A model generated the notes under the pieces. The model saw only the letters and a program-made list of their open reading frames with translations, was not told the DNA's origin and searched no databases. Shown in pieces: positions 1-64,000 of a stretch of DNA of 64,000 bases (the first letter of the stretch is position 1; every line of letters begins with the position of its first letter). The DNA is from Candidatus Bathyarchaeota archaeon (GTDB lineage: Archaea; Thermoproteota; Bathyarchaeia; Bathyarchaeales; Bathycorpusculaceae). The stretch covers positions 160,001-224,000 of the forward strand of contig CAVYXJ010000012.1 of NCBI GenBank assembly GCA_963772455.1, given 5' to 3'. The translations under genes were made by a program, and so were the position numbers.

Positions 1-1289
1 AAGACGGCAATGTTTTCTTGTAATCCGGGTTTTGGGGAAAGAACTAAACCGCCAGCATAGGGAATATAGGGTTGTTCGATTCGTTTGGGGATAAGTTCGC
101 CTATTTTTTGTCCTTGTTTGATTAGAAACCATTCAACTCGAAAACCTACAGCAGCAGTCATCACATGGTCCAAAGGAAGACTTGTCAAGCTAGCAAGCCC
201 CATAGCAAGATCCAAAATCAATTTAGCTGTACCCTGCACTTTGCCAGCACTAGCCAAACCAAACTGAATTAATTCGACGCGTTTTTCCTTATCATCCCAG
301 TAATCCGCAAACGCCACATCTTCAACAACACTTTTGCTATCTTTCATTATATCCAAATTTTTTGCAAGGTTCCAAAGAGTCTTCACTTTCACCTCAGGAA
401 ACACATCCATAAAATCTGCCAAGTCAATGTTTACAATTCCTGTAATCGAAACGTGACCATAGATGCTTGTATGAGGTTCCAAATGTGCTCGATCGAAATT
501 TAGTTTCATTTTTAGTTTGTGGCTTCTGCCTTTGAGGTATGACCAATCGACTGAGTTGGCGCCAAAGGTTGCGATGATGTCGGGGTCGTACTTGCAGATA
601 TAGTCGATGAATTCTTCAATGATGATTTTGTCGTTTTTGTTTTCGTCAGCAATGAATTGTCTTGTTTTTCCGTTGCTAGTTGAAGTTGATATTATTATAA
701 CGGGGTTTCGTTCGGGTTTGGGTGAACCTTCGCGACTATAACAAATCATAGAATAACTTAGAACTCGTAAGTCTGGCTCAACTATTTTCTCAATAGGTTT
801 AGGCGGCGTTTTAGCGGAATAAACTTTAGATACTCTTACGCCTTGGGTGTTCTCTTCCTCATCTACATCAGCCTCATGCCAACTGCAAGGAGCTATATTA
901 TTGTCGATTAAATAACGCATTGATGCGCGAATTTCGTCTTCGAGGCAATCTTTTACGCCTTCGATGCTTCTAAGTTGCTTGGCAAGCTTGCTTGTTTCGG
1001 ATGCCACTTTGCAATAGACCTTTATTGCAGTCACGGGTTTGCCAAAGAAGCGGCGTTCAACAACTTCTGTCTTCACAATTGAAGAGCTGTAATCATTCAT
1101 GATTTTCTCTGCAACTTTCGATCCTTCAAACCCGTCGACTAACACAGCATAAAAGTAAGCAATAAAATTGCGGTCAATAATGAGTACTCTATTGTTGTCT
1201 GAGTCAATTCCCCATAACCATAATTCAATTGTGCCATTGTCTTTATCGATTTTAGGGTTAATATCTAAAAGCCAAAAGGAGAATATCAC
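1..1289 (-). CDS. polB: Family B DNA polymerase (PolB3-like), N-terminal half, truncated by window edge
   Basis: Not in the ORF track because its stop lies outside the window. Manual translation from GTG at 1289: MIFSFWLLDINPKIDKDNGTIELWLWGID...DPDIIATFGANSVDWSYL...LTSLPLDHVMTAAVGFRVEWFL...PYAGGLVLSPKPGLQENIAV. This matches the PolB3 N-terminal and exonuclease regions and the YxGG motif before polymerase motif A. Confidence 0.9.
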   Translation of the reverse strand, partial: MIFSFWLLDINPKIDKDNGTIELWLWGIDSDNNRVLIIDRNFIAYFYAVLVDGFEGSKVAEKIMNDYSSSIVKTEVVERRFFGKPVTAIKVYCKVASETSKLAKQLRSIEGVKDCLEDEIRASMRYLIDNNIAPCSWHEADVDEEENTQGVRVSKVYSAKTPPKPIEKIVEPDLRVLSYSMICYSREGSPKPERNPVIIISTSTSNGKTRQFIADENKNDKIIIEEFIDYICKYDPDIIATFGANSVDWSYLKGRSHKLKMKLNFDRAHLEPHTSIYGHVSITGIVNIDLADFMDVFPEVKVKTLWNLAKNLDIMKDSKSVVEDVAFADYWDDKEKRVELIQFGLASAGKVQGTAKLILDLAMGLASLTSLPLDHVMTAAVGFRVEWFLIKQGQKIGELIPKRIEQPYIPYAGGLVLSPKPGLQENIAV

Positions 1290-1393
1290 AAACAACCGCC
1301 ACTAAAACATAACACGAAAGCGCCTTTAAACCGTTTTCTCCAATAGATATTAGAAGGTTCTGGCAATGAGGCCATTTGAGTTCCCCTTGTGTC

Positions 1394-1420
1394 TGTTCCA
1401 CTATTGGAACATATTGTTCC
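1394..1420. promoter_or_regulatory. Palindromic operator GGAACA-TAT-TGTTCC with an extra upstream half-site
   Basis: Inverted repeat at 1406-1420, 51 nt upstream of the ATG at 1472. The same motif occurs at 50929-50943. Confidence 0.6.
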
Positions 1421-1471
1421 TTGAATAGAACTAAATCACGCTTAGCGTATTGACTATTTGATGGAGAGCAT

Positions 1472-2314
1472 ATGAAAAAGACCGAAGTGATAACTACAGC
1501 CGCTTTGTTAGGTTTAATCGTTTTAGTTCCATTCTTAATTGAGCTACAAACTGTCAAGGCGCAATCAGCAGATACAGAAAGCTACTCTTCCTCCCTCAAA
1601 ATATTATCTCCATCCAACACTACCTACAACTCAAATTCACTATTACTAAACGTAACAATACATCGTCAGTTTAAGCCAACCGAGTACAATTCAAGAATAA
1701 TGTATAGTCTAAACGGAGAAGCTAATGTGAGTGTTCCATCAACATCAACTTTTTTTGACTTAACAACACCAGGCTCTATCTGGAGCGCACTTGCCTCTTA
1801 CACCCTAATCTCAGGCACTACCACTTTACAAAACCTCTCTGAAGGTCACCATTTCTTAACTGTTTTTGGAATATATGAACGGGCAGAAGGAATCAGCACA
1901 AAATACCCAGCAATCATGCATGATATCAGAACGGTTTATTTTACAATTAACAAAGGCATTTCACCACATTTGACAAACCTTCAAATTGAGAATAAAACCT
2001 ACAGCCAAAATGATTTACCTTTGAATATTACTGTTGATAAGCAGGTTAGCTGGATGGGCTACAGTTTAGACGGGCAAACCAACATCACCTTTACTCAGAA
2101 CATAACTCTAAATGAATTAGCGTACGGGTCTCATAGCTTAACAGTATTTGCTAATGATACTCTTGGAAACATGGGAGCAAGTGAAAATGTAAATTTCTCT
2201 ATCGAGAGAAATGAGGATTTTCCTGTTTTGCCTTTCGCAATTATTTCGATAACAGCAATCATTTCTTTTTGTGCTGGTTTGATAGTCTATTACAAACGCA
2301 AAATGAAATTGTAG
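1472..2314 (+). CDS. Secreted Ig-like-domain protein with C-terminal TM anchor
   Basis: Signal peptide, repeated ILSP.N.TY / YSLDG / L..G.H.LTV units, then EDFPV, a hydrophobic helix and a basic tail (KRKMKL). Confidence 0.8.
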   Translation: MKKTEVITTAALLGLIVLVPFLIELQTVKAQSADTESYSSSLKILSPSNTTYNSNSLLLNVTIHRQFKPTEYNSRIMYSLNGEANVSVPSTSTFFDLTTPGSIWSALASYTLISGTTTLQNLSEGHHFLTVFGIYERAEGISTKYPAIMHDIRTVYFTINKGISPHLTNLQIENKTYSQNDLPLNITVDKQVSWMGYSLDGQTNITFTQNITLNELAYGSHSLTVFANDTLGNMGASENVNFSIERNEDFPVLPFAIISITAIISFCAGLIVYYKRKMKL

Positions 2315-2343
2315 AATTGTTACCTTAAAAGAAAAAAAAGTGT

Positions 2344-2640
2344 TTATGAATTTGGAATATTTCGTGCCCAACATGGTCCAAATCCAAAGGTGTTGCCGTA
2401 GCCTTGATTCGGTGCAGGAACTGGATTATTAGTTGAAATTGGTGGAGCTACATATTGGTTAGCGGATTGTTGGTTGTTTCTTAATCCAAAGCAGTTACCC
2501 ATCCATCCCCAGAAGCCATTATTGGCGTTTGTGCCACCATAAGTTTGGCTTGCAGATATTTGGGCTGAGGCTAATCCCACAATGGTCAACGTCAAGAATG
2601 CTACGGCGACCAAGACAATTATTATTTTTGTTTTTTGCAT
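2344..2640 (-). CDS. Small secreted Gly/Asn-rich protein
   Basis: 98-aa ORF with a signal peptide and GGTGA RBS, containing MGNCFG and GFGPCW motifs. Confidence 0.7.
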   Translation of the reverse strand: MQKTKIIIVLVAVAFLTLTIVGLASAQISASQTYGGTNANNGFWGWMGNCFGLRNNQQSANQYVAPPISTNNPVPAPNQGYGNTFGFGPCWARNIPNS

Positions 2641-2687
2641 TTTATCACCATATTAGAATATGGTCATGGACTCTTATGGTAGTTTAG

Positions 2688-2718
2688 TGAAACAAACTTG
2701 AAACAGTTTTTTGAAACA
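2688..2718. promoter_or_regulatory. Three TGAAACA direct repeats between divergent genes
   Basis: TGAAACA at 2688, 2699 and 2712. Confidence 0.45.
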
Positions 2719-2795
2719 GTCTGTAGTTGGAATTTAATGTTTTGAATGGTTTTTTTGGGTAAAACTTAATTTGCAGCCTCGAGTTTTAATTTAGT

Positions 2796-3431
2796 ATGCG
2801 AAAATTATACGTTTTTCTAGCTATTTTCTTAATTGCAATAGGTGTTTTTCTGTCTCTTGCCGTGGTAGGCTGGTATTTAGCCGCTACCTCTCCGTCTTAT
2901 TACGGTTCCAGCTGGATGAGTCAAATGTGGGGTCCTCATTTAGGCAGTGATGGAAATTATGGCGGTATGGGTGGAATGATGGGCAACGTTGGAACTACCT
3001 CTTCTTATTTGTGGATAATCCCTGTTGCATTAATTGGTATAGTCGTGGTATCTGTAATAGGGGTTGTTTTTTACTTAGCTTTTCCTCAGCTTAGATATGT
3101 TAAGAGAACTTGTGAAATTCCAAATACTAACGGTGCCCCAATGGAAGCTGTCAATAGTGATGTTGGCTTAGTCGGTAGCTCAACTGTTGAACCGAACACT
3201 TGCGGTGTGGTGTTAAAAACTATGACGCCTGAAGAACAGAAGGTTCTAAATGTCTTAGTTGCTCATCAAGGAAAGTATCTTCAAAAATATGTTAGCAAAG
3301 AAGCTGGACTTAGCAGACTCAAGACACATCGAATTGTGGCTCGTTTTGCTGAACGTGGCATTGTTACTGTTACAGAATTTGGAAACACTAATGAAATAGT
3401 TGTTTCCGACTGGGTTAAAAACTCAAAGTAA
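2796..3431 (+). CDS. Membrane-anchored winged-helix transcriptional regulator
   Basis: Two TM helices around a GGMGGMMG loop, then a C-terminal HTH (TPEEQKVL...Q...GLSRLKTHRIVARFAERGIV...GNTN). Confidence 0.8.
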   Translation: MRKLYVFLAIFLIAIGVFLSLAVVGWYLAATSPSYYGSSWMSQMWGPHLGSDGNYGGMGGMMGNVGTTSSYLWIIPVALIGIVVVSVIGVVFYLAFPQLRYVKRTCEIPNTNGAPMEAVNSDVGLVGSSTVEPNTCGVVLKTMTPEEQKVLNVLVAHQGKYLQKYVSKEAGLSRLKTHRIVARFAERGIVTVTEFGNTNEIVVSDWVKNSK

Positions 3432-3552
3432 AACCAGGACTATTGAATCCGCATTAAAAAAGTCAATGTGCAGGAAAAGTTGTTATTTTGAGGTGTTTCA
3501 AGCGCTGACTAGTCGATATGCTTAAATATGCACAACGGGTCAATGGAAAACA

Positions 3553-4947
3553 GTGAAAAAAATGAAAGTCACAACAATAGCAGCAATCGCATTAATAGCA
3601 ATAATCTTAACAGGAATAGCCGCATACACTGCGGGTTATTACACTCAAAATAATGGACAACCCCAACCAACACCAACTCCAACACCATCTCCATCGGCCT
3701 CACCAACTGTGACTCCAACTCCAACGCAGAGTACATCGCCCACACCAACTCGATCGCCCACCCCAACACCAAACCCAACTGCTTCTCCGTCGCCTACTCC
3801 AACTCCAATGCCCAGTCCCACAACACTTAGAGTTGCAACAACCACAAGCCTCTACGATACAGGTCTTGAGGATACTCCTGAAACTTTGAAAAACGGAACA
3901 GTAGTAAAAGACGACCTTAAAGACGCTTTCCAAGCTAAATATCCATGGATTACTGTTAACTTCATTGCTTTAGGAACGGGTGCAGCAATAGCTCAAGCAC
4001 AAAGAGGTGATGCAGACATGCTTCTGGTTCATTCGCCAGCCCAAGAATTAACTTTCCTAAAAGGCGGCTTTGGCGTTGACCGTAAAATAATCGCTTACAA
4101 CTTCTTTATCATTGTTGGTCCAACCAACAACCTTGCAGGAATAACTAGCACAGACAGCGTTTCGGACGCACTTGTCAAAATTTATAATGCACCACATACA
4201 GGCAGCAATCCAGTTTACTGGTTCTCTAGAAATGATGCGTCAGGTACAAACACAAAAGAAATTTCTTTATGGAATGCCGTTGCAAGCATAACCGGACAAA
4301 ACTATACTCAACTGACAAATTCAACTGCGAATCCATGGTTTAAGTCAACAGGAACTGGAATGGGGCAAACATTACTTGCAACTAACTACTATGGCAGTTC
4401 AGGTGGATATACAATTGCAGATACAGGCACGTTCCTCGCTTACTCAACAAGGGGGGACATTCAGCTGAAAGTGCTAGTTCAAGGACAACAATCATTGCTT
4501 AATGTTTACAGTGCAATAATCGATGATCCACGAAACTCCAATCTTGTAAATACAAATTTTGCCGCCTCTCTACTATTCGTTAATTATCTAGTGTCCACTG
4601 AAGGTCAACAATTAATCGGCAACTATGGTGTATCCCTTTACAACCAATCGCTCTTTACACCTTTTGTCCCATTAGCAACTGGAATAGTTTCTGATCCCCA
4701 ATTATTAGGCTGGATAAAAAGCTACGCCTATATGAGCTCAGATTCTACTCCAATAATTAGCGCTAGTGGAACCGAGTGCCCTACACAATTTAGATACAAC
4801 GAAGGATCTCTCTTCTCCGTCACATACATCGCAAACTCCAATGCCAACATTTCGTTCAACGTTCCAAACTACTACATTGCAGACAAGCCAAAAATCACAA
4901 CTGCACAAGGAATACTTTCACAAAGCAATAAGTTATACAGTGTTTAG
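3553..4947 (+). CDS. tupA: Tungstate ABC transporter substrate-binding protein with Pro/Thr linker
   Basis: [37 protein letters not shown] and TGTGMGQTL motifs of TupA. Confidence 0.9.
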
Positions 4948-4995
4948 CTAGGAAAAAGCTCAAATTTTAATCCCCTCATTTTCTTTGTGATATGA

Positions 4996-5757
4996 ATGGC
5001 CGATATTATCGTTCAGGCTTTCCAGCAAGCAATTAATTTGATTGCAAGCGGAGATCCTGAAGTTTACGCCACAATTTACAGAACAATTTACGTTGCCGGT
5101 TTGGGAACTCTACTATCTTGCCTGTGGAGCATTCCACTTGCAGTGATAATAGGTCTGCACAATTTTAGGGGAAAATGGATAATCAAAGGCATTTTTAATG
5201 CTTTAATCGGTGTTCCTACGGTTGCATTAGGGTTACTCTTGTTTTTGCTTTTTTCACGTCAAGGAGAATTCGGATTCTTAAACCTCCTCTACACACTCAA
5301 CGGAATTGCAATTGGACAATCCATACTTGTTACCCCAATAATTGTTAGTTTCACAGCTAACGCTTTAGACAAAGCCGACATCCAATTAAGAGACCTTGCA
5401 AAAACCCTTGGAGCATCGGGAATTAGAACAAATTTAACTCTTATTCGTGAAACTTTTTGGTCGATGATGCTTTCCATAACTGCAGCTTTCAATAGAGGTT
5501 TTGGTGAACTTGGAATAGCAACAATTATTGGCGGCAGTTTAGCAGGCGAAACAAGGGTTTTAACGACTTCCATTGCGCTTGATTTAAACAGGGGATTCTT
5601 CGACGTCGCAATGGCATATGGAGTAATTCTTATGGTAATTGTAATTGTTCTGGCTTTAACTGTAAGCCTAATTGAGCGCTTAAGAAACGAAGATTTGGGC
5701 TGGAGTAAACTAATGCTATGGAATGGTTTTAGGAGCAAGGTAAAGTTTGAGCGTTAA
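4996..5757 (+). CDS. tupB: Tungstate ABC transporter permease
   Basis: PTVALGLLLFLLFSRQG and TRVLTTSIAL motifs; operonic with tupA. Confidence 0.9.
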   Translation: MADIIVQAFQQAINLIASGDPEVYATIYRTIYVAGLGTLLSCLWSIPLAVIIGLHNFRGKWIIKGIFNALIGVPTVALGLLLFLLFSRQGEFGFLNLLYTLNGIAIGQSILVTPIIVSFTANALDKADIQLRDLAKTLGASGIRTNLTLIRETFWSMMLSITAAFNRGFGELGIATIIGGSLAGETRVLTTSIALDLNRGFFDVAMAYGVILMVIVIVLALTVSLIERLRNEDLGWSKLMLWNGFRSKVKFER

Positions 5758-6463
5758 TCTTCAATTAGTGGATTTGAAAAAAAGTTACCGAACTGTAAAA
5801 GCATTAAAATCTGTTAATCTTACGTTGAATGGAAACAAGATAATAGTCCTCCTGGGCGTTAACGGCGCAGGAAAAAGCACCCTAATGCGCATTCTCGCAG
5901 GTTTAGAAAACGCTGATGAAGGAACAATTCTTTTCAACAATCAAAAAACAACTGCCAAAGAACTTCGCCAAGTCTCCACTTTAGTTTTTCAAAAAACAGC
6001 AATGTTCACCATGAATGTCTATGACAACTTGGCATATGGATTAAAAATTAGAAAAGTCCCCAACGAAGAAATTGAAAGGAGAGTACCTGACGCGCTGGCA
6101 GCTGTTAGGCTTTCTGATTTTGAAAAAAGACGCGCAAAAAAACTTTCTGGAGGAGAACAGCAGCGAATTGCTTTGGCACGGGCGTTTCTGCTGGATTCAA
6201 ACGTTCTACTTTTGGACGAGCCTACGGCGAACTTGGATCCAAACAGTGCCTTAATCATCGAGAAAGCAATTGTGAGTAAAAAAAATAATCAACGAATCAT
6301 AATAATGGCAACTCATAATCTTAATCAGGCAAGACGAATGGCCGATGAAATAGTTCACATCCATGACGGAGAAATAGTTGAGGTTGCAAATCCCGATGAT
6401 TTCTTTGAGAATCCTAAAAGTGAAGTGACTCGCAAATTTATAAATGGAGAATTGGATTTCTGA
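5747..6463 (+). CDS. tupC: Tungstate ABC transporter ATPase
   Basis: Walker A GVNGAGKS, signature LSGGEQQR, Walker B LLLDEPTANLDP. Confidence 0.9.
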   Translation: MSVNLQLVDLKKSYRTVKALKSVNLTLNGNKIIVLLGVNGAGKSTLMRILAGLENADEGTILFNNQKTTAKELRQVSTLVFQKTAMFTMNVYDNLAYGLKIRKVPNEEIERRVPDALAAVRLSDFEKRRAKKLSGGEQQRIALARAFLLDSNVLLLDEPTANLDPNSALIIEKAIVSKKNNQRIIIMATHNLNQARRMADEIVHIHDGEIVEVANPDDFFENPKSEVTRKFINGELDF

Positions 6464-6553
6464 AATTAATTTATATGTCAATTATAGTTTCTGCTTTCTT
6501 GATTTTGCAACAATGGTTTTATCTTTATACAATATAAGGTCAAGTTAGTTTAG

Positions 6554-6982
6554 TTAGGGTGCATGTAGCCAACCGCGTCCACTTTTCTTAGGTTGTTTAC
6601 CTTTTGGTTTTTTTGGAGCATATTCTTGGGCACGTTTGGTTTTTTGGCCTTGATTTTTAGTTATTTCTGTTTTTACAAATTTTCCCCATCCGCCTTCGCG
6701 ACGATCTGGTTGAATGTAGCGTTCGGGGTTTTCGACCATGTGTGTTTCAAGGATTTCTTTAAAATTCAGTGGTTTAAAATCCCTTGTGGCATGGATGATT
6801 GTGCCTCGTTCTACACGTAGAGACTCATAGTTTGCAACTGAGATGCCTTCGGCTCGGACTTCGTCATTTACGCGTTCGTTCCAAAGTTGTTTCCATTGAA
6901 CTTTGAGTTCTTCAACCAGTTCTTTCTGAGCTTTGGCTTTGTCCTCAGTTGGTTTGTTGGCTGAATCTTCTTTGCCTTGCAA
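6554..6982 (-). CDS. Hypothetical protein
   Basis: 142-aa charged ORF with a purine-rich RBS. Confidence 0.65.
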   Translation of the reverse strand: MQGKEDSANKPTEDKAKAQKELVEELKVQWKQLWNERVNDEVRAEGISVANYESLRVERGTIIHATRDFKPLNFKEILETHMVENPERYIQPDRREGGWGKFVKTEITKNQGQKTKRAQEYAPKKPKGKQPKKSGRGWLHAP

Positions 6983-7093
6983 GTTGACTTCTCTTCCATT
7001 TTAAGTTGTTAATTTATTCTTTGTTAGATTATTTAACTTTATTTAACATCCATTCTTAATCTTTGAAATGTTAATGGTGATGTTTTGGTGTCG

Positions 7094-7561
7094 TTAAATG
7101 CTGCCGGAAATTACTATGTTGAAGTCGAAATCGGATATGTCGCCTGTGTCAGCAGCTACGTTTAACGTGAGTGTTGCGGGTACTATGGCGCCTGCTTGGA
7201 GTGTGGCGCTTTCTTTATTCCACGTTAAGAATAGGCTTGACGTGGCGGATGGTGGATTTCAATCTTTGGCAGTCATGCTTAGGGTTTCAGTTATGTTGCC
7301 TGTATTTTTGACGTAAATTGTTTTTGTGGCAACGAATGGCGTAATCAGTGTACCCCAATCAATATTTGAGCATAATGTTGTGGCTTGCGAGTCACTGTAG
7401 ACACTTATGTTAACTGTGTTGGTTGTTATACTTCCGCCTAGGTGACCTTGTGCTGGGATGTTTTGTTGGGCGTTTAATATTCCTGCTGTTACTACTGAGA
7501 GTGCTATTGCAATGAAAACTAGGGTTATGAGTGGGATTATTGCTGCTTTTTTTAGTTGCAT
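7094..7561 (-). pseudogene. Secreted TasA/CalY-like protein with an in-frame TGA at a Trp position; paralog of 61955-62404
   Basis: The frame continues after TGA (7259-7261) as NPPSATSSLFLTWNKESATLQAGAIVPATLTLNVAADTG, which aligns with the paralog's WNPSNANTYLTLTWN...QATLTLTAAANTG. Confidence 0.7.
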
Positions 7562-7748
7562 AACTTTTTCCTAAATTCATTGTGTATAGCGTCTTAATAA
7601 ATGCTATACATTTCTGATCAGTAACAAGAAATAAAAAAAAGAAATTCAAGCAACAAAGTCCCTAAAACACGAATTATTTGCATTTAATAATTTCAACTAT
7701 TCTAACTATAATAAAAAATAGTTAAACTGCTCAAAGAAAATCCGGGAA

Positions 7749-8024
7749 TCAAGTGTCAAGAATCGCTTTTAATTCGCAATCAGGCGTGTAAATGATTACG
7801 CCGTCGGGATCTTCTTGTACGGATAAACTACGTTTTTTGGCAACTTCTCTAACCTTTTGTTTGTCTGTTTCAGGAATTATTCCTTTAATGTTGATGCGGT
7901 AACCAACTGAATCGCTGTCATTTGGGGTTTCAAAAGAGACGCATTCAGGCGATAAGTCATTGCATTGGCTCAGAAGCTCTTTTAAGTAGATGATTGCCTC
8001 TGATCTATCCAACGGAATCCCCAA
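7749..8024 (-). CDS. Small hypothetical protein, DRxEA family
   Basis: LDRSEAIIYLKELL N-terminus; similar to the genes at 9485, 18584 and 19015. Confidence 0.7.
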   Translation of the reverse strand: MGIPLDRSEAIIYLKELLSQCNDLSPECVSFETPNDSDSVGYRINIKGIIPETDKQKVREVAKKRSLSVQEDPDGVIIYTPDCELKAILDT

Positions 8025-8267
8025 TTGTCTCTTTCTTGTCTTTTAATATAAAAGGTTTGCACAAACATTTCCATATAATTAGCAGCGTTTTGTTTCATTT
8101 GCATGGTAAAGATTGTTACGTACGTATCAAAAATGTGTCTAACCGTAAAATTTTATAGAAAACTTATTTGATACCTGATCAAAAGGCGATATTTGAAGTT
8201 CAGCAGCTTAGCGGTTGTGATTTCAAAGTGTAATCACATTGTTTTATATTTTTGAGACAGCTAACCA

Positions 8268-8400
8268 GTTGGTAGGAATGCAAGGGATAGCCAACAAAAG
8301 TTGAGCGAATCCGGCTGCTAAATAAGGAAAGGCCGTTGCCCACCTACCCTTTTGGCCTAACCTGTTTGGCGTATGGCTTGGTTCGCTTAACTCTTCATTT
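8268..8400 (+). ncRNA. Candidate structured ncRNA (long rod hairpin plus pseudoknot)
   Basis: TTTATAT box at 8243-8249. Stem AGTTGAGCGAATC(8299-8311)/GGTTCGCTTAACT(8380-8392) is extended by further G-U-rich helices. Loop CCTACC is complementary to 5' GGTAGG. Confidence 0.55.
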
Positions 8401-9484
8401 TGGGTTGTCTGAAAAGCAATTTTAACTAATTTTTGTAGCGGTAGATTTCCAATATCAGGACTTTTTATTAAATTTGCATAAAAGAAAAAATGTTAAACTA
8501 TTCATAAACGATGTTTTGCGTCAGATTGCGCAACATGATAAAGCCCCTTTCACACTGTCAAAAGCCCAACAGCGATAACTGTTGAACGTTAAACGTTCAT
8601 ACGCTAACAGCACAACGCTAAAAGCTCCTCAAATCATCCGCATTTCAGCGTTTAACGGAGAAATTTTGCTCGTTTCGCTTCGACTTTGGATGTTAAAAAG
8701 TGCGAAAATTCTGGATGTTCGTCCGATTGATAGCGATACTGAAAACAGAAACGATGTTATGCTTTTGTGTCGCAATCTGAAAGCAATAAGCTATTTTTAG
8801 ACATCTCAACAAATTGGAAACATTATGTGCTTCAACTATCGCAAGGTTACATTTTTAATCTGGTTGATTGCAACTTTTAATGCTAATGGCCTATTTTTCT
8901 CGCTATTTCTAAAGACTTATTGCTTAAACTAAATTTTTTCTAACTACTGTTTGAACCTCTTAACGAAGACTAATGACCCAAAACTGATAGTAGTCATTCC
9001 TGCTAGTGAATAGCAGTGAGAAAAAAGATTACCTCGCGCGTATTAAGAAAAAGAAGCCTGAGCCCATTTCCATAAAAATTCCAACGGATTAGGAGAACGC
9101 TTCGGATTGATTATTGTTAAACCCGGATACTGAAGAATTAAATGGAACAAAAGGTGAAAACGATTTGAAAGATGAATGGTTCACTGAAAAAAAAATCAAA
9201 GACCGTTCACCATGGGGCAAAAGAGAGTTCAGCCTTCGATTTACCGGCGATGCGCGTTAATTTACCGTATTTTAGGCTGAAAAAACGTCCGATTTCACAT
9301 TTTGAGGTCGGGCAAGAATTCCTTTGCATTCTTCTTTATGGTATTATTCGATCTCAGACTGCCAGGGCCCCCGGTGACTTCTGTCGTGGTTTTCCCCGCA
9401 GGTATTCTGCAAAGAATCTTAATTGCTTTTTTGGTGGTTTAACAAGCAAGCTTTAAATTGCTTAAGTACACACAAGAATAACCT

Positions 9485-9720
9485 ATGAATCGCCAGGAAA
9501 CAGTCTCCTTGCTAAAGGAAATGATAGCTGTTTGTGGGTCATTCTATGATGCTCGAGCAGTATCCGTTCAAAATGGTGGGAACAGTGATAATTTGGGAAC
9601 TCTCATGTTTACTGGGTTCCTAATCCCTCAGATATCGAATGTATACAAAAAATACTTGCTGAACACATTTTAGAAATGGTTACTATTAACGGACGCTCTG
9701 TATTTCGGTCGAAAAAATAA
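9485..9720 (+). CDS. Small hypothetical protein, DRxEA family (frameshift near 9592)
   Basis: MNRQETVSLLKEMI..., continuing in another frame as WELHVYWVP...RSKK*. Confidence 0.55.
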
Positions 9721-9847
9721 ATTCAGTTATAACTTTAAAATTCTTCTTGCAATTCTTGCATGTGTAAGCTTCAATGTTGAAGACCTGATTTGTAAGCGAT
9801 TTGTGGGGTTTCGCCACTTCTTCACCACAGCTTGGACAACTAACCAT
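9686..9847 (-). CDS. Zn-ribbon protein resembling Cren7-like chromatin proteins
   Basis: Manual translation MVSCPSCGEEVAKPHKSLTNQVFNIEAYTCKNCKKNFKVIT (two CxxC); below the ORF-track length cutoff. Confidence 0.6.
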   Translation of the reverse strand: MVSCPSCGEEVAKPHKSLTNQVFNIEAYTCKNCKKNFKVITEFIFSTEIQSVR

Positions 9848-10147
9848 GCAAACTCTCCAAAGTTAGAATAAACTAATGATCTGTGATAAAAGTATTAGAT
9901 GGTTTGTTGGCACATATTGAAACAACAAACAAAACTGGTGGAAATTAAATTATAATGGAAGATTTGAGGTTCAAAAAGGGTTTGTACGCTCAATCAATTT
10001 ATTAATTAACCTCTAAGATAATGAGTCTAAGTCACTTGTTTTTGCAGAGGATAAGATCATGTAAACAGAATTTGATATGGGAGTTCTGTTGGTGAGTTGT
10101 TGGTTAGTTTTGAGTTATTGTTTGTTCTTCTTGGTTTGGAATAACCA

Positions 10148-10324
10148 TTAATTGTATTGGGTCTTGTTCTGTGTGTTTTTAGTAGTTGGTGTTTGTGGTT
10201 TTTTGTGGTTTGTGTTTCCGATCCAGTATAGGCTCCAGCCAACTATGAAGGTGAAGGCCATTATTGGCGCTAAAAGGAGTATGGTGAGTTTGCTTCGTTT
10301 TTTTCTATTATGGCGTGTTGTCAT
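10148..10324 (-). CDS. Small membrane protein
   Basis: MTTRHNRKKRSKLTILLLAPIMAFTFIVGWSLYWIG...; GGTGA RBS. Confidence 0.55.
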   Translation of the reverse strand: MTTRHNRKKRSKLTILLLAPIMAFTFIVGWSLYWIGNTNHKKPQTPTTKNTQNKTQYN

Positions 10325-10760
10325 TTCGTCACCTACTACATCTTGTTACTTAATTCTTAATATATAAATTTTGTTAATTAGCAATGCACTATACTTCTGT
10401 AGAACACAAATATTAGTAAAAAAAAATCACAAATCAAATTAACAATATCAAAGGTCAACAAGTTATTTTTTACGATAAACTCACAACTTTTGTGGGTTCA
10501 GTCGTAAGACGCCTTGACCCATTACTGGATGTTACCCCAGTTTTAGATTGTTTAATATTTTAGTCTGCAAGAAAAAGATTTAGGGATTCTGATAACTAAA
10601 AGAAAACATAAATGATAGTCGTCAGTAATACGGCTAAAACTTCAATTTTCCAATCTCAGCACAATTGAAAATAAGCAAGTAGGAAGTAATTTTTCGATAG
10701 TTATATATGCGTAATGTCATCCAATTGAAGTGAAGTTTTGGGTTCTGAGGCAAAAATAAC

Positions 10761-11789
10761 ATGGCAGCGCTAAAAAAACGAAATTTCATAATCATTACCG
10801 TTATTATCTTGGTTATAGCCATCATTTTAAGCTCATTTGTATATCTCAATTCCCAAATCCCCTACAAAGGCAACATAGAGACCGTAACAATCGGCGTGTT
10901 CCCTTCTGAATATAATTCCTTAATTTATATTGCAAACGACCAACAATTCTTCTCAAATAATGGCCTCAAAATAACATTGAAGAACTATCCTTCTGGAGCT
11001 GCTGCTGCGGGAGGGATGTTAAATGGGGAAGTAGACATCGCTACGGCTTCCGAATTTGTCGTTGCTGACAATGCACTCCCGAATGCAGATCTCAATGCAT
11101 TAGGGAGCCTCTCACAATACCTCAATTTGTACTTGGTTGCAAGAACTGACAAAGGAATTAACGGCATTTCAGATTTAGTCGGCAAAAAGATTGGGCTTAC
11201 CATTGGAACTGGCAATCAATTTTACCTTGGCAGATTCCTCGAACTTAACGGGATAAACCAAAATCAAGTTACACTTGTTAATGTCAATTTTGCACAAGCA
11301 CCAAATGCTCTTGCAAACGGCACAATAGATGCAACAATTACGTTTCAGCCATACATAAACCAAATAAAAAGTCTTCTCGGCAACGCAATCTTAGTGTGGC
11401 CAGCACAAGCTGAACAATTCGGTTACTTCGAAGCTATCAGTACAAACACATGGGTAACCACGAATCCTGGTCTAATTGAACGGTTTTTGAAGGCAATTAT
11501 TCAGGCTCAAAACTTTAATATCAACAACCAAAACATGGCAATATCAATCGTGTCAAAGGAACTAAATTATACAACCTCATACACATCCTCGGTTTGGGCT
11601 GATTATCGTTATTCAGTTACGCTTGACCAATCCTTCATCTTACTCATGCAAGATGAAACCAGATGGCTAATTAACAACAACTTAACTACTGCAACTTCTG
11701 TTCCCAACTTTTTCAATTATATTTATGTTGATGGGTTAAAATCTGTCAGTCCTGAATCAGTCAACATTATAGGCATGGGAACCCCATGA
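10761..11789 (+). CDS. NMT1/SsuA-like solute-binding protein
   Basis: N-terminal anchor, IYIANDQQFF..NGL, GEVDIA, DLVGKKIG, GTIDA...FQP. Confidence 0.85.
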   Translation: MAALKKRNFIIITVIILVIAIILSSFVYLNSQIPYKGNIETVTIGVFPSEYNSLIYIANDQQFFSNNGLKITLKNYPSGAAAAGGMLNGEVDIATASEFVVADNALPNADLNALGSLSQYLNLYLVARTDKGINGISDLVGKKIGLTIGTGNQFYLGRFLELNGINQNQVTLVNVNFAQAPNALANGTIDATITFQPYINQIKSLLGNAILVWPAQAEQFGYFEAISTNTWVTTNPGLIERFLKAIIQAQNFNINNQNMAISIVSKELNYTTSYTSSVWADYRYSVTLDQSFILLMQDETRWLINNNLTTATSVPNFFNYIYVDGLKSVSPESVNIIGMGTP

Positions 11790-14078
11790 GACTTAAAACT
11801 CAAAATTTACTCAGCATAATAATATTCTCCATCTTGATTGTCATAATTGCAGCATCAGTTGTCGTTACTTCACAACAAACAGCCCAGTTAAACAATCAAC
11901 AGACAATTTCCCATGACATACAAACCCGAGCAAGTAACCTCCAATACCTTTCAAATGACTATTTTCTGTATCAAGAAAACCCTGTGGTGAACATGTGGCA
12001 AACAGAATACAATTTACTTTTAGCAGACCTTTTAAAACTTAATGTCAACAACCCTGCGCAGCAGATAATGGTTAACAACGTGAAAAATGACTCGCAACTT
12101 CTCATTAACCGATGGACTGACGTAACAGCTTACCTCGCAAATGCTGATAGAAACGTTAGCGTTCGAGTTTTGCCCGCATTCCAAGCTATTTGGAGCAGAA
12201 TGTCTCTACAAAACCAAGCATTACTCTTCGACAATCAACAATTGTCACAAAATTTCCAAAGCCAAATCGACCAACTTAATGGCACTATTCTAATTCTTAT
12301 TTTCGCTATGCTGCGGTGTTTGGTACCTACTTCATCACATATTATTTAATAACCTTCCGAAACACCTTAAAATCCATCTCAGAATTACAATCTGGAATAG
12401 CGGTTATCGGTTCAGGAAACTTTGACCACACTTTAAACGCTGAAAAGAAAGATGAAATCTCTGATATTTCAAAATCTGTCAATCAAATGGCTGCCAACTT
12501 GAAAACTATAACGGCTTCCAAAAAAGACTTAGAACAAGCCCAAATTTCTTTACGAACAAGTGAGCAGCGTTGGGCAACTACACTGTCAAGCATTGGAGAC
12601 TCAGTAATAGCTACCGATGAGTTGGGTGCTGTCACATTTATGAATGCGATAGCTGAGCAATCAACGGGTTGGACTCTTAGTGAAGCTTTAGGAAAGCCGC
12701 TCAAAGAAGTATTCCACATAATTAATGAGGAAACTCGCATGGAAGTTGAGAGTCCATTTGTCAAAGTTATGCAGAATGGAGTTATTGTTGGTTTGGCTAA
12801 CCACACGATTTTAATTCGAAAAGACGGATTAGAAGTTCCTCTTGATGACAGCGGTGCACCCATAAAAGACGAAAAAGGCAAGATCACGGGTGTTGTTATT
12901 GTATTTCACGATATTACCGAACGTAAGAAAACAGAAGAAGCTATGGTAAAACAAGCTGAATTAATCAATCTAAGCCCCGATGCCATAATTGTCAGGAAAA
13001 TAGATGGCACCATAACTTTTTGGAGTGACGGCGCAGAGAAACTTTACGGTTTCTCAAAAGATGAAGCTATTGGACATGATATTAACAAATTATTGAACAC
13101 AAAATTGCCTCTACCGTTAGACGATATACAAAGAAAACTTGAACAAGAAGGAAAATGGTCAGGAGAAGTTGTCCATTTCTGCAAGGATGGAAATAAATTG
13201 TTTGTGCAGAGTTATTGGTTGGGTAAATTTGGTTCAGACGGAAAAATCTATGAAATGCTTGAGTCAAATGTTGACATTTCCCCGCGAATAGAGATGCAGT
13301 TTAAACTTGAAAAGTCAGCTGTTAGGCTTGAAGAATTACTTCAAATCAAATGGAAAATCTCGCAAATCAAAGAGCAGCCCAGCTAAAGGACTCTGAGCGT
13401 TTAGCAGCTATTGGCGCAACTGCAGGCATGGTTGGTCACGATATTCGAAATCCACTTCAGGCAATAACTGGAGATATTTACTTAGCAAAAACCGAATTAG
13501 CATCTTTACCTGAGGGTGAAGAGAAAAATAACATTCAAGAGAGCCTAACTGAGATTGAGAAAAACGTTGATTACATTAACAAAATAGTCGCAGACCTCCA
13601 AGACTACGCAAGACCTCTCAATCCTCGAGCACAAGAAACAAACATAAAATCGTTATTCAATGAAATCTTGGCTAAAAATGGGGTTCCCAAAAACATCAAG
13701 GTAACTGTTCAAGTAGAGGATAAAGCCGAGAAAATTATAGCTGACCCTGACTATCTCAAGCGCATAGCCGCCAATTTGATACTTAATGCAATCCAAGCTA
13801 TGCCTAATGGAGGTAAACTTAATGTTCGGGCGTATACCGATAAGCAAACTAATGATGTTTTGATAACTGTTAAAGACACCGGAGTCGGTATCCCTGAGAA
13901 CGTTAAACCTAAACTATTTACGCCGATGATGACGACCAAATCTAAGGGTCAAGGATTCGGATTAGCGGTAGTTAAACGCATGACTGAAGGCTTAGGAGGA
14001 ACTGTAGATTTTGAAAGCACCGAAGGAAAAGGCACAACCTTCCTTGTACGTTTACCCTCACAAAAAGCTAAACTGTAA
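11786..14078 (+). CDS. Membrane sensor histidine kinase (TM-HAMP-PAS-PAS-HisKA-HATPase) with two frameshifts
   Basis: Three overlapping ORFs (11786, 12316, 13350) that are colinear in domain order: HAMP DEISDISKSVNQM, PAS domains, H-box GHDIRNPL, N-box NAIQAM, G-boxes DTGVG and GQGFGL. Confidence 0.85.
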
Positions 14079-14094
14079 ATCAAGATTTAGGGGT

Positions 14095-14417
14095 TTATTT
14101 TTTGAATAATTTTCTAATTTTCCATAATTGCCAAAAAAACAGTACCCAGAAAGCAACAGTTACCCAAATTAACACTCCAGATCTAATCACGTACGTATAG
14201 TATTGGATGTCGATTTGATTTAGAGGAGTTAGCAACATACCAGCGATCCCCGAAGGCAAATAAGGCCACGGAATAAATGAGCCACCTAAAGTGTTAGGCC
14301 AAAAAGGTGCTCCTCAATTTCATAGACAAAGGAAGCCACATAATGAGCACTTGCGGCGTAGATCGTTAAAAATACTGAAACAATAAACAGTAAAACTAAT
14401 GTTACTTTATTGTTCAT
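14095..14417 (-). pseudogene. Frameshifted small membrane protein
   Basis: MNNKVTLVLLFIVSVFL...HLFGLT, then in another frame GGSFIPWPYLPSG...GVLIWVTVAFWV. Endpoints approximate. Confidence 0.45.
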
Positions 14418-14659
14418 TTTAGGACCCAAGGTGATTCTTGTTTGCAAAGGTTAAGAATCTAACTGTTTACTGAATGTAATGATTTCATTTGATAGAGGAT
14501 ATCTTGGTTAATTTTAGTCCACATCTAATTCATCAAAGGTTAGAAGTCCTTATCCAAATGCGAAAAATATTGCTTTGGTTAATCAAGAATCTTTGATTAA
14601 GTACATTGACATAAAACTTAAATCACCATTGTTTCGAAGTAGTTACATGAGGGGAAAAA

Positions 14660-15160
14660 ATGAATAGAAATCAAATCATAGGATTAGTCGCTATTGTTAT
14701 TGTTATGGCTGTTGGTTTCCCAACCGCTTACATTTTACAATCATCATTGGCTCCAGCTCAAAATCCAACAGGGGCGCTGGATTTTACTGTTAACGCAAAA
14801 AGTGATTGCTTACGATTTCTAAACAGTTCAGTACCGACAATTTACGTTCCATTTACAGTTGCTGCAAATGAAAACTGGGAATTAACTATTAATTCTACAA
14901 AGATGCCTGGTGGGTTAAACGGTTGGACTGATGTCTACATTTACAAAGGCTATTGGGATGGAGGAACCAACAATACCTGCACGGCAGGCGATCTATACCC
15001 AATTATAAGCGATATTCAAAACGCTGATTTTGAAATAAAAACAAACCAGCCTTACATAGAAACCTTCGGAGAATCAACACAACAAAGCTACACAATATTC
15101 TTTTTGGTTCCTCCAGGCGGACCCGCATCATTCCACGTGACACTAAAACAGCTAGTTTAG
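14660..15160 (+). CDS. Secreted or membrane-anchored hypothetical protein
   Basis: 166 aa, N-terminal hydrophobic helix, GAGGGG RBS. Confidence 0.75.
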   Translation: MNRNQIIGLVAIVIVMAVGFPTAYILQSSLAPAQNPTGALDFTVNAKSDCLRFLNSSVPTIYVPFTVAANENWELTINSTKMPGGLNGWTDVYIYKGYWDGGTNNTCTAGDLYPIISDIQNADFEIKTNQPYIETFGESTQQSYTIFFLVPPGGPASFHVTLKQLV

Positions 15161-15200
15161 AGGAAAAATTCTGAAGTTTTTTCTTATCTTACCTATTTTT

Positions 15201-15818
15201 TTGCTACTTTTAACCACTTTTACCGGGCTTGTTCAAGCATCAAATTTACATTCCGAATCGTTTCCTCTATTTGAATCAGCTTCTGTATCAAGATCAGTAT
15301 TTGCCAATGAAGGCGACCGGCTTGTAGGCAACTTTACAGTTTCCAACATTCCCATTTGGATTGACTCTACCACTGGAGACGCTCAAACGATTCAATATTC
15401 ATTTAAAGTCTCCAAGATTGAAGGTTTAGAAAAATGTCCAACGGATATCGTTCTGTACGAAGTATACCAGACCAAAAATGCATCGTTTGACGTATCCTGT
15501 GAATATACTGGTGACTACAGGTTAAGGTTCAATGTGGGAATAGGAGCCCCAGATTTGGGAATAGGGAGCATGCAAGCAACTCTCAACTATGATGTGATTA
15601 AAAGTTCACCTGAACAGGCAAATTCTTCATTGCCAACGCCAACTCTAACACCATTACCAAAATCTACTGCTACGCCTAATCCTTCACTTTCAATCCCAGA
15701 AATCCCCTCATTGACAATTCTCTTGCTTCTTAGCATAATCGTGGCAATTGCTAGCTTGTTAGTTTTAAACTATAAGGACACAATACAGCGAGTTCTTGCA
15801 TACAATACAGCAGTCTAA
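15201..15818 (+). CDS. Surface protein with PT linker and PEF-CTERM-like anchor
   Basis: Signal peptide, PTPTLTP linker, IPEIPS followed by a TM helix. Confidence 0.65.
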   Translation: MLLLTTFTGLVQASNLHSESFPLFESASVSRSVFANEGDRLVGNFTVSNIPIWIDSTTGDAQTIQYSFKVSKIEGLEKCPTDIVLYEVYQTKNASFDVSCEYTGDYRLRFNVGIGAPDLGIGSMQATLNYDVIKSSPEQANSSLPTPTLTPLPKSTATPNPSLSIPEIPSLTILLLLSIIVAIASLLVLNYKDTIQRVLAYNTAV

Positions 15819-15873
15819 ACTGAAAGAACTATGGGACATCCAAAAGATGAGGCTTAGCAAGATTCTTAGAGCG

Positions 15874-16806
15874 CTAATCTTGGATAACTAAGGAAATCTT
15901 GTCAGAATCAATACTGGTTAACAAATTTGACATGGTTTTCTTAAATTTGTTTCTAACATACCATAAAACGCCAAATACTCCTCCAAATATAGCTGCGACA
16001 GGTGCAGTACCCAGTAATATCGTAATTTCACGTCCAGAAACAATCTTGTGGTTGATTATCTGCTGCATTCCAAAAGTATTCGTACTTGTTAAGATATAGA
16101 GCCATAAAATCAGAAGAGGCATTGAAATCATAAAAGCTGCATAGATCGCTAGACCTGTGCGCCTAAACTTTTTCATTACATTGAGTATTTGTTGAAGAAG
16201 TTGTTTGGAAGAATAATCAATGTTTTCTTTCTTTTTTAGTTCATTGATATATAATCCGGAATATCCAACATGCAAATATAGCGAAGATAGGTCTTTTGAC
16301 ACTAAGTCTCTTATGAAGTAATAGAATCTGTCGATCACGTTTGGATTCTGAACTTTCCAATAATGAATACCATAAACGAAAACGAAGAGCATTACTTCAT
16401 TTTCTTTCTCAAATTTGTTAAAGTACCAACCGCTTGAGCCTAAAATTGAAATGATGAACGGGAAAAATGCATAAACGCCAAAGGGCAGAGACTCTGATGC
16501 TCCAATAAGTTGTGTGACAACTAACCAAGGTAAAGCAAATATGGCAATTCCAATAGGCAACACTGTCCAAACGTATGTTTCTATATTTTCCTCTAATTTT
16601 GGAATTACTTTCTTAGTTTCAAATAAGCCAAATAGCAAACCTGCAATGACTCCAAACAACAGATAAATCTGGCGTGTAGTTGTGAACCATTTTAGGTTAA
16701 TTGAAACAAAAACAAGCAGTATACCAAAAGAAAAGGCAGTCACTATGAATGCTATCAGTCTGAATTTGCCTAAGGGATAACCAATTTTTGCGAATTTTGG
16801 AAGCAT
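15874..16806 (-). CDS. Multi-pass membrane protein
   Basis: 310 aa with about 6 hydrophobic segments. Confidence 0.75.
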   Translation of the reverse strand: MLPKFAKIGYPLGKFRLIAFIVTAFSFGILLVFVSINLKWFTTTRQIYLLFGVIAGLLFGLFETKKVIPKLEENIETYVWTVLPIGIAIFALPWLVVTQLIGASESLPFGVYAFFPFIISILGSSGWYFNKFEKENEVMLFVFVYGIHYWKVQNPNVIDRFYYFIRDLVSKDLSSLYLHVGYSGLYINELKKKENIDYSSKQLLQQILNVMKKFRRTGLAIYAAFMISMPLLILWLYILTSTNTFGMQQIINHKIVSGREITILLGTAPVAAIFGGVFGVLWYVRNKFKKTMSNLLTSIDSDKISLVIQD

Positions 16807-16878
16807 AAATAAATCACGTTGGTGTGATTCAACATAGGATATTAAAAAGTTATAATTCTTTGCTTAATGTTTTAGAAC

Positions 16879-17106
16879 TTACCTTTGTTCGCTTCCAAAT
16901 CTTCTATAAATGAGAAAGCCTATAAAACCTCCAACAAATGGGCCTATACTAAAACTGAAGAATATCCAATCGTTAAAAGTTCCAAAGAAATGTAGTTTCA
17001 ACCAAACAAGTAATAATCCTCCTCCAAAGAAAAGAATAACCCCTCCAAGCCAAGCGCAAAACATAACAGTAACTAAAGCTGAGGCGAAACCTGATTTCAA
17101 TTTCAT
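16879..17106 (-). CDS. Small 2-TM membrane protein
   Basis: 75-aa hydrophobic ORF co-oriented with its neighbour. Confidence 0.6.
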   Translation of the reverse strand: MKLKSGFASALVTVMFCAWLGGVILFFGGGLLLVWLKLHFFGTFNDWIFFSFSIGPFVGGFIGFLIYRRFGSEQR

Positions 17107-17220
17107 AGTATTATTACCCTTTATTCAATAATATAAAATAAATGCGTAATTTACAAACTACACTAACCAGCCAAAAGTTATAAGCTCTAAACAGCATATC
17201 GACAAACAGAGGACAAACTA

Positions 17221-18010
17221 ATGGAAAACAAAAATCTCCAACGCGAACTCTCTATAGGCGAAATTATAACAGAAACATTCAGTTTATATTCGCGAAATTT
17301 TGCACATTATCCAGTTCCCTTCTTAATTGCAGCCATATTAACCGGATTAGTAACTATAATTGTGAATTTAGTCATAGTTATTCCTGAAGCGCCCTCTAAT
17401 CCTACATCCTCATTACTAGTAGCGTGGTTTCCTACCTTCATAACAGCAAGCATAACGTCCCTATTTTTATCAGGAATCGTTAGTTGGATTACCAGCAGCT
17501 TCACATCAGGAATAACAATAAAATTCACTTCAGACATTTTGGAGAGTGGACAAGCAAACTTGCAAAAATCTTTCCAGTTCACCTTAACGAAGGTACTTTA
17601 TCTGTTGGCAGCAAGCATTGTCACAGTTACTCTTATGCTTCTTGGATTTATTGCATTAATTATTCCCGGAATAATCATCGCACTAATGTTTACACTTGTT
17701 AACCCAGCTATAATGCTTGAAGGAACAGGCATTGTTGGAGGCTTCTAGAAGTCGCGTTCTCGTAAGCAACAGATGGCTTAAAACCTTCGGATTATTTCTC
17801 GTGGTCAGCATTATTGTTGCCGTAGTAAATGGGGTAGCTGTATTAATCGCTGGTCTATTTGGATTTGTCAGCCCTCTAATAGCAGGCATCCTGACGGCGT
17901 TTATAACACCAATCATCCCCATAGCCACAACACTCTACTATTATTCGATGAAAGCAAGAACACTGCAAACCCCGCCATTCCCACCTCCACCACCTCCTCA
18001 AACCTTCTGA
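17221..18010 (+). CDS. Integral membrane protein (GDPD-membrane-domain-like), frameshift near 17740
   Basis: LSIGEIITETFSLY start, LIIPGIII...PAIMLEG, then RSRVLVSNRWLKTFG...TLYYYSM and a Pro-rich tail. Confidence 0.75.
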
Positions 18011-18248
18011 AAAGCAAGTTTTTAGTATTGACTACATGAATAATTTTAGCAGGGTTAGTTATCAAAAAATGCTCATACACCAACAATTAAACCGTTGAGT
18101 TGGTCGACTCATAATTGTTATGTTGATATTGCAGTGTCAGTTTGTTGGCTAAGAAGTTGGCTACAATCAAGCCATCTCTTCCTCCAAGCTGCTCGAATAA
18201 AAAACGCAATAAAGTTTTTATTTTTCCACGAAATATATTATCACAGCC

Positions 18249-18412
18249 ATGAAAAATCAAAAGAAGAACCGCAAAGAGCGACGCAAAGAAATCTTGGCTG
18301 ACATTCTATTTCAACAAAGTCCTTAGCGGTTAAAAAAAGCAAATTCTTCAGAGAAAAGCAGCCTTTGAAGTTCTGGTGAAGGCTGAGTTAGTTAGCAAGA
18401 GCTATTGAATGA
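18249..18412 (+). pseudogene. Possible decayed winged-helix regulator
   Basis: MKNQKKNRKERRKEILADIL start followed by broken frames (AFEVLVKAELV). Confidence 0.3.
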
Positions 18413-18583
18413 AATTTAATTATTGGCTGCAATATAGTCGAAAGACCTTTTACTTAACAAGAAATAATCGAATGGAGTTTTGCTCTAGTTTTCAAAGCAA
18501 AAAATCATAGCTCCAACAGAAATCTTGAAGTTTATAAGTCTGCAATCAAAATATTTTTTGTATAAATAATTATTTTTTCTAAT

Positions 18584-18802
18584 TTATGGCTTAAAGACAA
18601 GAATATATTTTTTATCTTTGTCCTCTTCAGCCTCCAAGTTTTTTGCCTGCACAAAAGTGTAGATTGCCAAAAAATCATAGTCACCCTTAATTTTCAATTG
18701 ATGTTTATCAGATTTTTTTTGTTCGATAGAAACAAAACTAGGATTAATCAACCCTCTAGCTACTAATTCTGTGAATATTGAAATTGCTTCTTTCCTATCC
18801 AC
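18584..18802 (-). CDS. Small hypothetical protein, DRxEA family
   Basis: MDRKEAISIFTELV...ILVFKP. Confidence 0.7.
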   Translation of the reverse strand: MDRKEAISIFTELVARGLINPSFVSIEQKKSDKHQLKIKGDYDFLAIYTFVQAKNLEAEEDKDKKYILVFKP

Positions 18803-19014
18803 TAAGGTTCTCTCTCTGATTGTTTGGGGACGTACTATCCTAATAACACTTTGGTTAAATTGCTATTCCACTTCACTTTTAAGGAGCCGACCATTCTTGT
18901 TAAGACTAAATCACAATCAGCATACAACAAATGCAAAGTAGTAGTCTCATGATACCCGCAAGTCTTTAAAAACAGCAATAAACCAAGTACTTTAATTGAA
19001 ATGGGTTTCAGTAA

Positions 19015-19269
19015 ATGAATTTTATTGATGCAGTAGATTTTATTAAGAAATTTCCATCTTGCCACCCCAAAATATTCAAAAGTTTTTTTGAATGGGGAAT
19101 CTGTGACATTGAAACAGAAGGCTACGTAATTTTAACTGATATTACTTTAACTAAAGATCCAGTGTTCCCCCAACTGGAAGCTTACGCTAAGAACCATGAT
19201 TTGAGGGTAGATAAAGGTCAAGACTACTTGGTAATTAGCACAGCCTGTTATGCTCATATTAACGGATGA
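19015..19269 (+). CDS. Small hypothetical protein, distant DRxEA family member
   Basis: MNFIDAVDFIKKF...YAKNHDLRVDKGQDYLVIS. Confidence 0.6.
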   Translation: MNFIDAVDFIKKFPSCHPKIFKSFFEWGICDIETEGYVILTDITLTKDPVFPQLEAYAKNHDLRVDKGQDYLVISTACYAHING

Positions 19270-19341
19270 ATAATCACGTACTTTATCGAAGAGATTGAAC
19301 CCGTAGTAATCTTGTTAAGAAAGGATCTTATAGTCAATTAG

Positions 19342-20133
19342 TTGATTAACCAACAGATAGAAATCATGAAGGGAATTTATTCATCCGTAATTGTTTCAAT
19401 TCTTTTTCTAACATTTATCTCAGTTTCTGGTTTGGGTTGTGCAAATGGTGAAAATAATTATTATCCAAGATTTGAAATAATTTCTCCAAAAGCAACAATT
19501 TATCACAACAGTACTGTAGAGATTTTTGCGGTTGTTACTAAGCTAACAGACGAAGCATATCCAATGATAGACGGTATTCGCTATACACTCAATGATTCAA
19601 ATATCTTTTCATATGAATTTACAAATTTTACATATAATGGATTGGTTAACCTTCCAAATAACAAGACAGGGCATGAATATGTTGGCAGAGCTACTTTAGA
19701 AGGCTTGAAAGAAGGCAATTATACTCTTAATTTAAGCTATGGGCATGGTAATAATACAATTGGAAGTTGGTGGGGGTCATCAGTTAATTTTAGGGTAGTT
19801 TACGGAGATTATGAACCTTCAGCATTACTGTCTCCCATCAATCAAACATATTATAGTTCAGAAGTACCAATAGATTTTTCGACTAACGAGGACTACGTTT
19901 ATGCTTATTATTCTTTGAATGGTGGAAAACCTGTTTTTATTAAACCAAATACTATGATGACTAACCTTCAAGAAGGCTCCAACAACCTTTTGGTATTCAT
20001 AAAATTCAGAGATATCCATTCTGATTTCAAGATCAACTTTACAGTAGATTCAAATCCTGAGAACTTACAAAACACATGTAAAGAGTTTATTCTCATAGGA
20101 GTAGCTGCAATATCATTAGTTCTAATTGATTAA
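19342..20133 (+). CDS. Secreted Ig-like protein with C-terminal TM segment
   Basis: IISP...Y, GLKEGNYTL, LSPINQTY and YSLNG units, as in 1472-2314. Confidence 0.75.
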   Translation: MINQQIEIMKGIYSSVIVSILFLTFISVSGLGCANGENNYYPRFEIISPKATIYHNSTVEIFAVVTKLTDEAYPMIDGIRYTLNDSNIFSYEFTNFTYNGLVNLPNNKTGHEYVGRATLEGLKEGNYTLNLSYGHGNNTIGSWWGSSVNFRVVYGDYEPSALLSPINQTYYSSEVPIDFSTNEDYVYAYYSLNGGKPVFIKPNTMMTNLQEGSNNLLVFIKFRDIHSDFKINFTVDSNPENLQNTCKEFILIGVAAISLVLID

Positions 20134-20421
20134 CTATTTTTAGAGAAATCCAGCGGAGAAAAACTAAAAATAGCAACCGAAGACTATTTCCCGACAACAT
20201 TAATCATAATTTTGATAGCTTCAGTTGCAATTATGGTCATAAGTCTAATTGTAATCTTCAATTAGCCTAGTGGAGGCGCAATAATGTGAAGAAAACGTGG
20301 TTGACATTAGTTCTTTTTGTGTTTCTCCTCTTCATATTGAGCCTTCAAGCAGTCAATTCTGTGAAGGATACCCCTCGGTTAAAATCCCGCCAAAAGTCAA
20401 TGAGCCAGAAACTAATGTAAT

Positions 20422-20892
20422 TCAATTGTGCCTTTCCGAAACTTGCTTTAATTTCTCAAGTGCCTTGGGCCACATTTCTTTAAACATATCGTAAAACTCG
20501 TCATCAGCATCAGCATCTACTTCAAACTTCGTTGAATCGCCTTGTTGTGTGATAGTATAGTTCTCGTATGCAGGAACCCACTTCTTAGCTGCCTCGCTTG
20601 TTGAATCTTCTTTGCTGCCCAAAACGATGCCGAGATGCCTAATCGAGATAAAGGAAGGCTTTCTACTTTCAGCTATTTCAGAGAACATTCCTTCTTTCTC
20701 CCCTTTTTCGTTTACTGCTAAAAACTGTATTTTATCGCCTTTGTTCCAACCGCCTTCGAAGTAGGATCCTTCATGGAAGGCACTTGTCCATTCTCGATAT
20801 TTCTTGTCGTCGACAATTGCGTTCCAAACTTCTTCGGGTTTTGCTTTGACGAGTATTTCAAAATGCATTTTCCGCATAATATTCACGGGCAA
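20422..20892 (-). CDS. SRPBCC/AHSA1-like domain protein
   Basis: AKPEEVWNAI...YREW...EGGWNKGDKIQF...WPKALEKLK. Confidence 0.85.
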   Translation of the reverse strand: MPVNIMRKMHFEILVKAKPEEVWNAIVDDKKYREWTSAFHEGSYFEGGWNKGDKIQFLAVNEKGEKEGMFSEIAESRKPSFISIRHLGIVLGSKEDSTSEAAKKWVPAYENYTITQQGDSTKFEVDADADDEFYDMFKEMWPKALEKLKQVSERHN

Positions 20893-21154
20893 ACTGTGGG
20901 ATTGAAAAATATTAGTGTTTGTGATTGAGGTTTAACAGCAACAAAAATTCCTATCCAATGTTAACTAAAGAAATTGAAAATGCGCTTCAAAAGACGATTA
21001 AAAATAAGAGAACAAAATTAAGAATCACCTCAAAGATGAATTCATTAAACATAAAAAACGCTACTCTTGAAAAAAGATTCTATGATGCATCTTCAAATTG
21101 GGATAAAAATTAATTTGATTGTTTGCTTTAGAATTGAAGAAAATATTTTAAAAG

Positions 21155-21173
21155 ACTAAAAAAGGGGAAAGAT
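21155..21173 (-). terminator. Family-shared terminator ATCTTTCCCCTTTTTTAGT
   Basis: Identical 19-mer after the PQQ-like genes at 46093 and 53710. Confidence 0.65.
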
Positions 21174-21192
21174 AGTTTTTTTGTTTGTGTGT

Positions 21193-23862
21193 TTATGCTC
21201 GTTTTCTAAGCATCATGAGCACTAGCAGACTAGTACTATGATGATTAAAACGAATAGACCCGCGATTGCTGGTACAAAGTACATGTCAGCTGATGATTGA
21301 GGTGGTGTTTCTGTTGGTGCTGCTGTTGGATGCGTTGGATCAACTGCAAATGAGGTTACTGAATGTGATGGCCAGTATGATTCAGATCCTGCGAAAGAAG
21401 CGTAGACTGTATATTGTCCTGTAATGTCTGGTTTCCAGTTGAAAGCGAAGAATCCATCAGTATTGCTTGTTGTTGTGCCAATTTCTCTATAGTTTCCGTT
21501 AGCGTCAAGAACGCTAAGAGTAACTAGGACACCTGTTGCATTGGTTGGAATTGGTTTTTGCATATAGATGTATTCCATCCATGGGGCCATGCTATCGTCT
21601 GATACGGCTGGAACTCCCTGTGGGAAGCGTGTTGCTATTTCATTGTCTTTGGTGCCTGCTGAAGTATCGATAACTGTTCCTTCAATAACAATATTGTCAC
21701 CTAAGGCTGTTGTTTTGGGTGAAACAGAAATCGTTGTTGAACTAGGTCCTTTGCCAACTGAATAGACAGAGTTGTCGTAGTAATTGTAGTATGCGAGGTA
21801 ACCGTCGGCTAATACAGCTGTTGAGCCTCCTTGTCCACCTGTTTGACCTGACCAGCTGAACATTGACCAAATTTCTTCACCTGTGAAGGCATCTAGGCAG
21901 TAGACTTTGGAGCCTCTGAATAGTGGTGCGTTTGGTGAGTGTTCATTGTTGAATGCATAGACTTTTCCATCTGCGACTGACGATATGAAGATTGGTCGAA
22001 GACCCCAGTTTGTTTCAAGGCCGCCGTTTGTATTGTTGAAGCGCCATACTATAGATTTCCGTTGTCGGCATTATAGCAGAAGATTTCTCCACCAAATCCT
22101 TGAACGTAAATGTTGCCATATGCGGTTACGCCTCTGGGTCTCTCCTCCTTCTCCGCTGCCGAAGAATTGGAGGCTTCTGAAATCAGTTGTTGTTGGACCC
22201 CATGCTTCAGCTCCTGTGTCAAGGTTATATCCTCTCCATTGCATGTCTTCAACGTCGTTCATTGTCCATATGCGGTTTATTGGGTCAACTGGTCTTAGTC
22301 TAACTGTTAGGTTTCCTGATTCTGGTGCTACATAGCTCTTTACCCATTTAATGGATGCTAATGTTCCTTGGGAAGCGTTTAGGTTTAGTGCCCACATTGT
22401 GTAGGGATTGTCTGTGAATCGAGCGCCTACTCCGGGTGCAAGGTTGCTGCTTCTGCCAAGTAAAATGTCATCAGGTAATACGGCAAATATTGCTGGAGCT
22501 GTGGATCCTGTTATGTCTCCGGTGAATGTTCTGTTCCAAGAATATGATGTGCTTGCGTTAATAACGTTGCCAACTGGTCTCCAACTGTTAATGTTGTATC
22601 CTGTGCCTATTGAAAGAAGTGCTTGGGTGCTATTCCAAAGAGCTATCCAACCTGCCTTAGCAGTAGTATTGTATCCTAGGACATAGCGGAGTATTTCGCC
22701 CTTAGCGTTGTAAACATCGGTTCCGGCTGGAACACTGGTTAAATTATACATCCATTTTCCAGTGTATGCATCGATTGCTTGCCAGACAGTGTAAGCTGCT
22801 GCACCTGTTCCCACGTTTGAAGTTTGCCACAGTACTCCTCCGACTACACCGTGTTGATTGGGTGATTCAAAATCAAGTAGTTGACCAAAGCTTGGCGCAG
22901 GAATTAATGTTGAAGTTGTAGCTGAGTTGTTGACATATGCGTTGAGATCTGCACGATACCAAATTTGCTGTCCAGTTCGAAGGTCATAACATGCGTATCC
23001 TCCACCGTTGCCTGAGTGTCCAAGTGGGTGCTGTACGTAAATGTAGCCGTTCATTATGATGGTATTTTGGAATCTGCCTTCGTATGATCCACCTGAATAT
23101 TCAGTGACGTCAGAGATCTCGGATGTTCCTCCTACGACTCCTCCGAATTCAATTGGCTTTGTCCATGCAATGTGTGGGGTGTTTGGTGCGATTCCATCCC
23201 TCTGCCAGAGATTGTAGTTAATTGACATCTGGAAGGTTCCGAAAGAGTTTCCTCGCAACCAATGAGATTTCTAGGCTTGACCATGCTAAGTTCTGTCCCT
23301 CAACAGGTCTAGACCAATATTCGGTCGGGAGCGGATACCATGGAACGGATGATATTGGTTCTTGTTGGACATCTAGCGTAATTGTTTTTGATGCTGGTGC
23401 GTAGGTGTCGTTTTCGTATACTGCATTTGTTGCTAGATCAGAAACGTAATTTGCAGCTCCCAATCTATTGGTCCATTTGTAGACTTGTCCACCATAGTCA
23501 AATTTGATTGTGTATGTACCGACTTGATCGGGTACATAAGAAATCGATTGCACATTTGTGGTGTCATCAATTACGTCCCAATGTTTGGTTTCAATTGTGC
23601 CGTCAGGCTTTGTGATGGTTAATGTGTAGTTTTCGCGTCTAATGTTGTTTGTAATCATTGATCCTGGTAAAGACACATCGATCCACATAGAGATGTAAGT
23701 ATTTTGTCCAACACCTATTGGGTCAGGTGCGGCAAATAGATATGCATAACTGTTAATTTTCCATGCGGGTGTATGAGCTTCCGTGCTGGGTACCAGTAAA
23801 AGCGATCCGGTCATTGCAAACAATAGAAATAAAGTATATACGAATGTTTTGAAATGTTTCAT
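21193..23862 (-). CDS. PQQ-like beta-propeller surface protein #1 (about 4 frameshifts)
   Basis: ORF fragments are colinear with intact paralogs: PDPIGVGQ, PLPTEYWSRP, YEGRF, EHSPNAPL, YSVGKGPS, GVPAVSD, TM plus LRKRA tail. Confidence 0.85.
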
Positions 23863-24289
23863 TGTTTTTTCTCCTTAAATCTGTGCTTTTATTTAATGTA
23901 AGCATTATATATAATTTTAAGGTCTGTGACTTAGGACAAAAAATATTATTTAATTAATTGAGTCATGAAGGTTCTAGTACATTATTAATACTTCATGCAA
24001 TAAGACCGAGTTGATAACTGTGAGAGCAAAAATTTAGCTGTAATTTTATAAACGCGGCAGTAATTCCAACTTTATTTGTGTTTTTTTCGAATCCTTACTA
24101 AAACTACTGCCAAAACAACTAAGGTGATAGCTAAAGCAGGCAGTCTTTGATAGTTCGCAATAAAAGGCTTGCAGTAAAGATTTCTTTATTAAACTTGATA
24201 TAAGAATCTTGACTACTCAAATGTTCTTTATCGATTTTGAAAAAAAAATGCATCTATTTTATCTACCTTAGAACCTTTTTACTTACCAT

Positions 24290-26670
24290 CTAACTTTTAT
24301 TGTTAGTTGAATTCTGAGAAGGTAAACGTATTGTAAAAGTAGTTCCTTGGTTTAATTTTGATTTCACTTTAATAGTTCCCCCATGTGCCTCAATTATCCG
24401 TTTACATATTGCTAAGCCAAAACCCATTCCTTGTGCTTTCGTGGTGAACAGTGGAGTGAAGAGTTTTTGCATAGTTTCTTCAGGTATTCCAGTGCCTGTG
24501 TCAGCAAAAACAATGTCCACCCAATCATTTCTATGGCAACTGCTTATCTCGATTGTACCTTTCTCAGGCATAGCGTCAATGGCGTTGTTAACAAGATTAA
24601 TAAAAACTCGCAGCATCTTGTCTGTATTGACCCAAATCAAATCCTCTTGTTGAACTCTGTTCACAATTTCTATTCGATCTGGAACCTTAATCACTTTTAT
24701 AGTCTCATCTACGAGAGCACGTGCAGAGTATCTTATTAGTTCCAAATGCATCTCTCGTGAATAATCAAGTAGATCGTTGATAATTTTGTCTGAGTGATCA
24801 ATTGCGTTATCGATGATTTCAAACATTTCTTTTGTTTGAGCTTCAGAAATTGTTGTACCTTTCCTTTTTAGGAAGTAGACAGCGTTTTTGATTCCTGCCA
24901 ATGGATTGCGCAAGTCATGGCCTATCATGCCTGATAGTTCACCTATAGCTGCAAAGCGTTCAGCCTTAACAAGGCGTTCATTTGCATCTTTCAACTGTTC
25001 GGTTCTTAGGTCGACCATGCATTTTAGGTGGTCTGAATAATTCTTTACTTTTCTTTCTAAAATTTTGCGATGTTCTTCAGCTTTCTTTCGTTCAGTAATA
25101 TCGATTGCAATCTCTACTGCTGAGGTAATATTTCCTTGATCATCCGTAATTGGAGTGGCGACTATTTGAACCCAGTAAGGATCGCCGTTAACGGTCGTGG
25201 AACAGTATTCGTGGGAGTCAAGAGTTGTTCTTCCTGCAAAAATCTTTACTATTCCGCAATCTGAGCAAGGTCCATTTAAATCGTTAAGTGAAGCATAGCA
25301 CAATTTTCCTACTGTATCACCTTTGTAGCGTTTAATGAAATCGTTTGCCCAAATTACGTGGTAGTCTTTATCGATAATTACCAAACCTGCCCCGATTGCT
25401 TTGGCAACGGATTCAAATTTGTTGCGTTTCAAGGAGAGCTATTTCACTTTTTTTGCGATCTGTAACGTCTCTTGCTGCGGCAAAAATTCCTTGTATCTCG
25501 CCTTGGGGGTTGCGGTAAATTGATGCGTTGTATAAAACATCTGTTACTATCCCCGATTTGTGTCGTATTGCCAATGGGTAATCTCTAACCAACCCTTCAG
25601 TGAAGACTTTCTGGTATCCTGCTCGGGCTTTTTCTGGTTCGGTAAAATAGCTTGAAAAATCACTTCCAACTAGGTCCATACGAGAGCAACCAGTTACTTT
25701 TTCGGTAGCCACATTGACGTCTGTAATTTTTCCTTCTTTACTAATTGTAACCAACGGATCTAAGCTTGCTTCAATTAGACTTCTTGAATATGACGAAGCG
25801 GCAAATAACTGCTTTTCAACATTTTTGCGCTCTGTGATATCAGTGACTATTCCCAGTATTGCTTTGTCGCCATTGTATTCTATTAGAGATGTGTTGATTA
25901 TTGCGTTAATTCTCTTGCCATCTCTTGTGATAAGTTCATATTCGTATGGAAGAACCTCTTCCAAATTCAAATGCTTCTCAAAAGCAGTCTTTACATCCTT
26001 AACATATTCTGGTGGATTAAGAGAAAGAAAATCAAAGTTAGGAGAATAGAATTCTTCCTTACTGTAACCAGTAATTTCTTCACATTTCTTGTTTGCGTAA
26101 ACCACCCTGCCCCGTTTGTTGATAAAAATCATGTTTGGTGATTGTTCAGCTAAATTTCTGAATTTTTCCTCGCTTTCATTTAATGCTGCTTCAGTTTTTT
26201 TGTTAATTGTGACGTCTCTGAAAATATTTATGATACTAACGATTTTTCCTTTCTTATTTTTTATAAATTTAGTTCCAACTTCGACAAAACTATGTTGCCT
26301 TTTTTGTGTTTTAAGTTTAATGTAACTATTTTCTTTTCTTCACCTTTTTGGATTGCCTCCAAGAAAAGATTCAACAATTTTGACGTATCAAAAAATTTTA
26401 ATGCGTCAAGTTTGATAAAATTCTTGCCAATTACCTCCTCTCGAGTATAACCAAGAAGCTCTTCAACCCGATTATTTACATTGCTAGGATTTTTCCATGA
26501 TTGTCTGAATAAGTAATTACATCTTGGACGTTTTCAAATAGTATTCTAAATTTCTCATCATCAGTAGTAAACAGGGTGTCTTTAGAGTCTGCAATATCTT
26601 CACCAGTGGATAATATCCCGACTGGAAGATTTTCCACTGTTAACTTAGAAGCAGAACTATCTTCATCCAT
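24290..26670 (-). CDS. Cytoplasmic multi-PAS histidine kinase (frameshifted)
   Basis: Four PAS units (FRILFENVQD, FRNLAEQSPNM, LIEASLDPLV, GAGLVIIDKD), H-box GHDLRNPL, NAIDAM, DTGTG, GMGFGL. Frame breaks near 26475, 26330 and 25420. Confidence 0.85.
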
Positions 26671-26878
26671 AGACAAGAATGTTGATGGTAAATTAAAAAC
26701 AATTATGAATTCTACTTTCATATCCAGAATTCCAGAATCAAAGAAAGAGACGAATTGTCTGAGGTCATAAAAAGAATCCAGTTTCTTTACATCAGATAAC
26801 CGCTTTGTTACTGTATCGCCACAGTTACACAAGTTTAATAGCCATTTACATTATAGAGTTTGATTGGAGATGTAGGCT

Positions 26879-27205
26879 TTGGCCATTTTAGATGACATTT
26901 TTGGATTCATTACTTCTGGAAACATAGGCGGAATACCAACATTTGTTATAATGATTATTCCGTTTGTAGTCGGATTAATAATAGGTTACTTACTTCACAA
27001 ATTCTTAAAGATCGCAATAATAGCTGCAATCATTATTGTTATAGTTGCTTACCTTGGATTTTTTGGCTTAAGTCTTGGTGCATTGAAGAATCTAGCAGAT
27101 ATTTATGGTCCTGTAGCAATTCAGTACGGAGTACTTCTAATAGGAATATTACCGCTCGGCCTTGGATTCATCGTTGGGGCAATAATAGGCTTCATATTCT
27201 CATAA
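26879..27205 (+). CDS. Small membrane protein (FUN14-like)
   Basis: GLIIGYLLHKFLKIAII...LPLGLGFIVG pattern. Confidence 0.65.
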   Translation: MAILDDIFGFITSGNIGGIPTFVIMIIPFVVGLIIGYLLHKFLKIAIIAAIIIVIVAYLGFFGLSLGALKNLADIYGPVAIQYGVLLIGILPLGLGFIVGAIIGFIFS

Positions 27206-27272
27206 ACTCAATCTCTCTTTGAGTCATTTACCGCATAATAGGTATAGCATGTATTTTTAATACCTTACTTCT

Positions 27273-27855
27273 ATTCAATTATGTTTTTTGCCGTAATCAT
27301 TTTGAATTCACTGATCGCTTTTTATTCCGAGTTTTATTTAAAAGGTTTTGCAGGGCGAATTCATAGAAAAACTGAGAAAGAGAATAAATGATTTTGTAAT
27401 TTAATTGCTTCTTCTTTGATCAACTGTGAAAGATCAATGAATTAATTGACTTTCTTCTCATTTTCAGGAGCTTTGTTATTCTTGAAATCTTTTTTGTTTT
27501 TGTCCATTTTTTCTTTAAAGACTCTCTTGCGAATTCCTTTTCGTTTCGTTTTTCTTTTTCGATTAATTCAATTATGTTTTTTGCCGTTATCATTTTGAAT
27601 TCACTTTACGCTTTCTATTGCGAGTTTTATTTAAAAGGTTTTGCAGGACTATTTTAATAAGAAAAACTGAGAAAGAGAATAAATGATTTTGTTATTTGTT
27701 TGCTTCTTCTTTAGTCAGCTATGAATGATCAATGAATTAATTGACTTTCTTCTCATTTTCAGGAGCTTTGTTATTCTTGAAATCTTTTTTGTCTTTGTCC
27801 ATTTTTTCTTTAAAAATTTTCTTGCGCATTCCTTTTCGTTTTATATGTTTATTTT
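27273..27855. repeat. Diverged ~293-bp tandem duplication of the 3' end and downstream flank of the 27737-29308 gene
   Basis: ATTCAATTATGTTTTTTGCCG starts at 27273 and 27566. Both copies contain TTAATTGACTTTCTTCTCATTTTCAGGAGCTTTG. Confidence 0.9.
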
Positions 27856-29308
27856 TATCACTTTCGGTCTTTGCTTCAAAATCTTTTTCGGTACTATCTC
27901 TTTCTTCTTTGTATTCGCTTCGATCAGTGCCGGATTTTTCCTCAAAATCTTTTTTGTCACTATCCCTTTTTTCTTCGTAAGCTTTTTCTTTATTATCTCT
28001 TAGTTCTTCGAAGTCTTTTTTGTCAGTGTCAGTCTTTTCATCAAAAGCTTTTTCACGAATATCTCTTTGCTCTTTGTAGTCTCTTTCATTGGTATCTCTT
28101 ATTTTTTCGAAATCCTGCTTTTCGCTGTCAGTTTTTTCTTCAAAAGCTTTTTCGGTTACATCTCTTTGTTCTTTATACTCGGCCCTATCACTGCCAGATT
28201 TTTCGTCAAAATCTTTTTGTTTAATGTCAGTTTGTTTATCGAAATCTTTTCTTTCTCTTTTTTCTTTTTGTTTATAGGCTTTGTTCAATATTTTTTCCTC
28301 AATAGTTCCTAATCCATAAACTTGGAAAAATACGAAAGAAGTTACAAATACAAACCAGAAACCCGCAAAACCTGCTAGCAAACTTGAAGCTTGGGCCAAT
28401 GAAATATTGATTCCCAGAACTTGATAAAGACCACTGGAAATTATTTGTGAGAAGCCCGAAAGTGCTATTCCTTGATTGCTAATCGTACTAACAATTGTAT
28501 TTGTAATTACGACTTTATCTAATCCAGTGACTATTCCTAGCGCAACGAAAACAAGATATAACGCTGCAATGCTGCAAACCCAGGCCATGGTTTGATGAAA
28601 CAAGGGCTTAACCATGCTTTTTGGTTTTTTCTTAATAATCATTATTACGTCATGGAAATTAGCGATTTGAGTAGTGATGTTTTCTTCAAAATCCCCGCTG
28701 GGTTTTTTACGCTTTATTTTTGCCATTATTCTAACGAGAAATTTAAGAAGCCTTTTTGTTACAGAAACATTTGTACTCAAATAAACTATTAACACAAGTG
28801 GCAGTGCAAAGAACAACATGGTTATTCCAATAGCTGTTAAAACCAGAGCATTGACTGAATAAAACACAACCAAAAGAACCATCCCAATTATCAAGGATAA
28901 TATGGTAACTAAGAGTTCAAGAATGTCTTTAACTATTACAGAAGCTGCTACTTTTACTATATCTACGCCTTCATCTTTCCCCAGAAGATAAGTCATGAAG
29001 ATATCTCCCGACCATCCTCCAACTATAATGCAGTCAAGAAAAGCACCGACTCGACCAAGACAAAATACTCTTTTGAATGTGGTTTTTACTGAAACGTTAT
29101 CAAGGGTAGCCTTCCAAGCTAACGAATTGAATAATGCTTCACCTATGATACATAAGAAAACCAGAAAATAGATTGGAATACTTATACCGCTAATTATTAC
29201 AGCAACTTTTGTAATATCTGTAAAGAAAAAAAGGTAGACAACAAAAATTATGAAACCAATTATGGCTAGTAAACTAACCCATTTCTTAATTTCTGGTCTA
29301 TTTGACAT
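27737..29308 (-). CDS. UPF0104/LPG-synthase-TM flippase-like membrane protein with C-terminal 11-residue charged repeats
   Basis: N-terminal ~335 aa multi-TM region (W...L, GG.SGD motif). Tail repeats such as TEKAFEEKTDS and DKKDFEELRDN. Confidence 0.8.
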   Translation of the reverse strand: MSNRPEIKKWVSLLAIIGFIIFVVYLFFFTDITKVAVIISGISIPIYFLVFLCIIGEALFNSLAWKATLDNVSVKTTFKRVFCLGRVGAFLDCIIVGGWSGDIFMTYLLGKDEGVDIVKVAASVIVKDILELLVTILSLIIGMVLLVVFYSVNALVLTAIGITMLFFALPLVLIVYLSTNVSVTKRLLKFLVRIMAKIKRKKPSGDFEENITTQIANFHDVIMIIKKKPKSMVKPLFHQTMAWVCSIAALYLVFVALGIVTGLDKVVITNTIVSTISNQGIALSGFSQIISSGLYQVLGINISLAQASSLLAGFAGFWFVFVTSFVFFQVYGLGTIEEKILNKAYKQKEKRERKDFDKQTDIKQKDFDEKSGSDRAEYKEQRDVTEKAFEEKTDSEKQDFEKIRDTNERDYKEQRDIREKAFDEKTDTDKKDFEELRDNKEKAYEEKRDSDKKDFEEKSGTDRSEYKEERDSTEKDFEAKTESDKNKHIKRKGMRKKIFKEKMDKDKKDFKNNKAPENEKKVN

Positions 29309-29442
29309 TATTTAACAAATACCTAATTGTCTGTCCTATTAACTTACTGATTTTGCATTATATTCACTTTAAGTTTACGTTTTGATTAAACGCTTCAGCT
29401 CATGTGAGTTTACAGTTTCTTAGGACAGATTTCATTGGTTGT

Positions 29443-29643
29443 TTAGGCTTTCTTTGGTTTTATACATAGTTTAACGTTGATTTCAACGGTGTATTCTTTG
29501 TCCACGTTTCCAACTGCAAAGTTCCAGTTCTTTACTTCAACATCCATGTCCTGAAAATGATTCATTAAAGTATCCTTATATTCGCTTACGGTCTGGCCTA
29601 TTTTCTGCAACCGCTCAGTTATATCTATATTTTTATCAGTCAT
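29443..29643 (-). CDS. Small hypothetical protein
   Basis: MTDKNIDITERLQK...; AGGTG RBS. Confidence 0.65.
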   Translation of the reverse strand: MTDKNIDITERLQKIGQTVSEYKDTLMNHFQDMDVEVKNWNFAVGNVDKEYTVEINVKLCIKPKKA

Positions 29644-29886
29644 CAAAAACACCTAAAATTATTATTCAACATAACAAATAACCTTCTTTATGCTTCTTAA
29701 GTTTATGTTGCTGGGAACTAACACCAACGTCTTAATTCAACCTTCCAGGTGCATGCACATTTTCTTTGAGAGCGCTTATCTCCTTTATTATCAATCCATG
29801 ATTCTTTTTCAATGAAGTTGAAAGCATCCTCAGTAAAAGAAATCTTTAAATTTAAATTGAAAAATAAGAATTTAAAAAAACATTAA

Positions 29887-30393
29887 TCAGAAATATTTCA
29901 TAATGAAATCTCTAGCAGTCTTATGACTTGCCATGATTTCAACGATCTTTCTTGTAGCTTGAGTTAATTGCGTATCAAACAGTCTTGTTATAACCAGCGA
30001 AATCCCAAACACAAATACACCAAAGATAATTCCTGTGATAGCGTTTATTGTACCTACTGAAAATATGAAAAGGAATGTAACTGCTGATCCAATAATTCCC
30101 ATGATGAATGATCTTATAATGAAGTAGAGTCGATGCAACCACGTAGAAAACAAAAGAACCTTTATCACAGCTCTTTTCTCAATCTCACTTTCAGTTCCAT
30201 TGATATGCTTTGCTCCTATTTGTTGTAGAACGCTTCTTGCATAATGAATATCTGCTAAATGCAATATTCTTTTTGCGTAACGAACGTCGGATAAATCCGT
30301 TGAACTTGCACATTCAAGCTCTGACAAAATCCTTTGCGCAATTTCATCTATTATGGAATCTACTCTGTCTACTTTAGTAATTCTTGCAACCAT
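29887..30393 (-). CDS. Hypothetical membrane protein
   Basis: 168 aa, two TM helices, GGTGGG RBS. Confidence 0.7.
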   Translation of the reverse strand: MVARITKVDRVDSIIDEIAQRILSELECASSTDLSDVRYAKRILHLADIHYARSVLQQIGAKHINGTESEIEKRAVIKVLLFSTWLHRLYFIIRSFIMGIIGSAVTFLFIFSVGTINAITGIIFGVFVFGISLVITRLFDTQLTQATRKIVEIMASHKTARDFIMKYF

Positions 30394-30623
30394 TGTCCCA
30401 CCAGAGAAGAACCTGTGGATTTAAAGTGAAAAAGCAATTTCTCATAAACTAATTCAACGTCTTTCTTATGTTAGAAGCTTCAAGTTCTCTTTTAAGTGTT
30501 CGTGACTGAGGACCCACAGCAACAAGTACCTAGTTAACTTTTTCATCTAAAAATGGTGGAAAAATGGGTAGGCTTCTAAAAATAAGTCAATCTCAATTTA
30601 GAAGGATCAAATTCAAAGTTCAT

Positions 30624-30956
30624 TTATGCTTTTCTGGTTAAAGCTACGATGAGTCCAAGTAATCCTCCTAAAATAACTAGTGTTCCTCCTAGTCCGCCGC
30701 CGATTATGCCCACTATTATGAGTACGATTGCCCAGACAAGAGTACTTGCACTTCTAGCACCGATTATTGCAATGACACCGCAGATGATGCTGATGATACC
30801 ACCCCCGAAGGCGAGGCTAGCGAAGCCCCAGCCCCAATAAAGGAACGAAGGTCCAAAAGAAGATCCAATTAGTGATATCAAACCAAAGAGTACCAGCAAT
30901 ATTCCTCCTATAAGGGCTAAGATGTAAGCTATTTGAGAAATTGATGTATCTGCCAT
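30624..30956 (-). CDS. Gly-rich small membrane protein
   Basis: GGAGGTGA RBS before the ATG at 30956; 3-4 TM helices. Confidence 0.8.
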   Translation of the reverse strand: MADTSISQIAYILALIGGILLVLFGLISLIGSSFGPSFLYWGWGFASLAFGGGIISIICGVIAIIGARSASTLVWAIVLIIVGIIGGGLGGTLVILGGLLGLIVALTRKA

Positions 30957-31299
30957 ATACGAATTCACCTCCCTTACATAGTAAATAAGGGATTTAGAAC
31001 TGTTCGAAAGCAACTTGCCGCCTGCATAACGTGAGTTCAGTTATTTTGACAAGAACTGAATTCTGTTATACAATCAGGACTTAGTTTGTGCCGCAAACAA
31101 AAATTCTATTGTTATTCTTTAGTTGAGCGCGAATAAAAAGGTTAGCCCTAAGTTAAATATTAAACAAGTATTAGGATCTAAATCTTTAGCTCTCAATGAA
31201 TGGCTGATGTTTTGACTAATTCTTGGGAAGGTTGGAAAGAATTAATTTAGTTGAGAATAATATTATTTGGACAATGTTGCCTTGAGTTGGTAAAAGATA

Positions 31300-31467
31300 A
31301 TGAATACTCTCTCTATACTTCTGGTTGGTTTAGGTCTTTGGCTAATCATAGACGGCGTTTTGAGTATAATTAAATATTCCGAGCAGAGTTTTCCTGAACA
31401 ACTAATTAGAGCAATAAGGTTTACAATTGGAATTATAATAATCGTTGTGAGCATAGTTCAAAATTAA
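31300..31467 (+). CDS. Small 2-TM protein
   Basis: Manual translation MNTLSILLVGLGLWLIIDGVLSIIKY..Q...EQLIRAIRFTIG. Confidence 0.55.
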   Translation: MNTLSILLVGLGLWLIIDGVLSIIKYSEQSFPEQLIRAIRFTIGIIIIVVSIVQN

Positions 31468-31612
31468 ATAAATCGTGTCGAAAATGTTTCAGTGCCTTGT
31501 TGGATTTTGGACTGAATTGGCTTGGAAAAAGTGATGTTCTAAAGCCAATTATCTTTATATTCTTAAAATTACCCAATAATTATTGATCAGTTAGAAGTCG
31601 ACGGTTGTTCTC

Positions 31613-32533
31613 ATGAATCTTTCTACCCATATAGTATTTGGTATAATTGTTGGAGCCCTATTGTTTGGCAAACCAGAAATAGCACTAATGGTTGGAATCG
31701 GCTCTGCAATTAATGACCTCGATCGAGAATACGGTTTCTTTAGCAAAGAATCCTTTCGACGTCGACAAATTCACCGTGCACTATTTCATAATTTCTTGTT
31801 CATAGGTATAGTATATTTGATAAACCCTTTTTTTGGAATTGGAGCTTTTCTTCATTCATTTCTAGATTCATTCACAACAACAAGAGACAGAGGTGTTGAA
31901 TGGCTATACCCTTTTTCAAGATTGGTGTCTAAAGCAGTTTATGATTCAGACGGCAAAAAATTGCCTCTTGATCCAAAACATAAAATTTATTTTCTTTCCA
32001 ATGACTTGCCCGGACTGACTCAAAGAACTACAAAAGATATCAAACCAGGCCAAACACCCGTTCCCAATAGACGAGTTTATGGTCCGGCTCTTTCGGGAAA
32101 GTTTCTTGACAGAAGTATTTTTTTTGGGTCTATTGCTCTTTTTTTCCTTTTGGTTCTTTTTTCTGTTCTTGGCTTGCGGCAGTTTATCGATTTAAGCTTT
32201 CAAAATATAACGCTTTCATTTACCCTTCCATTGCTTATAGTTTCGATAGGAATCATTTTGAATTTTCTTGTCGGGGAACTTGACCGAAAAAACCAAGTTA
32301 AGACCAAGACAGATAGGCCATTCAAATTTTCGTTTGTCTTGACGATTGGAATAATCATTTTTGGAATAGTTCTTGGAGGAATAATGAATCTCGCAGCTGT
32401 ATCTAATGCGTTAAGTCTTTTGCCATATATTGCTATTGGAATAGTCGTTGTTGTTTTAGTCTCCTTAGGAGTATGGATCTTTTCTACGAGAGGTTTTTCT
32501 TTAGACAGCAAAAAAGAGCCACTCATCGTATAA
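31613..32533 (+). CDS. Metal-dependent membrane hydrolase (YdjM-like)
   Basis: TH, DLD, HRALFHN, HSFLDSFT and GV.WLYPF motifs. Confidence 0.85.
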   Translation: MNLSTHIVFGIIVGALLFGKPEIALMVGIGSAINDLDREYGFFSKESFRRRQIHRALFHNFLFIGIVYLINPFFGIGAFLHSFLDSFTTTRDRGVEWLYPFSRLVSKAVYDSDGKKLPLDPKHKIYFLSNDLPGLTQRTTKDIKPGQTPVPNRRVYGPALSGKFLDRSIFFGSIALFFLLVLFSVLGLRQFIDLSFQNITLSFTLPLLIVSIGIILNFLVGELDRKNQVKTKTDRPFKFSFVLTIGIIIFGIVLGGIMNLAAVSNALSLLPYIAIGIVVVVLVSLGVWIFSTRGFSLDSKKEPLIV

Positions 32534-32618
32534 CAATAAAAATTTCTATATTTTTTTATTAGCTTACAGCTTTGTTGCTGTTATCGCAAATTAGGAATTT
32601 TATTGAGTTGTCACCTTG

Positions 32619-33512
32619 TTATTTCTTCGGTAAAAGTTCAGCAAGTTCAAAAGTTGCTACGCTTATTGAGGTGTCTGCGCCTCCATAATAGATTAGAACT
32701 TTGTCATCCATTACAGCTTGTCCGCAACTGAAAACGACGTTGGGAACTTTTCCATAGCGTTCATAATCTTCTGTAGGGGTCAGAATTGGTTCTTCGGAGC
32801 GATAAAGAACTTGTTCAGGATTATTTTTGTCAAGTAATGCAACGCCCAGAGAGTAAACTCTGTCCACACTCACGCCATGATAGATTAGAAGCCAACCCTC
32901 GTTAACTAAAAAAGGTGGCCCGCCAGCACCCACTTTCCAGGAATCCCAGCCTTTTTCACGTGGACCCAAGATGTATTTTAATCCATGCCAAGTACTCAAG
33001 TCGCTAGACCGTGCGATGCAGAGATCAGGTTCCAATCTGTGAAACATTACGTAGTCGCCATTGAACTTTTGTGGAAATAGAACAGCATCTTTATTGTGGA
33101 TTCCAGGGAAAGCCAAGATCCTTTCGCCCCAATTCCATTTTCGTTCTATAAAATCTTGGACGTTTATGGATGTTAACCCAATTTGATAGACTTGATGTTG
33201 AAAATGATTTCCAAAAGCAGTATAAGCCATGATTAGGGAATTGCCAAATAAACTTAGCCGTGGATCCTCGCAACCTTGATTTTCTGTTTCATTCGAAGGG
33301 CTAAAAACAGGTAGGGGTAAGCGTTCATCAATAGTATAGCCATCTGAAGAAGCTGCTAATCCTATGCGTGAAATATTGTCAGTACCCATTGCTCTATAGA
33401 GAAGGTGGATACGGTTGTTAGCGGCAAAGACTGCAGCATTGAAGACTAAGCTTGATTCCCAAGCATGTGAACCTATGGGCTCAAGAATAGGATTATGCGA
33501 GTACCTGTTCAA
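32619..33512 (-). CDS. GH130 glycosidase/phosphorylase
   Basis: NPILEP, VFNAAV, LLYRA, GCEDPR, KDAVLFP, WLLIYHG, VPNVVF, YYGGAD. Confidence 0.9.
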   Translation of the reverse strand: MNRYSHNPILEPIGSHAWESSLVFNAAVFAANNRIHLLYRAMGTDNISRIGLAASSDGYTIDERLPLPVFSPSNETENQGCEDPRLSLFGNSLIMAYTAFGNHFQHQVYQIGLTSINVQDFIERKWNWGERILAFPGIHNKDAVLFPQKFNGDYVMFHRLEPDLCIARSSDLSTWHGLKYILGPREKGWDSWKVGAGGPPFLVNEGWLLIYHGVSVDRVYSLGVALLDKNNPEQVLYRSEEPILTPTEDYERYGKVPNVVFSCGQAVMDDKVLIYYGGADTSISVATFELAELLPKK

Positions 33513-33546
33513 TCGTTATCTCTCCAATCGTGCCCTTGCTTTGAAG

Positions 33547-33921
33547 TTACAGTCCACTAAGCTCATCTAATATATGTCTAACGGATATCAGCCCAACTAG
33601 TTTTCCTTCTTTGTCAATCACTGGAAGATGCCGAATCTTAGCAGATACGATTATGCTTTTTGCTTCTTGAAAAATCGAATCTACGTCAACTGTAAAAGGA
33701 TTTTTAGTCATAACTTTTTCTACCGGTGCATCTAAAGGCATATTTTGCGCCACAATCCTAATTGCGTCTCGTTCAGTGAAAATACCTATGCATTGCTCCT
33801 CATCATTGATAATCACTACGGATCCTACGTGCCTTTTGAAAAGAAGCTCAATTGCATCTCTAGCAGGAAGGGTTCCATTTGCAGTAACTACATCTCTTAA
33901 CATTAAATCTCGGGTATTCAT
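33547..33921 (-). CDS. CBS-pair protein
   Basis: GIFTERD, VMTKNP, IRHLPVID, GLISVRH. Confidence 0.9.
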   Translation of the reverse strand: MNTRDLMLRDVVTANGTLPARDAIELLFKRHVGSVVIINDEEQCIGIFTERDAIRIVAQNMPLDAPVEKVMTKNPFTVDVDSIFQEAKSIIVSAKIRHLPVIDKEGKLVGLISVRHILDELSGL

Positions 33922-34015
33922 ACCGACTAATCTCCTTCTTTAAAATGGATCTACGAATTAATAAATGAAATAAGAAATATTATTTAACTTGAAGAGTAAT
34001 CGCTCAATTTTTGGA

Positions 34016-35089
34016 TTATTTTTGCATTATTCTTAACAGATTCTTTTGTTGATTTAACTCTTCTAAGTTTAGGCGGGCTTGGAGATAAGATAGGGTTGCT
34101 TCAGCGCCTTTGTTTTGATTTAATCCCTGAGGTGTTATGCCGTCGCAGCAACTCCCGTTTTCTTGATTGTACAATGTTAGACCCTGCAAATTTCCACCGA
34201 AATACCATTCAAATGCTTGGTGGGCTGCTTCCAGGTAAGTTTCCTTGTTGGTGTTTCTAAAAGCTGCAATTGCCGCTTCTGTTGTACATGCTGCTTCCAC
34301 GGATTGTTGGTCGTAGATGGCTCGTTCAGATCCTTTCTTATACCAACCACGATTTCCTATTGGAACGAATACTTTGTCTATCGTTTGGGTTTTTATTAGA
34401 AATTTTATGGATTTTGATGCTACTTGTAAGTAGGTATCTTTTCCTGTTGCTTCGTAGGCTAAGAAAAGCGAATGTGGTAATCGTGCATTACAGTATGTAA
34501 GATATGATTCAAACCAATCCCATCCTTCTGAAGATTCGAGTTCAAATTGTTCAGTTAGCTCTTTTGCGAAAATATTGATGTTTACTTTGACATTTTGGTC
34601 TTCTGGATAAGCTTTCAGGTAATGAAATAATCCCATAATTGAATATGCTTTTGCTCTTGGTGATGTGAAGTTTGAAGTCCAGCAAAAAAGTTTGTCAAAA
34701 ACCTCTTTGGAGAGAAGTTTTGTTTCTTCAGGCAATTTTGAGTTTAAACAGTATCCACATGCCCAGAGTGTTCGACCCATACAATCCTCTGAACCTATTT
34801 CATCTAAAAGCTGGCGATCATAACTGAGGAAGTTGTGCATTTTGCCGTCAGATCTTTGCATGTAGAGCAATAAGCTCAGATAAGTGTCAATTAGTTTCTT
34901 AACACTTAGATCGTTAAACAACATAAAGTAATTTGTAGATGCAATAAGAGCTCGTGCGTTGTCATCTGTTGCGTATCCTTCTTTTTTATTGGGTGTTGCA
35001 TATTTCGAATGCTGGAGCATTCCAACATCGTCAGTTAATGTTCTGACAAAATCTAGGTTTATTGGAAGAATTGGCAAAATTGAGCTCAC
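34016..35089 (-). CDS. Glycosyltransferase-associated alpha/alpha-toroid (six-hairpin glycosidase-like) protein
   Basis: LTDDVGMLQH, GYATDDNARAL, SEDCMGR, YCNARLP, DQQSVEA, CCDG, NKGAE. Confidence 0.8.
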   Translation of the reverse strand: MSSILPILPINLDFVRTLTDDVGMLQHSKYATPNKKEGYATDDNARALIASTNYFMLFNDLSVKKLIDTYLSLLLYMQRSDGKMHNFLSYDRQLLDEIGSEDCMGRTLWACGYCLNSKLPEETKLLSKEVFDKLFCWTSNFTSPRAKAYSIMGLFHYLKAYPEDQNVKVNINIFAKELTEQFELESSEGWDWFESYLTYCNARLPHSLFLAYEATGKDTYLQVASKSIKFLIKTQTIDKVFVPIGNRGWYKKGSERAIYDQQSVEAACTTEAAIAAFRNTNKETYLEAAHQAFEWYFGGNLQGLTLYNQENGSCCDGITPQGLNQNKGAEATLSYLQARLNLEELNQQKNLLRIMQK

Positions 35090-36254
35090 TCGTTCTTCTC
35101 AGTTATTGCATTAATGAGGTCTATGTATTTTCTAGCCACATTTTTCCAGAGGAAGCGTCGACTATATTTGTAAGCTCTTTTTTGAACCTCACTTCGGAAG
35201 TTCTCGTCCAAAAGTCTGTTTATGCCTTCAGCAATCGAAGCTGAATCCTCAAATTTGCACAATATCCCTCTTTCCTTGTCCAAGACCTCTATTGCGTGAT
35301 AATATGGAGTAGACACTACAGCTTTTCCAGCACCAAGAGCATAGATAAGAGTGCCACTGCTGATTTGGTTGGGGGAAATGTAAGGCGTTATGTAAATGTC
35401 GGTTGCTTGAAGGAACTTGATTAATTCACGTTTTGTAATGAATCTATTCGTGAATCTGACGTGCTCTTCCAATCCAAGTTCACTAACAAGCTTCGTTAGT
35501 TCATTTCGGTATTTTTCACCCTCATTTTTTCTAACTTCAGGGTGAGTTTCTCCGATTATGAGATAAATTATTCGCGGTTCTTTTTTAATAACCTCGGGGA
35601 GAGCTCGAATAGCATATTCAATTCCTTTGCCGCTGCTTATTAGAGCCGAAAGTGGAAGCAACCAGACGATGCTCAAGACCGAGTGATTCCTTGATTGATT
35701 TGTTGTTTGTGCAATCAATGCTTGGGCAACCGTGTGGAATGACAATGCATTTCTTGTAAGGTATTCCTTGGCGTTTTAGCATGTCGATTGCGGCGTGCGC
35801 TATCACAATAATTGCTTCGCTTCTTTCAACTAAGTATTTTAGGACTTCAATTGCTTTTTCGTCAAAATTAGGTTGCACGGTGTGAAGGGTTGTTATTACT
35901 GGTTTTTTGACATTGTCTAAGAAAAGTTTAATGTGTTTACCATAGTCGCCTCCGTAGAGGCCGAACTCATGTTGAACAACTAATATCTGGATGTTTGATG
36001 AGTTTACGTATTCGGCTGCCTTAACGTAGTCTTCGGCGTCGTCTCGATCAATGTTCCATTTGACTCGCCTGTCGTAATCGTAAAGTGCGCCTTTTTCATT
36101 TATGGCAATTACAGAATGCTTAAACCCATTCAAGTCACAATATGGCATCAATTAGGTCTTTTGTAAAGTTTGCAATGCCGCATTCTCTTGGTGGGTAAGT
36201 GCTAAAATACCCAATTCGCTTTGTGCTACTATTCAAAACAGTTTTCTGAAGCAT
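35086..36254 (-). CDS. GT4 glycosyltransferase (two frameshifts)
   Basis: STYPPRECGIANFT start (manual), QHEFGLYGG, ITTLHTV, IPHG, GKGIE, SSGTL, AVVSTPY. Frame breaks near 36140 and 35640. Confidence 0.85.
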
Positions 36255-36659
36255 TTAAATTAACTCACTTTTTCTAATGTTAAATCACCCAAAAACTCCC
36301 GTTTTGCAATTCAGGAGAGTTGAAGATTTCTCAAGATCAACCAATTTTCAGTTTCAACAGGGATGGTATGACGGAATTTCTAGTTGAAGCTCTGAATAAT
36401 TGCTTGTCTGTTTCAATACTTACCAATCTGACCTTTATGTCTGTTGCGTCTGCTCTCAAGCTATTTTTATAAAGAAAAAGCGCTACAAGTTTTCTTATGA
36501 TTTTCTATATTTTCTATATTTTTTAAAAGAGTCAACAGAAGATTTGCATTAATTTTGCTTGAAAAATCTCGAGTTTGTGACTGTAGACTACCAGTCACTA
36601 CAATTAATATTCTATTGAAAGCTATGTACACACATTCAATTCTGCCAGAGTGATTATAT

Positions 36660-36914
36660 TTGAAAAAGAAATTAAGTGGACAATGCATTTGCGGCTATTT
36701 TTTTGGCACTTTTGATAATGTTAAAGAAGCAATAGTCAAGGTCAAATTACATTTCAAAAGCTATCATGAAGACTTTCTTCCTTTTGGAATTACTGACGCT
36801 GAAGCCTTGGCTTTGTTAAAGAAAGGAATGTCTCATGGAAAGAAAATAGTTTGTTCAAACAATTCTTGTCATTTCAAGCAAAATCGTCGAATTGTTCAAC
36901 AAATTACTAATTAG
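36660..36914 (+). CDS. Small putative Zn-binding protein (CxC...H...H)
   Basis: GQCICGYFF...KLHFKSYH. Confidence 0.65.
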   Translation: MKKKLSGQCICGYFFGTFDNVKEAIVKVKLHFKSYHEDFLPFGITDAEALALLKKGMSHGKKIVCSNNSCHFKQNRRIVQQITN

Positions 36915-37505
36915 TTTAAGCGAAAAAGACATTCAAATTTAGGCAGTTAGTTTCGCTTTGTTTTTCTGGTCCCAATGCTCAGGTATTCTCGACCAAAACA
37001 AGAGACTCTTTACTTTAGTCTATCTGGATGTTGGCAAACGTTGTCAGGAGAATTCTTCGGAATCCTCATGCGCTTCAATTTGAAGAAGGATTACAACGAT
37101 TACATTTCTCGAGACATCATGAAAAAAATTAGTAGCAGCTAATGTGTAACTATTAGAGTTTTGTTGCCCCATTCGAGCATTCCACCTTTTTCATAAGAAT
37201 TTTCTTAACTGAATCAATGTTGACTTAGAAGTTTTTTGAGCGGACCTACATACGCTATTAAAACGCGAACATCCGAAAAGATACGTTGCTTACATACCGT
37301 TCGCGTCCAGTTTAGCGCTGATCCGCCAAAAGCTAATTGACATTAGCTATATTTTGGATAAATAACTTTGTGACTGGAAACCAACAGCTACAAGATTTTT
37401 TTTCTTAGTCCCTTTTGTTGGTGGAGACTTACACAAACAAGACAATTAATGTTAGAAATTAAATATGTTCTTCTATTGAAGAATGAGAGGAGGTTTTAGG
37501 GTTTA

Positions 37506-37817
37506 ATGGTTGAGAAGAGAGTTGAGAAAATCCAGAAACTAATATCTGAGTCGGATGAAATCCCACGAACTTTGGAAAACAAAAATGTTCTTTTAGATAA
37601 GCAGTTGAAGGGACATTTGCCAGTTGTTTGTTGTGAATGTGGAGCTGAAATATTATTAGTTCCAGATTTAAAGGCAATGGATCTCGCTATCGAAGCTCAT
37701 GTTTCTGAACATAGAGGAAAAGAAAGATAAAGTTGAGGGAAAAGAAAGTGCTTCTGGAAGAATTAGTCTATTGCTTGGTCAACTTACGCTTAAAAAAGTG
37801 GGTGAAATGAGTGATTC
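37506..37817 (+). CDS. Small CECG-motif protein (frameshift near 37727); paralog of 59007-59246
   Basis: LPVVCCECGAEILLVPDLKAMDLAIEAH vs LPIIKCECGHKILLIPDLKTMGRAIEDH. 3' end approximate. Confidence 0.65.
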
Positions 37818-37819
37818 CG

Positions 37820-38052
37820 AGTTTTCTGGTAGCATTAATAATGTTGAAAGTGACCAAGAATTTTAAATACGCTTGCACATAATAATATTATTGAATAACG
37901 GATGACGAACGATAAAACACGAACTGTGCTTTTTGAAAGTTTTCTGGTAAGCATTAATAATTTTGAAAGTGACCAAGAATTTTAAATACACTTGCACAAA
38001 TTATATTATTGAATAACGGATGACGAACGATGAAAACACTGAACTGTTGCTT
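37820..38052. repeat. ~118-bp tandem duplication of the TrmB-like gene promoter and first codons
   Basis: AGTTTTCTGGTA...GAAAGTGACCAAGAATTTTAAATAC...GAATAACGGATGACGAACGAT at 37820 and 37938. Confidence 0.9.
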
Positions 38053-38808
38053 GGCTTAGGCTTAACTCTTAATCAAGCAAAAGTTTACTTAGCTGTAATT
38101 AAACTTGAGAAAACTACTGTGGTGCAGGTAGCAAATTTTTCCAAAGTACGCAGAGAAGATGTTTACAGAATTCTGCCCTCACTTGAAAAAATGGGTCTTG
38201 TTGAAAGATTACTCGGAAAACCAACCGAGATTCGCGCTACACGCATTTCGGATGCTTTGAGCCTCTTGGTCGAGGCGGAAAAAGGCAAAGCTGACGAGCG
38301 ACTCGTAGGCATGAGAGGTATAGTTCAGAAGCTATCTCTTAAAGACTGGAAACAGGAACTTCCCAAAGAAGAAAGCATATATATTCTCATAGCAGAAAAA
38401 AAATCTATTTTTGCTAAAACCTCAGATTTGATTAATGGCTCTAAAAAAGAATTAGCGTTGATTGCGGATAAAGGAAGAATTATGCCAATTTTGTTTCAAT
38501 TTTCAGATGAATTCAAATCTGCTACAAAGAATGGTACAGTAATTCGATTGCTTTTTGAAAACGAAAGACCAGATAGTTCACTTAAAGAAAAAGTAAAAAA
38601 ACTAATTGGCAAAGAGTCTTCGATTCGCATAAAGTTCCATCATGAACCTTTGAATCATTTTTTGATGTCTGATGACAAAGAAGCCATGATAACGACTTCT
38701 AAACAAACAGGACTTGGCGAAAGCCCTTGTCTTTGGACAAACAACTGTAATCTGATCGGCGTTTTAAGAAATAGTTTTGAATCTGATTGGGAAAAAGCAG
38801 AAGCTTAA
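38020..38808 (+). CDS. TrmB-family transcriptional regulator
   Basis: LGLTLNQAKVYLA...SKVRREDVYRILPSLEKMGLV HTH, plus C-terminal PLD-like effector domain (SDDKEA, WTN). Confidence 0.9.
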   Translation: MTNDENTELLLGLGLTLNQAKVYLAVIKLEKTTVVQVANFSKVRREDVYRILPSLEKMGLVERLLGKPTEIRATRISDALSLLVEAEKGKADERLVGMRGIVQKLSLKDWKQELPKEESIYILIAEKKSIFAKTSDLINGSKKELALIADKGRIMPILFQFSDEFKSATKNGTVIRLLFENERPDSSLKEKVKKLIGKESSIRIKFHHEPLNHFLMSDDKEAMITTSKQTGLGESPCLWTNNCNLIGVLRNSFESDWEKAEA

Positions 38809-38950
38809 TAAAAACCTAATTTTCCTGACTAATTTCTTTTTGCACTGCAGCATTTGTTGGTGTATGCTCACAGTCACTAGCGCTTAATTATTTCAAAGAC
38901 CTTCTTTAAGATAGTTCAAATTTTGAGATTGTTTTGGAGATAGATAAGTT

Positions 38951-39109
38951 ATGAATACTTGGTTAACGATTGCAATTGTTATTTTAATACTTTGGTTAGT
39001 TGGGTTCTTTGCTTTGCCAGGCGTAGGCGCACTGATACATATACTGCTTGTGATTGCCGTAATCTTTGTAGTTGTTTGGTTATTAACTGGCAAAAAACTG
39101 TGGAAGTAA
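38951..39109 (+). CDS. lmo0937/DUF5670-like small membrane protein
   Basis: Manual translation MNTWLTIAIVILILWLVGF...VGALIHILLVIAVI. Confidence 0.75.
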   Translation: MNTWLTIAIVILILWLVGFFALPGVGALIHILLVIAVIFVVVWLLTGKKLWK

Positions 39110-39520
39110 CCACATTCTTTTTATTATTTTTTTTTCAGTCACCAATTTTTCCTCAAGACGCAAATATTTTTGTCAACTAACTCGTATGAACCCAAATCCT
39201 GTGTACGCTAAAAAAAGAAAGAATTAGATTATTTCGTTAGCTATTTGGTGTCACTTGAACTTGGTTCGAATGCATATTCGATTAAGGTTACTCCTGTGTG
39301 ACAGCGATAACTATATCCATTGACTTTTACGAACTTTTTGTTTGTTCTCTAATATCTTTCCATGATTCTCACGAATATTTGTGACAAGCCCAATTCTTTG
39401 GCTGTTAAGGGCGTTTTGGGGGCTGGTGGTGGCGCTTTTTCTTAGAAAGTTTTTTTGAAATTAATTACAAAATTTATACTTAATTGTTGATAAAGTTAAA
39501 AAAAGTGAATGTTGAGGATA

Positions 39521-39599
39521 GAAAAAGCTTAAATTGTAAACGGTTGAGCATAGAAACATACGCAAATATCTTGCGTATAATAATTCAGGAGAAATAAAA
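39521..39599 (+). promoter_or_regulatory. BRE/TATA, 5'-UTR hairpin and GGAGA RBS of PQQ-like gene #2
   Basis: GAAAAAGCTTAAAT (39521-39534); hairpin ATACGCAA-ATATC-TTGCGTAT (39558-39578). Confidence 0.65.
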
Positions 39600-42113
39600 G
39601 TGTCAAAAACAAATAAAAAATTGACAACAATTTTTGCAATGTTTCTAATAGCGGCATTCGTAGTATCAATGTTTGCTATACTGCCTTCTAACGCACAAAG
39701 TTCCACCTACAGAACCAAAAAAACTTATGCTGTATGCGGTCTACTGCCTAATCCTGTTGGGGTTGGACAAGAAGTATTAATCTGGGTTGGTATAACGGAC
39801 TATGTTCAGAACCCAACTGATGGCTGGAAAGGTCTCTCAGTAACAATAGAAAGACCAGATGGAAAAACTGATACAATAAGCAACATAGCAACTGATTCAA
39901 CAGGCGCAACAGGCAAAATATATGTGCCAGACATTATAGGAAACTATACAATTCAAACACACTTCCCAGCACAATGGTTCAACTGGACTGCCGCACCTAT
40001 GTTTGACCCTGAAGTTTATGGTAACATCTGGTACGAAGCAAGTGACAGCGAAAAACTGACATTGGTTGTTCAACAAGAACAAGTACCATCTTATCCTACT
40101 ACACCGCTTCCAACTGAGTACTGGACACGCCCAATAAACGCGCAACATTACACTTGGAATACAATTTCTGCGAATTGGGTCTCAAGGCCTGATAATTCGT
40201 ACGCTCCAAACAATGACGATGCGCCAGAGTCTGGTCACATTCTGTGGGCTAAACCATTATCAACTGGAGGAAATGCTGGAGGATTTACCGGTGAACACAA
40301 TTATGAGACTGGAGATGCTTACGAGGGCAAGTTTGTGAATTCAGTTATTATCAATGGTGTACTCTACTACAATAGATACGCTCAAGGTTTCGGCGGAGGC
40401 TGGAGTCAACAAGGAATCATCGCAGCGGATCTTCGTACAGGAGAAGAATTATGGTTCAAGAATAACAGCAGGCTAGCGTTTGGTCAAACAATGTACTTTG
40501 ACGGCTTCAATACGCATGGTGTCTTCGCATATATTTACGAAGCTGTTTCCGTATTTGACATGACAACCTTCGCGTCAGTTACTACATGGAAAGCATATGA
40601 TCCCTTAACTGGAGAATACCAGTTCAGTATATCGAACATACCTGCAAGCGGTGCTCAATTCGGTGCAAGCTACACTGTTAATGGTGTAAATGGCGAAATT
40701 ATAATATACAACATCAACTTGGCAGCTGGCTGGATGGCTAAATGGAACTCTACTACGGCTGTTCTTGGGAAAGCAGTTGCTGGCACTATGGGTGCGGGAA
40801 GTTGGGGTTCTGCAGCTAACACGCAAAGGACTTTCAACGGCAATCAAGGTTATGACTGGAACCAGACTATACCTAAAGACTTACCCGGAAGTGTGTCGAA
40901 GGTCCTCTCAGACAGAATACTTGGCTGCAATGCTTCAGGTTGGACTAGCATGGGAGAAAACGGTGTTGCAAATTGGGCTTTTAGCATTCCAAAAACTGAC
41001 ACAGAAACAGTACGATTGCTCTATAATACAGTTTGGACACCACCGACTGGCATGTTAAGCATGAGTTTCGGGGATGCTTCAGACGATTTAGTCTTCACCC
41101 TTGAATCAAAAGAGACGAGGCAAATCTGGGGCTTTAGTGCTGAATCAGGACAGGTGATTTGGGGTCCAACTGAACCTCAAGCAATGCTGCAGATTTACGG
41201 TATGACTGGCGGAATAGCTTATGGCAAACTCTTCTCTACTGGCTATGGCGGAATACTCTATTGTTACGATGTTAAGACTGGCGATCTACTTTGGGAATAC
41301 AAAGCTGCTGATTCATACAACGAAGTTCTATGGAGTAATGAGTGGCCTATATTTGTTGCATTCATAACCGACGGAAAAATCTACCTGCAATCCAACGAGC
41401 ACTCACCCACCAATCCTTTAGCACGTGGCTCACCATTCTTATGCGTCGATGTAGAGACTGGAGAAAGAGTTTGGGAACTTCCGATTTGGGGAACCTCCTG
41501 GGGAGGTGCTCCGTTAATTGGAGACAGCATAATAGTGCAGTTCAACTCTTATGACAACCGCATCTATGCTATTGGTAAAGGTCCAAGCTCAATGACAGTT
41601 ACAGCACCAGACATAGGCGTACCCGCAGGTTCATCTGTAGTGATAAAAGGCACTGTTACTGATCAATCAGTGGGCGCAAAAGGTACACCAGCAATATCCG
41701 ATGAGTCAATGACTGAATGGATGAAATACATCTACATGCAATTCGCTCGCCCAGCAAACGCCACAGGTGTGGCAATATCATTAGACACGATTGATCCTAA
41801 CGGCAACTTCATGCACATAGGCGACACGACTAGTGACCAAAGCGGCACATACAGTTACAGATGGGTTCCACCCTCAGAAGTCCCGGGCAAATACACTATT
41901 ATCGCAACATTCGCAGGATCTAAATCATACTGGCCTTCATACGCCGAAACAGCATTATCTCTTGATTCGGCAGTATCTACGCCAGCACCAATCGAGGCAC
42001 CAATACAATCTGCAGCTGACATGTACTTCGTTCCCGCAATCGCAGGCTTGTTCGTTTTAATCATCGTAGTAGCCATCGTACTGGCGCTATTGATGCTAAG
42101 AAAACGACCATAA
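39600..42113 (+). CDS. PQQ-like beta-propeller surface protein #2
   Basis: Intact 837-aa ORF with signal peptide, Trp-docking repeats (DLRTGEELW, DVKTGDLLW, DVETGERVW), Ig-like C-domain and TM plus LRKRP. Confidence 0.9.
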   Translation: MSKTNKKLTTIFAMFLIAAFVVSMFAILPSNAQSSTYRTKKTYAVCGLLPNPVGVGQEVLIWVGITDYVQNPTDGWKGLSVTIERPDGKTDTISNIATDSTGATGKIYVPDIIGNYTIQTHFPAQWFNWTAAPMFDPEVYGNIWYEASDSEKLTLVVQQEQVPSYPTTPLPTEYWTRPINAQHYTWNTISANWVSRPDNSYAPNNDDAPESGHILWAKPLSTGGNAGGFTGEHNYETGDAYEGKFVNSVIINGVLYYNRYAQGFGGGWSQQGIIAADLRTGEELWFKNNSRLAFGQTMYFDGFNTHGVFAYIYEAVSVFDMTTFASVTTWKAYDPLTGEYQFSISNIPASGAQFGASYTVNGVNGEIIIYNINLAAGWMAKWNSTTAVLGKAVAGTMGAGSWGSAANTQRTFNGNQGYDWNQTIPKDLPGSVSKVLSDRILGCNASGWTSMGENGVANWAFSIPKTDTETVRLLYNTVWTPPTGMLSMSFGDASDDLVFTLESKETRQIWGFSAESGQVIWGPTEPQAMLQIYGMTGGIAYGKLFSTGYGGILYCYDVKTGDLLWEYKAADSYNEVLWSNEWPIFVAFITDGKIYLQSNEHSPTNPLARGSPFLCVDVETGERVWELPIWGTSWGGAPLIGDSIIVQFNSYDNRIYAIGKGPSSMTVTAPDIGVPAGSSVVIKGTVTDQSVGAKGTPAISDESMTEWMKYIYMQFARPANATGVAISLDTIDPNGNFMHIGDTTSDQSGTYSYRWVPPSEVPGKYTIIATFAGSKSYWPSYAETALSLDSAVSTPAPIEAPIQSAADMYFVPAIAGLFVLIIVVAIVLALLMLRKRP

Positions 42114-42261
42114 AAAAACAAAATCAAAAATATCTTTCTTTTTTTGTATGAAGAAATTTTATAATGGCACTTCAATGAACGCTTGAGTTATAAACTTAGT
42201 TTAGAATATTGCATTGGAGAAAAATAGAGCTTAGTTTACTCTGGATAAAACTCAAAAACAA

Positions 42262-43110
42262 TTAGGCACTGTTTTTGTTGTGGTTATTTTTTATTTTGAT
42301 TATTATGATTAGAGCAGCGGCTACAATCACTATTATAATAATTAGAATTAGAGGTGTTGTTTCTTTCAGGTTGATGTTGACTTGCGTTAGATTCTTTGGT
42401 TCTGTTATGGGTGATTGTGTGGTTGAATTTGGATTTGAAGTATTAGTCAGAGTAGATGTGGGTTTGGGTGTTTCTTTTGGTGAAGCTGTAGGGGTTGCAG
42501 TGGGTGTAGTTAGAACTGGTGCTGAAGGGTAAGGATGTGTTTGTCTTTGACTGGACGGGGTTATTATTCCATCGTCTGAGTAACCTACGCTTTCCCATTT
42601 TCCTTGGAAGTCATAGTCAACAAGTTCTATTTTTACAACTTGAGATATCCACTTGTAGCCCCAATGGCCAGGGACCACTAGTCGTAGCACTTCACTTAGA
42701 GGTGCTCCATCTTTTGCGTATGCCAATATTATGTTATCGCTTTTTGCTGTTGCGATTTTTAGGTCTGTTGAGTAGCCATCGTTTGCGTAGAAAGCAACTT
42801 TGATTGCTTCAGGTAAAACTCCTGTTTCGTTTAGAAGTGTCCAGAGATTGACTCCTGTCCAGTTGCCTTGGGCTACTATTGTTGTGGGAAAATCTACGCA
42901 GATTAGTGCTGTTGAAATTGTTGTTTGAGGCATAGTTTGCAAATCTGATAAAGTTAAGGTAATTGGGTGATTGACAAGTCCGCTTATGTTTATTTTCCAT
43001 GTTGAATCGTTTGTTTCTGCATATGCTGAAGGTAATGTAGAGCTAAAAGAGGTGAGAATTAGGCTTATTGCAAGTATAGTTAGTAGTGTTGAGAGAATGG
43101 TTTTTTTCAT
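42262..43110 (-). CDS. Sulfite-oxidase/MsrP-family molybdopterin-binding protein, secreted and TM-anchored
   Basis: ISGLV, LICV (Mo-ligand Cys), WTGV, DGYST, LRLVVPGHWGYKW, GKWE. PT linker and C-terminal TM. Likely start MKKTIL at 43110. Confidence 0.85.
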   Translation of the reverse strand: MKKTILSTLLTILAISLILTSFSSTLPSAYAETNDSTWKINISGLVNHPITLTLSDLQTMPQTTISTALICVDFPTTIVAQGNWTGVNLWTLLNETGVLPEAIKVAFYANDGYSTDLKIATAKSDNIILAYAKDGAPLSEVLRLVVPGHWGYKWISQVVKIELVDYDFQGKWESVGYSDDGIITPSSQRQTHPYPSAPVLTTPTATPTASPKETPKPTSTLTNTSNPNSTTQSPITEPKNLTQVNINLKETTPLILIIIIVIVAAALIIIIKIKNNHNKNSA

Positions 43111-43280
43111 TTTGTAGTCAACTTGGTTTTCTTGAGATGTTAATGTATGACATGCGTCATATTTTAAGATTCTTTTATTCAAAACTAAAAACCACCATTT
43201 AATTTCGCCATATAACATTTTCCAGATATATTTTATATCTTTTTGAACTGAAAATATCACAAATTTCACATAAACATTAA

Positions 43281-43396
43281 GAAAAATGTTAAATTGAGTA
43301 TGAGTTGATAACCTGAAGCTATGCGTTGAGTTGAATTCTCAATTTAACGCATTAAACTAAAAGAAAAAAGAAAAATGCATAGGAGAAAATAGAAGA
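43281..43396 (+). promoter_or_regulatory. BRE/TATA, 5'-UTR hairpin and GGAGA RBS of PQQ-like gene #3
   Basis: GAAAAATGTTAAAT (43281-43294); hairpin ATGCGTTGAGTTGA-ATTC-TCAATTTAACGCAT (43321-43352) with two G-U pairs. Confidence 0.65.
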
Positions 43397-46073
43397 ATGA
43401 AAGGACTGAAAAATAAAACCGCAACTATTCTGATTGTAACAATGTTTCTAACATCCATGGCAATGACAGTAAATGTAATTCCCGTAGCTTCTGCTGCAGG
43501 AACAAAACAGACCTATCCAGTAATTGGAGCTACACCCAACCCAGTAGGAGTTGGTCAAGAAACACTGATTCTGATAGGAATCACAGATGCAACATCATCC
43601 GATTTGTATGGATGGACAGGACTAACAGTAAAAGTAACAAAACCCGACGGCACGATTGAAAATCTTAACAATGGAGGCGCTGGTTATAGAACAGATTCGA
43701 CAGGATTGACAGGAGTTGTATACACACCTAATACAGTTGGCAACTATACTCTGCAATTGCACTTCCCTGAACAGATTACAGCTGTTGGCAGCGGCGGATT
43801 CTTTGGCGTCACCATACCTCCAGGAACCACAATGTTAGCCAGCGACAGCATAATTATAACGCTTGTCGTGCAACAAGAAAGAACTCCAACTCAACCAGGT
43901 TACCCTCTTCCCACTGAATATTGGGCGCGTCCAATTGATGATCAGTTAAGAGAATGGTCATCAATCGACGGAAACTGGCTGCAGACACCGCCTAATTTCT
44001 TAGCTTTTGGCAATGCTCTAGCACCAGACTCTGCTCACATACTTTGGACAACTCCACTGACTTCAGGAGGACAAGTAGGTGGAACATTAGATCCATCGCA
44101 GGAAATTCTGACTCAGGAAAGCCAATCGGGAGCATCAGGACAAGTAGGATATGACACAGGAGACGCTTACGAGGGCAAATGGGGCAGTTCCTTTGGAGGA
44201 GGAGCCCCGATAATAATGGGCGGAAAACTCTACTATCAGAAATACGCAGGTGCAGACCCAATCAAGGAAACTGTCTGTGTAGATCTGCATACGGGCAAAC
44301 AACTATGGTCCAGAGTCTTAGGAGCTAACCAATCACTAACAAGAGGACAACTAATGTATTGGCAAACATATGACTTCTACGGCGTTTACGACTATCTATG
44401 GGTTGCTACAGGTGGAAGTTTCTTTGGTCCCCCAACTCCTGGAACATGGACGGCATATGATCCATACACTGGAGACTATGTCTATACATTAACAGGAGTA
44501 CCTGGAGGCACAACTATCTACGGTAAGCACGGTGAACTGTTGATATTCACTCTTGACCAGACCGGAGGCTTTATGACCATGTGGAATTCAAGCAACATCC
44601 CCTCATTGTATGCCTAGCCCACAAGTAGGTAGTATGGGCTTTGGACAATGGGAACCCATGGGAAAAACCAGAAACGCGACGGGTCCAGCAGGAACAACAA
44701 TAGACTACAGTGATGGCAGAGGTGTTCTTCCTTATAACAGTCCGCTTACGCCAACAGGATATAGCGGCTACACTTGGAACGCAACTATACCTAAAGGATT
44801 GCTTGGAAGCGTTCGAATGGCTGTTGCAGAAGATAGAATTGTCGGTGGAATGGTAAACACAACGGACGTCATTAATTGGGCAATTGATCTGCGTCCAGGT
44901 CATCAGGGAACCTTGCTATACAATACTGATTGGAAAGCACCAAGTGACTGGTTAGCAGGAAACCAAACCATAAGCACTGGAACTGTAAGCATTATCGATA
45001 AAGTAATGACCGTAAACGCAAAAGAAAGCAGAATGCGCTATGGCTTTAGCACCGAAACAGGACAGTACCTGTGGACAATATCTGAACCTATCGCAATGTT
45101 AGGGCACCTTACTGGCGGACCATCTGGCGAAAACGGCTACATAGCTTATGGAATGCTCTTCTGTGGAACCATGAGCGGTATAATTCAAGCCTACGATGTC
45201 ACAAACGGTAGACTAGCATGGACATACCAAGTAAACGACCCCTACATGCAAACACTGTGGAGCAATAACTGGCCAGTAGGTCACTTAATCGCAGCCGACG
45301 GAAAAATCTATTTTGCAAACTTGGAACACTCAGCTAACCAACCACTACCACGCGGCGGACCATTTGTTTGTCTTAATGCTACAACTGGAGAAGTAATATT
45401 CAGAGCAAACGGTTTATTCCGTCAAACTGTCTGGGGCGGACGCGCAATCATTGGCGACAGCATAATAGCAACAATGGATACCTACGACCAACGAGTATAT
45501 GCTATTGGCAAAGGTCCAAGCGCTGTAACAGTGGAAGCACCAATGGCTGCAATTACACAGGGTTCAAGCATTGTGATACGAGGTTCCGTTACAGATGTAT
45601 CTCCTGGAACAAATAGCGACGAGCTGAATCTTCGTTTTCCAAACGGCGTTCCAGCTGTTTCCGATGCAAGCATGAGCGACTGGATGTTATATGTCTATAA
45701 GCAATTTCCACGTCCAACAGACGCTACAGGCGTCGATGTCACATTGAACGTTGTAGACGGCAACGGCAACTTTAGAGAAATCGGTAAAACCACCTCTGAT
45801 TCTTCAGGATTCTTCAGCTACCAATGGACCCCTGATATCGAAGGCAAATACACAGTGATAGCCTCGTTTGGAGGATCAAATTCGTACTATGGCTCTTTCT
45901 CTGAAACAGCTTTCGCAGTTGACCCAGCCGCACCAACACACGCACCATCTGCAACACCTCAAAGCGACATTGCAACAAATACAAGCCTAATGACCGCCAT
46001 GGCAGCCGGAGTAGTAGCAATAATTATTGCTATAGCAATAGTTGGACTGCTTATTCTTCGAAAACGACCATAA
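43397..46073 (+). CDS. PQQ-like beta-propeller surface protein #3 (one frameshift near 44612)
   Basis: Two abutting ORFs together carry all family motifs (PNPVGVGQ, PLPTEYW, GDAYEGK, EHS, IGKGPS, LRKRP). Confidence 0.88.
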
Positions 46074-46092
46074 AACGCTAAAACCAAAAATC

Positions 46093-46111
46093 ATCTTTCC
46101 CCTTTTTTAGT
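46093..46111 (+). terminator. Family-shared terminator ATCTTTCCCCTTTTTTAGT
   Basis: U-rich tract 20 nt after the stop; identical at 21155 (-) and 53710. Confidence 0.65.
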
Positions 46112-46142
46112 TTTAAATTCATGCATTGGAGATAAAAAAAAG

Positions 46143-46241
46143 GCTGAGTAGGCTCTGGTTAAAAACCATGATAACTTCCCAAGTTATCGTGAAAAAGTAA
46201 TTGCAAGTGTTCTTCCCCCCAAAAAATGCCAGAGCCTCAGC
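46143..46241 (+). other. Structured non-coding element (candidate ncRNA or MITE-like element)
   Basis: GCTGA-GTA-GGCTCTGG pairs with CCAGAGCC-TCAGC; inner hairpin CATGATAACTT-CCC-AAGTTATCGTG. Confidence 0.45.
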
Positions 46242-46399
46242 AAACCCAAAATTTTGTGAAAACAAATATTAATTATTAATTTTTTTGGAAGTCTTTTCTT
46301 GTCTTAGAATCTAACTATTTTGAATTATGAAACTGACTTATTTTCATGTCAAGAATTTATAACTGGCTTTTCATTTTAACATACTGGAGCACTAGTGAC

Positions 46400-46561
46400 A
46401 TGAATGGCCCTCAATTGCCTATAACACCCAAGGTGTGTGAAAACGTTTCTTCGCCGTGTTCAAAATGTGACAATGCAGGAGAAGAGGGACCAAACGACCC
46501 AATGCTTTGCGAGAATTGTGAGAAATTCAAGGCATGGGAAGAAAAAGAATGTTCTCCATAG
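46400..46561 (+). CDS. Small Cys-rich protein
   Basis: MNGPQLP...CSKC...CENCEKF; GGAG RBS before the ATG at 46400. Confidence 0.55.
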   Translation: MNGPQLPITPKVCENVSSPCSKCDNAGEEGPNDPMLCENCEKFKAWEEKECSP

Positions 46562-46673
46562 AATTAGTTGGTTGAAATTTCCGCATTTGACTTTTTATTG
46601 AAAAAAGTTTTCATAAGGAATTTGTTTGATTTTATCTAAGTTTTAATAACGAATAATTGGTAAAATAGTTGGA

Positions 46674-46865
46674 TTATGTACCGCAATTGCAGTTGTTGGT
46701 GTTGAGCCATTTTTTATGCCACTTAAAGTTTTCGCAGCCTTCTTTGGATTCGCAGCACATGCATTGATCTTCGCCTGTTGCTTTATTTATCATATCAATT
46801 AATTCTTTCTCGGCTTTAGGGTCAAGGCATAGCTTTTTGATTTGTTTTTCAAATTCGCCTGTCAA
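46674..46865 (-). CDS. Small Cys-rich protein
   Basis: CMCCESKEGCENFKWHKKW; GAGGAG RBS. Confidence 0.65.
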   Translation of the reverse strand: MTGEFEKQIKKLCLDPKAEKELIDMINKATGEDQCMCCESKEGCENFKWHKKWLNTNNCNCGT

Positions 46866-46915
46866 TGTATAAACTCCTCACTAATTGATATTTCAAGTAG
46901 ATATTCTTTAACATA

Positions 46916-47039
46916 ATGGTTATTGATGGACGTTAATGAGAAAACGGCAAAGCTAAAATCTGACTATAATGGCAAGACCTATTATTTCTGTAACTTTGCT
47001 AGTTGCAAAACAAATTTTGACGAGAATTCCTCTAAATAA
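46916..47039 (+). pseudogene. YHS-domain protein remnant
   Basis: MVID, then a frame jump to MDVNEKTAKLKSDYNGKTYYFC..SCKTNFDEN. The PVCG segment is missing. Confidence 0.7.
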
Positions 47040-47266
47040 GTTAAGTGTTACGATAACTAAATAGTGCATATCCTTCTTTTCTTTATTATAGCAATTTTTT
47101 GGATGTGCTAGCCTAATTTAGTGTGAGAAAATCAATAGATTTTTTTCGTTGAAAGATTTCTGTTTATTAGTTTAAGGAAAATCAAGCAGATGTGTTGCTG
47201 AAAAAAGACATGTTGATCAAGGTATGACTTCTCTCATTTTTTATCTGTTCTTTTATGACTCCTGGA

Positions 47267-49545
47267 CTATAATTTGGCTCTCCTTAGCAAGAGTGCATTA
47301 ATGAGTACGCTGATCGAACTCAGTGACATCGTGATTGCCGCAAACTCTGGAGGAATAACTATCCCAAAAGGAACAACTGTTCCCCCTGCAGCAGCAGGGA
47401 TAGCAATAACATTATATCCTGTAGCCCAAACCAAATTTTCATTCATTTTTCCCATCGTCTTTTTACTCAAAGTGATGAGTTTGGTAACGTCACGCGGATC
47501 GTTTTTAATTAAAACAACATCCGCAGACTCAACTGCAACATCAGTACCCGCACCAATAGCAATCCCGACATCAGCCTGGACCAAAGCAGGTGCATCGTTT
47601 ATACCATCACCCACCATGGCAACACGTTTTCCCTCGTTCTGAACTCATTTAATAGTACTTGCTTTCTGTTACGGAAGAACCTCAGCAAAAAAAGTAGCCA
47701 AACCCAATTCTTTAGCAACGTAAGCTGCAGTTTGCTTATTATCTCCAGTTATCATGGCTACTTCCAAACCCAACTCTTTCAGGCTTCTTATGGCTTCACG
47801 CGATTCATCTCTAATCAAATCTGCCATAGCTATCAGGCCAAGAAGTCTGTTTTCGGTCAAAAAATATACCACCGTCTTGCCTTGAGAAGAAAGTGACAAT
47901 ACTTTTTCAGACTCTGGGATTATGTTTGAATTCAATTGTCTAACCAAGTTTGCATTCCCTAAATAGACATCCTCGTTATCTATCGAGGCTTTTGCGCCTT
48001 TTCCAGGTATTGCAGTAAACTGGGTGGCTACCTCTTGCTTTCCAATCCTCCTCATGAGCTTTTTTAACAATTGCTTTTCCAATGACATGTTCAGAATTTA
48101 CTAACTGCGAGTCCCGCGACTTGAAGAAGCCGTTTCTCATCCCAGTCGCCTAGCACCACTATGTCAGTGACTCCGAATTCTCCTTTTGTCAAAGTTCCTG
48201 TCTTGTCAAACAACACGATATCGAATCTTCTTTCCAATTCTCTAACGCTTCAGCATTACTGACTAGCATACCTCTTTGGCGGCCAGTGACTGTGGCAATA
48301 AGAAGTCACTGCAGGAGTAGCTAAACCAAGTGATGGGGACAGGTAATAACGAGATAACCGTTATGGCTCTGGATGGGCAAATAGACTCCAGCTCCGATTC
48401 CAAACCAGAAGATGAAGGATCCTCCCCAACGGAATCAGCGATTAACGTAAGGTAAATGCAGCTTTATCAGCAAGCTTTTGCACGCTACGGTTTTGAAGTG
48501 ATAGCCTGTTCAACTGGTTTGTCATTTGAGCAATATAGTTGTGTCTTCGCCGTTTTTGTTACACGAAAACGGATTGCCCCTTCAGCGTTTATTGTTCCAC
48601 CAAGAATCGAATCTCTTTTTCTTCAGCGACAGGATTTGACTCTCCAGTAACCATGGCTTCGTTAACGGAGGTTACACCTTCTAAAACTACGCCGTCAATT
48701 GGGACTTTTCTCGCCAGGTCTAACTAAGAACAATATCATCGACTTTCAGCTCAGATGTCGGAACTTTAGTGACCTCTCCATCTTTAATCAAATTGGCTGT
48801 CGGGGGGATCAGTTTCACAAGTTCTTTTAATGCGCCTGAAGCATTTCTTTGAGCTCTCATTTCCATCCAATGTCCAAAAAGGATGAACGTTGCTAATGTG
48901 CTAATTTCCCAGTAGAAGTCTGGTGCTTTGAATAGGAAGGTAGCCGCTAAACTGTATAGGTATCCTGACAGTAGCGCAATACTTACTTAGAACATTCATG
49001 TCGAGGGTGTGCATTTTGAAGGACTGGATTGATCCTTTATAGAATACCTTACCGCCGTAGAGAATTACTATAGATGCTGCAATAGCAAGAACCACACTTA
49101 AGGCTAAGGATGATTGCAGAGTATAGCCTATCCATGATTGAATCGAGGGTGACAAAATAAGAACGGGAATAGTGAAAATCGCAGCAACAATAAAATTCCT
49201 TTTCAATTCAGCTTCCATCATAACATGGTGATCATGCATTGCTGGTTTTTGCGTTCCCATCTTCATTGTCATATTCATAGCTTTATGGTTCATGCCCTCC
49301 ATGGAACTTTTGGGCATGTTATGAGGCTGTTCACAATGAATTGGGCACTTCTGTAATTCAGCTATTATTTTTCTGGCGGAGGTCATGCCTTTGTGTACCT
49401 TGACTTTGAGTAGTCCATTTATTGGGTCGAAGGATGATTCAACAACATGGGGTAAGTCATTTACAATGTCTTCAACCTTGCATGTACACTCAGGAGAAAT
49501 GTAATCATTAACCTGAAGTGTTATGGTCTCAAAGTCCATCTCCAC
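47267..49545 (-). pseudogene. copB: P1B-3 (CopB-type) heavy-metal ATPase, heavily frameshifted
   Basis: His/Met-rich N-terminus, TGES, CPH (TGTCCCCAT), DKTGTLT, MITGD and [10 protein letters not shown] are spread over many frames. Confidence 0.85.
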
Positions 49546-49688
49546 TACAAAAAACCTCTAGTGCTCTATTGATTGAAATCGGATAAATACTTATACCTAA
49601 TTTGAATGCAACCAGAGAAAAATCGTGACCTTATTCTAAGAATAAACTGTCAAGAAATTATTCTTGCTTAAAGAAAGGTTTAAGTTGG

Positions 49689-49710
49689 CTGTAAACAGTA
49701 TTGTTTACAG
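49689..49710. promoter_or_regulatory. TA operator palindrome CTGTAAACA-N4-TGTTTACAG
   Basis: Perfect 9-bp inverted repeat between the TATA (TTTAAG) and the antitoxin start. Confidence 0.75.
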
Positions 49711-49718
49711 TGGTTAAT

Positions 49719-49937
49719 TTGACTCAAGTGCAATTACGTCTTCCACAAAAAACAATCGAAGAAATAGACAATTGGATAGCAGAAGGGCGCTTTAAAAATC
49801 GAAGCGACGCCATAAAATCAATTATCTCACACTATCAAGAACGCGAAAAAACATGTGTTTTCTTTAATATGCTCATTAACAGAAGCGAAGAAGCAAAAAA
49901 ACACCCAGAATCCCTAATTCCCATAGAGGAACTATAG
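49719..49937 (+). CDS. RHH (CopG/ParD-like) antitoxin
   Basis: VQLRLP...IDNWIAEGRFKNRSDAIK; overlaps the toxin start. Confidence 0.85.
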   Translation: MTQVQLRLPQKTIEEIDNWIAEGRFKNRSDAIKSIISHYQEREKTCVFFNMLINRSEEAKKHPESLIPIEEL

Positions 49938-50206
49938 TGAGCTATAAAGTACTCCTGCACCCTAAGGCAGCAAAAGAACTTCAAAAAACTGAAAAACACA
50001 TCTGCACCAGAATACTCGAAAATGCAAAACAACTGCGTGAAAACCCCGAGAAAGTCGGAAAAGCTCTAAAGCAATCAGAGTTCTGGAGCCTAAGAGTAGG
50101 TGACTATCGAGTCGTCTATGAGATTGACCTAAACAAAAATCAAGTAGTCATTCTTTTTGTTGGCCATAGAAGCAAAGTGTACGAAGACTTATCGAAAATG
50201 CTTTAA
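49937..50206 (+). CDS. relE: RelE/ParE-family toxin
   Basis: YKVLLHPKAAKEL...WSLRVGDYRVVYEI...VGHRSKVY. Confidence 0.9.
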   Translation: MSYKVLLHPKAAKELQKTEKHICTRILENAKQLRENPEKVGKALKQSEFWSLRVGDYRVVYEIDLNKNQVVILFVGHRSKVYEDLSKML

Positions 50207-50234
50207 CAACAAAAAATATCTGGAAAAAAATTTA

Positions 50235-50880
50235 TCATTTGTGTTTTTTGTGGTAGACCAACAAACCAGCAACCAAAATCACTGCAATTAAAACAATGGA
50301 AGCAATTACAATTGGCAACGTAAGAAAAGAATCTGGCGTTGGTGGTTCTGCACCAGTATTAATGGTTGGAAGATGTGTTAAAGAAGGTGCGGGTGTAGGG
50401 CTTGGTGTTGGCAAAACGGTAACTTCTGTTTTGAAATAGACTGTTTGGACATCAAGATATGTGTGAATGTGACTTCCTGTTTTGTCCCATGTTTCTTGGG
50501 TAAGTGTTAAGAAGACTCTGAGGTTGTGAGAGCCGTTGGAGAGTGCTGGTAAAGTTGCTGAGCCATCTATGTAGCTTTCAGCTTGATTAAACATGCCAAA
50601 ATAATGTTGGGTTAAAGGCAGAGCTGTTTTTTTTTGTCCATCTAAACTGTATGTCATGGAGTATTTGTAATTGTCCCATATGTCAGCGTGAAAACTTACA
50701 TTCAGAGATGAGATTTCAAACTTGTAGGTTAGGTTGGATGGAAAAACAATGTAGGGCCTGTGTAGCGTAGGGTATTCCATATTGTATTAGATTTGCTTCT
50801 GAGTTGACAGCTGGAATAATAAATAATAGGCAAGAAAAAAGCAGCAATGACAATAGGATTTCTGTTATGATTATTTTCAT
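50235..50880 (-). CDS. Secreted Ig-like TM-anchored protein (5' frameshift)
   Basis: FPSNLTY, YSLDG, LSNGSHNL, PT linker, TM plus HKKHK. The signal-peptide frame starts at 50880. Confidence 0.7.
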
Positions 50881-50928
50881 TGTTTCCCTATAATATTACT
50901 ACATCAAACTGCTCATAACTCTCCCCAA

Positions 50929-50955
50929 GGAACAGCTTGTTCCGCTAAAAGAACG
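50929..50955. promoter_or_regulatory. Palindromic operator GGAACA-GCT-TGTTCC plus half-site
   Basis: 48 nt upstream of the ATG at 50880 (-); same motif and geometry as 1394-1420. Confidence 0.6.
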
Positions 50956-51064
50956 GTCTACAAGACTCTTGACTAAAAGTAGTTAAGAATTCTGGACTAA
51001 CCCTTTTGCAGTTTTTTACGATACCTTGGAATTGAAGCTTGACAGTTCATAATCCCGATATTTC

Positions 51065-51143
51065 GCAAAGTTTTAAATGTTCACGAGTTCGGTTAGAATG
51101 TTATACACCTATTTGGTGTACTAAAATTTTGGAGAAAAGAGAA
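51065..51143 (+). promoter_or_regulatory. TATA, 5'-UTR hairpin and GGAGA RBS of PQQ-like gene #4
   Basis: TTTTAAAT (51071-51078); hairpin TACACC-TATTT-GGTGTA (51104-51120). Confidence 0.6.
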
Positions 51144-53690
51144 ATGACAAAAAATAAAACAGCAATAACTATGGCTACCCTACTAATTCTAACCTTCACT
51201 ATTTCATTAATCGCTCTGCCATCTTCTAACGCTCATACCCCTTCTTGGAAGATAGAGACTTGGGCATACATTGCGGCAGCTCCAAACCCTGTGGGCGTTG
51301 GCCAAAAAGTGTTTATCAACATGTGGGTTGATAAACCAATGCCAGAAGCTACAGTGTTTAATGACATTAGACGACACAATTACCAACTTAACATAACAAA
51401 ACCTGATGGACAAATACTTAAGCAGACTTTTGACCTCTCAGACACTACGGGAGTGCAATTCTACACTTATGTGCCTGATCAAGTTGGAGAATACTCTTGC
51501 GTTTTCTACTATCCTGGACAAGTTTACACTTGGAATTCTACATCAGCAGAGAGAGTCTTTACAAACGATGTTTTTCTACCCGCTACTAGCAAAACAGTTA
51601 CCTTCACTGTACAACAAGACCCGATACCTAATGTTTTATCTAGTTATCCATTGCCAACTGAATACTGGACTCGTCCCATTGAAGGAGAAAACACGGACTG
51701 GGCTTCAATTTCATCGAATTATCTTCGCGGCGCCCAGATTATTGATGGTGCATATCAAAAAGACGGTTTAGCCCCTAACAGCGCACACGTTATGTGGACA
51801 AAGCCACTTGATGACGGAGGAGTTGTTGGAGGAACTAACACTGGCATAGATGGAATGACTTACTACTCAGGGCTTTCATACGAAACGAAATTCATGGGCA
51901 CTATAATTATGAATGGCAGACTCTATTATCCGCTATCTCGAAGCAATAATGGTGCAGGCAACGGATATGCTGTTGTGGATTTGCGAACTGGCGAAGAAAT
52001 TTACAGGTCAGATATGGCTATGCCTTCTTTTGGTCAGCTTGAATGGTTTGATTCAGAAAACCAACATGGCGTAATTCCCAATGGCTATTTATGGTATAGT
52101 TCAGGCACTACAAGAATGATACATGACTCACTTGATGGGAAAAATCTATTCAACATAACTGGTGTTCCTTCAGGCACAATGGCATATGGACCCAATGGTG
52201 AAATACTGATCTATGTGCTTAACGTTGCTGGTAAATCGTTGGCTTTATGGAATTACACTGCTTGTTTTCCGCCATTAACTGGAACGAGCTCTTCAATGTC
52301 TCAGTATAGACCTGTTGGGCAGACGATTAATGGAAGCAATGCATATTCTTGGAACGTGACAACTTCAGCTTTACGCACGGGTTCAACTATTCGATACACT
52401 ATCACTGATGATATATTGCTTTTCAGCAACATAGCCACCACATACGCTGGCAGATACGGAACAAATGATCCCTACACGATGGGTGCAATAAGCTTGAAAC
52501 CAGCGACCCGAGGTCAAGTGCTATGGATGACCGAGTATGCTGCGCCACAACCACAAAATAGCACATTAGGCACAACCAGAGTCTATCTAACAACTGATCC
52601 AATTAACCGTGTGATACTGCTGCGAGACAAAGAGACATTGATTAACTATGGCTACAGCTTAGACAATGGAAACCTTCTATGGACTACAACTCCGCTTCCG
52701 CAAGTTCCTGACTGGGAGTATTTTAGCACAAGTGGCTTCACTGCTTACGGCAAATTCTACTATTCTGGTTACGGTGGAATAGTTTACGCTTTTGATACAA
52801 AAGACGGATCAATATTGTGGACTTATGGTAACGGTGGCGAAGGCAACAGCACTAACACTGGGCTTCAAACTCCTTGGGGTTTGTACCCAATCAACGTTGG
52901 AGCTATTGCGGATGGAAAACTCTACTTGTTCGGTTCTGAGCACTCTCCCAACGAGCCAATGTACAAAAACACGTATGTAACATGCATTAATGCCAACACT
53001 GGCGAAGAAATATGGCGAATAAAATCGTATGCTAATCCAGGCTCATTTATGGCACCGGGCTTTGCAATTGCTGACGGCTACATGGCATATCTGAATCTTT
53101 ACGATAAACAAATATACGTCATGGGTAAAGGTCCAAGCGATACCTCTGTTTCTGTATCACCGAAGGTTTCAACATTTGGCAGCAGCATAATAATTGAAGG
53201 AACAGTCATCGATATTTCTGCGGGAACAAAGCAAAAAGAGCAAGCTGCAAGATTCCCACAAGGAGTCCCAGCAGTTTCAAATGCAAGCCAAAGTGCATGG
53301 ATGGAATACATCTACATGCAAAAACCACGACCAACAGACACAACCGGCGTACCAGTTACATTGAGTGTTGTTGACGCTAATGGCAACTACAGAGACATCG
53401 GAACAACCACAAGCGACGCTGACGGATTCTTTGCATTCAACTGGAAACCAGACATAGAAGGACAATACACAGTTTGGGCTTCATTTGGCGGCTCTGAATC
53501 TTATTGGCCATCACACGCAGTAACATCATTTGCAGTCGATCCCGCAGCACCAACACACGCACCATCTGCAACACCTCAAACAAACCTTGCAACCACAGCC
53601 GATCTAATGACGTACTTAGCCGTTGGAGTAGTAGCAATAATTATTGCAATAGCACTAGTCGGATTGCTTATACTTCGAAAAAAGCCATAA
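51144..53690 (+). CDS. PQQ-like beta-propeller surface protein #4
   Basis: Intact ORF with likely ATG at 51144 after GGAGA; all family motifs; TM plus LRKKP. Confidence 0.9.
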   Translation: MTKNKTAITMATLLILTFTISLIALPSSNAHTPSWKIETWAYIAAAPNPVGVGQKVFINMWVDKPMPEATVFNDIRRHNYQLNITKPDGQILKQTFDLSDTTGVQFYTYVPDQVGEYSCVFYYPGQVYTWNSTSAERVFTNDVFLPATSKTVTFTVQQDPIPNVLSSYPLPTEYWTRPIEGENTDWASISSNYLRGAQIIDGAYQKDGLAPNSAHVMWTKPLDDGGVVGGTNTGIDGMTYYSGLSYETKFMGTIIMNGRLYYPLSRSNNGAGNGYAVVDLRTGEEIYRSDMAMPSFGQLEWFDSENQHGVIPNGYLWYSSGTTRMIHDSLDGKNLFNITGVPSGTMAYGPNGEILIYVLNVAGKSLALWNYTACFPPLTGTSSSMSQYRPVGQTINGSNAYSWNVTTSALRTGSTIRYTITDDILLFSNIATTYAGRYGTNDPYTMGAISLKPATRGQVLWMTEYAAPQPQNSTLGTTRVYLTTDPINRVILLRDKETLINYGYSLDNGNLLWTTTPLPQVPDWEYFSTSGFTAYGKFYYSGYGGIVYAFDTKDGSILWTYGNGGEGNSTNTGLQTPWGLYPINVGAIADGKLYLFGSEHSPNEPMYKNTYVTCINANTGEEIWRIKSYANPGSFMAPGFAIADGYMAYLNLYDKQIYVMGKGPSDTSVSVSPKVSTFGSSIIIEGTVIDISAGTKQKEQAARFPQGVPAVSNASQSAWMEYIYMQKPRPTDTTGVPVTLSVVDANGNYRDIGTTTSDADGFFAFNWKPDIEGQYTVWASFGGSESYWPSHAVTSFAVDPAAPTHAPSATPQTNLATTADLMTYLAVGVVAIIIAIALVGLLILRKKP

Positions 53691-53709
53691 AACAAAAAAC
53701 CCTAAAACA

Positions 53710-53728
53710 ATCTTTCCCCTTTTTTAGT
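53710..53728 (+). terminator. Family-shared terminator ATCTTTCCCCTTTTTTAGT
   Basis: Identical to the copies after paralogs #1 and #3. Confidence 0.65.
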
Positions 53729-53905
53729 TTAGATTAATGCCCGTTATATGATTATTTAATGTTAATAATTTTTTATTCCAAAATTTGAATGTAGAATTTA
53801 GGTATCTTGTTTGATATTTTTCCAATAAGTGAGTAGGCTGAATGATAACCACACAGTTGCTTTTGACTTAGACAATTAATTTGTCAAATTTCTTTTGCAA
53901 CAATT

Positions 53906-54406
53906 TCAGGTATCCGAATCATTGTTCTCTATTAGGGCTTTTAGTTCCCTCTCATCACTTGGCATAAGGATCGTCTTTATGCCAGCCTCTTTACTTTTTT
54001 GGGCAAGTCTTTTGTCGCTGGTAATTAGGGCTTTACTGCCATTGTAGTTGTAGGCTGTTATTTGGAGTGCGTCAGCTTCGTAAATGTGGTAACTCATAAT
54101 GAGGTCCCATGTGCTGGTGATGATTGATGAATTTGTAGGAGTTATTTCCAGCGTATTAATGCGCATAAGTTTTAACAGTTCATCAGCAAAAAGGGTTAGA
54201 GTTTGCTCAAATTCTGCTTCTGTTAGCCAGCCTCGTCTTCGTTTCTCATCAAGAACACCCAAAGCTTCCCCTATGTTCCATAGGGAAGTGGCTATCGTTA
54301 GTTCGCCCGTTTCTGCTTTGTCGAAGATAACATCAATTGTTTCAGTTTCTGATTCGTAAATATATCGCTTGAGAAGCGCGTTGGTGTCAAGATAGAGTTT
54401 GAGCAA
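53906..54406 (-). CDS. vapC: PIN-domain toxin
   Basis: YLDTNAL, WNIGE, YEADALQI, ITSDKRL. Confidence 0.9.
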   Translation of the reverse strand: MLKLYLDTNALLKRYIYESETETIDVIFDKAETGELTIATSLWNIGEALGVLDEKRRRGWLTEAEFEQTLTLFADELLKLMRINTLEITPTNSSIITSTWDLIMSYHIYEADALQITAYNYNGSKALITSDKRLAQKSKEAGIKTILMPSDERELKALIENNDSDT

Positions 54407-54677
54407 CTCGTCTGTGCCTCATGTCCTTCACTATTTCTTCAGACGCGGGACCTCTGAGTTTGGGGCGCAGAGCTTTAATTTCTTGGGAGGATGCAGTTCC
54501 TTTTGCCTTGACGCCCATTTTTTTGAATTCTGAAATTATTAGGTTTTGTACAATTTCAGCTCGCAGTATCGCTTCAACTTCACTGCTTATTTTACGCATA
54601 TTTCCGTGCTTTTGAAATACTTGTGCTTTGAAGCTTTCCCATACAGCATCGTCTATGTATATGCTGACTTTAGTCAA
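54387..54677 (-). CDS. vapB: RHH-like antitoxin
   Basis: TKVSIYIDDAVWESFK; overlaps the PIN gene. Confidence 0.8.
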   Translation of the reverse strand: MTKVSIYIDDAVWESFKAQVFQKHGNMRKISSEVEAILRAEIVQNLIISEFKKMGVKAKGTASSQEIKALRPKLRGPASEEIVKDMRHRRVAQTLS

Positions 54678-54683
54678 TCCTCA

Positions 54684-54701
54684 ATACCTCTTAAGAGGTA
54701 T
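54684..54701. promoter_or_regulatory. TA operator, perfect palindrome ATACCTCTTAAGAGGTAT
   Basis: 18-bp palindrome directly upstream of the antitoxin start. Confidence 0.75.
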
Positions 54702-54793
54702 ACTGGTAAAGTCTCTTATAATAATGTCGCAAAAAGAGAAAGCTAAACGTTAGACCTTTCAAGCGATGTTTTAGTTTGCCGGGTTGATTGCTG

Positions 54794-55193
54794 TTAGTAT
54801 TTTTGAACTTTAAGTCCGGGGATTCTGGCGAAGTCTTTTTCGTTTCTGGTAACTATGGTTTCCTCCCCTTTCGATAAAGAAATAGCGCCGATGAGGATGT
54901 CTCTGTCAGGAATTATTTGACCTTTCTTTTCTAGAATGCTTAGGATTTCTCCGAATATTTTTGCGCCTTCTTGGTTCATTTCCAAGATTAGAAAACTGTT
55001 GAGAACTGCTGCCACATTTTTCATTTCTTCAGTTATATTTTTGGATTTGTAGGCACCATAATAGAGTTCGGCAATTGTCATGACAGTTGTCGAAACAATT
55101 TCAGTATCGTTTGCGAGTTCGTAGAGTTTCTTTTCTGCATGCTGGGTCTTTGCGAAATAGATCTGCGAAAAAAGTTGTGTCTAAACAAACTAT
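54794..55193 (-). pseudogene. vapC: Orphan PIN toxin with ATA in place of the start codon and a frameshift
   Basis: (I)VCLDTTFFADLFRK..., then TIAELYYG, DRDILIGA, VTRNEKDF. Preceded only by a short tail (GRMRELKLH*) that overlaps it as TAATA. Confidence 0.75.
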
Positions 55194-55259
55194 TAGTGAA
55201 GTTTCAGCTCCCGCATTCTACCGACTGTTTGGTGAAATATTATGAGAGCTCAAGAAGCA

Positions 55260-55790
55260 TTATTTTTTTAGATGATAATTGTCTATTTCTATAATTAGTC
55301 GTGCAAGTAGAGTTGGTTCTAAACGAAAGCCTTTAGTAACCAAATTTAACACCGTTTCTTTGGCCTCAACATCACTGATAATGCCTTTTCTAAGGGCTGA
55401 TATGATCACGTAAATTGTTCCCTTTACTTTTAGCCCCCAAGCCTGTGCGAATGCTCGTCCAGTTGAATCATCCATCAGCAGCAGTAGTTTTGTTTCACGT
55501 GATAAGACTATTGCTTGAGCTTCCCCTGAGTGGATTTCAAAGGCGTTTTCAGAGATCTTTTGAAGTATACTTTGGTCTTTGGAGTTTAGTTTAGAGAGTT
55601 TTATCCAACCCTCATTTATTGATTCTTTTATGGTCTGGGCATCTGGGAATCCATATTGTAATCCTTTTTCTACGGTTTCCTTGTATACTTCTTCAGGTAT
55701 AATGACTTGCTCAAAAAGTTCTTTTAAGAGATTTATTTTACCTACTTTTGCTAGCCATATAAGGGGGCTGGCGTCTGAGATTACGGGCAA
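55260..55790 (-). CDS. DUF3368 PIN-like toxin
   Basis: VISDASPLI.LAK, IPEEVYKE, HSGEAQAI, LLMDD, GTIYVI, GFRL. Confidence 0.9.
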   Translation of the reverse strand: MPVISDASPLIWLAKVGKINLLKELFEQVIIPEEVYKETVEKGLQYGFPDAQTIKESINEGWIKLSKLNSKDQSILQKISENAFEIHSGEAQAIVLSRETKLLLLMDDSTGRAFAQAWGLKVKGTIYVIISALRKGIISDVEAKETVLNLVTKGFRLEPTLLARLIIEIDNYHLKK

Positions 55791-55802
55791 GTTCTTTTCC
55801 TT

Positions 55803-56102
55803 TTAGGGTTTGAGGTCTTCTTCTAGGTCTTGTTGGGAATATTGCAGTAGGATGCCTTTTTCAGTTAAGAGTTTATAGAAGTTCCACAGCGAGGTATTTG
55901 CAAGCTGAGCTGCTTTCCAGCCTGTTATTTGCCCTTTTTGATATAGTTCTATGGCATTTTCTGTGTTTTTTTCTTCAATGCCTTCTTCTAAAATTTCGCG
56001 TATCAAAGTTGATCGGTCTTTTTCTTCTTTTTTGGCTATTTCACGTAGTTTTTTTGCTGTTTCTTTGGATAGTCTTAGACAGATTGTTTCGGATTCAGAC
56101 AT
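55803..56102 (-). CDS. UPF0175 antitoxin
   Basis: RHH N-terminus, AIELYQKGQITGWKAAQLA, YSQQDLEEDL. Confidence 0.9.
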   Translation of the reverse strand: MSESETICLRLSKETAKKLREIAKKEEKDRSTLIREILEEGIEEKNTENAIELYQKGQITGWKAAQLANTSLWNFYKLLTEKGILLQYSQQDLEEDLKP

Positions 56103-56202
56103 AACCTACACGTAATACATTATATATCAAATGTAATTATTTATGTTTGCCGCCTTAATGATGGGAAAAAAGATGATAACTCAATATTGAGGCGAAGTTA
56201 GG

Positions 56203-56260
56203 TTTAGGTGCTCGCCAACTCCAAGTGTAGGAGAACGTTGAGGGCACAATTATTCGATTA
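56203..56260 (+). repeat. TTTAGGTGCTCGC...GAGAA...GGCACA element, copy 1
   Basis: The 13-mer is identical at 56203, 61274 and 63445, with shared downstream GAGAAY and GGCACA. Confidence 0.7.
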
Positions 56261-56267
56261 GAACATT

Positions 56268-57860
56268 TTAGAGTTTGAGGGTTTGCATAATTTTTTGATA
56301 AACATTCAGGGCACGGCCAAATATTTTGCCAATTATTCCTAATCCACTTGCCATCGCGGATAGGTTTTCGATATCGGATTTATTCAATGTTTTAGTCAAC
56401 AGTGTCGCAGCCACAAACGCTATTGCAAAGAATAATGTTCCAATTATTAATCGTATGATGCTTGAGAAACCCAACTCATTAACAAATAGATATGTTACGG
56501 TGGCTGCTGCTAAGCAGGATATTACAATTTTTGCGGATGACTTCAAATCTACAGTTAACCCATAGTTTTTTCTTACCCAAACAACTGGAATGATTGTAGT
56601 TACGATTCCTGTTACTAATGAGGTTGTTATGAGTCCTAAAACTCCAAACTGCATGATTAAAATGTAGCCCAATGGTACACCGATGGAAACTGAGATCAAT
56701 GTGAGGTATAAGATGAAGGTGGTTTTTCCTTGGCTGCTAAGAAAATTGCTAACGCTTAAGCTTCCAAATGCTGGAAAGAAATAGGAAAGCGCAAGCAACG
56801 CTAAAAACAGTGGTGCTGAAGAGTAAGATTGTCCAAAAAGGGTTGAAACGGCTGGTTCAGCTAGGCACATAACAAGTGCAGCTACTGGAATAACAAATAG
56901 TGCGCCGTATTTGACTGAGTACTGGAAAACATTTTGCAGGGTTGTTTTGTCTTTTTGTGGATTGAGTTTGCTAAATGCTGGAAAGAGCATCATGGTGATT
57001 GGGGTTGCAAAAAACCCAATTAATACTACAAATGTTGATGCTACTCCAAAGTTGCCGATTGCAATGTTGTCTGTGACGTAGAAGATTGGAAGTAAAAAAG
57101 CGAAGTATTGACCCAGAAAGCCGGCGAGGATTACTGAAATTGATAGGGGTGCGCCATATGTTAGCATTGATTTTAGGTAGGCTTTGATTTCAAGTTTGAA
57201 TTCGCCAAGTTTTGGCAAGTGTTTGTATTGGGTCCATACAAGAACTATTCCCATTAAGCCGCCAAGCATCAAGGAGACTGTGTAGCCAATTATTGCTCCG
57301 GATGTGCCAAATCCTAAAACTACTAGTCCTACCATGAGGCCTGTTTTTAGGAAGGAGTGGAAAATTAGCATAAGGCCGTTGAGTTCGAGTTTTTCTATGC
57401 CTGTGAAGGTTGCTGTGGCGGAGTTGATGAATCCGCTGGCTAAGATGGTTATGGAGGCGATTTGGATTAATGATGTTAATTCTGGGCGGTGAAAAATGTT
57501 CACGGCAAGGTACCCTGAAAGTGAGAAACAAACAGCCGATAATGCAATGCCAAGGACTACTTCAAAGATTATTCCTGAAACAAGTATGCTTCGAACTTCA
57601 GCTGCTCGACCCTCGGATAAGTATTGGGCGGTGTCTCTAACCATTGCAGAGTTTATGCCCCAATCCCGAAACACTCCAATCAGGGTGGGGGCAACTAACA
57701 CGATTCCGTAGAGGCCATAAAGGTCTGATCCTAAAAGTCTGGCTACAAAAATTGTTGCAACGGATGAAATAACAGTTGAAATCACCAGACCCCAAAGTAA
57801 ATGAAAACTACCTCTTGCTGAAACCTTCGCCATTTCCGAAGCTTTACTCATCCTTGCCAA
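56268..57860 (-). CDS. Oligosaccharide flippase (Wzx/MOP family)
   Basis: VARLLGSDLYGLY, DWGINSA, YGAPL, LFPAFSKL; about 14 TM segments. Confidence 0.9.
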   Translation of the reverse strand: MARMSKASEMAKVSARGSFHLLWGLVISTVISSVATIFVARLLGSDLYGLYGIVLVAPTLIGVFRDWGINSAMVRDTAQYLSEGRAAEVRSILVSGIIFEVVLGIALSAVCFSLSGYLAVNIFHRPELTSLIQIASITILASGFINSATATFTGIEKLELNGLMLIFHSFLKTGLMVGLVVLGFGTSGAIIGYTVSLMLGGLMGIVLVWTQYKHLPKLGEFKLEIKAYLKSMLTYGAPLSISVILAGFLGQYFAFLLPIFYVTDNIAIGNFGVASTFVVLIGFFATPITMMLFPAFSKLNPQKDKTTLQNVFQYSVKYGALFVIPVAALVMCLAEPAVSTLFGQSYSSAPLFLALLALSYFFPAFGSLSVSNFLSSQGKTTFILYLTLISVSIGVPLGYILIMQFGVLGLITTSLVTGIVTTIIPVVWVRKNYGLTVDLKSSAKIVISCLAAATVTYLFVNELGFSSIIRLIIGTLFFAIAFVAATLLTKTLNKSDIENLSAMASGLGIIGKIFGRALNVYQKIMQTLKL

Positions 57861-57998
57861 CTTAACCTAACTTACAAACCACAATTTTTTAAGGTTATGC
57901 TGTACACAAAAATAAGTGAAATGCAACACGTACAATTTTGGCGAATATTGGCAATAAATTTTTATTTGTCGTTTATTAGATAATTTGTCGGTGTTTGA

Positions 57999-58250
57999 GT
58001 GTCTGTTGAGGTAGGTAAGTATGGGCGTATAGTTTTGCCAAAGCGGCTCCGACAAAAATACAGCATAAATGAAGGCAACAGACTTATCATAACCGAGTAC
58101 ATGGGGCGTATCTGTTTAGTCTCTGTGCAAACCCACAAGAAACCAACTCAAGCATTATATGGCTCTGTGGATCCATCCAAACCTATCGATGAACCAAAAC
58201 AGTTGGCGCGAGAATACATCCGAAAAAAACTTGTTGAGGATTATCAGTGA
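57999..58250 (+). CDS. vapB: AbrB/MazE-type antitoxin
   Basis: VGKYGRIVLPKRLRQKYSINEG. Confidence 0.9.
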   Translation: MSVEVGKYGRIVLPKRLRQKYSINEGNRLIITEYMGRICLVSVQTHKKPTQALYGSVDPSKPIDEPKQLAREYIRKKLVEDYQ

Positions 58251-58648
58251 AACGGTTTATAGATACAAACGTTTTCATCTACACCATAACAGCGCATCCA
58301 CGTTTTGGTAAAATCGCAAAAAATATTCTTGAACGCATCGAAGAGGGCGAAGCAGCTCTAACCTCCACATTAGTACTGTGTGAAGTAGCTTGGGTGCTAG
58401 AAGCAATGGGCAGACAAGGAGATATTAAAACTATACTTGAAAAAATAATGTCTTACCCGACTCTTGAAATCGTTGAAATCAGTGCAGATGATTTATTGAT
58501 TGGAGCCAACAACATGACTGCCGAACAAATTGACTTCGACGATGGCGTAAACCTTGCATTAATGATGCGACTTGGCATTTTAGAAGTCTACTCAAACGAC
58601 CAGAAACATTTGGGTAAACTTGACTTTCTGAAATTGATTTTCGAGTAA
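58247..58648 (+). CDS. vapC: PIN-domain toxin
   Basis: FIDTNVF, LVLCE, DFDDGV, YSND. Confidence 0.9.
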   Translation: MKRFIDTNVFIYTITAHPRFGKIAKNILERIEEGEAALTSTLVLCEVAWVLEAMGRQGDIKTILEKIMSYPTLEIVEISADDLLIGANNMTAEQIDFDDGVNLALMMRLGILEVYSNDQKHLGKLDFLKLIFE

Positions 58649-58656
58649 ATAGATTT

Positions 58657-58795
58657 CACCCTGCGATAAATATGGGTGTGCGCGAGAAGCTAAATACAAA
58701 CTTGGAAACAGCTACTTCTGCGACGACAAGGCAGTGAGTCATTCAAAGAAGTCGCCAATAAATGCCGTGCAGGAAGGGTTGCAATGATTGAGGAT
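58657..58795 (+). pseudogene. 5'-truncated, frameshifted copy of the 59360-59650 gene
   Basis: HPCDKYGCAREAKYKLGNSYFCDDKAVSH vs HPCDKYGCPREAKYKLGNDYYCDDKAVSH. Confidence 0.85.
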
Positions 58796-59006
58796 CTAAC
58801 ATTGTAAGATCACAGATAAGAAAAAAGTCTTGAAAATATTCTTAAAAGAGAATAATAATTGGCGATAGATTTTTTTGTTAGACAAAAGAGTACCCAAAAA
58901 GATGAGCGCTGAATTTTTGATTCTACATTATTCTCTTTTGTGATATGTTGTTATTTTTTGAACTTACCTTTAATATTTAATATTTAATCATGGTATTTGA
59001 TTTAAA

Positions 59007-59246
59007 ATGAGCAAAACAAAAGCTCGAAAGCATTCGCCCAAGAGGAATTTGCCAATTATAAAGTGTGAATGTGGTCACAAGATTCTTTTGATTCCTGATT
59101 TGAAAACTATGGGAAGAGCAATTGAAGACCATGCCTTAGAACACAAAAACAAATATGTTTTAACCAAAGAAGAAACTGAGGATTTCGAAAATGCTTTGAT
59201 CATTCAGGCTTTAGAGTTGATTTTTTCTAATCAAAAAGAATTCTGA
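59007..59246 (+). CDS. Small CECG-motif protein
   Basis: Paralog of 37506; CECG...H...H. Confidence 0.75.
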   Translation: MSKTKARKHSPKRNLPIIKCECGHKILLIPDLKTMGRAIEDHALEHKNKYVLTKEETEDFENALIIQALELIFSNQKEF

Positions 59247-59359
59247 TTTGAGATTGATATATAGTTAGAATTCATCAGGCTGCTGGAAAAACTGTTCACA
59301 AAAATCTAAGCTTCGCTAACGAAAATATTTGCGATGAGAAAAAACCTGCGGTACCTGCG

Positions 59360-59650
59360 GTGATTGCGGTGCCCAACAAAAATAGTAATGAAAACAATGG
59401 CAAATCTGCTGAGTGGCTAATACCTCATGAACCAATACACTACCACAAACTGCCGCCAAATGAACCGCATCCATGCGACAAATATGGGTGCCCAAGAGAA
59501 GCCAAATACAAACTCGGCAACGACTACTACTGCGACGACAAAGCAGTCAGTCATTTTAGAGAAATAGCAAAAAAATGCCAGGAAGATGGCTTTGAGCTAT
59601 TCGAGGACACACAATTTTATGATGAATTCAAACTTCGAGAACACGACTAA
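59360..59650 (+). CDS. Small Cys/His zinc-finger-like protein
   Basis: C-x4-C...YYC...H. The nearby diverged copy shows mostly synonymous or conservative changes. Confidence 0.75.
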   Translation: MIAVPNKNSNENNGKSAEWLIPHEPIHYHKLPPNEPHPCDKYGCPREAKYKLGNDYYCDDKAVSHFREIAKKCQEDGFELFEDTQFYDEFKLREHD

Positions 59651-59663
59651 CCATAACAAAATC

Positions 59664-60011
59664 TCATTTAACCACATCTACCTTTTCTTCCAAAATAAAT
59701 CGGCGATAGTCCTTAAATGAACGTTGAATAGAATTGATGCTTACTTTGAAAAAACGGCTCACAACGCGTCTTGATACATTGTCGGGAGCACCAAGAATAA
59801 CAGCACCATTGCATGCAAGACAAGCCTTGATTAAACTGACCTTTTTCCCCGAAAAGAAAAACCTATCCTTCTTATGAATTAAGTCAATCCAAGAAATAAT
59901 TTTCACTGCAATTTCTGATGTGAAACCTTAATTTGTTAATTCATCATAAAATTCTAGTGGATTAATCCTTTCAAAAGATTTCGTTCGTATGATTTGCATA
60001 TCTTTCTCCAT
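59664..60011 (-). pseudogene. Stand-alone TFIIB-type cyclin-repeat protein with in-frame TAA
   Basis: MEKDMQ...INPLEFYDELTN*GFTSEIAVK...SGKKVSLIKA...SRRVVSRFFKVSINSIQR resembles the TFB C-terminal repeat. Confidence 0.5.
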
Positions 60012-60243
60012 CAACCCTTAAAGATGCAACCCACAAAAACAAAATATAAGGTTAAAACCAAAAACACAATATATCTAGAAAAACAACCCCAACTTTCTAT
60101 TTTGTTGTTAATAATATCAGGTTGTCTTATTGAGATGGCTTAATTCTTTAAAAAAATATATTGCAATTTAGATGATTGTTGCAGACCCAAAATATTTAAG
60201 TAGTACTTTTAATCAAGGTTGTACCTAAAGCTGAGGTTGTACT

Positions 60244-60471
60244 ATGGATGCTCTAGTTACCCGCAAAGGTCAAGTCACCATCCCAGTTGAATTAAGACGT
60301 CAATACAAAATAGTAGAGGGCATGAAATTAACCGTCGAAGATTCCCCTTCAGGCATAGTTTTCAAAGTTATTCCAAAAATCGAGGACCTAGCTGGCGTTG
60401 ACGCACAAAAAATCACTATACAAAAAGCTTATGAAATCATAGATAAAATGCGCTCCCAAGACAGATACTAA
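60244..60471 (+). CDS. vapB: AbrB/MazE-type antitoxin
   Basis: VTRKGQVTIPVELR; AGGTTGTAC repeated at 60216 and 60234 upstream. Confidence 0.9.
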   Translation: MDALVTRKGQVTIPVELRRQYKIVEGMKLTVEDSPSGIVFKVIPKIEDLAGVDAQKITIQKAYEIIDKMRSQDRY

Positions 60472-60472
60472 C

Positions 60473-60877
60473 ATGCAAGCCATAATAGACACCAGATTTT
60501 TAGTTACACATTTTCTTGCCCCCGATGAAGAAACAAAAAAGTGGACCAAAACAACACTTGAAAATCTTCAAAGAGAACCTAACTTGGGAATCATACCCTC
60601 CATAGTAATTCATGAGTTCTACAAGTTTGAAATGCAAACCCTTGGAGTAGACATTGCTAACATTAGAATCAACATTGTATTAAAATCAAAATTAGCTGTT
60701 TCTAACTTGGATCCAGATATTGCCATTGAAGCTGCAAAATTAAGATGCAGATATGCAGACTTACCCACAGCAGACGCCATAATTGCGGCTACCGCCATCA
60801 AATCATCATCTAATTTTGTTCTAACAGACGACAAACACATTAAACAAATCAAAGAAACCAAAACCAAGTGGATATGA
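60473..60877 (+). CDS. vapC: PIN-domain toxin
   Basis: IIDTRFL, IVIHE, LPTADAIIAATA, LTDDKH. Confidence 0.9.
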   Translation: MQAIIDTRFLVTHFLAPDEETKKWTKTTLENLQREPNLGIIPSIVIHEFYKFEMQTLGVDIANIRINIVLKSKLAVSNLDPDIAIEAAKLRCRYADLPTADAIIAATAIKSSSNFVLTDDKHIKQIKETKTKWI

Positions 60878-60896
60878 ATGGTAAGCAAAAAACTAA

Positions 60897-60992
60897 GTAG
60901 ATGACCTAGCTGAAAAACTAGAAGCTCAAGCTCTTAAACAGAATTTAGATGTTGAAAAAATCATCGATGAGACCGCAGAAGGAGAACTTTGA
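60897..60992 (+). pseudogene. Start-less acidic gene tail (antitoxin-like remnant)
   Basis: VDDLAEKLEAQALKQNLDVEKIIDETAEGEL* with no in-frame start codon. Confidence 0.4.
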
Positions 60993-61273
60993 TTTTTTTT
61001 TGAAGCTATAATTATCCTGGGGATTATGTTGGAGAAAAAAGGTTAATCTACCGCTATTATTGTTTTATTCACTGGGTTTCTTGATAAAATGTAATTAAAT
61101 CTGTGTCATACCCTGTTGTTGGATAGCTCTTTTTTGGAGGTTCTCATATTCGAGCTGTCGGACTAAATTAAGCATTCTTTTTCTGTAACTATTTTTCAAC
61201 GTTACCTTTGCCGAATCCTGAACCGTTTCAACCATCGACATCATTGTAAAAAAAGGCAAGAAACGGCGGAAAC

Positions 61274-61315
61274 TTTAGGTGCTCGCAATATCGTTATGAG
61301 AATTATTGCGGCACA
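61274..61315 (+). repeat. TTTAGGTGCTCGC element, copy 2
   Basis: Hairpin GTGC-T-CGCAATA...TATTGCG-GCAC. Confidence 0.7.
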
Positions 61316-61383
61316 GCTCTAAAAAAAATTTTTTAAGGAAAGAAAAAAAAGAATATTTCCCAAAATATTTGAGTTTTTTTAGG

Positions 61384-61680
61384 TTATTGTGTTGGCTTTG
61401 GTGGTTCGTCTTTGTTTTGTTCGGTTGTTATTTCTTCGATTGGTTTTGGAGGAGGCGTTGTTGCCATTGTATAACCTATCCATGCGCCTATGAACAAGAT
61501 AGCTACGAAGGCTATGAATACTGGTGTAGCAATGAGCCAGAATCCAACATCAACGCTTGAGCCAATGTTTAGCCAAGGTTGAATTAACTGCGGATAACCA
61601 AATAGTGCAACTAGGTAAACTACGGCGACGACTACGCAGACTGTTAGTATTGCTCCGCCTATTGCTTGATCTTTACTCAT
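61384..61680 (-). CDS. Conserved archaeal 2-TM protein
   Basis: MSKDQAIGGAIL...WIGYTMATTPPPKPIEEI; GGTGGTGA RBS. Confidence 0.85.
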   Translation of the reverse strand: MSKDQAIGGAILTVCVVVAVVYLVALFGYPQLIQPWLNIGSSVDVGFWLIATPVFIAFVAILFIGAWIGYTMATTPPPKPIEEITTEQNKDEPPKPTQ

Positions 61681-61954
61681 ACTTTTTCACCACCTAAAGC
61701 TATAGAATTAATTGTTATCGAATCATTACTAGCATATTAACTCTATTCTTTTTTCAATAGTATGTCGTTTTGGTTTGAGATTTTTTTTCTTTGTTCATCA
61801 GAGGTGGCCTCTATTTAATTTTTATTAATTTGGCGGTTTTTGGCTTTTGTTTTTTGGTTGTGTATTTCTGTTCTTCTTGTGGATGGATTTGACTATCATT
61901 ACTCAATGTTTATTAATACTTACGACACATGATATAAAATTAGGGAATAACATA

Positions 61955-62404
61955 ATGAAAATCACAAAACCACCAAGCATAGCAATAATCGCCCTAGTAA
62001 TAACTGCTCTCGCCCTAACCCTAACAACAGCAGCAGTCCTAAGCAATAATCAAACCGTTCCATTAAACGGAACAATAAACGCCGTAAACCTTGGCGTATA
62101 CACCGACAGCGCATGCACCATACCCGCCACAGCCCTAAACGTTGGAACCCTCAACCCAAGCAGCACAGCAACCCAAACAGTCTATATCAAAAACACAGGC
62201 AACATAGCAGAAACACTAACCATGACAACAGGCAATTGGAACCCATCCAACGCCAACACATACCTAACTCTAACCTGGAACCGACAAAACACAGTCCTAA
62301 ACGCAGGAGCATCAATCCAAGCAACCCTAACCCTAACAGCAGCAGCAAACACCGGAAGCCTCACAACGTTTGGCTGCGATGTAACACTAACAGGCACGCA
62401 ATAG
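61955..62404 (+). CDS. Secreted TasA/CalY-like protein
   Basis: Signal/TM helix, GTLNPSSTATQTVYIKNTGN, LTLTWN; paralog of 7094-7561. Confidence 0.75.
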   Translation: MKITKPPSIAIIALVITALALTLTTAAVLSNNQTVPLNGTINAVNLGVYTDSACTIPATALNVGTLNPSSTATQTVYIKNTGNIAETLTMTTGNWNPSNANTYLTLTWNRQNTVLNAGASIQATLTLTAAANTGSLTTFGCDVTLTGTQ

Positions 62405-62515
62405 ACTTATTTTCATTTTGCAAAACTCAAAAAATTAGTTTCCGCTTGAGTAGCTGTGGGAGGGTGTTTTTTTATGTTGTTTGGGGAATTTGTTGTCGCG
62501 CGCTAAGTTTATATT

Positions 62516-62535
62516 TTACCCAATTATTTGGGTAA
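62516..62535. promoter_or_regulatory. TA operator TTACCCAA-TTAT-TTGGGTAA
   Basis: 8-bp inverted repeat just after the TTTATA box. Confidence 0.75.
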
Positions 62536-62548
62536 TATGGTGGTTTGG

Positions 62549-62791
62549 ATGGTTGAAACTACTTACTATGAAGATAAAGTGTATCTTCCAAGGCAGGTTC
62601 GAGAAAAGCTTGGGTTAGTTGATGGAGACGTTTTGCACATTGAAGTCCTCGAAAGAGGAGTTGCCAAAATGAGCGTAATACGCCGATGCGGTGCCTCTAA
62701 ACGCGCCCTTGAAAAGTTAGATAACCCACCCGATCTGGGAACCCTTAAAGGAAAACTTTCAAGAGAAGAAATCTATGAAGACATTACTTGA
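62549..62791 (+). CDS. vapB: AbrB/MazE-type antitoxin
   Basis: KVYLPRQVREKLGLVDGD...LSREEIYED. Confidence 0.85.
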   Translation: MVETTYYEDKVYLPRQVREKLGLVDGDVLHIEVLERGVAKMSVIRRCGASKRALEKLDNPPDLGTLKGKLSREEIYEDIT

Positions 62792-63212
62792 CACAAACAT
62801 ACTGGTTCATGCCTACAACAAGTCTTCGCCAAACCAAGAAAAAGCTAGCAAAATCCTCAAACAAGCCATGCAGGGCCAAATCCAGGCATTCCTATGTCCT
62901 CAAGTGCTCTACGAATTTTTCGCCGTCGTCACCAGCGCCAAAAGAGTTGAACACCCACTTTCATCAGCTGAAGCTGCAAATCTTTGCATCGACCTGTGGG
63001 AATGCAACGAGATTAAGAAATACAATCCATCAGAAATAACACCTATCGAAGTTTTCAAGTTTGTAGAAGAACTTAATTTGTCTAAGGCACAGATTTTCGA
63101 TTGCGTCTTGGCTGTAACCGCCAAAGAGAACAACATAGACAGCATATATACTGAGAACACTGCAGATTTCAAACCTTACAAATTCATAAAAGTAGTAAAT
63201 CCATTCGTATAA
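62775..63212 (+). CDS. vapC: PIN-domain toxin
   Basis: LLDTNILVHA, QVLYEF, IFDCVL, TENTADF, VNPF. Confidence 0.9.
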   Translation: MKTLLDTNILVHAYNKSSPNQEKASKILKQAMQGQIQAFLCPQVLYEFFAVVTSAKRVEHPLSSAEAANLCIDLWECNEIKKYNPSEITPIEVFKFVEELNLSKAQIFDCVLAVTAKENNIDSIYTENTADFKPYKFIKVVNPFV

Positions 63213-63444
63213 CAACTAATTTTTCCATTAAAGTTTCTTTTTTGAAGTGCGTTGTCTGTTAGAAGAAGAACAGGTGTTTTTGCACTTTGCAATCAGGTTT
63301 GGATTAGCTTGGTTTTGTTAAACGGGCTTTGGAGGGCGTTTTGGTTGCGTCTGCAAACGTCACCTTCCGCCTCGTTTCGGCTACCCGAGGCAAGAAGCAA
63401 TTGGATGTTCCCAGATACTGCCAAAAAAAGTAAGCGCAGACAAG

Positions 63445-63507
63445 TTTAGGTGCTCGCCTACCCCCAGAATAGTGGAGAATGATGACGGCACAATTACTTT
63501 CGAATTA
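63445..63507 (+). repeat. TTTAGGTGCTCGC element, copy 3
   Basis: Most similar to copy 1, extending through GGCACAATTA. Confidence 0.7.
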
Positions 63508-63615
63508 CTTACCTTTTTTGAGAAATTGCGAACTCTCCGACTGCTTTTTGAATATACAAAAACTACAAAAAGATCATCAGCAAAACATATGCTCCCGAGT
63601 CAAGAAAGAATGAAA

Positions 63616-64000
63616 ATGCCTAAACGAGTTTATTTAGATACAAACGTTTACTGCAGACCCCTAGACGACCGAAGGGAAAGTCGCATTAGCACGCGAAAAC
63701 GAAGCCTTCTTAAAAATCGCAGAAGGCGCTGAAAGAGGAACAATAGAGATAGTAAGCTCTGACTATGTAAAGTTAGAAATCGAACAAATCAAGGACCCCT
63801 TAAAAAAGAAAAACATAAGGGGATTCGAGAGAGTCCTATGCAAAACCAACGTAGCCAGCAGTAAACGATTAATCGCCATAGCCAAAGAAATCAATGTGAA
63901 ATGCGCACTCAATTCTTTAGACGCCTTGCACTTGGCAGCAGCGTGTATAGGCAAAGCGAATTTCCTGCTAACCTGCGATGACGAAATTTTAGACAACGCT
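63616..64000 (+). CDS. vapC: PIN-domain protein (frameshift near 63692; truncated by window end)
   Basis: VYLDTNVYCRPLDD, then EAFLKI...LDALHLAAA...LLTCDD. Confidence 0.8.

Follow-up and report, generated by a model that had tools for sequence, protein, structure and literature searches.

The question raised by the region around position 8300 of the window (the whole stretch of 64,000 nucleotides of a Bathyarchaeota contig that was analysed) is whether the long, G-U-rich hairpin that can be drawn there belongs to an RNA with a gene of its own and, if so, what kind of RNA that might be. Bathyarchaeia are abundant, uncultured archaea, and no account of their non-coding RNAs was found in a full-text search of the literature, as far as the resulting listings and the opening parts of the abstracts go. 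The comparative evidence described below indicates that positions 8243-8401 of the plus strand are very probably a gene in their own right, the product being a structured non-coding RNA about 130 nt long with a secondary structure that is retained among its relatives. The features of the locus are the following.

7749-8024, minus strand: gene for an uncharacterized small protein, divergent to the RNA (core of ~78 aa; translation probably from TTG at 8012)
8229-8241, plus strand: putative upstream promoter element, GTAATCACATTG in the window copy, directly 5' of the TATA box
8243-8249, plus strand: archaeal TATA box TTTATAT (TTATA unchanged in all 17 copies aligned)
8272-8283, plus strand: predicted start (~8271-8274) and short 5' leader
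8284-8295, plus strand: mini-hairpin P0 (pairs G8284-C8292 and G8285-C8291, loop GAUAG), followed by AAC
8300-8391, plus strand: long unbranched rod P1, the family core, a 92-nt hairpin defined by fold z-score and covariation
8313-8316, plus strand: 5' half of the invariant GGCU pairing, opposite 8375-8378
8336-8352, plus strand: pyrimidine-rich apical loop UUGCCCACCUACCCUUU, sharing CACCU with the 3' end of 16S rRNA
8371-8378, plus strand: 4-nt bulge on the 3' strand, then the invariant GGCU (alignments A2 and A7)
8392-8401, plus strand: variable 3' tail and T-run (8398-8401, columns invariant)

The minimum-free-energy fold of 8299-8392 is an unbranched rod that consists of a basal helix of 13 bp (8299-8311/8380-8392), the short GGCU/GGCU helix above it, the 4-nt bulge (8371-8374), a mid helix, and an apical stem (8330-8335/8353-8358) that closes the 17-nt loop. 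The energy of this fold, -41 kcal/mol, compares with -25.0 +/- 2.8 kcal/mol for 200 shuffled sequences (z -5.65), none of which folds as well; when both flanks are included (8271-8405), z is just -1.35. The minus strand yields a z of -0.20, in agreement with the argument from G-U pairs for a plus-strand RNA: such pairs are frequent in the rod (e.g., GU and UG in 41 of 47 sequences each), and G-U pairs on the plus strand become A-C mismatches on the opposite one. In the 47 distinct sequences that were aligned, the two main helices of the rod are 96.9% and 85.8% paired, the observed covariation is reached by none of 500 shuffles, and when the 3' partners are slid along, the share of paired positions falls from 82% to 26-56%. 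In an RNAalifold consensus of 28 pairs, 12 are compensatory; with 60 sequences the program yields 22 consensus pairs, 14 with compensatory changes, and retains the 4-nt bulge. The letters of the bulge differ among copies (GUAU in the window copy; CAUG, CAAG or CACG in paralogs), and the four pairs of the GGCU/GGCU helix (G-U, G-C, C-G, U-G) are almost unvarying, with the same pair found in 41 to 46 of the 47 sequences. A hairpin-only model (R2) matches 8300-8391 with an E-value of 8.8e-20, and 67 of 69 members of the family fold as a single unbranched hairpin.

The rod is embedded in what appears to be a complete transcription unit. Across 17 aligned copies, the invariant TATA box is followed by a variable spacer, a conserved 5' motif, the covarying stem and a conserved T-run. 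Upstream of the TATA box, the form GTGACAACAT(C)A is present in many paralogs and is semi-conserved in alignment A1; the motif recurs 5' of 28 paralogs in three genomes and is absent from the tRNA genes of the same genome, and it is probably either a BRE or the site of a regulator. With the centre of the TATA box placed at -26/-27, transcription would start at ~8271-8274; the stretch from the TATA box to ~8274 is variable among copies, and conserved sequence sets in at ~8275. At the other end, 6-10 nt that precede the T-run vary between copies, and the T-run itself is probably the terminator. The sole open reading frame that overlaps the element is a frame of 47 aa on the minus strand (8200-8343). 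A stand-alone archaeal sRNA gene is recognized by a TATA/BRE promoter ~25 nt ahead of its start, an oligo-T terminator, a lack of coding potential and a conserved structure; the TATA promoter, the T-run, the covarying structure and the lack of a credible open reading frame agree with this, the ends of the transcript being predicted. The genes that surround the copies point in the same direction: at 70 loci, the nearest downstream open reading frame of at least 100 aa lies on the same strand in 38 cases and on the opposite strand in 25, is absent in 7, and belongs to varied gene families. Neighboring genes thus differ between copies, as expected of a stand-alone gene.

An earlier note, made from the letters of the window, had described a promoter-bearing plus-strand RNA of about 130 nt around a G-U-rich rod, and most of that description is borne out. 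The TATA box at 8243-8249 and GGTAGGAATGCAA at 8271-8283 are where the note placed them, the rod it drew is the minimum-free-energy fold and surpasses shuffled controls, the strand it derived from the G-U pairs is the one that folds, and the homologs that it proposed to collect do covary. The U-rich end, the lack of a credible reading frame, the anti-Shine-Dalgarno-like character of the loop and the failure to recognize any known RNA family also stand.

With respect to the last point, the whole window has no match to Rfam 15 at gathering scores, and at E<=10 the region 7900-8800 yields two unrelated weak matches, both outside the element. The RNA family is undescribed and large, and it was detected only in one genus of uncultured soil Bathyarchaeia. 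A covariance model (R1) has matches in 96 of the 120 genomes of the genus, with at least ~350 copies in total; some genomes hold 10 or more, and the source genome, with 4 matches, carries at least 4 paralogs. In two samples, each with about 140 genomes of other genera, no match was found in any of 78 other genera of the class or, with the hairpin-only model, in any of 62 other genera of the order. A structured RNA family with several hundred members, strong covariation, a defined promoter and putative terminator, and no Rfam model is new, and its covariance model could join Rfam. The family has grown to at least 10 paralogs per genome in one genus and has a statistical link to an equally uncharacterized small protein family (see below). 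The RNA would also be a marker of a lineage-specific regulatory layer, or of a selfish module, in soil archaea.

Small shares of the words of the sequence occur in DNA runs from soil, peat and sediment; these are words without a placement on the sequence and provide no basis for assigning a habitat. Metatranscriptome contigs from four studies (runs X14, X16, X17 and X18) overlap parts of 8227-8404 in relatives, with 80-99% likeness. These contigs extend into unlike flanks, promoter sequence, adapter or past the terminator and, given that some run into the promoter or beyond the terminator, they may represent DNA carry-over or read-through; they are evidence neither of transcription nor of the ends of an RNA.

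Known classes of small RNAs were compared with the element one by one. ARAGORN detects no tRNA or tmRNA in the window, and the GGUUCG of the 3' strand, which could be taken for a T-loop, belongs to a covarying helix (GGUCCG in relatives). Box C/D sRNAs are defined by C (RUGAUGA) and D (CUGA) boxes, a kink-turn and guides of 10-12 nt to rRNA or tRNA; such boxes are not visible in the sequence or in the family alignments, and complementarity to rRNA is not above that of shuffles (see below). H/ACA sRNAs are hairpins that open into a large internal pseudouridylation pocket, have a K-turn or K-loop higher up in the stem, and carry an ACA box on the 3' side of the hairpin, whereas the rod is almost fully paired, with a one-sided 4-nt bulge, and is followed by variable 3' tails without a fixed ACA. 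The bulge-helix-bulge substrate of the splicing endonuclease, like the precursor of a circular RNA, has two 3-nt bulges on opposite strands that are separated by a 4-bp helix; here the bulge is on the 3' strand only, and C8312/U8379, which lie opposite the bulge, are a mismatch in the window copy and a U-A pair in many members. Flanking G-A/A-G pairs, which would make the bulge a kink-turn, are not present. The omega RNAs, reRNAs and bridge RNAs are encoded in or beside a TnpB, IscB or IS110 gene, and none of these is a recurrent neighbor within 1.5 kb at the 70 loci (Pfam was applied to the window proteins, and transposase domains at the other loci were judged by ORF length and sequence). The neighbors that do recur within 1.5 kb at these loci are the ~78-aa protein, tryptophanyl-tRNA synthetase (TrpRS) and a pilin-like protein.

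Under the reading that we favor, the RNA would act in trans. The likeliest candidates are a regulatory sRNA that acts in trans and an sRNA that forms an RNP; the narrower proposal of a trans-acting regulatory sRNA, in which the targets, the effect and any protein cofactor are all conjectural, is offered tentatively. The covarying rod would provide a stable scaffold, and the unpaired parts with a conserved sequence would serve as working surfaces. One such surface is the apical loop, in which UUGCCCACC is conserved in the main subfamily. Among the 67 unbranched members the loop has a median length of 17 nt and a composition of 38% C and 39% U (77% C+U), and the 16S rRNA of the source genome ends in GGAUCACCUCCU. 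Such a C/U-rich, anti-Shine-Dalgarno-like loop might pair with purine-rich sites, e.g., the ribosome-binding sites of mRNAs. Sites that could pair with the loop show no enrichment upstream of ORF starts (25 of 106, compared with 18-34 per 100-220 for control 7-mers).

The other candidate surface is the 5' module. Paralogs have the rod in common, but their 5' regions, 25-50 nt long and conserved across species within a subfamily, are different, and this module could set the specificity or the partner of each subfamily. P0 lies within a nearly invariant motif, GAAUGCAAGGGAUAGCCAAC (8276-8295; alignment A2), and all subfamilies possess a structured P0 and an (A/G)GYCC-AAC element beside the rod. 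The two P0 pairs are 92.9% paired in 28 distinct paralogs, with GC, UA, CG and AU among the pair types, in an alignment that was fitted to the model and hence leans towards structure. A small structured element of this kind is not a linear seed, so that recognition by a protein fits at least as well as base pairing.

A protein partner is at the center of the strongest alternative, in which the RNA and the linked ~78-aa protein form a two-gene module, either an RNP with the GGCU/bulge of the rod and P0 as the binding site or an addiction, toxin-antitoxin-like or otherwise selfish pair whose two genes spread and duplicate jointly, with solo copies being remnants or acting in trans. The protein family is encoded within 1.5 kb of the RNA at 21 of the 70 loci, and in five genomes with 41 protein genes, 9 of 43 RNA genes lie within 300 nt of one, compared with ~0.13 expected. 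Four layouts are represented (divergent genes ~180-280 nt apart, convergent genes 0-85 nt apart, and genes on the same strand with 68 or 182 nt between them), and particular RNA subfamilies pair with particular protein subfamilies. The protein is present in all 96 genomes that carry the RNA, and the 13 genomes without the protein are also without an RNA match (11 are listed as such; G024 and G135, which are not among the 96 genomes with a match, are assigned to the 4 further genomes without one). Copy numbers of the two families, both of which are multi-copy and lineage-restricted, are correlated (Spearman 0.50 across the 96 genomes).

However, in the five genomes most copies stand alone, namely 34 of the 43 RNA genes and 32 of the 41 protein genes, and one genome, G097, encodes at least 10 RNAs and 4 proteins without a single adjacent pair. 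In 11 genomes the protein is present and the RNA was not detected, and 12 protein loci without a known RNA neighbor (8 in genus g1 and 4 in other genera) yield no RNA match even with the filters off (best E 0.19). The co-occurrence, moreover, might reflect one subclade that lacks both families, related genomes being non-independent. A Pfam scan of the window proteins yields no match for the protein, and its AlphaFold2 model (pLDDT 81.6) is that of a soluble alpha/beta domain. Foldseek finds nothing at E<=0.001 in the PDB, a wide VIA-align search (best Z 7.2) retrieves common permuted ferredoxin-like arrangements (EpsL, PilO, ACT, HAD caps), and the ESM Atlas contains only Bathyarchaeota 'hypothetical protein' clusters. 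The modelled fold, accordingly, is an ordinary permuted ferredoxin-like alpha/beta fold without an informative match, and by its sequence the protein does not appear basic.

Comparison with the type I toxin-antitoxin systems that employ a divergent or convergent antitoxin sRNA (tisB/istR-1, zorO/orzO, txpA/ratA) shows the same mixture. A small protein gene beside a small RNA gene in divergent or convergent orientation, multiple copies and lineage specificity are common to both, whereas here the protein is a predicted soluble ~78-aa alpha/beta domain rather than a short hydrophobic peptide, and most copies are unlinked. Neither the loop nor the tail of the RNA prefers the start region of its neighbor's mRNA over those of other small-protein mRNAs: duplex means are -10.8 for cognate and -10.4 for non-cognate pairs with the loop, and -11.9 and -10.6 with the tail, with cognate ranks of 1 to 17, and a type I system was rejected on these grounds. 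Overall, the two-gene module appears possible but rather unlikely. A bolder version, in which the rod scaffold, an exchangeable 5' specificity module and the linked protein would make up a new archaeal RNP without a counterpart among those described, as genus-specific expanding modules that serve as an RNA-guided regulator or an addiction/defence-like pair, is decidedly unlikely. The association defines a concrete RNA-protein pair for in vitro tests.

The trans-acting sRNA that we prefer also has to be weighed against a guide RNA, in which the rod would be the scaffold for a protein and the 5' region, variable as it is, an antisense guide for an enzyme that modifies RNA or targets nucleic acids. 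The division of paralogs into a common rod and a differing 5' region is of this type, and the conservation of the latter across species within a subfamily would be expected if it matched a conserved cellular target. No such target emerged: for three copies from genome G000, the pairing of the 5' region with 16S and 23S rRNA does not surpass that of 20 shuffled versions per copy, so a guide to rRNA was rejected, and a genome-wide search for complements of the 20-nt 5' motif returned 2 non-self matches at <=4 mismatches, with ~2 expected by chance. With P0 and the (A/G)GYCC-AAC element present in all subfamilies, a large part of the 'variable' region is not available as a free guide. The RNA does resemble archaeal box C/D and H/ACA sRNAs in being small and multi-copy and in combining a would-be protein-binding scaffold with variable regions, but it shows no C/D or H/ACA boxes, pocket or kink-turn and matches none of the Rfam snoRNA models, and no gene for a nuclease or modification enzyme recurs beside it at the 70 loci. 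This reading is therefore very unlikely.

A DNA-level repeat or small mobile element, with a hairpin that has no function as RNA, appears highly improbable. Its best evidence comes from G097, in which three copies are 99-100% identical over ~180-240 nt only (a unit that includes the TATA box) and have unrelated flanks, and from several copies in the family that are located within ~300 nt of contig ends. The three pairs of G097 copies, however, do not agree in where the shared tract ends, and neither terminal inverted repeats nor target duplications are seen there, so that gene conversion or local duplication fits better than transposition. Furthermore, G-U pairs and compensatory changes keep the helices paired on just one of the two strands, and neither the conserved promoter nor the conserved T-run shifts in position. 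In IMG/VR, 5 and 11 loci contain exact 16- and 17-mers of the family; none of these 16 loci holds a copy of it, and a viral origin was rejected.

That the element is a cis-acting leader or attenuator of a downstream gene is barely credible. A TrpRS gene follows 47-363 nt downstream on the same strand at 11 of the 70 loci, and the apical loop includes CCA, but these 11 loci represent a single orthologous locus, the window copy has no TrpRS downstream and is followed by an insert of ~1.7 kb, and the RNA has a conserved T-run of its own. Across the 70 loci, the 38 co-oriented downstream frames stand against 32 that are convergent or absent, and a riboswitch, which would keep a constant place ahead of a co-oriented gene, was rejected on the same counts.

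A pseudoknotted, possibly self-cleaving ribozyme is just as hard to credit: the loop of the window copy can indeed pair with the 5' end of the element (GGUAGG/CCUACC and GCAA/UUGC), as the earlier note proposed, but this pseudoknot is not conserved, its three helices being only 58%, 63% and 75% paired in the 47-sequence alignment (86-97% for the rod helices), with 9 to 23 of the 47 sequences unpaired at each pair, the GGUAGG arm belongs to a variable stretch that is located at the predicted start or upstream of it, and no Rfam ribozyme family matches. The competing hairpin GTTGGT/GCCAAC of the same note falls in that variable stretch and is lost in a paralog (G000b).

Two further groups of characterized RNAs resemble the trans-acting sRNA or RNP favored here. 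6S RNA and Y RNA are rod-shaped and bind proteins. The Bathyarchaeia RNA is shorter, lacks a central bubble resembling an open promoter, exists as many divergent paralogs per genome and has no Rfam match; the likeness consists in a long imperfect rod with conserved irregularities and in a mode of action that would proceed via a bound protein rather than extensive antisense pairing. The bacterial 'sibling' base-pairing sRNAs with C-rich loops, such as the Rsa RNAs of Staphylococcus with their UCCC motif and RNAIII, are unrelated in sequence to the Bathyarchaeia RNA, which has an archaeal promoter and a 92-nt rod that far exceeds a terminator hairpin in length and in conservation, and the additional conserved mini-hairpin and bulge suggest recognition by a protein. 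Like the siblings, the Bathyarchaeia RNAs are encoded by stand-alone genes with their own promoter and putative terminator, are represented by several paralogs per genome that share a scaffold, and expose pyrimidine-rich unpaired loops that resemble an anti-Shine-Dalgarno sequence.

The element at 8243-8401 (+ strand) comprises a promoter and, on comparative evidence, a non-coding RNA of ~130 nt that represents a new family within a known class, the stand-alone structured archaeal sRNAs. It is classed as a new family because there is neither an Rfam match nor a description in the literature searched: the search of Rfam 15 gave no match at gathering scores anywhere in the window, in line with the earlier note, which had recognised no known RNA family, and nothing relevant around the element at E<=10, and the full-text search, judged from titles and the openings of abstracts, retrieved no paper on non-coding RNAs of Bathyarchaeia. 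ARAGORN predicted no tRNA. The TATA sequence and GGTAGGAATGCAA are located where the earlier note had placed them, and there is no ORF of note across the element, as it had also maintained. The parts of the element and the gene that is its commonest neighbor are listed below.

Features of the element and the linked gene
8243-8249, + strand: TATA sequence TTTATAT, read from the sequence
8271-8283, + strand: GGTAGGAATGCAA, read from the sequence
8299-8311 with 8380-8392, + strand: basal helix of the rod (fold)
8312 against 8379, + strand: C/U mismatch in the rod (fold)
8313-8316 with 8375-8378, + strand: GGCU/GGCU segment (fold)
8317-8327 with 8361-8370, + strand: mid helix (fold)
8330-8335 with 8353-8358, + strand: apical stem (fold)
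8336-8352, + strand: 17-nt apical loop (fold)
8371-8374, + strand: 4-nt bulge (fold)
8398-8401, + strand: T-run after the rod (sequence)
7749-8024, - strand: small-protein gene, commonest neighbor of the RNA

The segment 8299-8392 is predicted to fold into one unbranched rod (-41 kcal/mol), as it had been drawn from the sequence, and the comparison with shuffled controls proposed at that time separates it from 200 dinucleotide shuffles (-25.0 +/- 2.8 kcal/mol; z -5.65; 0/200 as good), with z only -1.35 once the unstructured flanks are added to the fold. Many of the conserved rod pairs are G-U on the + strand, which agrees with the initial reading, and the opposite strand of the element folds poorly (z -0.20). 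Using blastn, we detected a second copy in the same assembly at 85% identity and copies in 10 of the 24 genomes of the same genus compared with 0 of 16 from other families. An alignment of 17 copies displays the anatomy of a gene: an upstream element that is semi-conserved, a TATA box that is invariant, a freely variable spacer of ~22 nt, the nearly invariant motif GAAUGCAAGGGAUAGCCAAC, stem sides that change together, the conserved apical loop UUGCCCACC and an invariant T-run.

Covariation among homologs, another check proposed in the earlier note, was assessed on a 50-sequence alignment (47 distinct rows), in which pairing amounts to 96.9% and 85.8% in the two rod helices, with some bias in favor of the rod given that the alignment was fitted to the rod model; MAFFT alignments, independent of this fit, give the same picture. 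The observed covariation was reached by 0/500 column shuffles, and pairing fell from 82% to 26-56% when the 3' partners were shifted by 1-3 columns. RNAalifold predicted 28 pairs, with compensatory changes in 12, and for 60 diverse hairpins 22 pairs, 14 of these compensatory; folded singly, 67 of 69 hairpins are unbranched. In contrast to the rod, pairing in the pseudoknot that had been proposed between the loop and the 5' end reaches only 58-75% in this alignment, up to half of the sequences being unpaired at each position. The GGUAGG arm of the pseudoknot belongs to the variable spacer and is situated at the predicted start or before it, and the competing GTTGGT/GCCAAC hairpin was built on the same variable stretch; neither is supported. 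A bulge-helix-bulge reading was rejected because the irregularity on the 5' side is a base pair in many members. Kink-turn G-A pairs were not seen in the element or family sequences, nor were C/D boxes, an H/ACA pocket or an ACA box.

Paralogs were compared in three genomes, each with 10 copies or more. Kept in all of them are the promoter, frequently of the form TGTGACAACATCATTTTATATT, a lower rod of sequence GUUGRGCGGGUYUGGCUGCUAAC ... GUUAGCRCAUGGCUWRRUCCGCUUAAC, a pyrimidine-rich loop and the T-run. The 5' regions (25-50 nt) fall into different subfamilies that have in common a 5' mini-hairpin, P0, and a YCC-AAC element beside the rod; the two P0 pairs are 92.9% paired in another, likewise model-fitted alignment, with GC, UA, CG and AU types. 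Apical loops have a median length of 17 nt and consist of 38% C and 39% U; the 3' end of the 16S rRNA of this genome is GGAUCACCUCCU.

The covariance model of the family yielded matches in 96 of the 120 genomes of the genus (59 of the 73 of good quality), at least ~350 in total, with four copies in the genome analyzed here. Among 151 genomes sampled across the class, matches are confined to three genomes, those of this genus that have the RNA, and thus to 1 of 79 genera; a hairpin-only model applied to 151 genomes of the order found the RNA in 7 of 12 other genomes of the genus, in none of 23 genomes belonging to other genera of the same taxonomic family and in none of 115 from other families, where, given the strict filters of both searches, absence means not found in the genomes searched. 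A search for an exact 16-mer in 185,579 species genomes, followed by the family model, produced 16 strong matches: 11 on records whose title is Candidatus Bathyarchaeota or Bathyarchaeia archaeon, three on 'uncultured archaeon' records and two on separate contigs of a single MAG titled Methanocella sp. The latter are clear members of the family (105 and 73 bits), and the label or binning of this MAG may be wrong. A further rod-like hairpin at 37232-37336 (- strand; -39.2 kcal/mol, z -4.14) has a one-sided bulge and a lower stem (GGCGGAUC...GGUCCGCU) similar to those of the family, is scored weakly by the hairpin model (E 0.027, 21.8 bits) and has blastn matches in only 2 of 18 other genomes of the genus; it is possibly a relative that has diverged greatly, possibly an RNA of its own.

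The RNA gene stands alone. Of 70 loci, 38 have their nearest downstream ORF (at least 100 aa) in the same orientation as the RNA, 25 have it convergent and seven have none. A tryptophanyl-tRNA synthetase gene lies downstream in 11 of the 70, which represent one orthologous position; in its place the window carries a 1.7-kb insert (8405-10093) relative to two loci, L041 and L043, in which the RNA is followed by ~170 nt and then by sequence matching the window from 10094 onward. The insert has no long ORF at 8420-9485 and contains a truncated small-protein paralog (9485-9673, +) and a zinc-ribbon ORF (9686-9847, -). Another small protein, encoded at 7259-7561 (-), has an N-terminal hydrophobic class-III-signal-like segment (MQLKKAAIIPLITLVFIAIALS...) and no Pfam match; its homologs occur at loci L002, L003, L039, L041-L043 and L047, and in 8 of the 70 loci it is found upstream of the pair of small protein and RNA.

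On anatomy alone, we tentatively favor a trans-acting regulatory sRNA. The rod would be a stable scaffold, probably protein-bound, and the sequence-constrained single-stranded parts its working surfaces. One of these, the anti-Shine-Dalgarno-like loop, would be suited to purine-rich sites in mRNAs; another, the 5' module, varies from subfamily to subfamily. Contigs with relatives of the element are present in four metatranscriptome runs but continue into promoter or downstream sequence, and so prove neither transcription nor the RNA ends. Pairing of the 5' regions with rRNA was no better than for shuffles, complements of the 5' motif occurred genome-wide at chance number, complements of the loop were not enriched in front of ORF starts, and neither loop nor 5' region preferred the mRNA start region of the neighboring protein over non-cognate ones.

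The main rival explanation, which appears rather unlikely, is a two-gene module of the RNA and the linked small protein, either an RNP or an addiction-like pair. This protein (core of ~78 aa, M-D/N-R-x-E-A-x-x-Y-L-K-E-L-L ...) is the most frequent neighbor: 21 of the 70 loci have it no more than 1.5 kb from the RNA. Considering all detected copies in five genomes (at least 43 RNAs and 41 proteins), at least nine pairs are no more than 300 nt apart, compared with ~0.13 expected under random placement, and particular RNA subfamilies are paired with particular protein subfamilies. The pairs are divergent, convergent or co-oriented, most copies of both families are solo, and 12 protein loci without a known adjacent RNA gene gave no RNA match. 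The protein is present in 107 of the 120 genomes of the genus, including all 96 with the RNA, and copy numbers correlate across these 96 (Spearman 0.50, RNA counts among the matches listed), both figures being confounded by genome relatedness and genome size. Of the 13 genomes that lack the protein, 11 are listed without an RNA match and two (G024 and G135) are taken as RNA-negative from their absence among the 96; 11 genomes have the protein without the RNA, nine listed as RNA-negative and two (G126 and G132) by inference. The protein has no Pfam match; its AlphaFold model (pLDDT 81.6; helix, two strands, helix, two strands, helix) has no informative structural neighbor, the matches named in the ESM Atlas are all hypothetical Bathyarchaeota proteins, and the 572 cluster representatives that a profile search recovered at E<=0.001 are without exception small proteins. 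What is unusual about the RNA family is its number of paralogs inside a single genus and its linkage to an uncharacterized protein family. A guide RNA, an inert repeat, a cis leader and a ribozyme are each highly improbable.

Several individual copies deserve mention. In one genome (G097), three copies are 99-100% identical over only ~180-240 nt, with unrelated flanks; the common tract comprises the promoter, the RNA and 20-80 nt beyond, and its ends differ among the three pairs, a pattern that suggests gene conversion or local duplication more than transposition. Locus L250 (G001:C4:12000-31000) holds three RNA copies within 13 kb. As read from the ORF sequences, it also has pieces of a family-B DNA polymerase split among three ORFs in a row, an ORF resembling ATP-dependent DNA ligases and large ORFs of unknown function; the locus is possibly an integrated element or variable island. 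In the genome of the window (G000), one copy (C9:177516-177655, +) and the only 16S rRNA gene found (C9:175231-176724, -) are divergently oriented, with the RNA ~800 nt upstream of the rRNA gene. The tRNA genes of this genome lack the promoter motif of the RNA family. Three tRNA-Ala(CGC) genes (C1:9836-9911, C4:23682-23757 and C20:81149-81224) share an identical 60-nt upstream sequence and two tRNA-Arg(CCT) genes (C10 and C17) have near-identical upstream sequences, an indication that the assembly contains repeated segments or redundant contigs.
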